DNA from: Amphiscolops sp. MND2022
Taxonomy: Eukaryota
Direction of reading: 5' to 3'
Length of the DNA: 64,000 nt
Assembly (NCBI GenBank): GCA_964187785.1
Contig: OZ076409.1
Span: 53,384,001-53,448,000, forward strand
The notes below the pieces were generated by a model that saw only the letters and a list, made by a program, of their open reading frames with translations, was not told the DNA's origin and made no database searches. Below are positions 1 through 64,000 of this stretch, piece after piece; position 1 is the first letter of the stretch; each line of letters begins with the position of its first letter. A program made the translations under genes and the position numbers.

Positions 1-457
1 TTCATTTAACTCATCGCATTAGCTGAAATTTTTAGAAACTGCACCAAGTGGTTCGCTGAAACAACTCAGTGCGTTTGGAGCCAGTACCCTTGTCGCCATT
101 CATGACTCCATTGTAGTGGCTATGCAAAAAAAGTACTTGCTTGAATTTTATGTATCGGCGACGTTCAGAGATTTAGAGTTTGCCTGAATACGAATTACAG
201 CGCATATACACTCACTAAGACAATTTAAAGTAAACAAGTTTAGATTCCTTGGAATGTCATAACTAAAACGAATAAAAAAGAATTTTTTCCCTTTATCGAC
301 GCCTTTTGTACAAAAATTGAGCTTCTTACGAAAGATACCAGTGTGTTTTGTGTAATTTTTCTCAGAAAAACAAGTTTTATTCAACGAAGCAAGTGTTTCT
401 GTTCAATCTATGTAACATGAATCAAAGGCGACGCTGTAATAATTTTCATACGATTTA

Positions 458-1095
458 TGTTGAGGAAATCTTACGAAAACTTTTAACAAAATTCAAGAGC
501 TAAAGACTTTAACTTATATAACTTGACAAACGTACCCAATCTACTCCAAAATATCTCTATTGATAGAAAGTAAAGATTGGTGCTACTTTAGTTGGTTTAT
601 TTACTGGTGTATAACATTCAATATTGAATGTCCAAAGTACTAACAAACATAACCTCTTGGGTCGTGAATCCCTCAGACGACTTTATACATCGCAGTATTA
701 CATTTCTTTCAGTGACATTTCCAGTTCAAGTGCCTTTCAGTAACTCCAGAACATGTGAAAACAAATGTTATTGCTTTCCCTCCGCATGTCTGTCATCTTT
801 CTGATAAACACCAAGTTCGCAATTCTCACTATTTATACACGGTGCTTTTCTCTCAATTTCACAACTCCTGTTGTCAAATCAAGCTCTTACTAACAGACTT
901 TTCGATAAATTTCTCTTGTTCCTCTAGCCTTGGTTAAAAGGGTGTTTTAAACCCTAAACTCTGCTTAGTCTTGGCTCGGAACAATACAACTGAAAACTTA
1001 AAAACTCCTAGAGAGATTAACTGATTGACTCTCTACAGTCGCCAAATAGCATAAACTGCTGAAGGACTGAAGTGGTTTTGTACCGGCGTTCAACA
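458..1095 (+). repeat. 5' LTR of the copia element
   Basis: TG...CA ends with a 6-bp terminal inverted repeat; largely repeated at 6103-6770. Confidence 0.92.
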
Positions 1096-1109
1096 GGTTG
1101 TGCGCCCAC
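1096..1109 (+). promoter_or_regulatory. Copia-type primer binding site (internal initiator tRNA-Met fragment type)
   Basis: GGTTGTGCGCCCAC lies directly after the LTR-terminal CA and resembles the Drosophila copia PBS GGTTATGGGCCCAG. Confidence 0.75.
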
Positions 1110-1166
1110 AGTAACCAGTTCCAGATTTTGAAGGAAGTCCAAAATTTCCAAAAACGCGCAAAATAA

Positions 1167-4100
1167 ATGGAGAGCAACAACAATCTCAAATGGTTTTGTT
1201 TCTCGGGCATGACCGATGACTACTCTATCTGGAGCACTAGGCCTCAAATGAAAGGCCTCTTCGAAACTCTCACTGGAGATAGGCCAACACCAACCCGTCA
1301 ACGAGCCTTTGCAATGATCCAACTGACAAGCAACGAGGTGCTCGCGAAGCCACAGAAGCAGACTACAGGCGGGCGCTCGCGAACATCGAGGAACGCAAGA
1401 ACACCTTCAGGTGCTACCTTGAAATGATTCTCGATACAACCAGCCTGATGTTGATCATGCACGACTGTGTTGACAACAAAGGACTTGGTAATGATCACGA
1501 GGCATGGGGCTTCTGCAAGAGAGGTTCCGATGCAACGAAACGGTGGCTGTTGTCAGTGTTGTAATGAGACACCTGGCCCGCCCAACACTGAACGATAATG
1601 AAGTACTACCCCACTACTTCATCCGGGCCCAAGAGTTGTCAACACGCCTCGGACAAGCTGGGAAACACCAGTCAGAGCTACTACTCAACGCACGCGATGG
1701 TTCTCAACGGCCTGTCTGAACGCTATGAACATTTCGTGGTGCAGAAAAGGTTCGATCCTGCTGGCAGTTTTGTGGAGCTGAGGACAAGGCTCACCAATTA
1801 TGAGGAAAGTCGCCAACAGCGGGAGAAGGTAGTTGACGATGGTTCACACGTGGCAATGATATCCAAGAAAACCAAGCCCAACCCCAAGTCCTCAGGAAAA
1901 CATAACTCCGTGCAAAAGTCGATCTCAGGACAGTCATGCTATTGCTATGGCATGAAAGGACAGTTAACGACAGATTGTCATCATAAGGACAAGATTGAGT
2001 GTACGTACTGCATGATGAAAGACCATTTTGAGAAAGCGTGTATCAAAAAAACTGAAGAGTTCAAAGGAGCTAATCACGGAAACTTAGCGTCAAGTCTTAA
2101 GTCAGGAGACTCAAGCGAGGCAACAGCTAAAGATTTAGTGGTATACTCAGGAAGTACTGACTATGTAATAAAGAACAAGAACTGTTTCAAAAACATAAAG
2201 GCAATAGATACGACTGTTTCCAACCCTGATGGTGGTGACACGAAGGTCTTAGGAACAGGAGAAGTAGGAAGTAGAAGTCCTAGCTAAAGACGTAAACGGA
2301 AAAACTAAGCTTTTAGTTTGCGAAAAGCTGCAGAAAGCTCTCTTTGTGCCAGGATACCGAACAAAATTGATCTCGGTAGCAAGTTTTGTCGATAATGGAC
2401 ACAAAGTTAAACATGAAGATAGAAACAGAGTTTTTTTGCCTCAAAAGCAATGAAAGAATTCCAGTCACTAGAAAAAGAACTCTTTTCTACCTAAGCATGA
2501 TCCCAAATCAAAGAAATCGTTCTGCTAATAGGAAAGATCAAACGAGGTTCCAGTGTGCCACAAACGATTTGGACATGTAAGCTACAGAGACCTAAAACAC
2601 TCTCTGTCGAAAGACCTAAACGAAGTAGATGAGAGTTGTAAAGCTTGCTGCCTAGTTAAAAAAACAAAAAATCCAGTCCCGAAACGAAATGAAAACAAAG
2701 CTTCGAAAGCTCAAGAAAGAGTTGTCAGCGTTGCTGTTCGTCCAAGTACTCCATCGAGTAAAAATGGGTATTGAAACTTTGTTACGTTTATTGACGAATA
2801 CAGTTCGCATGCTTGTGTCAGATTTACTCGACACAAAAGTCAAGTACTAGAAATTTTTAGAGTATGTAGCTGAATGCGGTACGCCCCATATACTACGGTC
2901 TGACAATGCACCTAGTATACAAACAAAAACTTCAAAAACTATTGTAGTTCCAAAAACGTCAAAAAACACAGTTCCTCAAACTCCGAAACAAAATGGTGTC
3001 GCTGAGCGATACTATCGAACCGTTGTTGAGACTGCTCAAATTCTTTTTATTGAATCAAAACTACCTAAATGCCATCGACTAGGAGCTGTGGACACAGCAG
3101 CTTTTGTAAGGTACTTGTAAGAAAGGACAAGAAGAAACAAACCGGATTATCAGGAAATACTATGGATTGAAACAAGCTGCTAAAAGTTGGTACGGTACGA
3201 AGAACTAGCGAACTTTCTTAAACAACAAAATTTTACTCGCAGCGAAAATAGTTACTCTCGGTAAAATTACTCTCAGTTCAGTAAAATTGAAAACAACGGA
3301 ATTTTGTACGTCTTAAGTTGAGTAGATGATCTTGTTGAGTGGATGATCTTGTTGTAATGAGACACCTGGCCCGCCCAACACTGAACGATAATGAAGTACT
3401 ACCCCAATACTTCATCCGGGCCCAAGAGTTGTCAACACGCCTCGGACAAGCTGGGAAACACCAGTCAGAGCTACTACTCAACGCACGCGATGGTTCTCAA
3501 CGGCCTGTCTGAACGCTATGAGCATTTCGTGGTGCAGAAAAGGTTCGATCCTGCTGGCAGTTTTGTGGAGCTGAGGACAAGGCTCACCAATTATGAGGAA
3601 AGTCGCCAACAGCGGGAGAAGGTAGTTGACGATGGTTCACACGTGGCAATGATATCCAAGAAAACCAAGCCCAACCCCAAGTCCTCAGGAAAACATAACT
3701 CCGTGCAAAAGTCGATCTCAGGACAGTCATGCTATTGCTATGGCATGAAAGGACAGTTAACGACAGATTGTCATCATAAGGACAAGATTGAGTGTACGTA
3801 CTGCATGATGAAAGACCATTTTGAGAAAGCGTGTATCAAAAAAACTGAAGAGTTCAAAGGAGCTAATCACGGAAACTTAGCGTCAAGTCTTAAGTCAGGA
3901 GACTCAAGCGAGGCAACAGCTAAAGATTTAGTGGTATACTCAGGAAGTACTGACTATGTAATAAAGAACAAGAACTGTTTCAAAAACATAAAGGCAATAG
4001 ATACGACTGTTTCCAACCCTGATGGTGGTGACACGAAGGTCTTAGGAACAGGAGAAGTAGGAAGTAGAAGTCCTAGCTAAAGACGTAAACGGAAAAACTA

Positions 4101-6118
4101 AGCTTTTAGTTTGCGAAAAGCTGCAGAAAGCTCTCTTTGTGCCAGGATACCGAACAAAATTGATCTCGGTAGCAAGTTTTGTCGATAATGGACACAAAGT
4201 TAAACATGAAGATAGAAACAGAGTTTTTTTTGCCTCAAAAGCAATGAAAGAATTCCAGTCACTAGAAAAAGAACTCTTTTCTACCTAAGCATGATCCCAA
4301 ATCAAAGAAATCGTTCTGCTAATAGGAAAGATCGAACGAGGTTCCAGTGTGCCACAAACGATTTGGACATGTAAGCTACAGAGACCTAAAACACTCTCTG
4401 TCGAAAGACCTAAACGAAGTAGATGAGAGTTGTAAAGCTTGCTGCCTAGTTAAAAAAACAAAAAATCCAGTCCCGAAATGAAATGAAAACAAAGCTTCGA
4501 AAGCTCAAGAAAGAGTAGTCAGCGTTGCTGTTCGTCCAAGTACTCCATCGAGTAAAAATGGGTATTGAAACTTTGTTACGTTTATTGACGAATACAGTTC
4601 GCATGCTTGTGTCAGATTTACTCGACACAAAAGTCAAGTACTAAAAATATTTAAAGAGTATGTAGCTGAATGCGGTACGCCCCATATACTACGGTCTGAC
4701 AATGCACCTAGTATACAAACAAAAACTTCAAAAACTATTGTAGTTCCAAAAACGTCAAAAAACACAGTTCCTCAAACTCTGAAACAAAATGGTGTCGCTG
4801 AGCGATATTATCGAACCGTTGTTGAGACTGCTCAAATTCTTTTTATTGAATCAAAACTACCTAAATGCCATCGACTAGGAGCTGTGGACACAGCAGCTTT
4901 TGTAAGGTACTTGTAAGAAAGGACAAGAAGAAAGAAACCGGATTATCAGGAAATACTATGGATTGAAACAAGCTGCTAAAAGTTGGTACGGTACGAAGAA
5001 CTAGCGAACTTTCTTAAACAACAAAATTTTACTCGCAGCGAAAATAGTTACTCTCGGTAAAATTACTCTCAGTTCAGTAAAATTGAAAACAACGGAATTT
5101 TGTACGTCTTAAGTTGAGTAGATGATCTTGTGATAGCCGATAGCAACAATGAGAGCATAAAACGTTTAAAAAAAGCTCTTGAAGAAAAGTTTAAAATGGT
5201 CGATCGAGGACCCCTCGTATGACTCCTAGGCATGCAAATAAGTGAAGAAATTGACAAAGTAAATCTAGATCGGGAAAAATATATCGAGAGCGTTATAGAA
5301 AATTTGGCATGCAAGATAGCAACCCTTCTAGAACGCCAGCTGAGAATAATCTCAAACTAGTTAAAGCAACTGAGAGTGAGAAATTGGTAGATGAGAAATT
5401 GTATAGGAGTTTAGTAGGGTCTCTACTATACATCGCCAAGCCAACTAGGCCAGACATTGTGTGGATAGTCAATGCGCTCTCACAATTCATGGACAAACCA
5501 ACAAACACTCATCGACTGGCTTGCAAACATGTGCTCCGTTATCTTCGAGGAGCAAAATCACTCAAATTGGTCTACCTGCGAGACAATGACTTTCACCTAC
5601 ACGGAGAAAACGATGCAGAATTGAGCGAAGGTCACGATGACAAGCGATCAACAACGGGCTACTTTTTCAAACTTGGTTTCAGTGGGGGAGCAGTTAGCTT
5701 GCAAACCAAGAAGCAGCAGACTGTGACTTTCTCATCCTGCGAAGCTGAGTAACAGGGCTTGGCAGCAACTATGCAAGAGGCAACCTTCTTGCAATCCATC
5801 CTTTGCGAGATGGTCCATCAGCAGGTGCAGGCAAAACGCATTGGCGAAGACAACGAAAGCTGCATCAAATTGGCAAACAACCATGTGATGCACAAGCGAT
5901 CGAAGCATGTTCACACGAAGTTTCACTTTATCCGTGAAAATGTCGATGACAATGCTGTTGAACTGATCTATAGACCAACAGATCAATTAGCAGCCGATCT
6001 TTTGACAAAAGTACTTCCACAAGTGAAAGTTGGGCAACATCGACGAATTCCATCGGGTCAAATTCAGATTCTTCCTCCAATCTCGGAAAAATCAGGGTGG
6101 GGTGTTGAGGAAATTTGA
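1167..6118 (+). pseudogene. Frameshifted copia gag-pol
   Basis: Degenerate Zn knuckles (CTYCMMKDHFEKAC), protease remnant LVVYSGSTDY, integrase HHCC (CHKRFGH...CKAC), RT YGLKQA and (W>stop)VDDLV, and RT/RNase H motifs YRSLVGSLLY-TRPDI, RSTTGY, SSCEAE, EDNESCI, HKRSKH, ADLLTK. Confidence 0.93.
1557..5131 (+). repeat. Direct tandem duplication of about 1.79 kb inside the copia element (1557-3335 and 3350-5131)
   Basis: Near-identical 229-aa ORFs at 1598 and 3391 (offset 1793); the copies differ by a few SNPs and indels. Confidence 0.95.
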
Positions 6119-6770
6119 CGAAAACTCCTAACAAACTTCCAGAGCTAAAGGCTTTAACTTATTATACTAATGGCTCAAAACTTAGACGAAACAATTTTAG
6201 CCATTGTATTCCGGAATATCTATATTGATAGAAAGTAAAGATTGGTGCTACTTTAGTTGGTTTATTTACTGGTGTATAACATTCAATATTGAATGTCCAA
6301 AGTACTAACAAACATAACCTCTTGGGTCGTGAAACTCTCAGAAGACTTTATGCATCGCAGTATTACATTTCTTTTAGTGACATTTCCAGTTCAAGTGCGT
6401 TTCAGTAGTTCCAGAACATGTGAAAACCAATGTTATTGCTTTCCCTCCGCATGTCTGTCATCTTTCTGATAAACACCAAGTTCGCAATTCTCACTATTTA
6501 TACACGGTGCTTTTCTCTCAATTTCACAACTCCTGTTGTCAAATCAAGCTCTCAAAAAGAGATATTTTGCTAAAATTTCTCTTGTTCCTCTAGCTTTGGT
6601 GGAGAGGGTGTTTGAACCCTAAACTCTGCTTAGTCTTGGCTCGGAACAATAAAACTGAAAACTTAAAAACTCCTCGATACCAAAAATCTCACTAACTGAT
6701 TGACTCTCTACAGTCGCCGAATAGCATAAACTCTTGAAGGACTCAAGTGGTTTTGTACCGGCCTTCAACA
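6103..6770 (+). repeat. 3' LTR of the copia element
   Basis: TGTTGAGG...CCTTCAACA following the PPT; homologous to 458-1095. Confidence 0.92.
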
Positions 6771-6821
6771 ATCTTCTAAAACGCCCTTTGGAAAAATAGT
6801 CTTCTTGCAGTCTCATAGTTT

Positions 6822-8008
6822 TCCAAGTTGACCATCATGGGTAATTCTCGGCTTTTCATCCCTGATCGTGGCTTTTTCATGACATTATTTTCAAATCATG
6901 GCCAACTATCCGTGATGATTCTGAGTCCATTCGGATCATGGATAATCGTCTATTATCCTTTGATGAGAAACCATAATCCATCAATGAAGTTCCAGGACAA
7001 AACGTTACATGTTTTGTTATTCATGAAAGTTTTTGGCAAGTCTGAGCTAATTTATGGAATTCTATGAAAACAAACCAAGTGGGTTCGAGTGGGACTATTT
7101 ATGTTTGCAAAAATAGTTCCTGCAAATACACGGGAAATTAACAAAAATAAAATCTTTTACACATTCAAAAGTGTGTTGGAATAAACTTGGTAAATGAGAT
7201 TCATACCGTTGTAACAATCTAAAACAAAGTTATGTACAAACAAGCCGGGAACGGCCCAAGTCGGCGCCATTTATAAGGCTCAAAAATAGCGAAAGGATTT
7301 CAAAATGTCAAAGTATTGGTTGATTGGGAAGCCGTTTATGAAAAAAACTTGAAAAAAAGTCTCACAATGCCGAAAAAAAACTGAAAGGGGATTCCTTTGT
7401 GATTTTTCAACATCCATTCTGTCAGAAAATATCAAAAAGCGAAGGGGGACCCTTTGGTGAATTTTGTTTCAAAAAAAGTCTCACAGAGACGAAAATACTC
7501 TAAGGGAGTACCCTTTGGCCCCGTTGAGTTTCTTAGATGATGTAAAAATACTACTTCTTAAGCTAAGTAAGAATTGTAAAAATTGTAAGCTTGTAAGAAT
7601 TGTAAGAATTGTAAGAAAAGTGGACCATTCAGAGTGAGATTATAGGCTGAAAAACTACTCACTGTAATAGTCGGGCTTTTTTCCTTATGGGAAAAGGCGC
7701 CGACTAAAAACATAGGCTGTTACTTTTAGACGTGGAAACACTAACTTCAATTAAACAATTATCTAGTGTTGTATAAGATCATCTCTATTGCAAAATGAAT
7801 ACAGTTTCAGGCCATTTCATGCTCAAAGTCATTGGATTCATCCATACTCATCCATGGCATCAAGGTTTGTCACGCATAATCATCTATGGCATCGTGGTTT
7901 TCCAAGTATGGTCATCAATTTTTCATGATCATGAAATGATTCTCGGCATGACGAATACATGAATCATGGATGGACCATGGATGGCGCGCCATGACCTGTG
8001 AACCTGGG
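6822..8008. mobile_element. Possible old non-autonomous TIR element with CATG-rich subterminal repeats
   Basis: Imperfect ends TCCAAGTT/AACCTGGG flanked by TT; dense CATG(A/G) motifs near both ends; a HINE is nested inside. Confidence 0.3.
7238..7710 (-). mobile_element. Helentron-type non-autonomous element (HINE/DINE-1-like), family A
   Basis: Subterminal inverted repeats AGTCGGCGCC (7259) and GGCGCCGACT (7696), a local inverted partner beside one subTIR, a GCCG-N4-CGGC stem-loop at the other end, A/T-run flanks without TSD, and an internal TTGTAAGAA microrepeat. Confidence 0.8.
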
Positions 8009-9790
8009 TTGACAAATAAGCGATATCTTCAAGTGAAAAGTTTCTAAAATCTAGTTCAAATATTCAGATGGAAGTGCAAAATTCGAAAAAAGTATTTCTC
8101 GTTCCTTCGTCCTGACAAGATCAAGCATAATTCCGGAACAGTTTAATATTTTGGGAATACATTTGGCTGAGTTGAACCACACATTTTCCAGGGCAAAACG
8201 TAGAATATTTCATGTGTCGGTATCAAGATCACTAACCTCGAGAAAAAAGCAAAATTACTCTTTGAAACACTTTCGGAGTGCAATTCAAATTAATGAAGCA
8301 ATATATACAGCTTCAGCTGAAATTTGATGATCATTTAGTTTGAAGTTCTAACTTGCGTAAACTTCAAAGAAAAAACATCGAAGGGACCCCTTAGTGAAAT
8401 AAATGATACGCAGAACAAAAAACCCAACAGGGACACTTCGATTTCAATCGGTCTTAGGTGTAAGCTAAAGTGTAAAAGAATTAAAGGGTTTTTGTTTCAC
8501 CAGAAAGTCTTCCAGGTGGGTTTTTCATGTTCGATCAAGAAAAAACCTTTTCAAGTCATGAAACTTGTAAATTTTCATGGAGACAGTTTTTTAGTATATT
8601 TCAAAGTCTATGCCTTTTTTGATCTTTGAACAGGGCACCAGCTTGATAAGACGCTCACATCTTGTATTTCATTTCGATAGTATTGCATCATGAAGCAAAA
8701 TGTATTTCCCGAACTTTGAGGTTCATTTGGTTTTCTGTTTTCTGATATGCTATAATTTCAGAATGGTTTTTAACATTTCTTTTTTCCGTCAACGTACAAT
8801 CCAGTTCCCGAGATGGTCATTTTGGCGTCTTTTATGTAAAAGACAACTAAGAAATAAAGAATTGGATAACAATGTAAGCTACAAATGTTTCATTTTCTTT
8901 GGAATGGTTTATTTCAAATTTCTGCCAATGAAGTCATGGAGATTCTCTTCACAGTTGAGAGATTTGTCACCCAAAAACAACACCACCAAGCCACATAAAA
9001 CAAAGGGAGATTTTTCACCCTTATGTTGAACGTAATAAAAGCCATGAAATTTTGAAATTTGATTTTTGGCTCAGATCAATGTTCAAAACCAAGAAGATCC
9101 ACCCCATCAGCCCATTAGATTTCGAAATTGCTAGCGTTTTTCGTGATGTCCAGATAAAATTATCACGAAAGCCGCATTGTTGAATTTCATTCTATTTTTT
9201 GTGGTTTCAACCAAAATGTAATTTAAAACTTTTCTTTTATCAGCTGAGAACCGTTTGAAATTATATTGGCGAATTCTATGAACGCCATTTTTGCGATTTT
9301 TGCGATTTTCTGTTGCAAAATTTTCAATATAGATTCGTTTTGACAGAATTGGAAAAACAACACAACAAAAAGTCACTATAAAAGTCGCGTTTTGTTTTAT
9401 AAAGCGCTGGCAAAAAAAACGAAGCGCCGTCAGATTGCCTAATATCACGGGTTGGAGAAAAAATAGATCTGATTTTCAGAAACGGCGTTGTTTCTGTTTT
9501 TGCTCTTTGTTTAAGGCATATGAAGCTATTTCAGAAACGTTAACATCACTTATCTCATCAAAATATTTTTGACTTACATATTTTAACTTTCAACAGCTAT
9601 ACCAAAAAATCAAAAAAATTCCAAAAATAAAAAAACATGCGTTTTCGTTTCTTTCTGATTGTGTTTGTAGTTAGTAAACTTCTCGCTTCTCTTGTTAAAA
9701 TATGGTAAGTAAATTATTTGTTTGTACTCGAACTCTGAAGGTGTTCATATCATTTGCGCAGTGTTTGCATAAAACAGTCGGAATTGAAAC

Positions 9791-10086
9791 AAACCAAGAC
9801 GCCCGCTAAGCAGCGGGGTATTTTCCGCGACACGCTTACTGCAACAAAAAAAGTATGGCGAAAGAGAGGTTTGAACCCACGACCTACTGGCTGGGAAACA
9901 AAAAAAAATCAAGCACCAACCCGGGTTCGAACCCAGGACCTACAACCTGACTGAGCCACCATAATTGAAGTAACTAAATGCATAAATGGAGTGGAGATAA
10001 AGTGGAGTTTTGGCAGGATTAATAAAAAAAACGCATCACAGATCATGGTTTTCCTCCCCCATTGATGTGGGCGGAAAATAACAAAA
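9791..10086 (-). mobile_element. Helentron-type non-autonomous element, family B
   Basis: Stem-loop CCCGCT-AAGC-AGCGGG (9802-9817); subTIRs TATTTTCCGC (9819) and GCGGAAAATA (10071); the same end recurs at 24472. Confidence 0.7.
9845..9960 (-). other. Two tandem tRNA-derived fragments with Pol III boxes and oligo-T runs (not intact tRNAs)
   Basis: Minus strand reads GGTGGCTCAGTCAGG...GGTTCGAACCC...T-run, then ...GGTCGTGGGTTCAAACC...T-run. Confidence 0.6.
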
Positions 10087-13000
10087 TTTTTGTGCTGCTC
10101 TTTTTGCTTTTTCTCCCATGTTTTATATGAGAAACGAAAACATTTAACGCGTTTGTTTTTTACAAGTTTGTCATGTACCAAACTTATTTTCAAATTGAAG
10201 GGTGTCACCGACAGATTTCAACTCACATAAATATAGGTTCAAGCGATATGCATTTGTAGAGATTTTCGGAGTTTTTTGGGTATGACCGAAATGACCCTTG
10301 AATGACCCAAAATGACCTTAAAATGACAAACAAAAAACTTTCCCGATTTTTCAAGTTCACGAGCAATTTTCGTCAAAATTTCAACTTCGTGGATTAAATT
10401 GTTGAAAACGTTCAACAAGAAAGATGTCGTTGTTCAGTAGTCTTTTGTGAAGAGATAAAGTCAGTTTTCAAAAAAATGCCTAAATTTGACACCGCATTTT
10501 TCATATTTGTCTGCAATTTTTGTCAAATTTTCGAAATTTTTCCTGGATAACAAAAGTAAAACTGTTAAACAAATTGTTGTCGAGTTGGCTTCTGTCAAGC
10601 AATAAAAACTGTTTGTAATATGAAAATACTTCATAGTGACCCTGAAAACTGTCAAAATAATAAACATTCACCAGTTTTTGTCGTTCTTCCTGAGAAGGTC
10701 CAAAGTTTCAACATTACACTTTTCTGAATAGAATGTTGCAGCGTTTTGCTCCAAAGACATTTCAAAATGTTCAACATCTTCACGTTTTGTCCAATTTTTA
10801 TGAACTTTTAGAAATAACTAGTTTTCAGGGATTTTGAAAAGGTTCAGCAAAAACTGAACTCGTTTTCCAATATGCTTTTTCGAAGACATATTTGCACGCT
10901 TCTTTAGGAAAATGCCTGTAATCGACCGCGAAAGTCGAAGGTATCAATGTTGATGTTTGACATTTTTGAGTAATTTTTTGTTTGAGCATAGAAACATTTG
11001 GTAAAATGAAAACTCTAAAACGCTGCTGATGGTACAACTAGGTTCGCAGCAGACTTTTCAGAAAAAATATGAAAATTTCAATAAAAGGTACCACCTCCTA
11101 AATACCAAAAAAGTCGACAACACTAAATTTCAGTGGTTTTGACATTTTATGAAGTTTCTCGGAAATATTTCGAGCTATTTCGCAGCAAACAACGATATGA
11201 AAAACTCAGCATTAACAAAACTCGGTATCCTTACGCGTTTCTGAAGATATAACTGCAATTCCTCGTTAGAATTGGCCTGAAAACACCCCTAATTTCAATA
11301 AATGACAGATTTTGCGTCTGCAAGGTAAACTGACAAAAACACGTACCAAGCTTTAGGACGGCCTGGTTGACAACTTGCGGACAATTATAAAACTATTTGT
11401 CCAGGAAAGCATTTGCAGAATCCACTACACACAATTATTTTGAGATGTCCAACCCAATCAATCTTTGTTGTGAAGTGTGTTGCCTTTTAAAATATAAGTG
11501 ATTCCACTCAATGCGTTGGAGTTCAAATGAACGTTATCCTTCTCTAAGTGCTTATTACTAAACACTAGCCTGGAAATTCTTCTGAACTTCCAACGTTTCG
11601 TGACAAAAAGCTAGTAAAGAATTTATTTTTTTCGCTTGTTAAGGTCGAGAGTGGCTTAAAGGTATGCCAAGCACAAAAATCCTTTTGGCTTTTGGTAATA
11701 AAATATTGCAAGATCGGACTAAGTTTTCTGACGTTGTAACAAATAAGTTGTTTTCGCTTAAGAATAGGACGATGATATCATGAAGACCTTTCTTGGGAAT
11801 AAAATTCTAAATGTGTTCTACTTTAGTTCCCCGCAGGAATAAAATGTTAAAATTTGCAATATCCAGACCTTTCCTTGGTCAGAATGGTCTGGAATCAGAA
11901 ATTAGGAGGTTTCTGGTTTTTGAAGCTTTGAATAGTTGATATTGCATCTATCTTCAATTGAATATGAGTTAGGATTACTTTGAATGAGTTTCGGAATTCG
12001 GTGAAGCAAATACTGCATCTTTGACCTTACACTTACTCTGTTTCACAAAATAAAGTAACTTTGAAGTTCGAAAGCGTGACTATGGGAATCAACTTAGCCG
12101 TCTCGATGAGTGGTAGCGTGGTTGATCTGCAAAATCAAACGATAATCCAAATCCTTGCGTCCGCGATAACTTTCTCAAGCAAAAATATCGCAACCATATG
12201 CAATACAATAAATTGACGATGAAATTTAGAAACAATACAATATCACTTGTTCAACTCTAAAGAAACTATTCAATAGCCAACGTTAACTGAATTAATTGTA
12301 CGAGAAACTTCCAAGCTTTCACTTTTTAAAATACTTGAGTAGCAAGTCGACCGATTTGGATCTCTACTTTGTTGGGTCTCTTGGTAGGAGTTAATTCTGG
12401 TTACCTTAGCGTACAAGAAATACCTGATGATGAATGTTTGTGGTTCAATTTGCCATCACCAGACTAGCGTTTGATAAAGAGAATAAGTTGAAACAAATTA
12501 TTCATCTGGTTTGTTCGCTTACACCAAATTATGTAAAAGTATATATGAAAAGCATACATTTGCAAGATTTAGGCATACATTTACACGTGTTATTTGCTGT
12601 TAAATAATCAGGGAGGTTCGCAAATAGTATTGTGGGTCCTCTGAACGCCCACGTAAATCAAATAATTTGTACATGGAGAAATAGAAAAAAATCACAGAAA
12701 AAACACAATTTCCAAAAAAGACCCAAAGTCAGGTCAACCAGGGGTGTTTCGAAAAAAAAATTATATTCTAGTTTTTTTAAGAAATAACTAATTGATATGG
12801 TCAAAAAAGTGGGGCTAGTCAAAAAACTAGGGTCAAATTCTAAGGACTAACGATTTTACAGCATTTTGTTTGATGCTAATCTGACGTATTTTTCGCAAAA
12901 ATTCCTAAATCTCATTTGAGGTGCCAACAACAGAAAAGAAATTTCTTGACATATTAATCCCAGTTCTTTTTCAACCCAAAGTTGTTTTTATACAACAGAA

Positions 13001-14463
13001 CGTCCATTGACCTGAACGTTGAACGAATATGGTATTAAGAACACAATTTGAGAAAGAGAGTGAAATGAAATTTCTCGAATTTGACTATAAATTCAAAAAA
13101 TCCGAATTTGCTCTATTTTCGGCAACATATTAGTTTTTGGATCCTTTCCGAATGTTTTCTTCATCTAGAAAATCCATAGGCTCAGAATTGAAACGTGTAG
13201 CTATCGGTAATGATTCAAATAGATGTCGGACAAGTTTCTTCTTTCGGCATCATTTGTTTAAAAATTTAGTAATCAATAGGCTACGAGCGAAATCGCTAGC
13301 GTTGCGGTACGCCTTCCAAAGGAAAATATTTAGCAGTTTCCCCTGTAAGCCGCAAACTTCAGAATGGCCCAAAAATTTAAAAAGTTTCGGATGTTTTCAA
13401 TCATTTTTTTGTAAACTTTTCAAGGTTTTTCATTCATTGGAATGGTGTAAACACTCAACAACAATTCGGTATCCAGAGTCGGCTTTTTAAAAGAGACATA
13501 TGTAGTTTGTTTTTAAAAGTTCTTCCAAATTACCCCGAAGTTGTCGAAAATATCATAATGTTCAAATTTTGATTTTTTAAGTGACATTTTGGTCAAAAAC
13601 ATAAAAATTTGGCATGTTAGTTATCCACATAATTGAATAACAAAACATTCAGGTCCTTGGTACTTTGCCTGTCCGTAAATTTGGTGTTTCCTTTAAATAT
13701 GGGAAGATATGAATCAAAACTGCTTTTCTTGGAACTTCTTTGCATCTTCATAGAACATTGGCTGCTCCTGAGCCTCAAATTTATGTCGTTATAGAACATA
13801 ATGTGGGTCGGAATGAAAATGAAAATTGTATTTTCTTGAACGCATATATAAAACCTTGGAAACATATTGGGGCACCGTTTTGACAGTTTCTCGAAAGGAA
13901 GTTCAAATATCTCGACAATTACATTTGATAGGAACTTAATTTTATAGCAGTTGAATTCTCTGGAAAAAACTTTCATAATTTGGATCAAAGTTTGAACTTG
14001 GCAAAAAAAGAAACTCAGTTACAGCGAATCAACAAGTACATTTTCTTTCCCATAAGGATATATGCGCGGAAAATATAAATTTAGTAGTTTGATTTCATAC
14101 AATATGAAACTTTCTTTTGTCAGGTTTGACTACATTACCCACTATTGTCAATTTGACCACCAAAGTATATGTAGTGTTTTTTTTAGTTTAAGGTGGGTAA
14201 TTCAATAACCTATTCCATATCATCTCAATGAGTATGGGTGTTTGAAGTTTCAAGTCGGTGCCTCCTCAGATTCAGAAAGATATACTTGATTCAGCAAGAT
14301 TCAGCATCGATCTACTTGAAGTCCTGGTTTCAAATTTTGCCTATTGAAGGTCGCAATAACATCACTGCTGAATTTAAACTTTGTTTGGCACCGTCAATCC
14401 TAGCTAGGGGAGAAGTGTTTCCATATATGTCATTCTATCCTTCTTACGCTGATTATTGTTTAG

Positions 14464-14515
14464 AATAAAAAAACTTCAAGAATAGTTTATTTAGTTAATG
14501 ACGAACTAAAAGAAG
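14464..14515 (+). CDS. Tentative small exon of Cys-loop channel gene 1 (region after loop B)
   Basis: TTGTTTAG acceptor and AG|GTAAGT donor. It reads NKKTSRIVYLVNDELKE and its phase 1 joins exon 24097 to give ...KEVSRGPVQLAQF, spaced like GABA-A beta YTTDDIEFYW...KAV...IELPQF. The conserved Trp is missing. Confidence 0.45.
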
Positions 14516-14721
14516 GTAAGTGACCTTAGAATCTTGCACTATTTGTATCAAACAGCGCATGCTTTGTGCAATCTGCCTGGCCAGTAAAGTTTTGCTAAAT
14601 GTCAACAAAAATGTAAAGTAGCACAAACGTTTTTTAAATCGAGTTTGAAAGAATAACTCGTATCTTTGAAAGAAAGTGCTCGTATCTTTTGAAATTGTCC
14701 AATTTGAAGCAATGTTATTAA

Positions 14722-15255
14722 CCCTAAATGGACGACGGTACGATTTCGTACCAGTTACTTTCTGCAGTATTCTGAAGGCACCAGTTGACCGACCGTATGG
14801 TAACGAAAACTCGTGAATAAGACTTTCAGACGAGTTTACATAGCATCATGCAGCTATGTGACATTGCTGCTCTTGTCACCGAAGATTGTCTTGATGTCTC
14901 CGAAAGTGAGAAAACGGGACCAACAAATCAGAAAAAAATAGAGCGCAGTTTTTCCATTTTTCAAGTTTTCGTTTGAGGACACTTTATCCCACTGGTATCA
15001 AGATTGGGTCAAAGTGACTCTAGCATGTTTTCAAACACGCTGAAGTGTAGTCAGGAGCACGAGGCGTGCAAAGTTTTGGCGCAAAGTCCGGAGCCAGTCC
15101 CAGCAGTTCAAAAATTAATTTGAAAGCCCTGATTGTCTTCTTTCGAACGCGCTATAAATCGCTTGTCAGACATAATTAGTTCAGGAGAAATTGCGGTTTA
15201 AAGTTGAAGCACCAGATTTTTGGATGGATCCAGAAATTTCCTCGTCCATTTAGGG
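14722..15255. mobile_element. piggyBac-type MITE (534 bp)
   Basis: Perfect 14-bp TIR CCCTAAATGGACGA/TCGTCCATTTAGGG with TTAA on both sides (14718-14721, 15256-15259); no transposase ORF. Confidence 0.92.
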
Positions 15256-15485
15256 TTAAGACTTCATCATACAATGCTGAGTCAGTACCATCAATGACCA
15301 AACCATCTTCAATTAGTCTCCATAAATTTCATTACTTTTTATTTTGACTTAAGTAATCGTCATCAGAATATTATCACTTTGATGATATTATCACTCAAAA
15401 CATGATTGTCATCTCAAGCTAAGCGGCAAATTGCAACAAAACAAACGTTTTCCTATTAAACTTTCAAAAATTGAATCATTCATGA

Positions 15486-17669
15486 TGTCGCAGGCTGCCT
15501 CCTGCAAATTACCCAATCACAGTGCAGTATAGCTAGTATTAGCATTATCTCTCGGCAATACATTATTTGGCCGGTTATGGCCGCTTGCCTTAATCTAACT
15601 ACTATGCTCGTGAACGCTGGTCCAATGGCCGGTTCCGGCCTATTTAGCTTTTATCAAGTAATCTGTGCTATTTAATCAGTAGTGCTGTGTATTTTCTTGG
15701 AAAGTACTTGAAGCTGTCTTAATACGTCAGATGCCATGATTAAAAGTGTTAGAAGAAGTATTGGTAATTGTTTTAATTATAGTTGCTATTGATAAAATCC
15801 CGTACCAGATACGTCACTTGAGCACGCGGCCTTGTCCAATCAAATTACTCCATTTGCTACGCAGTTAATACTTCCATTCATTAATGGCCGAATAAGGCCT
15901 GTGGACATAACTTCGCTACTTTTAATAAATATCCAGTCAGACGGCCGGTTCCGGCCATTTCACAAAAAGCGCAATTGTGATGCTAATTATTAACCAGGAT
16001 TCATGTGCTTGTACTCTTAGGCTGAATAACCCCTCTAGTGCAGTATTAACTAACTACACCACAGACTTAGCTCTTTCAGACGGTTAAGGCCGTTTGACCA
16101 GTATTTTAATAATGTTTACTTAATACGAGGCAATTAGCCTATTCAGGCCAGATTGTGTAAAGCGCTGTACACATTTTTAATTGATTGGCCGTATATGGCC
16201 ACTTGACGTTATATTAGATTGGTAATGCAGGACAAAAAGAAAATGGCCGGTTTAGGCCATTTTGCTTATTATTATTAGAGATGCTTTTAAGCATGAATGA
16301 GTTTGTTTTACAGTCATGTAAGATTATATTTATATACTTGAAGATGTTAATGAGCTTTTTAAATCCAATTAGTGCAATAATAACGACCAGTAGTAGCAAT
16401 CCGAATACCCGTCACCTGTCCTATTCCGGCCTTCACTATTGGCCAGCTCCCAAGTCCAATGGCCGTATTCGGCCATATTGCTATATTATGTTCATTTCTA
16501 TTGCATGAAACTGTGTCTTTATTTTGTTGATTCTACGCACGTGTGTAGGCACGTGCCGCTAAATAGTTTACATTCCTCTCACTGTAAACAATTTGAAAGT
16601 ATTAGTTTTGATGTTTGGTCAAAGTGTTGTTTGCCTAATATAATAAGGCTAAATTCCTCCGCTCCCCTTTGATGATAGTATTTGCAGTTAGAAAATGCAT
16701 TTGAGTGCATTCCATATTTTATGTAAACTTTAAATGATTTTGCTGCGAATGAATTAGGTATGAATTCCCTTTGGCCCTAACGGGACAAATTCCTAAGTGC
16801 TTTGATGCAGTTGACGCCGCTAAAAATGAATGAATGTTAGTGGTCACCCGCCATGGTCATGTGCCCTTTATGGAATTTGTAAGTAGATTGTCATGCAAGG
16901 AATGTGAGTGTCACCCTCTCAGGGGTATATATATATTGGTATTTTTCCGAGAGGGACACAATTGTATTTTGCTTCTCCAAGTTTAGTTTGATATACCTGT
17001 TTACGATACAACGTACAAAATCCTATTTTCCGAATAAAACCTAATTCACTGTTTTACCTCGGACTTTCTTTCTAATGCCTACAACAAGAAAGCAGAAGAA
17101 AACCAGAAAATCTAGAGGAGTTGAGATAATTTCGGACATTGAAAATGTAGATATGATGCTCGGAGAAAACCATTTCAGTAGAAATGAGAGAGATGAAAGC
17201 CTCAGTAGTAATCAAACCAGAAGACCTGAAAGTACTTTTGGTGATCAATTTGAAAATAATGATGAAAACAGGTACTTAAATTCAAGAAATGACGGACTTA
17301 GTCCAAATGCCGATTACGGCCAAAACTCTGCTGGAGGTAATTCTAGTGCTGAGATAAATAGACTGTCGAGTGAATTGAATTCCCGAATATCTAGAGAGAT
17401 GGACGAGATGATGAATAGTGTCAGTGTTCAGATACAGAGAGCCATAAATGATGCAATTAGCAATCAGGTTTTACCCCAGATTCAAAATGCCATTGTGGCC
17501 GGATCGGGACATTTGACCAGAGAAAGATGGAACGTTCCGGCCGAGAGACCGGAAGGATATTCCGAAGTTCTGCGAAACTCAGATTCCAGAGATAACTCGA
17601 GAAGTAAGCCATTTATGGACTGTCAGAAAGACGGTCCAACTACATCCACAAACGCGCGTGCTTACGACA
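15486..17669 (+). repeat. 5' LTR (2184 bp)
   Basis: Direct repeat of 21393-23576; TATA-like GTATATATATA near 16925, AATAAA near 17033, gag ATG at 17075. Confidence 0.95.
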
Positions 17670-18793
17670 TGGTGACAGGAGAAAACGAATCTCCAACTGA
17701 TATTCCTGAGTTTCTCACGGGACGAATGCCATCAAGAAGTCATCTCAACCGATCTCATGATGACCTCAATCCCCTGCTCGACACGACGATCCCAGCACAA
17801 GAAAGGACCGTTACGGCCCCGGAACAAGATCCTATCAACAGGCTAGCTGATGTCTTGACCAGTATGCAGAACCGTCCAACAGCCCAACAACCCACTATCC
17901 GCCCAGTCAACTCAAACACTATGACTTTTGACGGCAAAAGCAAGAAGTTCGGGCTGTTCGTATATCTATTCCACACGATGATCAAGTTGATGTCCGAGCA
18001 GATGAAAATTAATCATTTTCATTCGCTTTTGAGAAAAAACGCTCTGCAAACATTCCGAAACATTAGCACAGCTAACAGACAAACTCTCGAGGACGTATTA
18101 GTCATCTTCGGACGGAAATACGTCAAACCCGAATCTCAAACAACTACCAAACATAAATGGCACCGTCTGGTATTTGATCCGAATACGACAAAACTACCAG
18201 ATTTTCTTGAAGAGCTGAATCAAGGCGCAGAAAAAGCATTCGGAGACAATGCCCAAAAGATGATTGACAGTCTCCTATACGCAAAATTTCCGCCCAAGCA
18301 AAAAAGATCAGTCAATATGGCCAGATTAGAGAACGCCTCCTATGACGAAATTGTCGCTCATCTTGAGAGAGAATTGGAGCTAAACGCCCTTGAAGAATCT
18401 GATGACCTACCAATGGCATCAATGACGTCTTCAGCCACAAAAACAAAAACTGTTCCATCAAACGTCCAAATGAGTGACATTACCTGCAACTATTGCAAAG
18501 AAAAGGGCCACATGGTCAAAGACTGTGAAAAGCGCAAAAAGAAGAAGGAGAAAGATGCCCAACAAGGCAAGCCCACACAGAAAAAGGTTTATCCTAAATG
18601 TGAGACATGTGGCAAGACAAACCACCCTGAGGAGAGATGCTGGCAAGGTGCTGGTGCGCATCTCAAGCCCAAACGCACCAGGCCAGAGGACTCGTCGGAC
18701 AGCGATCCTGACCCCAAATCCTCAAAACCCCATCACAAGCCAACATCATCCAGTTCCCAATCCTCATCAAGCAAAGATGAGTCAAAAAACTAG
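17075..18793 (+). CDS. gag: Gag-like protein, 572 aa, intact
   Basis: Long open frame with a capsid-like helical middle and two CX2CX4HX4C knuckles (CNYCKEKGHMVKDC, CETCGKTNHPEERC). Confidence 0.9.
   Translation: MPTTRKQKKTRKSRGVEIISDIENVDMMLGENHFSRNERDESLSSNQTRRPESTFGDQFENNDENRYLNSRNDGLSPNADYGQNSAGGNSSAEINRLSSELNSRISREMDEMMNSVSVQIQRAINDAISNQVLPQIQNAIVAGSGHLTRERWNVPAERPEGYSEVLRNSDSRDNSRSKPFMDCQKDGPTTSTNARAYDMVTGENESPTDIPEFLTGRMPSRSHLNRSHDDLNPLLDTTIPAQERTVTAPEQDPINRLADVLTSMQNRPTAQQPTIRPVNSNTMTFDGKSKKFGLFVYLFHTMIKLMSEQMKINHFHSLLRKNALQTFRNISTANRQTLEDVLVIFGRKYVKPESQTTTKHKWHRLVFDPNTTKLPDFLEELNQGAEKAFGDNAQKMIDSLLYAKFPPKQKRSVNMARLENASYDEIVAHLERELELNALEESDDLPMASMTSSATKTKTVPSNVQMSDITCNYCKEKGHMVKDCEKRKKKKEKDAQQGKPTQKKVYPKCETCGKTNHPEERCWQGAGAHLKPKRTRPEDSSDSDPDPKSSKPHHKPTSSSSQSSSSKDESKN
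17670..17681 (+). promoter_or_regulatory. Primer binding site, lying inside the gag frame
   Basis: TGGTGACAGGAG directly after the LTR end; one mismatch from the complement of a typical animal tRNA-Leu 3' end (TGGTGTCAGGAG). Confidence 0.7.
18784..18790 (+). promoter_or_regulatory. -1 programmed ribosomal frameshift slippery site A_AAA_AAC
   Basis: In-register X_XXY_YYZ heptamer immediately before the gag TAG; the -1 frame is open from 18790 to 20034. Confidence 0.8.
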
Positions 18794-20034
18794 CTTCGCC
18801 ACCACTCCAATACAACCAACTAGTCTCTGTCCGTCAATACATCAAATCGGACCCTCAAACCAAAAACTTTCATAATTACCAACAACAATTGATGGGCTAT
18901 CCTTCTGTTGTCTGGCAGCAGCAAATTGAAAAAGCTATCATTATTACCTATAATAATACCCATTTGTTCCAGAAATCAATTCCTGTTTGGGATCCTGACT
19001 ACACAACTACCTTTACTACCCGATTCAGGCCCATTCCCTTAGTAGACGACTACAACCCTACATACATCGACCCAGATTATGGAAGAGATCACTACTGGGA
19101 CACTGAGATCTGCAACCAGGATCTATTGCAATTTCAATATGTTCTAGACGATATTGAACAATGCAACAAGACAGTCCACGAGAACCCTCCAATTACCCAT
19201 AACAAGAAAACCAGAGCGCTAAACCATCCGGTGTTTCCAAACCCCTTGGGAACCGAGAATATCGAAAACTGTGCAGAATCAATTCCACAATCGCTACTAG
19301 ACGAGAGACAGTTCCAGAATGTACTCATTACCAAAAATGGTGAACCAGACTGTATACCCCTGTCAACCAACAGTAACCTTAAACCTCAGATCTTGCACCG
19401 AGTTCGCCTCAAAAAGTTTGTCCCCAATCAACCGCTTGAGGACATTTTCCGAGAAGAGCGATTACTGCCGGACGAAGAAATTGTCATTCCGCAGGACGAT
19501 TTGTACACAGTTACGTGGGAAACAAACTTTGGTGAACAGCTAGCTACACGAGGCAACGAGCCTATTCCGGCTAGCTTGCCGAATGAAGAAAGAACGAGTA
19601 CGGCAAAAGCGAACGCAGATAACGCAAGCGAGAATGAAGCGGATTACATAATCACGACTGATTGTCCGAATGACGTCAACGATACAGAGCACAGTCGAGA
19701 TAAACGACTGAAAAGTGACGTCAGCAATGCAAATGAAGATAGTGAAGCTACTAGAAATGAAAACTCTGATTGGCCGGATTCGGCCGTTTACCACAATAAT
19801 CCAGAAAAATCTTTGCCGGATCTGTCCGAAAGACAAGAAAACAATGCAAATGTTTCAGAACGAAATTCTGCTAATGAAAGCGATGCACAAAAATCTCCAA
19901 AAAAGGGGGATGATATTATCGTGCCCGAAATATCGCAAAATGATGAAGGGAATGAAAATCTGAGTCCTAGAGGTGGAAGATATAATTTGAGACCTAATCC
20001 TAATCCAAACTACTCAGAAGACTTCAGATACTAG
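18790..20034 (+). CDS. Internally deleted pol frame (pre-protease region fused in frame to the integrase C-terminal tail)
   Basis: No PR, RT, RH or IN catalytic motifs. QILHRVRLKKF resembles the end of the gypsy integrase C-terminal module, followed by an acidic tract and an RYNLRP tail. Junction near 19383. Confidence 0.75.
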   Translation, partial: LASPPLQYNQLVSVRQYIKSDPQTKNFHNYQQQLMGYPSVVWQQQIEKAIIITYNNTHLFQKSIPVWDPDYTTTFTTRFRPIPLVDDYNPTYIDPDYGRDHYWDTEICNQDLLQFQYVLDDIEQCNKTVHENPPITHNKKTRALNHPVFPNPLGTENIENCAESIPQSLLDERQFQNVLITKNGEPDCIPLSTNSNLKPQILHRVRLKKFVPNQPLEDIFREERLLPDEEIVIPQDDLYTVTWETNFGEQLATRGNEPIPASLPNEERTSTAKANADNASENEADYIITTDCPNDVNDTEHSRDKRLKSDVSNANEDSEATRNENSDWPDSAVYHNNPEKSLPDLSERQENNANVSERNSANESDAQKSPKKGDDIIVPEISQNDEGNENLSPRGGRYNLRPNPNPNYSEDFRY

Positions 20035-21392
20035 GAAAAGATTAATAAGCGTCCAAGAAGGAACACTGCTCTCTTTTCTTCTTTTCCTTTTCATTTTTAA
20101 AGTCCTTCCTCCCTCTGCTTCTACCTCTCCTTCTACTTCTCTTCCTACTGCATCTACCCTTCTTCCTTCTTCGTCCTTTGTCTCTTGGTCGCCATGAATG
20201 ATTCAGCGACCTGTGACCCTTCTAGCAATTGAGCCTCTGCATGGAGTCTGACCTTTTCGTCAGCGTAAGCTGTAATATCAACACTGTCAGTACTACTTGG
20301 GGACCTCTCTACTCTAAGAGGAGGAAACAGGGGCGGTGAAAACACAACAGCATAACCTGTACCCACGGGTGAATTGGGATCTGGTGTTCGAGTAGTCTCT
20401 TTGTTCTGATTCTATAAACAGAAAGAGATGAAATTTGGCGGTTAGCTTCCTTGAAAGAAATCCATTTTGCCGCGTCAGAAACCTTTCGAAAGTGTTCTAA
20501 AAATTTGAATGAAACGTGTTATCACGTGTTTAGTGATGGAAGCAGGAAGCATTTTGTGAACAAATTTTAACCCTGATCAAGTTAAATTAGTTCAAAATAA
20601 AAATCCAGATCAACTTGTGTTTGAAGACATCCTGCAGTGATGGAAACTCCTTCCGGGTAACCGTCCTCATTCGGCTGGTGAAGTTGGGGAAAGTGGCCGA
20701 GCTCGGCTGAAAAGAGGAAGATGCTCCGGAATACTCCGAGGAAAATGTAGTCAACAACAAAGTTGAAGTCGGAGAGAGATGGACGTCGTAAAGATGAATT
20801 CAAATGAACAAAAATCCAAATAAAAAAGGAATTAGAATAATGATAATCAAAATTGAAAAGTTGGAGTTCGTGGCTGAAGAGATTACCGGGTTAATATTTT
20901 ATGGCTATTTACGAATTTAAAACTGTGCATGGAGTCTGCCAGCGAAATGTACAGAAGATTGCTCATTATTTACAAATTAGTTAGTTAGAAGCCGATTATG
21001 GCCATTTACCTTGTTCCGTTTTGCCGTTTTGTTCCGTTGCCCTTATTACCATTTAGTTAGAATTTCCGCATTCTGGATTATTTTAGTTATTATTTTCACC
21101 ATTTTACTATCCAATTTCCATTTTATCGAAAGTCAATTTTGATTGGCTAAAACGATTTTAAGAGAAACCTTTGGTGCGTGCCGTTAATTACCTCCAAGCG
21201 ACTCGTTAATTACCCACTTGAGACGAGTGTATTTGATATTAACATCTTGAGCATTGTTCACACCTATTCTGATGACGGGAGTGATAAGGAGATCAACACC
21301 AAGAGGTGAGCCGGCCTACGTCACAGCAATTATGAAGGAAGCTTATTTGAATGGACTTAATGCAGGGTCGTTTTTATTTATTCCACCCGCAG

Positions 21393-23576
21393 TGTCGCAG
21401 GCTGCCTCCTGCAAATTACCCAATCACAGTGCAGTATAGCTAGTATTAGCATTATCTCTCGGCAATACATTATTTGGCCGGTTATGGCCGCTTGCCTTAA
21501 TCTAACTACTATGCTCGTGAACGCTGGTCCAATGGCCGGTTCCGGCCTATTTAGCTTTTATCAAGTAATCTGTGCTATTTAATCAGTAGTGCTGTGTATT
21601 TTCTTGGAAAGTACTTGAAGCTGTCTTAATACGTCAGATGCCATGATTAAAAGTGTTAGAAGAAGTATTGGTAATTGTTTTAATTATAGTTGCTATTGAT
21701 AAAATCCCGTACCAGATACGTCACTTGAGCACGCGGCCTTGTCCAATCAAATTACTCCATTTGCTACGCAGTTAATACTTCCATTCATTAATGGCCGAAT
21801 AAGGCCTGTGGACATAACTTCGCTACTTTTAATAAATATCCAGTCAGACGGCCGGTTCCGGCCATTTCACAAAAAGCGCAATTGTGATGCTAATTATTAA
21901 CCAGGATTCATGTGCTTGTACTCTTAGGCTGAATAACCCCTCTAGTGCAGTATTAACTAACTACACCACAGACTTAGCTCTTTCAGACGGTTAAGGCCGT
22001 TTGACCAGTATTTTAATAATGTTTACTTAATACGAGGCAATTAGCCTATTCAGGCCAGATTGTGTAAAGCGCTGTACACATTTTTAATTGATTGGCCGTA
22101 TATGGCCACTTGACGTTATATTAGATTGGTAATGCAGGACAAAAAGAAAATGGCCGGTTTAGGCCATTTTGCTTATTATTATTAGAGATGCTTTTAAGCA
22201 TGAATGAGTTTGTTTTACAGTCATGTAAGATTATATTTATATACTTGAAGATGTTAATGAGCTTTTTAAATCCAATTAGTGCAATAATAACGACCAGTAG
22301 TAGCAATCCGAATACCCGTCACCTGTCCTATTCCGGCCTTCACTATTGGCCAGCTCCCAAGTCCAATGGCCGTATTCGGCCATATTGCTATATTATGTTC
22401 ATTTCTATTGCATGAAACTGTGTCTTTATTTTGTTGATTCTACGCACGTGTGTAGGCACGTGCCGCTAAATAGTTTACATTCCTCTCACTGTAAACAATT
22501 TGAAAGTATTAGTTTTGATGTTTGGTCAAAGTGTTGTTTGCCTAATATAATAAGGCTAAATTCCTCCGCTCCCCTTTGATGATAGTATTTGCAGTTAGAA
22601 AATGCATTTGAGTGCATTCCATATTTTATGTAAACTTTAAATGATTTTGCTGCGAATGAATTAGGTATGAATTCCCTTTGGCCCTAACGGGACAAATTCC
22701 TAAGTGCTTTGATGCAGTTGACGCCGCTAAAAATGAATGAATGTTAGTGGTCACCCGCCATGGTCATGTGCCCTTTATGGAATTTGTAAGTAGATTGTCA
22801 TGCAAGGAATGTGAGTGTCACCCTCTCAGGGGTATATATATATTGGTATTTTTCCGAGAGGGACACAATTGTATTTTGCTTCTCCAAGTTTAGTTTGATA
22901 TACCTGTTTACGATACAACGTACAAAATCCTATTTTCCGAATAAAACCTAATTCACTGTTTTACCTCGGACTTTCTTTCTAATGCCTACAACAAGAAAGC
23001 AGAAGAAAACCAGAAAATCTAGAGGAGTTGAGATAATTTCGGACATTGAAAATGTAGATATGATGCTCGGAGAAAACCATTTCAGTAGAAATGAGAGAGA
23101 TGAAAGCCTCAGTAGTAATCAAACCAGAAGACCTGAAAGTACTTTTGGTGATCAATTTGAAAATAATGATGAAAACAGGTACTTAAATTCAAGAAATGAC
23201 GGACTTAGTCCAAATGCCGATTACGGCCAAAACTCTGCTGGAGGTAATTCTAGTGCTGAGATAAATAGACTGTCGAGTGAATTGAATTCCCGAATATCTA
23301 GAGAGATGGACGAGATGATGAATAGTGTCAGTGTTCAGATACAGAGAGCCATAAATGATGCAATTAGCAATCAGGTTTTACCCCAGATTCAAAATGCCAT
23401 TGTGGCCGGATCGGGACATTTGACCAGAGAAAGATGGAACGTTCCGGCCGAGAGACCGGAAGGATATTCCGAAGTTCTGCGAAACTCAGATTCCAGAGAT
23501 AACTCGAGAAGTAAGCCATTTATGGACTGTCAGAAAGACGGTCCAACTACATCCACAAACGCGCGTGCTTACGACA
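21393..23576 (+). repeat. 3' LTR (2184 bp)
   Basis: Copy of 15486-17669, followed by TSD CATGA. Confidence 0.95.
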
Positions 23577-23581
23577 CATGA
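22982..23581 (+). CDS. Gag N-terminal fragment (199 aa) carried by the 3' LTR
   Basis: Identical to gag residues 1-198; the stop TGA is supplied by the target-site duplication. Expression is unknown. Confidence 0.5.
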   Translation: MPTTRKQKKTRKSRGVEIISDIENVDMMLGENHFSRNERDESLSSNQTRRPESTFGDQFENNDENRYLNSRNDGLSPNADYGQNSAGGNSSAEINRLSSELNSRISREMDEMMNSVSVQIQRAINDAISNQVLPQIQNAIVAGSGHLTRERWNVPAERPEGYSEVLRNSDSRDNSRSKPFMDCQKDGPTTSTNARAYDT

Positions 23582-24096
23582 TATCTCTATCACTGTACAA
23601 AACTCATGTCAGTTTCCGCTGTTTTCGCGTCTCCGTAAAAATAAGCTTCTTAAAATGAGTATTGATTTGTGCGTAATCAACGAATTCATCATCAAAAGTG
23701 TGCGCCATGTCATTAAAAATTTTCTCTTCGAGCAAGGTTGCATAGCGAAATATTTGACAAGCGAGGCTAAAACCAAACCATTGATATCACCTGATTGAAG
23801 TCGATAAACTTGATTCAACTTGAAGTTTATAAATTCGATTATGTTGGAAAGATGGTTATAACCTATAGGCACCTGAACGCAATACATTTCATGTTTTTTT
23901 TTCAGATGCTCAACCTTGAACAAATTGATCAACTTCCCCATAATGATTGTCCTTCGGCGCATTTAGGAAAAACTTGATCTTCGACAGATAGTTTCTATTC
24001 CTATCCGTTAGGTATAATTCGTTGAGCGAGCTTTGAGTTCATTGCATAATGCTTCCAACTTTCTTATTCCACCTGTAACTTTGTTATTACTTCCAG

Positions 24097-24349
24097 TGAG
24101 TCGAGGTCCAGTGCAGTTAGCGCAGTTCACTCTGGAGTCAGTGGAGCTGACCAACACGACCTTTTCCTTTTCCACTGGGTCATTCATCCAGCTGCAGGTC
24201 AAGTTCAACCTCAAGAGAGACCTTCTCTTTTTCATTCTACAGAGCTACGTGCCTTCCACCTTCATCGTCATGTGCTCATACGTCGCCTTCTGGATAAACA
24301 GAGATGGAATCCCTGGAAGGGCTTGTCTCTCCATAACCACAGTTCTCAG
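24097..24349 (+). CDS. Exon of anion-type Cys-loop ligand-gated channel subunit (gene 1): loop C, M1, first half of M2
   Basis: CAG acceptor and AG|GTAGG donor; LAQF...TGSFIQLQVKFNLKR...ILQSYVPSTFIVMCSYVAFWINRDGIPGRACLSITTVL matches the GABA-A/GlyR pattern. Confidence 0.93.
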
Positions 24350-24471
24350 GTAGGCCCATTTTAAACATGCCTTTCCATGCATGACTACGGCAAAGCCTGG
24401 ATCAGATCAATTGAATTCAAAGCGACGTCAATTGGATTGAAACCTCTTTGAACCTCAAACTATTCAAGAAT

Positions 24472-24871
24472 AAACAAGACGCCCGCTAAGCACCGGGATA
24501 TTTTCCGCCCTGTTCGCCTTCACCAACTGAGCCATAGCTATTTTGGGAGGGAATAGGATCTAAAGAATAAGATCTAAAATTTAGTGATTTTAGATCTTAT
24601 TCCTTTTAGATCTTATTCCAGCCCTGAAATTTTAGATCTTATTCCCTTTAGATCTTATTCCCTTTTTTGACTTTAGATATTATTCCCGCTGTATGCTATT
24701 TTAGTTACTTGACTATTTTAGTTACTAGTAGCTATATAAAATAGTCAAGTAATCAAGAGGTGGAGATTGTAGAGATTTGGCAAAATTTGGAAAAAAACGC
24801 AGACAGGCATTTTAGTGTAAAAAGAGGAGACAAAGAAACACAACGCTGCTATTTTTCTTGGAAAACAAAAA
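24472..24871 (-). mobile_element. HINE family B copy containing TAGATCTTATTCC repeats
   Basis: AAACAAGACGCCCGCTAAGC end shared with 9791; subTIR TATTTTCCGC; degenerate far end TATTTTTCTTGGAAAAC; A-box-like TGGCTCAGTTGG on the minus strand. Confidence 0.55.
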
Positions 24872-25527
24872 TTATTTCATGGCAATGGAGCAGATTCTAT
24901 GGAAAGCCTTGATAAATAACTTGGGAGTAGAAATTAGAACACAATAGACATGCTCTTTAATGCCGAGTAGTACAAACCATAACATAATACCGATCACACT
25001 GCAAAAATTAGTTTGTCAATATGCAAAAAGGAAAACGAAATGCGGACTCTCAGTTTTTTATTAGGATTTTCGCCCCATCACAGTCGAAAAAACTTTCATT
25101 TGAAATTACTGCCCGGTTTTATCCGGTTATCAAGTTGCTTGGAAGATGAATCCTAGGTTTGATGGCAACTTCAAGCTTCAAATTGTACAGGTTTTTAAAA
25201 GCAGCAGTTCGTTTCAATTCATTCACAATGTAAACTTTAAACTAACGTCTTCTTCAGCGTTCTATTTGAAAACCGGTTATTACTTCAGATGGGGAACTGT
25301 TTTAGACTTCAGTTTCAATGGTGGGAACTGCAGCGTAATTCTACAAAATTCTACACACAGACAAACGTTCATTGAGTACGGTCGCGCGTGTTCTTAGCAA
25401 ACTTTTTATCATTGTTACGTAATCATTCAAAGTTTTTTATGAACTTTTAACCGCTGTATCGTTTGCCAACTTTTCGAACCGTCATTTTTACCATTATTTC
25501 TCGACATTTCTTTATTAACCAAGCAAA

Positions 25528-28500
25528 ATGCCAACTAAGCAACAACAAGAAGACAGAATCAAGGAACTAGAGCAGCAAATTGACCAACTGAAAGAAGAAT
25601 TACGGCAACTTGAAACAAGTGAGATAGTTTCGAATGAAGATTCTTCTTCACGATTCTTCCCAAAACCTATTCCTAACTGGCAAAAAAAATTTAGTTATTT
25701 ACCTGGTACCTCAAGGGTGAAACATCTTAAGAGTAAATGGGTTGGGGCTACAGTCCACAGTTATAGGGGAGCGACCTTTGATGAGTTAGCAGATGTAATC
25801 TCCAGATACCAAAAAATGAAACTATCCCAGGTTATTATTATTATTGGAGGGTTTAATGAGAACAAACGAACGAATACCTTGAAAGGAACAAATTACTGGG
25901 CCCAATGCAATTTGGGTTCCGAACAAAATATTCAACAACGGATGCATTACTCTTCGCTACGGAAAATATAAGAAAGGATCTAGATGCCAATCGAAGCACA
26001 GCAGCCGCTTTCTTAGACCTATCTAAAGCATTCAATTCGATGTCTCATGAAATCCTTTTAAAAAATTGCACCCTCTCATTTCCGATGAAAAGTCAATCGA
26101 AATGATGAAGAGTTTTTTAACCGTAAGATGTCAAATGGTTAAATTATCCACATGTAACTCAGATTGGATTCGACTACACCAAGGTGTTCCACAAGGAACA
26201 GTTCTCGGACCACTTCTTTTCAACATCTATGTTAATGACATGCAACAATCTGTCATGGAAAATTGTAACCTAATCCAACATGCAGATGATACTATAATCG
26301 TTAGTTCACATAACGATCTAACGGAAGCTCGTAATAATTTACAACAAACAATAGAAAGCCTTGTCATTTTCTTCGAGAGTCACCAGTTAACAATCAATGC
26401 AGACAAAACGGAGTTTATCTGTTTTTGTAAACCATCTAAAAACGATTTTGCCAGAAATCTTACCTTGAAGATTAAAAATCAAATTATCAATACATCAATA
26501 ACTGTGAAATACTTAGGCGTTTCTCTGGGCCAGAATTTGAAATTTCAAGACGAAGTGAAAAACATCCTCCGGAAAATGGCTACCGGCATCAAAACACTTT
26601 ATGGGATACGTGATACTTTTCCAATTGCGACACGTTTATTATTACTCAATGCCTTAGTTCTTAGTTACCTACATTATTCTGCTATCCTACTAACTGGCAT
26701 CACTGAAAACTTGATTACAACTCTCGAAAAACAGTTGAATTAAGAAATTCAACGAATCTCAAAATACGACATAAAATCCTCCCTGTCCGATATTTTTTTA
26801 GATTATAAATGCCTTTCATACCTTTGGAAATATAAAAATAACTTGATTCCCAGCTTTTAATAACAAGCTACAATTTCTGACTGCAAAGATAATGATACAT
26901 AAGAGAACACAAACTGAATACTCAAATATGACAATAAGATCTGAAATTCTTCGCAACTGTTTCTTTATAAAAACACTACCCTTGTGGAACACTCTACCGA
27001 GAAATATGATAAAGGAGAAATTCGCATACGAAACCATGAAAAAAATCCAATCTTTTCTTCTCAAAAGATACGAAAATGAAATAGACCGACCACAATATGG
27101 AATAAAATATTGGAGTGTTTACCGATTTACATAATTTGTCCCCATACTCACCCCCTTTTACATACCTTCAATTACGCTTAATAACACTTATATTGTTTAT
27201 ATACACTGCCTCTTGAAATGCAATGACATTTTTAATACTATTTCAAGTTGGAAATACAGTGTTTTTTTTAAAAAAATTGCCACCGGTAACTCGCTAAAAA
27301 GTGTCGTAGAGTGGTTTGAAAAGATTTTATACTCTTATCAGTTCAATTCAGGTTTTCGTTTTATTTCATTATGGTCCGTACAATACAGTAAAATAAAATT
27401 GAAAATAATAGTTGACACCAGTTAAAATACAAGTCCATTATGTAAGAGTTTACTTTAGTTCTTTCAACGGTCATTGGTAACGCATATTGAAAGTTTCTAT
27501 TCTTCGGTGTTACATAACCGAACCTCGGAACCAATGAAACTGAAGTAGCTTCTTCGGTAACGAACGGTAGATGTTTACCGAATAACAACAAGTGACGATG
27601 ACGTCACCACATCCCCTCTTTCAGTTGCCTCATGCGGATCCTGCTTGATAGTTCTGGGTTTGTGTCCGTAATCGTTTCGGTCTATCATTGGTTACTGCGG
27701 TATGTTCTTCGGTCAGCACCGGACTCAAGTTATCGGGGTTACTAGTCTTCGGGTTGACTGGATCTTGAATACCATCTTTTCCAATGTTCGGCTGAGGCTC
27801 CGCTTTTACTACGCTTGATGATGGTAGCGGTGCGATTTGTACGGTTGTTGTCATGAAGCCAGGCCGTGTTTCGTCCTTTCCGTATAATGTAGGTCAGTTC
27901 TTTCGGCTCATGGTTTGAAGTAGGTTTGTACATCACTTTTTCATCAACTTCATAAATTCCAACAACAGGGTTTCTCAAGTTTTTTTCCAAGCAACAATTT
28001 GGCTGGAGTGTCACCTCTCGCTTTAGAAGAATTTCGATGACAGAACAAAACTTTATCAATAGAAGTAGTCAATGAACAACCAATGTCTTTATCGTAAAAA
28101 TTTCAGGTTTTTTTCAATGTTTGAACAGCTCTCTCGGCCAGTCCATTGCTTCTCCGTGAATACAAAGGTGTGTCAATCTTTTTGCATCCTTGTGCTGCCA
28201 ACCAGTCTCTTAGGTCTTTGGATACAAACTCCTTTCCGTTATCGGACACAACCGTATATGGTATTCCAAACCGAGAAAAGATTGTTCGGAGACATCTGAC
28301 TACGTTCCGCGTTGATCGATCCATGCACGGGAAAGCTTCCAGCCAACCGGACCCAGCATCAGCAATGATCAGAATGTTACCGTGTTCTGCTTCATAAAGC
28401 CAGTCCATATGCAGTCTTTCCCATGGAGCGCATTCCCATTCGTCAGTAGAATCAGTCAGTCGCGGTCGGTTTTTGCTGCATTCGAAGCAAATTTTTACAA

Positions 28501-31500
28501 ATTGTTCGATATCGTTGTCCATAAACGGCCACTACGCATTATTTTGTCACCAAGTTTTTCAAAGCATTGATTCCTTGATGGACGTCGTAAAGTTTTTCAA
28601 CACTTGTTTTCGGAATGTAATTGCTATAGAAACTCTTGGTCCATTATATATCAAGTCATTTTGTACTGTTAATGCATTTGAAACATTCATAAAAGATTTC
28701 TCCATTTTGGTACAGTTTTTCCAATTACCGGTTTGGAATCGGTTGATCATCCGTTTTGTGAACTCATTCGATTGCAACTCTTTCCGTTACTTCTCGGCAT
28801 CAACCACGGGTTTCTCAAATGTAGCCATTGCTACCGCAACTAAGTCGTCTTCATCGTCTTTGAACCGTAAGCGTGACATTGCATCGGCATGACCAACATC
28901 TTGACCGGGATTGTATTGTACATCATTGTCATAGGCCATCAGGGTTATTGCCCCTCGCGCAAGTCTCGCTGATAAAACTTTCGGTATCTGGTTGCTCGGA
29001 TTGAAGATATATTGTAGTGGCTTGTGATCTGTTCTCAAAGTGAACTTCCTCCCCAATAGAAATTGTCGAAGTCGTGTCACTGCGAACACTACAGCAAGCG
29101 CTTTCCGTTCAATGTTGCTGTATTTCTGTTCTGCCGATGTCAAGTTTCGAGATATGTAGATAACCGGGTGATCATTCTGCGTAAATACAGCACCAATTGT
29201 TTTTTCGGATGCATCCGTTGTGAGAGTCACTTCTTTATCCAATGAGTACGGTTGTACCAATGGTTCACTTGTAAGCTCATCTACCAGTGACTGGAATGCC
29301 CTTTGACATTCATCGGTCCACTTGAAAGGTTTATCTTTTTGCCGGAGTTCATTGTAACACCGCGTCTTGGCCGCATAGTTCGGAATCATTTGCCCAAAGT
29401 AGTTGAAATGTCCGATAAAAGCTTCAATTTCTTTGACATCCTTCGGTGGCTGCAGTTGAAGAAGTTTTTGAACGTGCTTCTGTTCTGGCTTTACTCCTTC
29501 CGATGAAATTTCATAGCCCAAAAAGAATAACGTTGTCGAGAATGATACGCACTTGTCTTCATTTACGGTGAAGTTCTTTGCTGCCAGCCGTTCTTTGACC
29601 GCATTGTATCTTTTCCGGAGTTCGGCCTCGGTTACACCGAACAACAAGATATCGTCTTGATTTGCGACGCAACCATCCAGTTCTTTGAGCACTTCCTCGA
29701 TAGCTTGTTGGAAAATCGCCGCTGCATTTTTCAATCCTTGTTGTAACCGGGTGACTCGAAATAGGCCTCGGGTTGTATTCACCGTACACACATATTGCGA
29801 TTTTTCATCAAGTGGAAATTGCCAATAAGCATTAGATTGATCAATTTTCGCAAAGAATTTAGCGCCTGACACTTTTGAGAAAATGGTTTCAATACAAGAG
29901 AGGGGGTAGGTTTCGGTACTAATTTTATCAATTACATGTACGGGGAACAATTGTCTACACCACCGGCTTCAACCGGTTTAAGAATTCCCAACAACAGTAA
30001 TTCATCAATGGTTTTATTGACTTTCCGTTCAAGTGGCAACGGTACCTTCCGTGCCGCGCAAAACATTGGTCTAGCATCGGGTTTCAATTTAATGGAAGCT
30101 TTAGCACCTTTCACTGTTGGTAGCTTTTCGGATGCTTCTGCTTTGAAGCACTGGTTAATGGACTCTTTGCTATTATTTATTATATCACGTCCCAATAAAC
30201 CAAAATTTCTATCAGCATCAACAACAGCAATCTTTACATTAAGCTCTTTGTTATTATAAAACACTGTTGAGAAGAAAGCACCGAGATATTTTATTTTATG
30301 TTTGTCATATGTTTCAATTCCCGTGTTCTTTTCTTCAAGTTTCGGTTGTCCAATCTGCTTCCACAGCTTCTTTGAAATCGGCGTCAGTGATGCTCCAGTG
30401 TCTTTCATTGATGTTATTTCTTTACCATTCACTTTTATTTTCTCCATTGTACCATTCTTGATGTAGTCGGTGTGCCCAATAAAATACGAATAATCGGAGG
30501 AACTGTCATTGTTTTTTTCGATATTGGCTTCTTCACGAACAAAATGATTCGTTTGTTTCTTCATACGACACATTTTTGCGAAATGGTTCGGCTTCTTGCA
30601 GTTGTTGCATCTTTTGCCGAAGGCCGGTCAACTTCTTGGTTCATGCTTCGTTCCGCATTTCGGGCATTCTTTGGCTTTGTTGTGGATGCTGGTCAAAATT
30701 TTGCCATTTCCGATTGTCTTCTTTCGTAATTGACCGTTCCGCGCAACGGAAACTGTTTCATTCGGTTCGTTCTGTTTGTTCACGAATTATACGGTTTGTT
30801 CACGCTGCTGAATAACCAACAAAATGTCGTCTATTGTAGCGTCCGGGTTTTGTTGAAGATGTTCCAACAATTTTAAATTGTGTTCGAAATTTAGTAATCC
30901 AGCAATAAAGCGTAACCGTATCATGTAAGCTTCCGGATCAGCGATAGTTTTCAAATTACTGAACTCACAATATTGTGCTGCTTCCTGCAGACGTGCCAGA
31001 AAATCTCGTGATGATTCTCCATTCCTCTGGGTAATAGCCACGAATTTTGTTTGTTCGGCAATACCAAGTCGTTTTCTCGGCTGCAGGCAATTTTCCAGTA
31101 CAGGTTCAATTTCATTGAAAGCCATTGTTTCCACTTTTTTCGGTGCAACAAGCGGTTTGAACTTCATAAGACTTTTCACACCGCAACGGAAAAGAAATTG
31201 ATCCGTTACTTGTAAATCGGCCGGTGTTGTTCCAGCTGCCAGTACAACTGCTTTATTTTCGGCTCGACATCGCGCTTTGAATGCGTCTATCCAGGCTAGA
31301 GCAGCTTCGGGTTCGTGCAGATTGAGTTACTTTTTTGTCTCGGTTGCTTGCATTTCAATATTTCTACCGAACGAACTGAATATAATCTTCTCCCTTTCGG
31401 TTGAAATGAAATAACAGTAAGAAATCTTCGGTTTCTTAAGCAATCATTTTTCAAATTTATAGGAATTTCGTTGGTCTGGACACTTTTGTCGTAGAGTGGT

Positions 31501-31915
31501 TTGAAAAGATTTTATTCTCTTATCAGTTCAGTTCAGGTTTTTGCTTTATTTCAATATGGTCCGTACAATACAGTAAAATAATATTCAAAAGCATAGTTGA
31601 GACCAATTAAAATACAAGCCTATTATGTAAGAGTTTACTTGAGTTCTTTCACCGGTCATCGGTAACGCATATTGAAAGTTTCCATTCTTCGGTGTTATTT
31701 AACCGAACCTCGGAACCAATGAAATTGAAGTAGCTTCTTCGGTAACGAACGGTAGATGTTTACCGAATAACAACAAGTGACGATGATGTCACCACAAAAA
31801 GTACCATGCATACAAGGCCGGCAGTATGTAAAACGTTCCAGCAGCCTGGACTAGGGCATTATGCTACGTGGGGACAGCTATACTACTTTGTTTCCACCTG
31901 GAAAATAGAAAATTA
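25528..31915 (+). mobile_element. Internally deleted CR1/L2-type LINE whose 3' UTR is split by a gypsy insertion
   Basis: ORF1 with a coiled coil and an SGNH-esterase-like segment (VHSYRGAT...IIIIGG), joined near 25880 directly to RT (QFGFR, DLSKAF, GVPQGTVLGPLLF, ADD). No endonuclease. The sequence resumes after 31796; the 3' boundary is approximate. Confidence 0.85.
27302..31796 (-). mobile_element. Decayed Ty3/gypsy (Mag-like) LTR retrotransposon
   Basis: 310-bp LTRs at 27302-27611 and 31487-31796, TSD AAAAG, PPT GAAAGAGGGGA. Minus-strand order is gag, PR (DTGAS), RT (NQDD for YxDD), RH (DAS, TDHKPL), IN (LHMD, SDNG, NGLAER), with frameshifts. Confidence 0.95.
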
Positions 31916-32004
31916 GAACATAGGATGTTTCGATCAATATGGTTTTTTGAGCATCTAATATTCAATATAATATGTCTAGTGGAATGTATTCCCAATCTTG
32001 GTCA

Positions 32005-32699
32005 TTTTTAGTCGGCGCTTCATGGAGTGAATCGCGACTATTATAGTGACTCTTTTTTTCTATCCACACGAACTGGCCAAAATTGTCCCTAAATGTTCTA
32101 CAAAATATTATTGCACCAAATTGCACCATTTGGCCTGGCGAACTGAACCAAAAAGGTTTTTCCTGTTTTTCCGCGTAGCATACCATACCGGGCGAGACCA
32201 AAGGGTCTCCCCTTCAAGTTTTTTTTTTCGACATTGTGAGACTTTAAAAAAAATTCCCCAAAGGGACCGCCCTTCAATTTTTCGATGTTTTGCGACAGAA
32301 TGGATGTTGAAAAATCCCAAAGTGACCCCCCGTTCAGTTTTTTCCTGCATTGTGAGACTTTTTTCGAAAAAATTTTTTCATTTCACTAAAGGGTCCTCCC
32401 TTCAATTTTTTTGATATTTTACAACTTATTGGGTGTTTAAAAAACCCAAAGGGTCCCCCTTTCAGTTTTTGGGCATTGTGAGACTTTTTTTCGAAAATTT
32501 GTTTTTTTTTCTCCAAAGAGTCCCCCCTTCCACTGCGACAAAAATGCTGACAATTTCGGAAGTGGCTCCTTTTTAGCGCGCCACTCGGTCCATTTTTTTG
32601 CTTTTTCGATTTTCGAGTACTGTAAATTGACTCTTGGAAGTCTTTTTGCTATTTTTCAGCCTTGGATATGGCGCCGACTTTGGCCGGTCGCGGCTTGTT
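32005..32699 (+). mobile_element. HINE family A copy
   Basis: TTTTT-AGTCGGCGC start; GGCGCCGACT plus GCCG-N4-CGGC-TTGTT end; internal TTGTGAGACTTTT and AAGGGTCCCCC repeats. Confidence 0.8.
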
Positions 32700-35634
32700 A
32701 TGTAATACATCTAAGTTCAGTGTAGGCCAATTACATCTTAGTCGGCTTTTTCTAAAAAAAGTGCACAACTCTTACAGCACCAATTTTGTTCTTTTTACGC
32801 CAAACCGGGGTTAGTTATAAAAATAAATATACTTTCTTTTTGATGGCAGATAAAAACTGGTAGCTCACGAGCTCAAAAATGAACAAGAAGGGGGTACTTT
32901 ACGAACTTAGGCCTGGAAAAAAGGACCATTAGACTCCAAATAATGATTGTATTATAAAAAAATAGCTATATGCAGAGGCAATTAGAATTCAATCCGTCTT
33001 GGCGCTATTAGCAGCTGCTAATTGAGTCTCAGGGTCTGTCGCGCCAGCCTGATGGAAATATATACATCTAGTATTATATATAATGTGCATTATAGGTCTT
33101 ACGTACTTGTTTATGGGCAATATGAAGCCATATAATACCATTCATGGTTGTGCGGTACTTTACTTTACTATCCTAATCCCCTACCCTGAGCTTGAGATAT
33201 TTATTACGTATTTTGAGCCTCCAAAATCAATACTGTGTAAAAATGATTGAAATACAGATCAAAACCCTAGCAGAATGTGAGTCACGAGAAAGAGGAAAGC
33301 CAAAACACTGAAATTGTGAAAACCGATGGTAAAACGATGAAAAATGTACCTGACTACAAGTTGAACCTCACAACGAGCTGCCACGACTTATTATAAATCT
33401 CATCACTGTCCCATCTCATGAGCGATGCAGTTGGTGAAAATGTTTTATCACAATGTAAAAATGATGTATTTCCCTCATCGCTTACATATACCAACTGTTG
33501 TAAACAGTTTATTACACTCCATCGTTTATACAAATCCCTAATTGAATACTCTCATTATATTATCGACAATGAAACAACGATGAAATTCCTTCATCGTCCT
33601 TTCATTGAGTGCTCCATCACACACTTATGATGATCAAACGATGAATTTCCCTTTCACTCCATCCTGACACCCTATTTCCTATGAAACATACTTGAAAGGT
33701 AGAAAAACGATGTCCAAATGACGGATTTCATTTCTTGAATTAGTTATCATGGTGAAAGCATCGCTTTTGTATCTATCATTTAATTCGATATAGTTTACGT
33801 CATGGCTACCTAAAATCTAAGATTTCACATCTCTCATTACAATACACATGCCGCAACGAACTAGTAGGATCTTGCTAGTTCGATTAACAGCCAATGAAAA
33901 CGCGTTATTATTCTAAATAGGCGTTACATGTTTTGCTCGTTACGCTGTGTGATTTGGCGTTACGCGTAGTGATCAAAATACAGTAAATGACTACTTTACA
34001 CTCTCTGCAATTACGTACTTTGACTGGTTTCCACTTCACACACGAACTTGCTGAACTCAATCACCTTACAATGACTCAAAGGAGCTAATTATCCAAAACT
34101 GTTCGAACTAATTATATTTTCATGCAAATTGATTTAAAAGTAACTTTGGCGCGCAATTTGCAGTAGGTAGCCCCACTACGTAATTGATGGTAACCAAACA
34201 CGTTCACGCGACCAAACACTACTCAGCACTTCGTTGGTAAACCAATGAGAGTGCACGGTGGTAAGAAAATCATCTTACCACCTACCGACAGGAGGCTACC
34301 GGCTAATCACCATTGAACTAAATTGTACGTTGCTGTTCAGACTATCTTGCTAACTCTCTTTGACTGCAAAATTTAGTGATATGCTCACAATTTCTACAAT
34401 TTAACACTTATGAGCTTATGAAATTTGTTGGAAGAATAAAAAGTTTCAGATATTTGCTTTCGAAAATTAGGTTTTTTGATGTTTCGAGTATATTTGGCGC
34501 TGTAAATTAGATTATATTTACACAATTAAGTCTCGTATTCTCATATTCTTAATCTTTTGCTCTTTTTGAACATTTACCTTGAGCGAAGCGCCAATTTCGG
34601 CCATTCCCTGCTCGTTTGAATTAATCAGTTAACTTTTGATACTTGAATCTCTCCTCACTTTAATTAATAACTGCTTACAGTTCCGTCGAAACATGTCATG
34701 GCGTCCGAAAGCTATTCGGATACCATAGTAGTTTTGCTGATGTTTTGGAAGCTTGCCATGTGAGAAGTCGACCTCAATATCACAACTTTTAACACTTCAA
34801 ATTTACAGCAGGAGTTTTTGACACTTGAAAATTCTGTAAGAACAATAACTATTTTGATTAGGCAATCATGGGTTTGTTACAAATCTATCTTATCGAAATT
34901 CTTTGACTTTTGCCTGAAATGTGACGCATGTAAAACATAAATGAAACAAACATTGTTCGGAAAAGATCGAGAACATCTTAATTCAACTTACTAATTAAAT
35001 TATATTTCGACGGCATATGCGACAATCAATATGCTTCAGGCTTTTTCTAAAACAATAGGCTGTTGATTATCGAAAATTTCATAAATAATATGAACTGCTT
35101 TTCGTACACAAAAAACAGCTTTTGAAAAATTTTTTGGGAACATTCACTTCTGGCTAATGGGTTGGTAGAAAACTCAAAAATATCAAGAAGGCACGAAACC
35201 TTTATTTTGACTGTGTCGTCAAAAATGAGTTTCGGTTGTTGGAATCAGCACCCGATTTCAAATGAAAATACCAATAATTATATAACTTTTGCAGCACTTC
35301 CTGTAAACAAAGCCATATGGTATAAATGTTATTTATAGCTCTTATGATATCTCCTAATGTTGTTTGAATATCAGATTCGTTCGAAAAGCAAGTTTATATC
35401 CATCCGTGATCACAATAGTTTCGTTCATAGAAAAGTTTGATCACTGATTGAAACCTACATATCATGAAGCTCGTGCAACTTCATGCATTTAAACATGGAA
35501 GGTATGAAAGCATGGTTGCATGTATGAAATCGCAAGGAATTGCGCTGGTCATCTGATTTCAAATATTGGATAGTAGACATATCTATGAAGTCGGACCCAT
35601 GTAGTTAGCATAATTGGGAAGATCTGTTTTTCAG

Positions 35635-35969
35635 CTTGATTACTCTGATTGGTTCAACGAACGCCGAACTTCCAAACGTCTCTACAGTGAAAGCACTAGA
35701 CATATATTTCGGGATCTGTTTTCTCTTCGTTTTTGGCGGCCTCCTGGAGTTCGCGACAGTCATTTACCTGGCCATGTTAGAGAAGCAGGAGAATGCAGAA
35801 ATTAAGGCCAAGAAAGAGAAAGCTCATCAGTACCTGGAAATGTTGAGTAAAAGAAAGGAGACGCAATTCTTGACGGAGATCCACGAGTCTTTTTCTGAAC
35901 ATCCACCAAGACGAACTAGCAGGGTCGATAGTCCACTGGATGTATCCAGCCAAGCTTTGTCTGTGATTG
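35635..35969 (+). CDS. Exon of Cys-loop channel gene 1: second half of M2, M3, cytoplasmic loop
   Basis: TTTTTCAG acceptor; phase matches the previous exon (AG|C = Ser); LPNVSTVKALDIYFGICFLFVFGGLLEFATV; G|GTTAGT donor. Confidence 0.93.
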
Positions 35970-36345
35970 GTTAGTATACAGTGAAAATTCCGTTCCTGCA
36001 ACTGTTTCATTATCATGTAAAAGCTTTGTTTCTCTGAAGTAATAAACAAGTTTAAAAGAAAAACCCTAATTCTGAAAAATGACCTGAAATCAGAGATTGA
36101 AAATTAGTGGGTGCCCGTAAATGTACGAATTGATTATTAACACTACAGTTCCTGAAGTTACTTTATTTTCATTTTTATTTTACATCCTGTACTTTGCAAT
36201 GAATCACATCCCCTCTGTCTGATTCGCTTGAATGATTCCTGATCAAGGCTGTGTTGATCATACTCTGATGTCAGTAGGGCATAGTGGGACTTTTCTAATA
36301 ATTTCTTCTGAAAAATCTTACATTTGACTAGCTAATGTGTTTTAG

Positions 36346-36515
36346 ATGAGTTCCGAGATATGCATTCCACGTTGCCGACACCGAAAGAATTCAAATCGAA
36401 GCGGAGAATAACTGCGTCCAAAATAGAACTCTGTTCACGCTTTGCTTTTCCCACTTTGTTTCTTCTCTTTGAATTAGTGTACTGGGCCTATTATGGATAT
36501 TTCCTCACCCCTTGA
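36346..36515 (+). CDS. Terminal exon of Cys-loop channel gene 1 (M4); absent from the ORF track
   Basis: GCTAA branch site and TTTTAG acceptor; phase 1 matches; ...ASKIELCSRFAFPTLFLLFELVYWAYYGYFLTP-stop fits the M4 consensus. Confidence 0.9.
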
Positions 36516-36535
36516 TAGCCTTCTTTGTGATTTGT

Positions 36536-36541
36536 AATAAA
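36536..36541 (+). promoter_or_regulatory. Candidate polyadenylation signal of gene 1
   Basis: AATAAA 20 nt after the stop codon. Confidence 0.45.
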
Positions 36542-37272
36542 TTGTCTTAATACTATTTTTTTAAAAAAAATTATGCAAAAGCCGGTGCACTTTTTAGGTC
36601 TCATTGAAAAATTCCAATTGATTTCTGCCATAGCTGAGAATACTTTTAATTTAGAAAGTAAGTAGAAGTTTTTTTAAGACTTGACGACGGGCAAGCATTT
36701 TTGCATTGCATTAAGTGTTATCTTCATACTATCTCTAGGTTCCAGACTGTAAGTGATACCATGGCCACAAGTGCTTTCTACCGGGCTATGATGTCAATGA
36801 AAAAGTGCAATGAATCATTCGGTAGTGGACTTTACAGTTCAACGCTTTTTGCAGCTTGGTTAAAAAATCATGCCTTACTGACAGTTATTGACTTCATGCA
36901 AGATGTTACGAAGTTATTAGAATTGGGTCGACTAGTCATTTGTGAAAATGAAATAAGTTACTGGCGACGGAAATCTTTTCTTCGCCTCACTTGAAGTCGC
37001 CAATTCATGCATCTGACAGATTGACTTTTTATTTTGAAATCATTTTTCTATTCGGTGCTATTTCCGATTCCGACGCAACTAACAGAGCACAATGAAATTT
37101 CTTATTTTGTCCTGGGAAATTGAGGTAAAGTTTTATTATGACCTTTTTCAACCATGTTTCACTTTCTGTTGAATGTAATGTTAGTTCCATCGGATCACGT
37201 TTGGACCCCAATGAATGGAACTCAAGAATGATTTTTTTTTCATAATAGCGATCATTTAAAATTAAATAACTA

Positions 37273-38866
37273 CCCGGGTCGTCCCTCCATGGATATCTTA
37301 GTAATATCTTGCCAAGATCTTGGAAACATCTTAGCTAAGATCGTGACAAGATATTGCCAAGAATTGCAAGATGCCATGGTAAGATCTTATCAAGAGAGCC
37401 ATGTTTCCAAGAAAAATCTTACTAAGAAGCCCAATAAGGCAAGAAAAATCTTACTAAGAAGCCGAATATGGCAAGAAAAAAATTGCTACGAACTGCTCGA
37501 TATCGAGAAAATTAGAATCAGAAAACCATTAAATTAAAAGTTATGGAAAAATAATCTAGACATCACTCAAAACAAAATTACTGAATGATTTTTGCAACTA
37601 TTTCGATATCGTAGATACATTATTGCCATTTTGTGGCCAAAACGCGTTGTTGTCTCTGACAATGCGGGTCACAGTTTCCAAAGACTGACTGAGGTAACCA
37701 TGTTTGTTGAAAATTGACAAGCTGGGGGTCGAATCCGGAAATTTCGAACTACCAATAAAAACTTCAACAAACTGAAAAATAGCTGTCACCAAATCTTTTT
37801 TCCAACATTTCTGAAAAATAATCATAACTCGTTTTTCTATTTTCGATCTGAAAGGAATATGATCTAAAATCACCCAGACGGACGATATTTCGTCCAATTT
37901 CACTCTGAAAAAACCTTGTACGTCGGTTTTCATTTCACAGGAACAAGATCTAAAGCCACTAGAACAAGGACTAAAATCACATGAAGAAGATCTAAAGCCA
38001 TGTAAATAAGGACTGAAACCTCTGGAAAATCTAAAATTCATCACAACGACAATATTTTCTCCAATTTCATACTGAAAACCCCTGAAAAAAACCTACGTCA
38101 GTTTCCCTTTCACAGGAATAAGATCTAAAGCCACTGGAATGAGGACCAAAATCACAGGAAAAAGATCTAGAGCCACTGGAATAAGGACTAAAATCACAGG
38201 AATAATATCTAACACCACTGAATTGAGAACCGAATCCATCGAATGTCGTTTTGGGGAATTTTAGATCTTATTCCATGTATATTGCTAGGAATATACATGG
38301 AATAAAACCTAAAGTTCCCCAAAATGACATTCGCTTTAATTTCATATAGAGAACCCCTGAATGGACCAAAAACAGTGTACGTCGAATCTCATTTTGGTGG
38401 ATTAGGATCTAAAACCACTGATCTCTGGAATAAGGACTCAGATCTCTGGAATAAGATCTAAAAGTCCCCCAAAATGTCGATATTTTAGCCAATTTCACCC
38501 CCGAAAACCCCTAAAAATTTCCAAAAAAAAACTTGTAGGTCGGTTCTCATTTCACCGTTGTTAGATCTGAAACCACTGGAATAAGGTTTGGATTCACAGA
38601 GAATTTGAATCTTTACAGGAAATCAAGGACCAGGCTGAGAAATCGCGTAAAGACCCGGCAAAAGAATTAATATACGAATGTAGCTATTTTCAGCACCTTG
38701 ATCGAAATTTTGAAATCTTGGTAAGATTCGATCTTGGAATGATGATACATCTTAGTAAGATTTTAGTAAGAATCTTGCCATGGGATCCATGGCTGCCAAG
38801 ATGTAGTAAGAATTTGGCAAGATCTTGCCAAAACAGCCAAGATGCTAGTAAGAGGGTTAACCCGGG
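37273..38866. mobile_element. Non-autonomous CACTA/EnSpm-like TIR element
   Basis: ACTACCCGGGT...ACCCGGGTAGT inverted ends; CTTGCCAAGA-type subterminal repeats; internal GGAATAAGATCTAAA arrays. Confidence 0.65.
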
Positions 38867-39705
38867 TAGTGTGATTATAATCGATTCTGCGTGACATCAG
38901 TTCGGCAAATGTTGCTTGATAAAATGTCCGACGCGTCAAAGTTTCATAATATCGCCACAATGAACATCGTGTTAAGATGTGTTAAGACCAATTGGCTTAG
39001 ACCTTGGAACTCTGGAACATTTAGCGAAATCCATCACTATACACCATCTGAACATAACTACGCTACTGTTAAAGTATATACCATAGACTAGTTCGAATTT
39101 TTGGAAAACCCCCGAAGTAGGATAGTCTTCAAAGTTTCAAAATTTGAACGCAACGGATTGAATGAGAACGAATTTTCAGATCGCGTGCTAAGTCAAACTT
39201 GCGTCTGTTGGAATGAAACTTTGAAGATTTTGGTTCAATTTGGCTCAAGTTGGTGATTTTAATTAATTTGCACTGATTGAACTCATCACAATAACTAACT
39301 AACAACCCGGACGGTAATAGGTTGACGCTAAGACCAATGCTCAAAATGACTCTCTTTGAAGTATATGCTCGCTCATCGGCGGTTTTAAAAAATTTAAAAA
39401 TCTTCAAGTGCCAAAAAATATCTAAAATCTTTGGACTCAGAGCAACTGGGCGGGGAGAAAAGTTATTGTAGAGCGCCGAAGTAAATCCCGAATTCGAGCT
39501 TTCGTATCAGAGTTTTCTAGGGACGTTTGAATTATAACATTTTCAAGGGGACTCATCGATGCTTCTAACAACTTAGAGTGAAAACTATTTGAGTGTAACC
39601 AAAAAAATCAAGTTTAGGACTCGAAAACGATTGTTTTCATCAGAAAACCTAGAACGTTTTAGAAATTTTTCATGGAAAAGAAACTTGTAGGCATAAAAAT
39701 TTCAG

Positions 39706-39800
39706 CCCAGCGCGGGTTACGAACTCGTGTACCCTTACTTCCCATTTCACGCTGACTCGGAGCCAGACACCCACTGTGCACTGTAGCCACTAGGCCAACT
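39706..39800 (-). other. tRNA-derived (SINE-head-like) sequence
   Basis: Minus-strand A-box TGGCCTAGTGG and B-box-like GAGTTCGTAACC, spaced too far apart for a normal tRNA. Confidence 0.4.
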
Positions 39801-42112
39801 GGTAAGTACTCCCTGTTTTAGTTATCTTGTATCTAATTGTTTCAGTCTTGAAAATATTGAAAAAATAATGAAAAGTCAAAAGAAACGGCTTTGCTCAGCT
39901 AATATTGCAGCTCCATCTATTAAGGCTCACAATCATCAAATACCAAATTTGTTCAATCATTTCTCAACACAGTGTGACATTTCATGCTTTCCGACCAACT
40001 TGAAATAGCTTCGTGAACTTCAAATTCTCTAGTCTGACATTTTTGCTGCGGATTGTGACCGGCTTTTCACCGAGATACGAAAAAAACTGTTTGCCAGCCG
40101 AGTGAGAGATTTGAGCATAATAGAGCATATTCTATCACGAAAACGGAAACCAAAAATTTCATGAAGAGACCGACATGTAAGCAGTGAAACATGCAAAGCC
40201 AAAGAACTTTTCGTGAATTGATCACCGACACTCATTATAATTTGGCGCATTGGTGTCGTAACATTTTCTTTTTTAACCCAAAGCTGTGACCTTTTAGGAA
40301 AAAATTTCATAAGTCGCACAGAGCCAAAAAAAAGTTCTTTTCACAAATGATGAGAAAACTTTCATCAGTTCTTTGAGGTCACTTCCAACCAAAGAGGTCT
40401 GATCTAAGAATGGAAAAACGATTTTCTTGAAACAAAATCTCAAAAAAAACGTTTTTGGAAAAACTATAACGACAAGCTGTATTCGTCGCTTCTTTCGTCA
40501 ATAAAGGTGGGGAAGCTATGGAATGTGTATGTGCGCGGAGCAGTCACCCATTGCCATAAGTTGATTTTGCCGCCCGCAGTAAAACATGTCCCGTCAGGGT
40601 GGGACGTTCCGCTTCCTAAGGACTCTCGCCGACATATCCAAGTCTGTTAGTGCTATCAGTGACGTGAATCGTGCTCTTTTTTCAGTACAATTGGCTAAAT
40701 ATCCTTTAAAAACGTGTAAGTTGGTGCAAACCAGTGAATTTCCTTCGATCGCAGGTACGAGAATAATCTAAGAAATAGTAGCTCACAAGCAAAAACACGG
40801 TAAAATTACGGCAATTTACAACATAATTGACATAGCTCAGCGGCAAGAAAGGGGCCACGAGCACAGTATGCAGAATTAGGCAAAAGACTAATTTCAAGAG
40901 TTTTTCACAGTAAGTAGCAACATGCTAAGGGGTACACAATTTTTATTCAGCTTCCTGTGTCAGCGTAATTAGCACTTGGCTAATTGAGTCCCCCGTGCTT
41001 TATTTTCTGGCTTTTCTGTCTCGAGTTTTTCGAGCTGCCCACGGTACGTTGGACTGTTTCGTCTTTTCAATTCTAGTGACTGGTGTTTGGGCTGATACGG
41101 TCATCATTAACGGCAAATTATAGTCCATGCAAATTTTTCAACTTTCGAGCATGCCAATAAAAAAACACGTCAAAAAATTCCCACTTATATTCTCGTATAA
41201 TTTTTTTTATTTTTTTACAATTATCGATTCTCCGGCTTAAACTAAGAGTTTTCGTATCTTCAGAAACGAAAACCAAAACTGTACCTTTTTGAGATTTCAA
41301 AAATTCTAGTTTTAACTGTTTCTTTTTGAACTTTTCCTGAATTTTGTGCTTTGAATAGTTTTTTCCCAAGTATTAAAGTATTTCCAGTAGAAAAAAAACA
41401 GCATGAGTGATTGCCAAAGACTTTCTTGAGGAAAAATGCACGCATGTCTGGCTATACGAACTTTTTCGAGAACAGTCCAAATCAGTGGGATGTATTTGAA
41501 ATAATTTTACAAGAATCATGCAAGATGCTATCAATCTGCCACGAATTTTGCAAGAAACGTGACAACTTGCTTCGCCTTGCAAGATTTACTTTTATGAAAT
41601 TTCTTTCATTTGTTACCAAATGACTGAGTCATGATATTAACGATTCAACAAAATGAGGTTGATTTTCTACACGATTGTCATAAAAAAATGTCTGGTTATT
41701 AAAATAGTTGTCATTTTTTGGTAATGTTGTTATATGCTACTTCTTTTGTTGAGGATACTTCGCATAGTCACTGAACCTTGCGAATGACCACTAGTTTTCG
41801 ATATCCTGTCTGGTTTACTCTTCAACCAATACTGAAAGTGTATCCAACATCCAATGTCACGCGTGGAGCTTTTTCTTGATATTGGATCCCTTTTAACTTC
41901 ACAACCAATGTGAATTCAAGCTTTCAGGAAAGGAACGCATACAAGCGACCGTTTTTAAACAATTTCAGAAAATACTTTTTTGGAATCACGTGCTGTAAAG
42001 AAATTGGACACTGCAAAAGCGAATTGAAGTTGGGTTGAATAAATTTCGAAATGGTTGAATTGTTAGTCGGCGTTTTTCGTAGAAAAACGCAGACTATAGT
42101 AGTGACTTTTCT

Positions 42113-42473
42113 TTTTTCAGTCGGCGCTTTTCGTGGAAAAACGCAGACTATAGTAATGACTTTTCTTTTTTTAAGACCAACGAAGTGACAGTTTTTTTAT
42201 AAGCTTCATAAGCTGACTTGAACTAACACTAAACTCCAGACTAATTCTACTGGCACTTGAGATAGAGGTTAATTGGGCTTTTTTGAGGTCCCCTTTTAAA
42301 TTTTTCGGCACTATGGGACTTACCGGGACAAAAAAAATTGAAGAAAAATTTCGATTTTTTTCAATTTTTTTCTCATGCGGGTACTGTAGAAGAGAATACT
42401 TAACACTTTGAAGTCCTTTTGCTATTTTTGAGCTTTAGATAAGGCGCCGATTTGGGCCGTTCCCGGCTTGTTT
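42113..42473 (+). mobile_element. Complete HINE family A copy inserted at an LTR boundary
   Basis: AGTCGGCGC start and GGCGCCGATTTGGGCCGTTCCCGGCTTGTT end; preceded by an orphan family A 5' end (42063-42112). Confidence 0.75.
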
Positions 42474-45400
42474 TGTAAAGTCAGGCAGTCGATGTTACAA
42501 AATTCCGATGAAAAACTCGAAATGTGCGGTATCAAATAAGCCCATTAAAGAGGGCCGACCCGGCAGGTACGAAAATCTTAGAAGAACCAAAAAACGTCAA
42601 AACAGACCACCCCATAATCTCCGACACCCGAAGGCACCCGGAAGAGGCTGAAAAGAGCGAAACCCAGTGTGGTGTCATATCATCCAGGAAAATGTCGGAA
42701 GAGACCCTCCAGAATCGAGGTGCAACCTGTCAGTGGATCTTTGAAAGAACTCCGGAACCTTCTTGAAGATGCCCGAGGAACTCTTAGTTGTTAATTTCAT
42801 TGTTATTATTGTTTTTTGTAGGTTTTCGATGAAATTGGATCTAGCAGATCCCAATTTTGCTGATTTTAGATCTACTTCTGCAAATATAATATACTTTTGC
42901 TCAACACCGTTTTTGGACCTCGGAAGTATGTAGGAAGTCGCTGGAACGCGTTAGGAATCATAGAATTTGTTTTTACAGGCTTGTGGGACGTGTCCGGACT
43001 TTGAGAGTGCCAGCGCGTCGCCTCGGGGCTCTAACGGAGGAGCCTCCTTTGACGTCAGAATAGTCACCGTGGAAGAACATTTTGGGAGAAAAACTAGTGC
43101 CTAGGGCTGTAGTAAGACAACGGTCTCCTGTTTGAGCACCCTAGGCATTGTCCCACTTCCGAGATGTGGGCCGCTAGCCGGACGTTACATCTGGAATAGT
43201 TTTTATGGCGACCACAGAGGGATATTTTTCACTTTTGCTTCCAACTTGGAGGTTGTCCTGCTTTCCGGTCCAGATCTAGGAAAACTTTAGGGAGGGTCCT
43301 AGAACTTTTTATTGCTTTTTTCGAGCCTACTGATTTTTCTTCTAACGGAATTCCCGCGTTTCCTGCAAGTTTTCCGAGGTCTGGAACGAGAAACAGAAGG
43401 TTTCAAACAGTGTACCTCTTTTGCCTCTACTATACCTTTTGAAAAATTTAATCCGGCTTACCTGGAACTGGTTTTAAAGGTTTCTCTAGCCTCAATTCAG
43501 CAAATGCACAATTTATGGGGACCGAGAGGACGTGCAGTGAAGGGTCCGCTAGCTGACACGAAGACGTGACGTCCTACGCAACCACACATCCCACACCCCT
43601 GTGATTGCCGTATCCCCACATCAACCGGGTTACATCCCCCATTTTCCCTATTTAGCAGCCCAAAAGGCATATTCCCAGGCCTATTTCCACGTATACTACC
43701 TGGGAAAATTGCCCTGTGGGTATTCGGATTGGTTGTTAAAAAATTTGAGCGCAAAAACCTTGAAATAACACCATATATATCTCAAATTTCGATTTAATCG
43801 ATTTTGAACATCAAAATTTTGTAGAAAAAAGTATTGCCAGTGGGAATACCAGAAAAACGCACCAACAGATCTCGTAGGTCAGGAACAAAACCTTATGTTC
43901 GGCTAAATTATGAAAATTGCGAAAAATTTAGCAAATTGTGTTAAAAAATCGTCAAATTTGGCAGTTTCGACGCAATTTGGCAAGGGCGAAGCCTTGGGCA
44001 TTAGTCCCCAAGCTTTTTGAGCAGCCGAAAAGTTTTGTTGTTGAGCTTGGTAGTACGAAACACTACCTGCCAAGACGGTTTTTAGCGATCCTTTCATATA
44101 AATTGAGACTGTATCAGTGCTTTTCTTTTGCTACAGATACAGCTGAGAAGAGGACCCCCATAGGCCTGAGCGTTATAAGAACAAAACTAAAAAATTAAAA
44201 CCATCTCAGTTCCCTCAACAAAGTTTTTACACATTCTCACACTACTGATAAAACTATTTGAAACGCCTGAGAACAGAGAAACAGAAAGTTCTTGGCGAAA
44301 TTACGTATTTTCAGGTCTGTTCCGAGAGTGTAAAAAGTGCAACCTGAAAATTTTTTGAGAGACCTTATTTGGAACCTGCCAGGTTTCGCTTGCCTATTTT
44401 CCGTTAATATGGCGTCTAACATCGCAAGCGCAGAAAACCGCGAGCGATTCCAACCAGTGGTTGTCAAGAAATTGTAAAAAACGTGTTGTTTTCGCGACAT
44501 TTTGGGAATTTGACAACCACGTATTTTGGACGAACCGAAATCTCTCCTAGCAGGAGTAGCTGTAAAAAGATTGCACCATCGTGTAGATCGCAAAAAGTTG
44601 ATGCTCGTGCAATGTTAATAAGCACTTGAGCTGCTGTTAATACTCGTATAAAAATCTTAGCCGAAGTTTTGCTCAGAAAGTGCATAAAGTTGCAGAAAAA
44701 AAACGGAATTTTAGCTGAGCACAGTGCGGTATCTCCAGGATATCCCAGCACCTAAATTTTTGCATTTTCGCATACGTGGTACTTTTTGTGCAATTTGAGC
44801 AGCCGGCGGCTAGCCAAAGCTGAGAAATTGATAATTTTGTGAATTTTGACCCGAAAAAGTGGTACCTCAAGTACATCATTACAAGACACAACTTTCACGA
44901 GCCTCAAAAGTTTATTAAATATCCTTAAATGCTCCACAAGGGAATTTTCACTGGCCTCTAATGTATTATTTTTTGGTATTAATATTACCTGTTTGTATGT
45001 TTTAACTTTTTCGAAAATTTAAGGATTTTTATTAATTGGTGAAAACGGAGGATTTTATATACACGCTATCAATAAACCTAATGCGACTTATCAGGATTTC
45101 TAATAAATAACCCCATTATAAGGATTTCTTATACTAGTGTCAAGTATAAGTTATACTATTTCCGCGGAGAACATATAGACAAACAGTATTTCTTATACAC
45201 AAAAAGGATTCATTATACACAAATAGGATTTCTTATACTAATCTTTAGTATTCCTAATAAAAACGCATGTTATTGTGATTTTGACAAAATTGCGTTTGCA
45301 GTCGCTTGCAGCATTTCGCCACTTCTCAGTATTTTCAATAAAGTTTTTTTAATACACAATTCTAAATTTTTCAATATAAAAACTTCTATACTTTGTGTCG

Positions 45401-48400
45401 AAACGGGTAAATACAAAGGGAAAAGAACTATCTAACAAGTCGGACACTCACCCAAAGCGAAACACGGTAAAACGACACAAAAAAAACTCTTTGGACCTTC
45501 AAATTCAACCTTTCAATTTTCCTTTTTCTAAAACAGTTCCCCCTAAAACCCCCCACATGATCTTTTGAGATTCATTACCAGGTTTAGCAACAGAGAAAAT
45601 GTCTAATAGTAAGGAAGAGAACGATCGAAACCTCCGAAACGTTGAGACGTCAAGGCTTTCTAACAGCTAGTGACAAGTAATATCATTAGTTGTTTCACCT
45701 GATACCAACCTTTTCAATCAAACAGAGTATTGAAAGTACATGGACGACGAAGTTACTCAAACGTCATGTGATGCTTTCGTTAAAAATAATTTCATCCAAA
45801 ATAAATGCGATGTCTTTGGCTGGTTAATACCAAATTAATAATACCTTGGATACTATATTTGAAATCAGGAATTCTAAGAATACTCGCAAATCGTATAAGG
45901 AATCCTATTTTTAATAAAATTTCAAGCGCATTAGGATTAATAATACAAAGTATCAAAAATACTTCTTTTGGTTATTAGTAAAACTTATAAAATGGGGGAG
46001 AAGTTTTTGAGTCCTTAGTATACAGTTTATAAGGAATCCTGAAAACAGTTAGATATAAGGAAACTTGATACATTTCCCATGTATTAACAAGCGGAAAAAG
46101 TATCAGTAAAACTTATACTTCAATGCAAATTGGGTTATAAGGAATACTTATGCATTTTAGACACGTAAATTTACGCGCACTTTGAAAATTGTGTCTTGTA
46201 ATGATCGAAGTTTTATTACTCCGAATCGCGAGATTTTGATCCAGGCACCTCACTGCTGTGTTTTTCTGTTACGTGGACACAGGTTACGCTCGCATACCAA
46301 TTTTCGGGTAGCTAGGACGCCTGGAAGGCGAGTTTGACAAGCATTTGTGAATTTCACGACCAGTCAATTTTTCAGTGAACATTGTTAAGTGACCGTAACA
46401 TCCTCAGAGTCAATGTTGGCGCAATCAGAGGTTTATTCCCCACGATTCTGCTACTTTAGTATACGTTATGAAGTTTTCAGGTCGCTAGCAACGCTAGAAG
46501 TGATTTTCATTTTCCACGGAGGTGCATGTTGACGAAAAAATTGTTGATTTTGTAAATTTTTGAGACAAATCGCACTTTTTGTCAGTGTACGTTCAGGTGA
46601 GGGCCCAAACAACCTCAATGGTATATCAGGCACCCTCAGCACGTCCTGTTGAATTTTTTTGATTAGTGCTAAACCGACCCTAAGATCTCGGGTCTCTGAG
46701 AAAAAAGTCTACGAGACAGAGGTGAAAAACAAAAATCGAAATTCGCCTTCTGGCTGCTATCAAAGTCACCTAGGTGCAAATTATTCGGTGTGAACATGCA
46801 TGCTTGGTGCCTTGTGTACCCTGTGGGTGCTGGAGTTTGTTTATAGGTTTTTTTAGAGGTTCAAACTTCGAACGCAGTGCGTCTCAAAACAGAACAACAA
46901 GTACAGTAGTGACTATCATAGTTGTAAAAGAACGCTTTTTCCGACGTACTACGATCGTAAGGCAAGAAATCACTTCAAACTTAAGCTCCTTCCTCCTACT
47001 TGCCCCAAGGCCTATTCCCAGTCCCTGAACACTTTTACGTCCTCACTTGTGCTCCCCAGAAACAGGGCAGCATGAGTGACAATCGGACTTTTCATACAAT
47101 CTAGCATCTGTAGCCGCGCGGGCTTCTCAAAAAACTAGTGTTCGTTGCTCGATTCCTGCCTAAAGTGTACCTCGGTCCTCGATACCACGGTTGTGCGAAC
47201 CATGTCGATGTGGAAACACCGGATAAGAGATTGGCCTTACCTCACAAGAAAAATCAACACCTAGCATGATGAAACACCTGGAACTTCGAAGCTCTGAGAA
47301 CAGCCATGCTTTTAAATCTCCTATGATTGTCTTGGCGTTTGGTTTTAATGCCCAAGACTGACTTCATGATCTATCATGCCTGATTTTTGATTTCTATTGG
47401 ATCTGGTCTATCATCGCTGTCGACATAATCATCGTCTTGAGAAGCAGTTTACTTCCATCTTACATATACACTGGTGTTTATACTACCTAGACAATACCTT
47501 TATCTGAGCGTAAACTGCTTGCACAAAAGACTGAATGGGTCCTCACTTTAAGTGATATTTTGAGTTTTTGTGCTCTGTTTTCCCATTGGTGCTATTTATT
47601 GTGCAGTTTCTGTTGGCCATGAACTACGAGACTTTTGCAAGACCACAGCTGTTACTTTTACATTTCTCTTTTCAAGTGCTATCGTGCATTTTGGGAAACC
47701 TAACTCATTAGGTCGCCCCCGGTCAGTGCCAAACCCGTTGTAATGATTGCTTTTTATACTTATACAGATGCGGTAACACAAAGTGCTAGTAATTTTGGTG
47801 CGAAATTAAAAGTTCGAAAACGTTTTGAATACAATGCTGAGTGTCTAAAGTTGCTAACTCGATTCAAGTGCAAAACCCATTGTTGGTGTGGAATCCAAGG
47901 AAGCCTGCTAGGCTGGCAAAAACTCATGTTTTTGGGCAGTAACATGTTTTTGGGCAGTAACATTTTTGGGCAGTAACTTCTTTTTGGGCAGCAACTTTTG
48001 TTCGGGTTCCTGAAATGGCATTTTGCTGAAACAGTACCCCTGGATGATGACAAACAAGACGTGAACGTCCACTCTCGTTTGTCCAGGACGACAAACTACG
48101 GCCCGGGGAGGATGTAACGTCAGGCAGTCGATGTTACAAAATTCCGATGAATAACTCGAAATGTGCGATATCAAATAAGCACATTCAAGAGGGCCAACCC
48201 GGCAGGTACAAAAATCTTACAAAAACCAAAAAACGTTAAAACAGACCGCCCCATAGTCCCCGACACCCGAAGGCACCCGGAAAAGGCTGAAAAGAGAGCG
48301 AAACCCAGTGTTGTGTCATATCATCTAGGAAAATGTCGGAAGAGACCCTCCAGAATCGAGGTGCAACCTGTCAGTGGATCTTTGAAAGAACTCCGGAACC

Positions 48401-48829
48401 TTCTTGAAGATGCCCGAGGAACTCTTAGTAGTTAATTTCATTGTTATTATTGTTTTTCGTAGGTTTTCGATGAAATTGGATCTAGCAGATCCCAATTTTG
48501 CTGATTTTAGATCTACTTCTGCAAATATAATATACTTTTGCTCAACACCGTTTTTGGACCTCGGAAGTATGTAGGAAGTCACGGGAACATGTTAGGAACC
48601 TTAGAATTTGTTTTTACAGGCTTGTGGAACGTGTCCGGACTTTGAGAGTGCTGTCGCGCCGCCTCAGAGCTCTAACAGAGGAGCCTCCTTAGACGTCAGA
48701 AAAGTCCCCCTAGGAGACCATTTTGGGAGACAAACTAATGTCTAGGGATGTAGTAAGACAACGGTATCCTGTTTATCACCCTACGCATTGTCCCACTTCC
48801 TAGATGTGCGCCGCTTGCCGGACGTTACA
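42474..48829 (+). mobile_element. Non-coding (decayed or LARD-like) LTR element, possibly BEL/Pao-related
   Basis: LTRs of about 716 bp, TGTAA(C/A)GTC...GACGTTACA, at 42474-43189 and 48113-48829. PBS-like TGGCGACCAC at about 43206; GGCCCGGGGAGGA before the 3' LTR; reconstructable TSD TTTCT; no recognisable ORF. Confidence 0.75.
44877..46203. mobile_element. Non-autonomous CACTA/EnSpm-like element nested in the LTR element
   Basis: 21-bp TIR CATTACAAGACACAA(C/T)TTTCA, AT dinucleotide on both flanks, AGGATTTCTTATAC repeats on the left and inverted TATAAGGAATCCT repeats on the right. Confidence 0.82.
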
Positions 48830-51800
48830 TTTCTTTTTTTAAGACCAACGAAGTGACAGATTTTATAAGCTTTATAAGCTGGCTTCCACTAAGTGCCAGA
48901 CTAATGTAACTTCTTCTGCTTCTAAATTTTGAAGGGTTTTTTGAGGTCTGCCAAGAAGAAGGACGTGGGTTCGAGACTCGCCCTTGACCAGAAATTTTTT
49001 TGTGCATGTTATTACGGCTTTGTGAGACTTTTTTTCGCAAATTTTTTTAATGCCTCCAAAGGGTCCCCCTCCATTTTTTTTTCTATTTTGCAAAAAAATG
49101 AATGTTCAAAAATTTCCAAAGGCTCCCCTTTTACATTTTTTGGCACTGTGCAACTTACCGGCGACTTTTAAAAATATTCAAAAAAATTTCGAAAAAAATT
49201 TCAGATTTTTTTTCAATTTTTTCCTCAGAACTTACTTACAGGTACTATAGAAGAGAATATTTGACACTTTGAAGTCCTTTTGCTTTTTTGAGCCTTAGAT
49301 ATGGCGCCGACTTGGGCCGTTCCCGGCTTGTTTTCTTTATCAGTTTAGAATTTCGGTATTGCAACTTGTCGACACCTTCGACTTTCTTGTCATTTGACCT
49401 GAATTTGTCCGACAGCGACTGCGGTAATGTTCGATGTGGTTGGCATCTGTCATTTCAGATAGTCCAATAATTGCGGTGCGTACTCCCAACAAAAAATTAT
49501 TGGGCCAACGTGCGCATTGATTCATCAAGTTCGTCAAAAGTCTGTTTTTCTATTTTTCAGAGAAATTGTCATGACTAATTTTGCCAAGATGATGGAAAGG
49601 ACAACCATTTCAAACAATTTCCGTAATGAGTTCCTCAGCGAATGCATCTTATTCTCTGATAATTCCTTGGTAAAATGTTCATTAACGATGGAACTGGGTA
49701 ATAATTTCCCTCGAATGGACTGCTAAAATTAGTACATCCATCACCAGTGCGTGCTCTCAGGAGAACGTGGATACTTTTTGTAAATTATTCTGACATTCTC
49801 AAGCAATTGAATGCACGTCTAATCTTGCTAAAACCGGTGCTGCAAAGTTATCCAACCAATTTTATGATTAGCAACCTCGCTAGGATCACTTTTAATCAAG
49901 AAGGAAATTGATATGCACTTGAGGGAAGTACAGACGATTTTATTGAAACCAATAATTCCTCTGCTGCTATATATACTACCAAAAGCGAGGACAACTTTCC
50001 ATCGAAATTGTGAAATTGGTTTTCATTTATGAGAAGATTAATATATTTCTGCTTATCCTGAAATAATGTACAAGTAGCTTTGCTAATTCAGATCAACTGC
50101 AATTTTTCAATTCTTTCAAAGAAGTAATGAATGTTGATCGCATTTGGTAGCGTTGGAAACGCCCTGTCTCTTGATACCGGTAAACGCTCCTCCCAATTCT
50201 AGGAAGCCTGCTAGGCTGGCAAAAACTCATGTTTTTGGGCAGTAACATGTTTTTGGGCAGTAACTTTTTTGGGCAGTAACTTCTTTTTGGGCAGCAACTT
50301 TTGTTCGGGTTCCTGAAATGGCATTTTGCTGAAACAGTACCCCTGGATGATGACAAACAAGACGTGAACGTCCACTCTCGTTTGTCCAGGACGACAAACT
50401 ACGGCCCGGGGAGGATGTAACGTCAGGCAGTCGATGTTACAAAATTCCGATGAATAACTCGAAATGTGCGATATCAAATAAGCACATTCAAGAGGGCCAA
50501 CCCGGCAGGTACAAAAATCTTACAAAAACCAAAAAACGTTAAAACAGACCGCCCCATAGTCCCCGACACCCGAAGGCACCCGGAAAAGGCTGAAAAGAGA
50601 GCGAAACCCAGTGTTGTGTCATATCATCTAGGAAAATGTCGGAAGAGACCCTCCAGAATCGAGGTGCAACCTGTCAGTGGATCTTTGAAAGAACTCCGGA
50701 ACCTTCTTGAAGATGCCCGAGGAACTCTTAGTAGTTAATTTCATTGTTATTATTGTTTTTCGTAGGTTTTCGATGAAATTGGATCTAGCAGATCCCAATT
50801 TTGCTGATTTTAGATCTACTTCTGCAAATATAATATACTTTTGCTCAACACCGTTTTTGGACCTCGGAAGTATGTAGGAAGTCACGGGAACATGTTAGGA
50901 ACCTTAGAATTTGTTTTTACAGGCTTGTGGAACGTGTCCGGACTTTGAGAGTGCTGTCGCGCCGCCTCAGAGCTCTAACAGAGGAGCCTCCTTAGACGTC
51001 AGAAAAGTCCCCCTAGGAGACCATTTTGGGAGACAAACTAATGTCTAGGGATGTAGTAAGACAACGGTATCCTGTTTATCACCCTACGCATTGTCCCACT
51101 TCCTAGATGTGCGCCGCTTGCCGGACGTTACATTTCTTTTTTTAAGACCAACGAAGTGACAGATTTTATAAGCTTTATAAGCTGGCTTCCACTAAGTGCC
51201 AGACTAATGTAACTTCTTCTGCTTCTAAATTTTGGAGGGTTTTTTGAGGTCTGCCAAGAAGAAGGACGTGGGTTCGAGACTCGCCCTTGACCAGAAATTT
51301 TTTTGTGCATGTTATTACGGCTTTGTGAGACTTTTTTTCGCAAATTTTTTTAATGCCTCCAAAGGGTCCCCCTCCATTTTTTTTTCTATTTTGCAAAAAA
51401 ATGAATGTTCAAAAATTTCCAAAGGCTCCCCTTTTACATTTTTTGGCACTGTGCAACTTACCGGCGACTTTTAAAAATATTCAAAAAAATTTCGAAAAAA
51501 ATTTCAGATTTTTTTTCAATTTTTTCCTCAGAACTTACTTACAGGTACTATAGAAGAGAATATTTGACACTTTGAAGTCCTTTTGCTTTTTTGAGCCTTA
51601 GATATGGCGCCGACTTGGGCCGTTCCCGGCTTGTTTTCTTTATCAGTTTAGAATTTCGGTATTGCAACTTGTCGACACCTTCGACTTTCTTGTCATTTGA
51701 CCTGAATTTGTCCGACAGCGACTGCGGTAATGTTCGATGTGGTTGGCATCTGTCATTTCAGATAGTCCAATAATTGCGGTGCGTACTCCCAACAAAAAAT

Positions 51801-52502
51801 TATTGGGCCAACGTGCGCATTGATTCATCAAGTTCGTCAAAAGTCTGTTTTTCTATTTTTCAGAGAAATTGTCATGACTAATTTTGCCAAGATGATGGAA
51901 AGGACAACCATTTCAAACAATTTCCGTAATGAGTTCCTCAGCGAATGCATCTTATTCTCTGATAATTCCTTGGTAAAATGTTCATTAACGATGGAACTGG
52001 GTAATAATTTCCCTCGAATGGACTGCTAAAATTAGTACATCCATCACCAGTGCGTGCTCTCAGGAGAACGTGGATACTTTTTGTAAATTATTCTGACATT
52101 CTCAAGCAATTGAATGCACGTCTAATCTTGCTAAAACCGGTGCTGCAAAGTTATCCAACCAATTTTATGATTAGCAACCTCGCTAGGATCACTTTTAATC
52201 AAGAAGGAAATTGATATGCACTTGAGGGAAGTACAGACGATTTTATTGAAACCAATAATTCCTCTGCTGCTATATATACTACCAAAAGCGAGGACAACTT
52301 TCCATCGAAATTGTGAAATTGGTTTTCATTTATGAGAAGATTAATATATTTCTGCTTATCCTGAAATAATGTACAAGTAGCTTTGCTAATTCAGATCAAC
52401 TGCAATTTTTCAATTCTTTCAAAGAAGTAATGAATGTTGATCGCATTTGGTAGCGTTGGAAACGCCCTGTCTCTTGATACCGGTAAACGCTCCTCCCAAT
52501 TC
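47898..52502 (+). repeat. Tandem duplication with a 2303-bp period, creating a third LTR copy (50416-51132)
   Basis: 47898-50199 is repeated at 50201-52502; ORF-track pairs are offset by 2303; at least two substitutions differ. Confidence 0.95.
48830..49333 (+). mobile_element. 3' part of the HINE family A copy split by the LTR element (duplicated at 51133-51636)
   Basis: Starts TTTCTTTTTTTAAGACCAACGAAGTGAC, as in the interior of 42113-42473; ends with subTIR and stem-loop; contains B-box GGTTCGAGAC. Confidence 0.75.
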
Positions 52503-54686
52503 AGTTTCAGAACTGCGGCAACTTGGCATGAAAAAAGACTTTCAATTGCTTCAAACAAACTGGGTTTCCTTTTGGTATTATTCGATGTTCCACATTTATT
52601 TTTAATGGAGAAAAAGTGAAGTGGATTCAAAATCAGGATTGTAAAAGAAGCCGAAACTGCAGATTTCACTTAAAATAAAGACAATAAAATAAAGACTGAT
52701 ATAATCGACCAAATTTGGTAGTCGAGCTCAAACTGTCTCACGTAAGAATTACGAACCAATTGTGATTGTAATGTGTCGGTTACGAACCAATTGCAATTGC
52801 TCATAAACGAAAAATATCATTGCGTTAATCAACACTTTCTTTTGGCTCAGAACTTGATAAAGAACTCAGCAATTTTTCAAAAACTTTCAGCACAAAAAAT
52901 TGAGGCGTCACTCTGAAACAGTAATAATACCGGTTTTTCTTTTTCTATTGTCAAACAAAACATCTCATCTTTCCGCATTTTCTTTGAAGTTCCCTTTCCT
53001 CCTTAACCTCCATTTTTCACACCTTTCAAAATAATCTCGATTAACCATGCTTTTAATACCGGCATTTCAAACCTTTTCATCGAAACAGGATATCGCCAAT
53101 TTGCTAGAGGAAATTTTTCCTCCTCGAAAAAAAAATTTATTAAAATAATAAAAAGCCGATAAATAAAAAGAGGCGAGCTTTCTTGTGGTTTTTTGTTTTT
53201 CTTGTCGCCTTTTCAATTTGTCCATTTCCCGCCAATTTTGGTAGCAATTTCGGTGTGAACAAATGCTTTAAATCCATTGTAAACAGCGCTGGTTCCTTCA
53301 GCTAAATCCCTGCCGAAAGTAACAGTATTTAAAGCAGAATAGATTACAAAACCGGCTCTAGTTGTGACTATTGAAAGATTGTCCAGATTTGTTGCCATTC
53401 CAGTGTTCCAGATTGGCTGTTTACCAGTGTTCCATTCTCTGGCAATAGCTGTCAGTTCAATCGTGTCCAAAGCTATCAGCCAAGTAATACTCAAAGACCA
53501 CTCAAATCCTCAATACTGGACTACTGTATTGTCCCAATTTTGAACTGGTCCCAAATTTTGGAAGCCAACCGGCCGGAAATCCCGAGCCTACTTTTCCATC
53601 AGCCATTATTTGCAATCCAATTTGCATATAACGATTGCATTTCATTTACCCGGGTCCTTTGCCAACGTCGATTACACACAAGTATGTTAACTCAACTTGA
53701 AATGAATTATTTTGTTACCTAAGGCTTGAATCATTCGTTTCTGCGACCTGTTAGAGCTCTAACTCAAAAGTTGTGTCTTTGAATATGTGACCGATTTATT
53801 AATTTCCCATTCTAGATTCCAATATAAAGTTTTAATTCCTGATCAGTACTGACTTCAAAAGCTGAAAGCTTAGGAAGTTATGAACCAAATTCGGGACCAG
53901 TTGGCAGCTCGGAATCTCAAGGTCAGTTTTCATTTCTTCACTTCTCGTTGTTTGGTTTAATTATAGTCTAAAAAGTCAACGTGACAGATGAGTCAATTCT
54001 GACAGAGTTCAGAGTCCAAAATCATTGTTGTTTATTACAAAACGACATTTTAACATTTTTCTGCGCAAGTTGCTAAACTGTCATCTCGAACAATTTTGAA
54101 ATGGTTGAATTCAGTAACACTAAAGGATTTCGTTACGAATTAGGAGACACATGTTATCGCAATTGGAATCCATTCAATGTAAATTTTATGAAGTTTCACG
54201 ACTGTTCATTCATCGGTGCAAATGTTTTCCATCTAAAAACTTTAACTTTGCTTCTAAACAAAAGACTGCTCTGACTGTCTTTTTTATTTTCCAAATTTTT
54301 ATTCAAAAATATTCGATATTCATCAAAAAGCATCGAGGTCTGCGCTAAAATCTAAGTCAAAACCCTTGGAGTTAAATTCTCTCAAAATAGATTAACATTA
54401 CATCTACGTGGAATACGGTGATATACACCCAGTGTAAAAACTCTTGGATTTCTTACCAAGATCTTGGATTCTCCTACAAAATCCTGCTACCTCTTGAATT
54501 TCTTGATAAGATCTTGGAAACTCTTACTTCTTCCAAAAAATCTTGAATTTCTTGACAAGAATCTTGCCAAGATTCTTATCAAGAAATCCGGGAGTTGAAA
54601 ATTTCGTTTATTTCAAAATTCAGTGCGGTGTCTCAAATTGATGAATTTGCGTCAAAATAAGACATGTTTTCAGTAATTTTGGGCTA

Positions 54687-57333
54687 TGTTATGGAAAAAT
54701 CTACAAAATTTACCTTTTCTCAGCTTATTTACGGCCAATTTCAAAGGCCAATTGTCTGCAATTACCAATTCGGGCAACTTTTCAATCTTATATGATCAAT
54801 TTAATCAACTGCAGTGTCTGATTTCGTTCGGTTTACGTCAGTCATAAAGCTGAATGATCTTTACCAACTGAAACTGTATGATATTATATTCGTTTGCATC
54901 CTCGTTGACAAACTATGTTTATTAGATAATATTCGTCTTTGAAACATTTGATACAAAATTGCGATAAATAAAAGTCAAATTAGAACATGGCGCCGTCAGT
55001 CACTTTTTGCAACTACTTATGCTTTTTTAACCTCCAAAAGCGACTGAAAATGACTCCAAAAGGGACCAAAATGACTCCGAAACAGGGGCTGGAAAGATTC
55101 CGACAGTACAGGAAACGTAAGTACAAAATGGAAATTCCCAACTACTAAAAGGTAATGAAATAACAAAAGACAGTTGGTCCGAAAACGAAGAAGAGATTTG
55201 AAGATTTCCTGCGGGAAAATTGTAAGAAAGCATTATATGAGATTATACAGCAAAAAAAGAACTGAAGGGAACAACAGTCAAGCATCTGATTCAATTATTT
55301 AACGAAAACTTCTTTCCGAGGAGAAACACATAACATAACCATGGACTATCAATTTCGACGAAACTAACGGAATCCGGAACACCAGAAACCTTCTGGGGGA
55401 ACTTGATTGAAATCGAGAAAGAAACAATTTACAAAACATCAGAACCAAGACATGAGTGATTTCAAAATTCATGACAAAAATACGGACAAAAACAAAAGCA
55501 ACAATGGATAGCGACAAAAAAGGAATGGAAGGAAACAATCAGATTGATTAAACAAAATACATATGAAGAGAAAAACAGCAAAAACGCTACCAGACGCGTT
55601 AATAGGGAAGCGAGAAAACGAAAGAAAAGAAGCACCAAGGCAAAAAATAGACAAATTTTAGACGAAATCACAAAAAAAATTTCACGCGCATCGGACCGTG
55701 CACAGAACTGGAACACAACGTATAACTAACCATTTTTAAACCAATCACATAACTGCAGGAAGGGCTACTCCGTTTCAGGTTGCAGACAAACCGAAATTTA
55801 CAGATTAAAAATGCAACATGGTACCCACGAATGAAACAACAACCATTGGAACTAAAGCAGACGAATTAGAATCAAGCATTTACAGATTTGAGAAAATCAA
55901 AAACAATTTAGACGGAAACAAGCATTTGTCAACGACATTGAAGTTTGGGGCAATAGATAAAAAATCCATAAATGATAATGGATCGCCGTTTTCTACCTTG
56001 TCGACTACTTCATGAAAGTTATCGAAAGGCAGAAAACCGGTTTCAGGATGTGAATAAACCGCAGTAAAACTCAGAGTCAAAGAACTGGTGAACAACGTGT
56101 ATGAAAACAACAACCAAAAGATGCAATTGATGTCACAAAACGACGTGACACAACACCTTTACTCAGAACGGACTCACTAAACAATTCACACTAAGAGAAG
56201 GAAACACCTGATTGGACGAGATCAACCAATCGTAGAAGAAGAAAGTAATTGTCCAATCTCCGGATCTGTTCAAGAACAATGCAACAACGTACCACGTTGA
56301 GATGAATACACAATTTACACCGGGACAAAATCCAGTAAAACAAAAGACAAGACCGACTTCGTCGTCTTTGCAAGGATTTCTTTATTTGCGAAAATTATTG
56401 AAATCTGGATACTTGAAAATTAAATAGAATACAGGGATGAAGATTTCATGACAACACTTAATAACAACTGTATTTAAAGTCAGATCACACATACCAACGT
56501 TGGGATATTACCGAAAGGAAGTTCGGTAAAAAATACCAAAGACAAAACAAGAGGACTCATGAGATCGAAAACGGATTTAGGCTACGCATAACACCAATTT
56601 TGACGCATTGTACGAAGCCACCCTACAAAGCGTATTTGCAGTTATCGGTGGAAACTCCTGCGGATATTACCGATTCGAAAATGAGTTTTCTGTTTATCCG
56701 AAACCTATATAATATTCCAGGCAACACCAGAACCAACCTGACTGAGCACGAGAACATTGCACAAGAGATGCTTGGACGATAATTCGGCTGCTGTAACTCA
56801 AATGTAAGACAGAGCAGATCACAAAAATATTGTTCACTGAAAATTAGAGAAAACCACATACCGGGAAAAGGGAAAGCAGATCTGAATTCTTCATAAACAA
56901 ATCCATTTTGCTGCGTTATGTGATAGAGGGAAACAAAATCAAACAAGACAAAGAAAAGTAAAACAAATACTTATCTTGAAGTCTGAAACAACCAGAAGGC
57001 CCTTTGGGAGCAATACAATATGTTGCCAATTTCCACCTGAGTCTCTCGGAAAGGAAGGAATTGAATGCGAAAACTGTTGGAAGAAAAGACGAACTGGAAA
57101 TGTCGATAAAAACAAGGAAGCTATTTCTGTAACGACTGCTTGCCCCCTTATCTTGCGCGATCCGTTGCTTAGTACTGTGGACCGTTACTAAACGAATCCT
57201 GGTTTTCTTGTTTTAAAGGACTGTATCTTTAGACTGATGGATCCGATGTGAGCCGCAGGTTCTACTGCGATTCGTCTTTGCACTTCGATGTGATCCGTCA
57301 CACACTTCCCTTACTGTATCTTCACGCGGTCCG
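54687..57333 (+). mobile_element. Possible heavily decayed gypsy-type LTR element running into the gap
   Basis: TGTT...AATAAA...AGAACA followed by PBS-like TGGCGCCGTC (54988), then A-rich coding-like sequence with no recognisable motif. Confidence 0.3.
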
Positions 57334-57533
57334 NNNNNNNNNNNNNNNNNNNNNNNNNNNNNNNNNNNNNNNNNNNNNNNNNNNNNNNNNNNNNNNNNNN
57401 NNNNNNNNNNNNNNNNNNNNNNNNNNNNNNNNNNNNNNNNNNNNNNNNNNNNNNNNNNNNNNNNNNNNNNNNNNNNNNNNNNNNNNNNNNNNNNNNNNNN
57501 NNNNNNNNNNNNNNNNNNNNNNNNNNNNNNNNN
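57334..57533. other. Assembly gap (200 N)
   Basis: Run of exactly 200 N; the round size suggests a scaffolding placeholder. Confidence 0.99.
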
Positions 57534-58329
57534 CTGATATTATAGGTGGTGCTAATATTTAATAATAACCAAGTGCTTATCACTTGGTGCTATAATTTTT
57601 TTAGAAGAAAGGATTCGTGAATAATGAAAAAGTTACGACAGCGACGAATCCAAACGGTTTATTTAATTCCTTGACATTGTTATTGCTCAAATGGTATCCT
57701 CAGCCCCTTCCGAAGCGTTTTATTCACTATGCAGATACTTTGCTGGAACAAACTGATATAAATTTTTGTTTGTATATGTTTCGCAGAATCGTTTCTCAAA
57801 AACTCTAAGGTCGGATCATAAACCCTCTGGTCGAGTACAGTTACGTAACTTCCCTACTTTCGAAATGTTGAATAGCATAGACTGACCTTCTATATGAATT
57901 TTTACTTCAGTATATGAAAGAAGTTAGATTAATGTAATTACAATATAATACAGCGCAACATTACTCAATGATTCGTACAAATAGCAAGTGACAATATAAT
58001 TACCAAATTTGCCATCCGTAGTCATTCAGATTTGCCTTAGTTCATAATAAAAGATCAACAATTCCAATTACTGAACCTAAAGGTGTAAAAAAAAAGTTTA
58101 CTATGAATTAACAGGAATTGAAATAAACTACTTGAACATGTGAATACCCGACGGGAGCCATGTCTCATGTATCTGGGTACTCCTTGTCACCCTTATGTAG
58201 CGAGAGACCCCCAATGGACGTACCGAAGATTTGGCGTTCTCTGACGACCCTCTGAAACATTCATTATTTTCAAATTGAAACCCAACCCAGTCTATTGAAC
58301 TTTTAAATAAAACATTTGGCTAATATAAA

Positions 58330-58400
58330 CACTTACATATGTATTGTATATTGTCCAACATAGACCTACTGTTGGACAAAATACAATACATTTGTAAGTG
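58330..58400. repeat. Near-perfect 71-nt hairpin
   Basis: 31-bp arms with two mismatches and a 9-nt loop. Confidence 0.85.
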
Positions 58401-59053
58401 ATTATTTTATGAATTCAAGATGTAAATTAGTCAAATTAGTGTACATGTATACCAGGTAAAGTGAATAGTGTGAAACAGTCAAACTAATTATCGACTGCAA
58501 TTACAATGTAAAGCGTTTTTGTTAAAAAAGAAAGCAATAGGGTGTATCGTTTGTTTGGTGTAAAGTAGTCAAACTTTGATCACTTTCCCCGTTTTCAATG
58601 AATGATATTTCAAAGTACTCGAAACGTGAATTCTAGTCAAAGATTGACTAATTTACACTTCATTCACTTTACGGATGAGTTAATTGTAGGCTGAACATTG
58701 TTGACTGATTTCCACGTTTCTCCAATTACGCTCAATGACCACAATCCGCAATTTTTGATTACACTGTGCATCACAATCCGCGATGAACACGATGTACTGT
58801 TTGACTAGAATACGGTTCGCCCTCGTTTTACGGAAAATACACTTTACACTTGATAATAAATTCCAGTTTTGCGGCATATGTATCGTGATGGAAATTCGCT
58901 GAAACACTGGTGGATATACCTGTTAGTAACTACTGTTATCCTCCAGGTCACTGCAGCTAAGTTGCCTTGTTTGATAACAGTTAATAGAAAACAAAATTAA
59001 ACCCCTATTTGTTTTGTTCGCAACATGGCGCTAAGAGATCAAAATAGAAAATC

Positions 59054-60300
59054 AACAAGCCGGGAACGGCAAAACTCGGCCCTCGCTAAAATAGAGCAAA
59101 AGTACCTCAAAGCATCAAAGATTCTCTCTCGAATAAATTCTCTTTCCACAGTATCGAAAAAATACTACGTCAAAACTTTGCAAAATAAATATTGTTTCCG
59201 TTTCGAACCTCCACCTCCTCTACTTTGTCGTGAACAGCATACCTTCATTTGAAAGTAATTTTTGACAGCCTAAATTCCTAATTTCTTCTCGATTTAGGGC
59301 GCAACGTTGTCTTTGTCGCAATCTGAATCGATTTATCACTTCTTATTACACCATTAAGTAGGTATATAAACCATACAGATTACATTCGTTATTAGTTTTT
59401 ATTTTGAGTAAATTACCCGGCGGCTATACATTGTGTCTTTCTCAATCTTGTACCATATATATGTCAGTTTGACAACTGAACAAATCAACTGCTCCGCATA
59501 CACCGTTTTGCCGTGGTGATATCTCAGCAAAAATTTCAAATTTGTGAAGCAGTGATTATTTAAACGCTTTTCAATATGGTTCAAAATATGCACGATTATG
59601 CCTATTTTGAACAATATTGAAAGCCAAACTGAATATGAAGAAAAATGAGCTCTTTCACAAGCTGTTATAATTGCAAATATCTTTTATGCAATGTTGAACT
59701 TTTTTTGCCAATTAGCGCTTTTAGGACGCGAACAATGAATGCCTCAATGAATCGATTCTCTCAAAATTTGTAATTCAGGAGACATTGCCGAAAAATTCAT
59801 AGTTGCCTAATTGTACAAGTTGAATCGCAAATCGCAGTTTGTCAATATACAGTGTTCAATGGGAAAAGAGGAGAATTTTGTCATGGATGCCACCAACGAT
59901 TATGAAGATTGTTGGCAGAGTAGTGCTACAAATCATGTTATCTAGGTGTTCAATTGCGAAAAAAATTCAACAGTGAAGCGAATACTTCTCTATTTCTTAG
60001 CATCACCAGGGCTGAATTCAACTTTGGTGATGCTAAGAAACAGAGAAGTATTCGCTTCACTGTTGAATTCTTTCCGCAATTGAACACCAGCATAACATGA
60101 TTTGCGGCAATACTCTACCAACAATCTTCATCATCGTTGGTGGCATTTTCACTAACATTTTGTCAGTTACTAACAATTTGAAGGACTTTTGAATATTTAT
60201 TCGGCTCTGTTCATGTAGATTGAAAAATTTGTTTTAGAAAACCCACGAAAAGCCACTGTAATACTCGCGCTATTCATTTTCAATAAGGCGCCGACTAAAA
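59054..60300 (-). mobile_element. Enlarged HINE family A copy carrying extra sequence
   Basis: AACAAGCCGGGAACGGC end at 59054 and GGCGCCGACTAAAA end at 60287-60300; the interior is unlike other copies. Confidence 0.6.
59887..60146. repeat. 260-bp palindrome (foldback/MITE-like)
   Basis: Inverted arms of about 125 bp centred near 60017, with scattered mismatches. Confidence 0.9.
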
Positions 60301-62924
60301 ATAGAGAAAACAGAACTATGTGTGATTCCTACAGAATTCTGTGTATGATTCGGCATTGTTTGATGTTCAAAAAAACATGAATGTTGAAAAAGCTCGAAGG
60401 CTTTCTAGATGCTTATCGTACAAAAATCTTGGGTTTCCAAGTTGATTACCCGGCGTCTCCGTGCAAACTTTGGGATATTTTAAACGCTGCGTCAACATTG
60501 GTCAATGTGTACATTTTAAATCTTTAAAGCGCCGTATGCAGTTATCGTATAGTAAAAGCCAGCTGAAAACGGCCCAAGTCAGCGCCCCGTTTAGGGCACA
60601 GAAAGCGCAACAAATAACTTTTAAAACCGTTTTCGAGCTACTGAAGGTTTTTGTTTTCCTGAAAATAGCAAAGTCAAAAGGGCTAAAATTTGAAAATAAA
60701 TCACAAATTCTTACGAGGGACATTTTGCTCCCTTCAAGCATTGTAATATGGTCCTTGATAAACTTTACACCATGACGATATGTAACTACTAGCAAAGGTG
60801 AGCAAATTCAACAAAAAATCTGGAATGTGAGACTAAAAAAAAAAGAGACAAAAACTGATAGACGTAACAGATCTTAGAAGAGCCTGCTCAGTTAGTTGAG
60901 AAATTGCCAATAAAGACATTGTACTTATACTATTGCTTCTTAGGCATTATCCCGAGGCCTGGAAATCCGTGTTACCTGCTAGGCAAAAAGGTGATAGCAA
61001 AATAACTACACATTATAGCAAGACAATCACTATGAGTTCAAATATGGGTTTTGTTCATACAGTAGGCAGATCATTGTGACGCTGACAACAAGAAACTAGT
61101 CTCTCTAATAGTCGCATCTTTTCCCTGAAGCAAAAAGCACTGATTAAAAAATGACAGTGTGTACTGATACGCAATTCATAATGGAAAAGGAACCGTCTGG
61201 GTAGCCCATATTGTAGCTAGGCCATTTCTAAAAAAAGTTAGGTTGTCATATACGGCGCAATCTGCGTATCTTCCTAAGAGTGTCAATAGGTATAGTCCAT
61301 AAAACTAAGTATCGAAGTGAAACAACTTGCACTTTACAATAATGTCAGACATACATAGCTTGTGGTATTGTAGAAATCTGGTAAAGAATTGCATGTCACG
61401 TAATTGCTAAGATAGGCTTCCTTTTCCACCATTACACTTATCACAGATTGGATGACTTCCGATTCTCTTTTGAGTCAACAGCATCCTAGGAGTCACAACA
61501 CCAGGCTTTTTGAAAGGGGAGAGCTCACTTTCATTCTAATGGAGCTCGTGTTGTCTGAATATGCAGCTGGTGCAGATCCTTCTGTAGTGTCAAACATCAG
61601 TGTGTTGAAAAAAAACTATTTTCAACGTGTAACATTCGCTGCTAGTGCTTAAGCTGTTTCTGAGGTTTGTGACATTTGTATGCTTGTTTCATGTTTTTAG
61701 AGCATAATGTTGCATGTGGATTGAAAACTTCCTCGTCGAAAAACTTAAACTTAGTCTCCCTTAAACTATTAGCTTTGATATCTAACCTCGTCTTCAATGG
61801 TACTTGTTTTGTAAACGAAGTGCTCACCTTCTAATTGTTGAAGCTTTGCTTCAAGTTCTACATCGAAGCAAAAGACTTTCAATCATCACATTGTGCCTGA
61901 TATCTGCGTATTCACCTTTTGCACAGTGAGAGAAAAATTTTCACCACACGGACAAGGTGAATCGATGTTTCTCTGTTATCATCCGTTTTGGATGGAATAA
62001 TTTTTCGTGGAATTCTTGCATGACTGAACTGATTTCATATATAAGCATAATTGACTTTTCCAATATGTTTTCCAAACTGAGAACAACTCGAGCTACCGTG
62101 AACTTCTTTGATTGATCCTAGATGATATTGACGGTAATTATGTGTCAGTAATGCATGTTCATTCAAAAACATCTTCCATGTTTACTCTTAAAACTAGATT
62201 TAGTATGATTAAAAATCCATGGTAATAGTCAGTCCTATTAAGTCCTAATAGTTAGCCCTATCAAAAATCCATGCGGAAAACCACGGAGGGTTAACATAGG
62301 TCCAACATATATAAAACTATTGAAAAGCCCACTCCATTTTAAATCCTTTGATCTTCATTGTCGGGAATTCAGAACCTTTTTGGTTGGAAATGTTTGAAAT
62401 TTCACCACGGTTTTTGACAACTGGAAATGTACCAGTCTGGTAATTGATGATACTGTCTCAGATTTGCTTATCGAGTTAATATTTCGCAAAAATACCCGTG
62501 TAGGTTGAAAAGTCCTTATATTCAAGTCTGAAATGATTGGTTTAAAAACGTAGAACGGTAAAAACCAACTAAAAATTTATTTAACTGTGGAATCAGGCAA
62601 ACTAATACAAGTCTTTTCCCTTTACCTTTACCTTTACCAAAAGATGTTCGGTTTTCTTTCATTGTGTAAGTTCGCTTTGATAGTTGAGGCTTCAGCTGCC
62701 AGTGACCATGTCTTGCAATTGTTATTTTTTTGTTAAAAGGTGCTTTGGACAGCGGAGCAATTTGAAACTTTTCGATGGATATTCTGGGTATCGTGATACG
62801 TTAACTCTGAACCTGAATTGAAAGCTGTTTTATGGACTTTATTCAAATCTGATTGTCCTTTACATCAAAAAATCTTGTTACCAGTCGTTTTTCTATATTT
62901 CTTGCTTCTTCCGAACTTCTAACT

Positions 62925-63206
62925 ATGAAATTATTCTCGCTATTTACTTTATTTCTCCAATTCCAAATTTGCCAAACTCGTCGAGTTCACGAAGTCAGCA
63001 AAATGTTGGATTTTCTGGTCGGAGACTCAGAAGGGTCGCCCAAATACGACAAAACCCTGCGACCAAACTTCGGGGGTCCGCCTTTAATAGTGGGTGTCAC
63101 TATCAACGTGGATTCTTTGGGCCCTATTGACGAAGTGAAAATGAACTTCCGGCTGGATCTTTCGTTCCGACAGTTTTGGAAAGATACAAGACTTGATTTC
63201 AGGGAT
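62925..63206 (+). CDS. First coding exon of a GABA-A/glycine-receptor-like Cys-loop subunit (gene 2)
   Basis: Signal-peptide-like MKLFSLFTLFLQFQICQT, then [42 protein letters not shown]. The 3' boundary is uncertain because only a weak GT donor is present. Confidence 0.88.
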
Positions 63207-64000
63207 GTCCAAATTATGATTAAAAGGCTCAAAATTTATGGTTATTGTTAAAATATGGTCATTTATTTGAACTTGAAAACATGACAAAATCAAAAACATT
63301 TGCCAGCACATTTTCCCCTGAATCTGAGAAATGTCTGCACGGAAATTTTCTGCAATGGTTACAACTTGCAAGACCTAAACTCTTTCTAAAGAGAAAAAAT
63401 TTATATTCATTGAAGAAATATAAATTCATAACACTTCTAATTTGGACATACCTTTTTGTACCTTCAGCCAATACCCTGGTCCAGACACTTATGACAGTGA
63501 GTTATAAACATTGATGCATTTAATCAAACTTTAGGATTCAAGACTGGAATGAAATGGAAACCAGTCTCAGTGATGTTGTAAAAGACTGAAAATTCATATC
63601 ATTTTCTCGATTCTTGAGAAAATTCCCGGTAACGATGGGATTTTGAGCCGAAAAGGCGCCGTAAAACCTAACTTGTGCAAAGCGGTGGGGCGGTATCCAT
63701 TTCATCTTCGCGCTCTAAGCTTCCATATTGATACCATAAATTTCCAGAAAAGAGAAGCGTTATTGATGGTGTGCGAAAATGTCATAATCGTTTATTCTAT
63801 TCTGCCGTTCCTCTAAAAGTAATGACAACAGGGTGTTGACGAATAACGACCTTCGCGCAATCAAAATAAAAGAGTTAGATAGCAAGTGTAATTTATGATT
63901 TATGGCAAAATGACATGGTTTGACACTTGAGTTCAATTTGGCACTTTGTTAGCAATTAAGTAATTTATTTCACACCAAAATACTTTTTTTCACACCTGTC

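Follow-up and report, generated by a model that had tools for sequence, protein, structure and literature searches.

The element in our window (the whole 64,000-nt stretch of DNA analysed) probably belongs to a young Ty3/gypsy family of 48 copies that lacks enzymes of its own, keeps its Gag under selection, carries a relic stub of Pol, and exchanges host mRNA cargo serially by using a spliced leader (SL) as a handle. Within this reading, the common deletion, the copy number, the TSDs, the contrast in selection between gag and stub, and the mosaic tracts were observed directly. With less assurance we lean toward a further step, in which the SL serves as a universal strand-transfer site and turns the element into a self-renewing cassette vector for 5' coding parts, making and scattering in-frame chimeras such as an XRN2-PNPase frame of 604 aa. 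Such a vector would provide a countable record of the host mRNAs that enter retrotransposon particles, and the same would be predicted in other SL-using animals.

A young family that has lost its enzymes

The preliminary description of this DNA had proposed a recent insertion, which is borne out by an LTR pair of 2,184 bp each with 0 differences and by CATGA on either side (Table 1); TG...CA LTRs, a PBS and a short TSD are all present. The Pfam match of gag (zf-CCHC, E 0.003) lies below the curated cutoff, and the pre-protease (pre-PR) section of the Pol frame gave no informative Pfam match, and in the ESM Atlas only scores of 0.75-0.76 without families. The window copy has also lost ~4.3 kb from the antisense-gene region of the relatives, along with most of a 3' sense ORF. 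The 20 nt before the 3' LTR are pyrimidine-rich in the window copy and in all four full-length elements compared; ending in CAG, this tract looks like a splice acceptor.

Table 1. Features of the element (window positions, except the last row, which gives positions in two loci holding full-length relatives)
Feature	Position	Strand	Remarks
Whole element	15486-23576		8,091 bp
Left TSD	15481..15485	.	CATGA
5' LTR	15486..17669	+	2,184 bp, TGTC...GACA; final 592 nt are the first 197 Gag codons
gag	17078..18793	+	571 aa, two CCHC knuckles; starts within the LTR, frame runs through the PBS
Primer-binding site TGGTGACAGGAG	17670..17681	+	Inside the gag frame; common to full-length relatives
Slippery heptamer A_AAA_AAC	18784..18790	+	gag TAG (18791-18793) directly after
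Pre-protease section of Pol frame	18790..19383	+	~198 aa; 10 codons fewer than 13 family copies
Deletion junction	19380..19383	+	TAAA, Lys codon microhomology; 3,933 nt gone
Integrase C-terminal tail	19384..20034	+	216 aa, in frame; amino-acid constraint lost
Remnant: start of the relatives' antisense gene	20401..20633	-	Relatives have the gene between pol and the 3' LTR
Cargo docking site	21118..21133	+	Joint follows GAAAG; empty in window copy; 10 family copies have SL and host mRNA
Pyrimidine-rich stretch	21373..21392	+	Ends CCCGCAG; abuts the 3' LTR, where a canonical polypurine tract is expected
3' LTR	21393..23576	+	Same sequence as 5' LTR
Right TSD	23577..23581	.	CATGA
Full-length relatives' extra ORFs	L108:567-3196, L045:8766-9965, L108:4113-5030		

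Elsewhere in the window, an exon of a Cys-loop ligand-gated ion channel (PF02932, E 6e-7) lies at 24018-24353, on the same strand and 440 nt downstream of the element, which may sit in an intron of that channel gene. The window also holds an RT-RNase H fragment from another gypsy element (28787-29968, minus strand) and near-identical tandem duplications at 1557-4948 and 47892-51641, with periods of ~1,794 and 2,303 bp.

The enzymes had been said to be removed by an in-frame deletion, and the window sequence does depart from its full-length relatives at the junction. Relative to five of the six relatives compared, 3,933 nt (1,311 codons) are gone, and relative to the sixth 3,873 nt; the loss spans Pol residues ~212-1521 and with them PR, RT and RNase H, followed in IN by the zinc finger, the rve core and the greater part of the Integrase_p58_C match. 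The relatives at L045 and L051 have these domains in the order PR-RT-RH-IN. The ends are joined at a Lys AAA codon found on both sides, and from this microhomology the in-frame joining follows by mechanism. The junction peptide, given as NLK followed by PQILHR, held in part: the junction is shared by the family, but the Pro appears private to the window copy, the residue after the junction being Thr in three other aligned family copies, while the other best matches begin at residue 2.

Searching with a junction-spanning peptide recovered 44 copies, below which lay a clean gap in score; 150 of the 8,969 candidates were scored. Four further copies, which derive from this junction, have an extra in-frame deletion of 513 nt (171 codons) that takes out the junction and the start of the conserved tail, so that the family totals 48, and the copy count excludes a one-off deletion. 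Divergence between paired LTRs has a median of 0.14% and a maximum of 0.73%, and is zero in 9 of 43 copies (some of them partial); an exact 5-bp TSD flanks 34 of the 35 copies with both ends available. The proposal of a non-autonomous lineage thus stands, on 48 dispersed enzyme-less copies with TSDs of their own and on our finding, among 91 LTR starts, no full-length element that carries this LTR. The 43 non-family PPT-LTR matches resolved to 42 loci, namely 29 copies of a sister clade, 4 members of the family itself and 9 further loci whose LTRs are dissimilar or show weak similarity, and five LTR starts left unexplained were four solo LTRs and one fragment.

Full-length Ty3/gypsy relatives are abundant and young in the same genome, where many have Pol frames of 1,736-1,738 aa. 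In the families examined, coding sequence is only 73-81% identical to that of the element and the LTRs for the most part do not resemble its own, yet the LTR termini and PBS are common to both. These relatives (16 kb) also have antisense ORFs of 675, 181 and 400 aa and a sense ORF of ~300 aa after pol; Pfam gave no match for the four extra ORFs of one full-length relative. The sister clade (29 copies; L190-L229, L264-L265) is itself defective, with an LTR ~92% identical to that of the family: it keeps PR-RT remnants with many nested deletions, has a different tail junction, and lacks an integrase core in all 26 copies examined for Pol. One of its subfamilies combines a 354-aa Gag with a shared frameshift near Pol residue 200. 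The copy at L090 has a 1.08-kb gag tract that is 80% identical to the window copy and 88% identical to a full-length type, which indicates co-packaging, and full-length relatives packaged in the same particles are the likely source of the family's PR, RT and IN. By a hand count, chromosomes C11-C13 (18% of chromosome length) hold none of the 47 placed family copies vs. 21 of 102 full-length matches (P = 2e-4, post hoc); C12 has one solo LTR of the family type.

The frameshift signal, and tests for selection on gag and the Pol stub

The heptamer AAAAAAC is placed as had been described, in X_XXY_YYZ register with gag and just before its TAG, and the -1 frame indeed stays open to a TAG at 20032-20034, for a fusion of 571 + 414 = 985 aa. 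Nine of ten relatives examined have the heptamer (the tenth had no pattern match). In the relatives, the 32 codons ahead of the first Met of the -1 frame show 235 synonymous vs. 93 non-synonymous pairwise differences, and third-position variation dominates upstream of that Met (21 columns vs. 9 and 5). Conservation of the heptamer together with mainly third-position variation before the first Met supports, on comparative grounds, a -1 frameshift in this clade that is real in kind. No strong hairpin stood out downstream of the heptamer in three pseudoknot-free folds (z of -1.55, -0.29 and -0.99).

An open frame alone is weak evidence of function at this age: private substitutions amount to ~0.25% per family copy, and in simulations a frame that has drifted neutrally by 1% is still free of stops 59% of the time. 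Both frames are whole in 24 of the 48 copies, as expected because the copies are young. We therefore turned to the pattern of substitutions, splitting family variants into private ones (mostly post-insertion) and shared ones (passed through replication) and setting linked tracts apart; pN/pS was computed on 47 of the 48 copies, excluding L090 because its imported gag tract distorted the pooled value. Variant counts are small and recombination breaks their independence. Isolated shared variants in gag numbered N27/S20 (pN/pS 0.46, P = 0.008), upholding the earlier claim that the family supplies its own Gag, here found under purifying selection, whereas those in the Pol stub numbered N28/S4 (pN/pS 2.4; Fisher P = 0.006 for the contrast). 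The suggested dN/dS check gave a divided answer, constraint on gag and almost none on the amino acids of the stub. Private variants had pN/pS of 0.7-1.3. In full-length families omega is 0.07 for gag, 0.13 for the pre-PR part, and 0.08 and 0.04 for two conserved tail segments; in the family the conserved tail segments have N13/S2, vs. the omega of 0.08 in relatives (P = 1e-8). An antisense remnant tried as neutral control (shared pN/pS 0.76) was set aside, as the reading frame used may be wrong.

The preliminary description had seen in the Gag-deltaPol fusion a maintained decoy that takes Pol places in helper particles, like a defective-interfering element. The half of the copies with both frames whole and the conserved slip signal would suit such a decoy, but we now consider it very improbable and largely refuted, since the tail lacks amino-acid constraint (pN/pS of 1 or more) and drifts, the window copy changes three junction residues that are invariant in all six relatives, the sub-lineage of four copies has lost 171 codons with the junction and start of the conserved tail, seven copies have a TAA at the slip site, and the full-length relatives have remained abundant and young. 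On these sequence comparisons, the frameshifted stub is likely a drifting relic and no decoy. Two of the slip-site stops, in L095 and L098, are shared by mutual nearest neighbours (6 differences vs. 24 or more); the TAA occurs in the sister clade too, and could be a recurrent RT error at the A-run.

A different role for the frame is unlikely in our judgement, though less so than the decoy: the sequence of the stub would be free, while translating it, or just keeping it open, benefits the RNA in cis, a role reported for the Gag-Pol fusion of mouse IAP 1-delta-1 (PMC6466679). The Pol frame has three large shared indels (3,933, 30 and 513 nt), each of which preserves it, and no family copies share a stop within the stub, whereas in the 3' non-coding sequence three of the four shared indels are frameshifting; moreover, neutral drift of ~5% would keep the frame free of stops just 9% of the time, and linked divergent haplotype tracts in the pre-PR part have N17/S29 (pN/pS 0.20). 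No outside source was found for these tracts, the best 40 matches all being family members, and the pre-PR part may have stayed selected after the deletion. Set against this are the slip-site stops, two of them probably inherited, the Lys codon microhomology by which the main deletion is in frame in any case, and the amplification of sister-clade copies despite their shared frameshift. Weak selection for an open frame, or a slight benefit from it, is possible.

Under the preferred reading, a relic stub behind a selected Gag, the slip site would survive because of its overlap with the end of gag and the youth of the family, and Gag would act in cis, taking the RNA that encodes it into mixed particles. 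When a defective family is young, its Gag-deltaPol frame can then be intact without being a selected decoy, and the family would be an animal example of a non-autonomous element with Gag selected in cis.

Host mRNA cargo behind a spliced leader

Nine of the 44 junction copies have long 3' regions filled with foreign sequence, and in a genome-wide pattern search precisely 10 elements share the joint that corresponds to window position 21132; the window copy is of the empty type, without cargo. In every cargo copy the joint is followed by one 30-nt sequence and then by host coding sequence. The 30-mer matches the published SL of another acoel, Symsagittifera roscoffensis (PMC9911081); it occurs 1,709 times in the genome and precedes a GTAAGT donor in a tandem SL-gene array. 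According to the same source, ~30% of host genes are trans-spliced and their mRNAs share the SL.

The leading cargo genes, named from our reading of Pfam matches, are a TRPM-type SLOG gene (3 copies), CSE1L (2), XRN2, an AMP-binding enzyme (acyl-CoA synthetase-like, ACSL), eIF2A, WDR36 and a Na-nucleoside transporter (CNT); behind them lie nested remnants of two more genes, EF2 in 6 copies and one of RNase PH (PNPase-like) type. Ten copies thus hold 5' mRNA parts of seven genes and nested remnants of two, nine genes in all. At the exact position of the SL joint each of the seven parent genes shows a pyrimidine tract with an AG, and introns are absent from the cargo of the six multi-exon parents (XRN2, PNPase, ACSL, eIF2A, WDR36 and TRPM), while in the CSE1L and CNT parents the copied part is intronless. 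The captured XRN2 and PNPase pieces form one open frame of 604 aa with both Pfam domains (L069:1225-3036, minus strand).

At the 3' joints, microhomology of 8-10 nt with the replaced sequence was found in seven of the nine examined, where the chance of at least 8 nt is 1.5e-5 per joint; the WDR36 joint was compared with a variant form of the element. The EF2 end joint has local homology too, and the XRN2/PNPase joint at most 2 nt on its visible side. All 10 cargo copies have perfect TSDs and have kept both LTRs. A base 12 nt upstream of the SL marks all 10 SL copies and none of 35 others, and this linked marker shows a single entry of the SL, which was followed in that lineage by at least eight further captures. 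None of the 38 SL-less copies has host cargo.

These observations suggest the following course of events. In one sub-lineage, RT would have copied a host mRNA once, up to its capped end, and the copied end would have rejoined the element through a 2-nt AG overlap, fixing a 32-nt SL at 21132. From then on, minus-strand synthesis on element RNA would hop at 8-10 nt of microhomology to a co-packaged trans-spliced mRNA, RT would run off the mRNA 5' end at the SL, and the new SL copy would anneal to the SL of the element RNA, much as in strong-stop transfer, giving a viable copy with both LTRs. Each round would swap out the front of the old cargo and leave a 3' remnant, of which the nested remnants are the visible result. 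Such strand transfer explains why the front cargo always extends to the first base of the mRNA, why older cargo persists only as 3' remnants, and the slipped 6-nt duplication within the SL of L081.

The SL might instead be a mere passenger, if each cargo was captured separately at a hot spot or was brought in at the DNA level by conversion from a processed pseudogene. Every full-length copy of a trans-spliced mRNA ends in the SL, 427 dispersed SL copies in the genome are not followed by G, and the site itself provides the AG overlap. We regard this as quite improbable nonetheless, because 10 of 10 copies share one junction and one linked marker, the nested EF2 and PNPase remnants bespeak serial descent, SL-less copies are uniformly without host cargo, and searches with seven cargoes returned mainly elements and parent genes. 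These searches also matched EF2 paralogs, a second, partial CNT-like locus and, more weakly, two sequences of the EF2 region.

The tandem SL RNA gene array lies at 16.23-16.42 Mb of C1 in genome G000 (L136-L154), partly in 904-bp units, and comprises the leader, the GTAAGT donor, two hairpins and a U-rich Sm-like site. Among 30 sampled of the 427 dispersed SL copies none was an LTR cargo leader; 28 of the 30 have AG before them, and this suggests that the leader itself begins with AG. Most of the sampled copies (L275-L304) head repeated cysteine-rich ORFs, which are likely LINE ORF1 in full-length insertions of trans-spliced RNA.

An SL handle would explain repeated capture of host mRNA by some LTR elements: the hard step, return from the mRNA to the element, would be solved by a sequence present in the mRNAs of ~30% of host genes (PMC9911081). 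With nine host genes represented among ten young copies the rate of capture is high, and a trans-splicing animal becomes a system in which exon shuffling and gene duplication through RNA can be tested directly.

Comparison with known systems

Gag-keeping non-autonomous elements, LTR-mediated mRNA capture and dinoflagellate SL relics are already known; the proposed SL-anchored exchange of cargo within a family would be a variation on these, and the stub itself is ordinary. Like mouse IAP 1-delta-1, the element is non-autonomous and still amplifies after losing an internal segment, with a Gag-Pol fusion ORF left behind; the IAP fusion, reported to act in cis, was created by the deletion (PMC6466679), whereas in our element Gag is complete, fusion depends on a -1 slip, and no selection is seen on the amino acids of the stub. 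Plant TR-GAG elements (PMC4350172) are similar in having LTRs, a PBS and a TSD, in being enzyme-less and mobile, and in Gag being the only domain-bearing ORF. They are described as shorter than 4 kb with a single ORF, whereas the window element is 8,091 bp with a second, -1 frame, and it differs further in its animal host, its slip site, its 414-codon Pol stub and a Gag start within a 2.2-kb LTR; it works like a TR-GAG but is not classed as one.

LTR-mediated retroposition, including maize Bs1, likewise places intronless mRNA pieces in non-autonomous LTR elements, with microsimilarity at joints, multi-gene chimeras and further amplification (PMC5131818). There, however, both joints are described as chance microsimilarities at arbitrary places, whereas in this family every 5' joint consists of the host SL, whose site in the element is fixed, and cargo is exchanged serially; 'spliced leader' and 'trans-splic' have 0 occurrences in that source, and our search of the open-access literature returned no case of an SL fixed in an LTR element as an exchange site. 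The leader itself has a likeness in the dinoflagellate SL-relic retrogenes (PMC12014239), in which an SL is also copied into DNA before retrocopied mRNA through repeated cycles; as described there, that SL is a tag on free retrogenes and no recombination site inside an LTR element.
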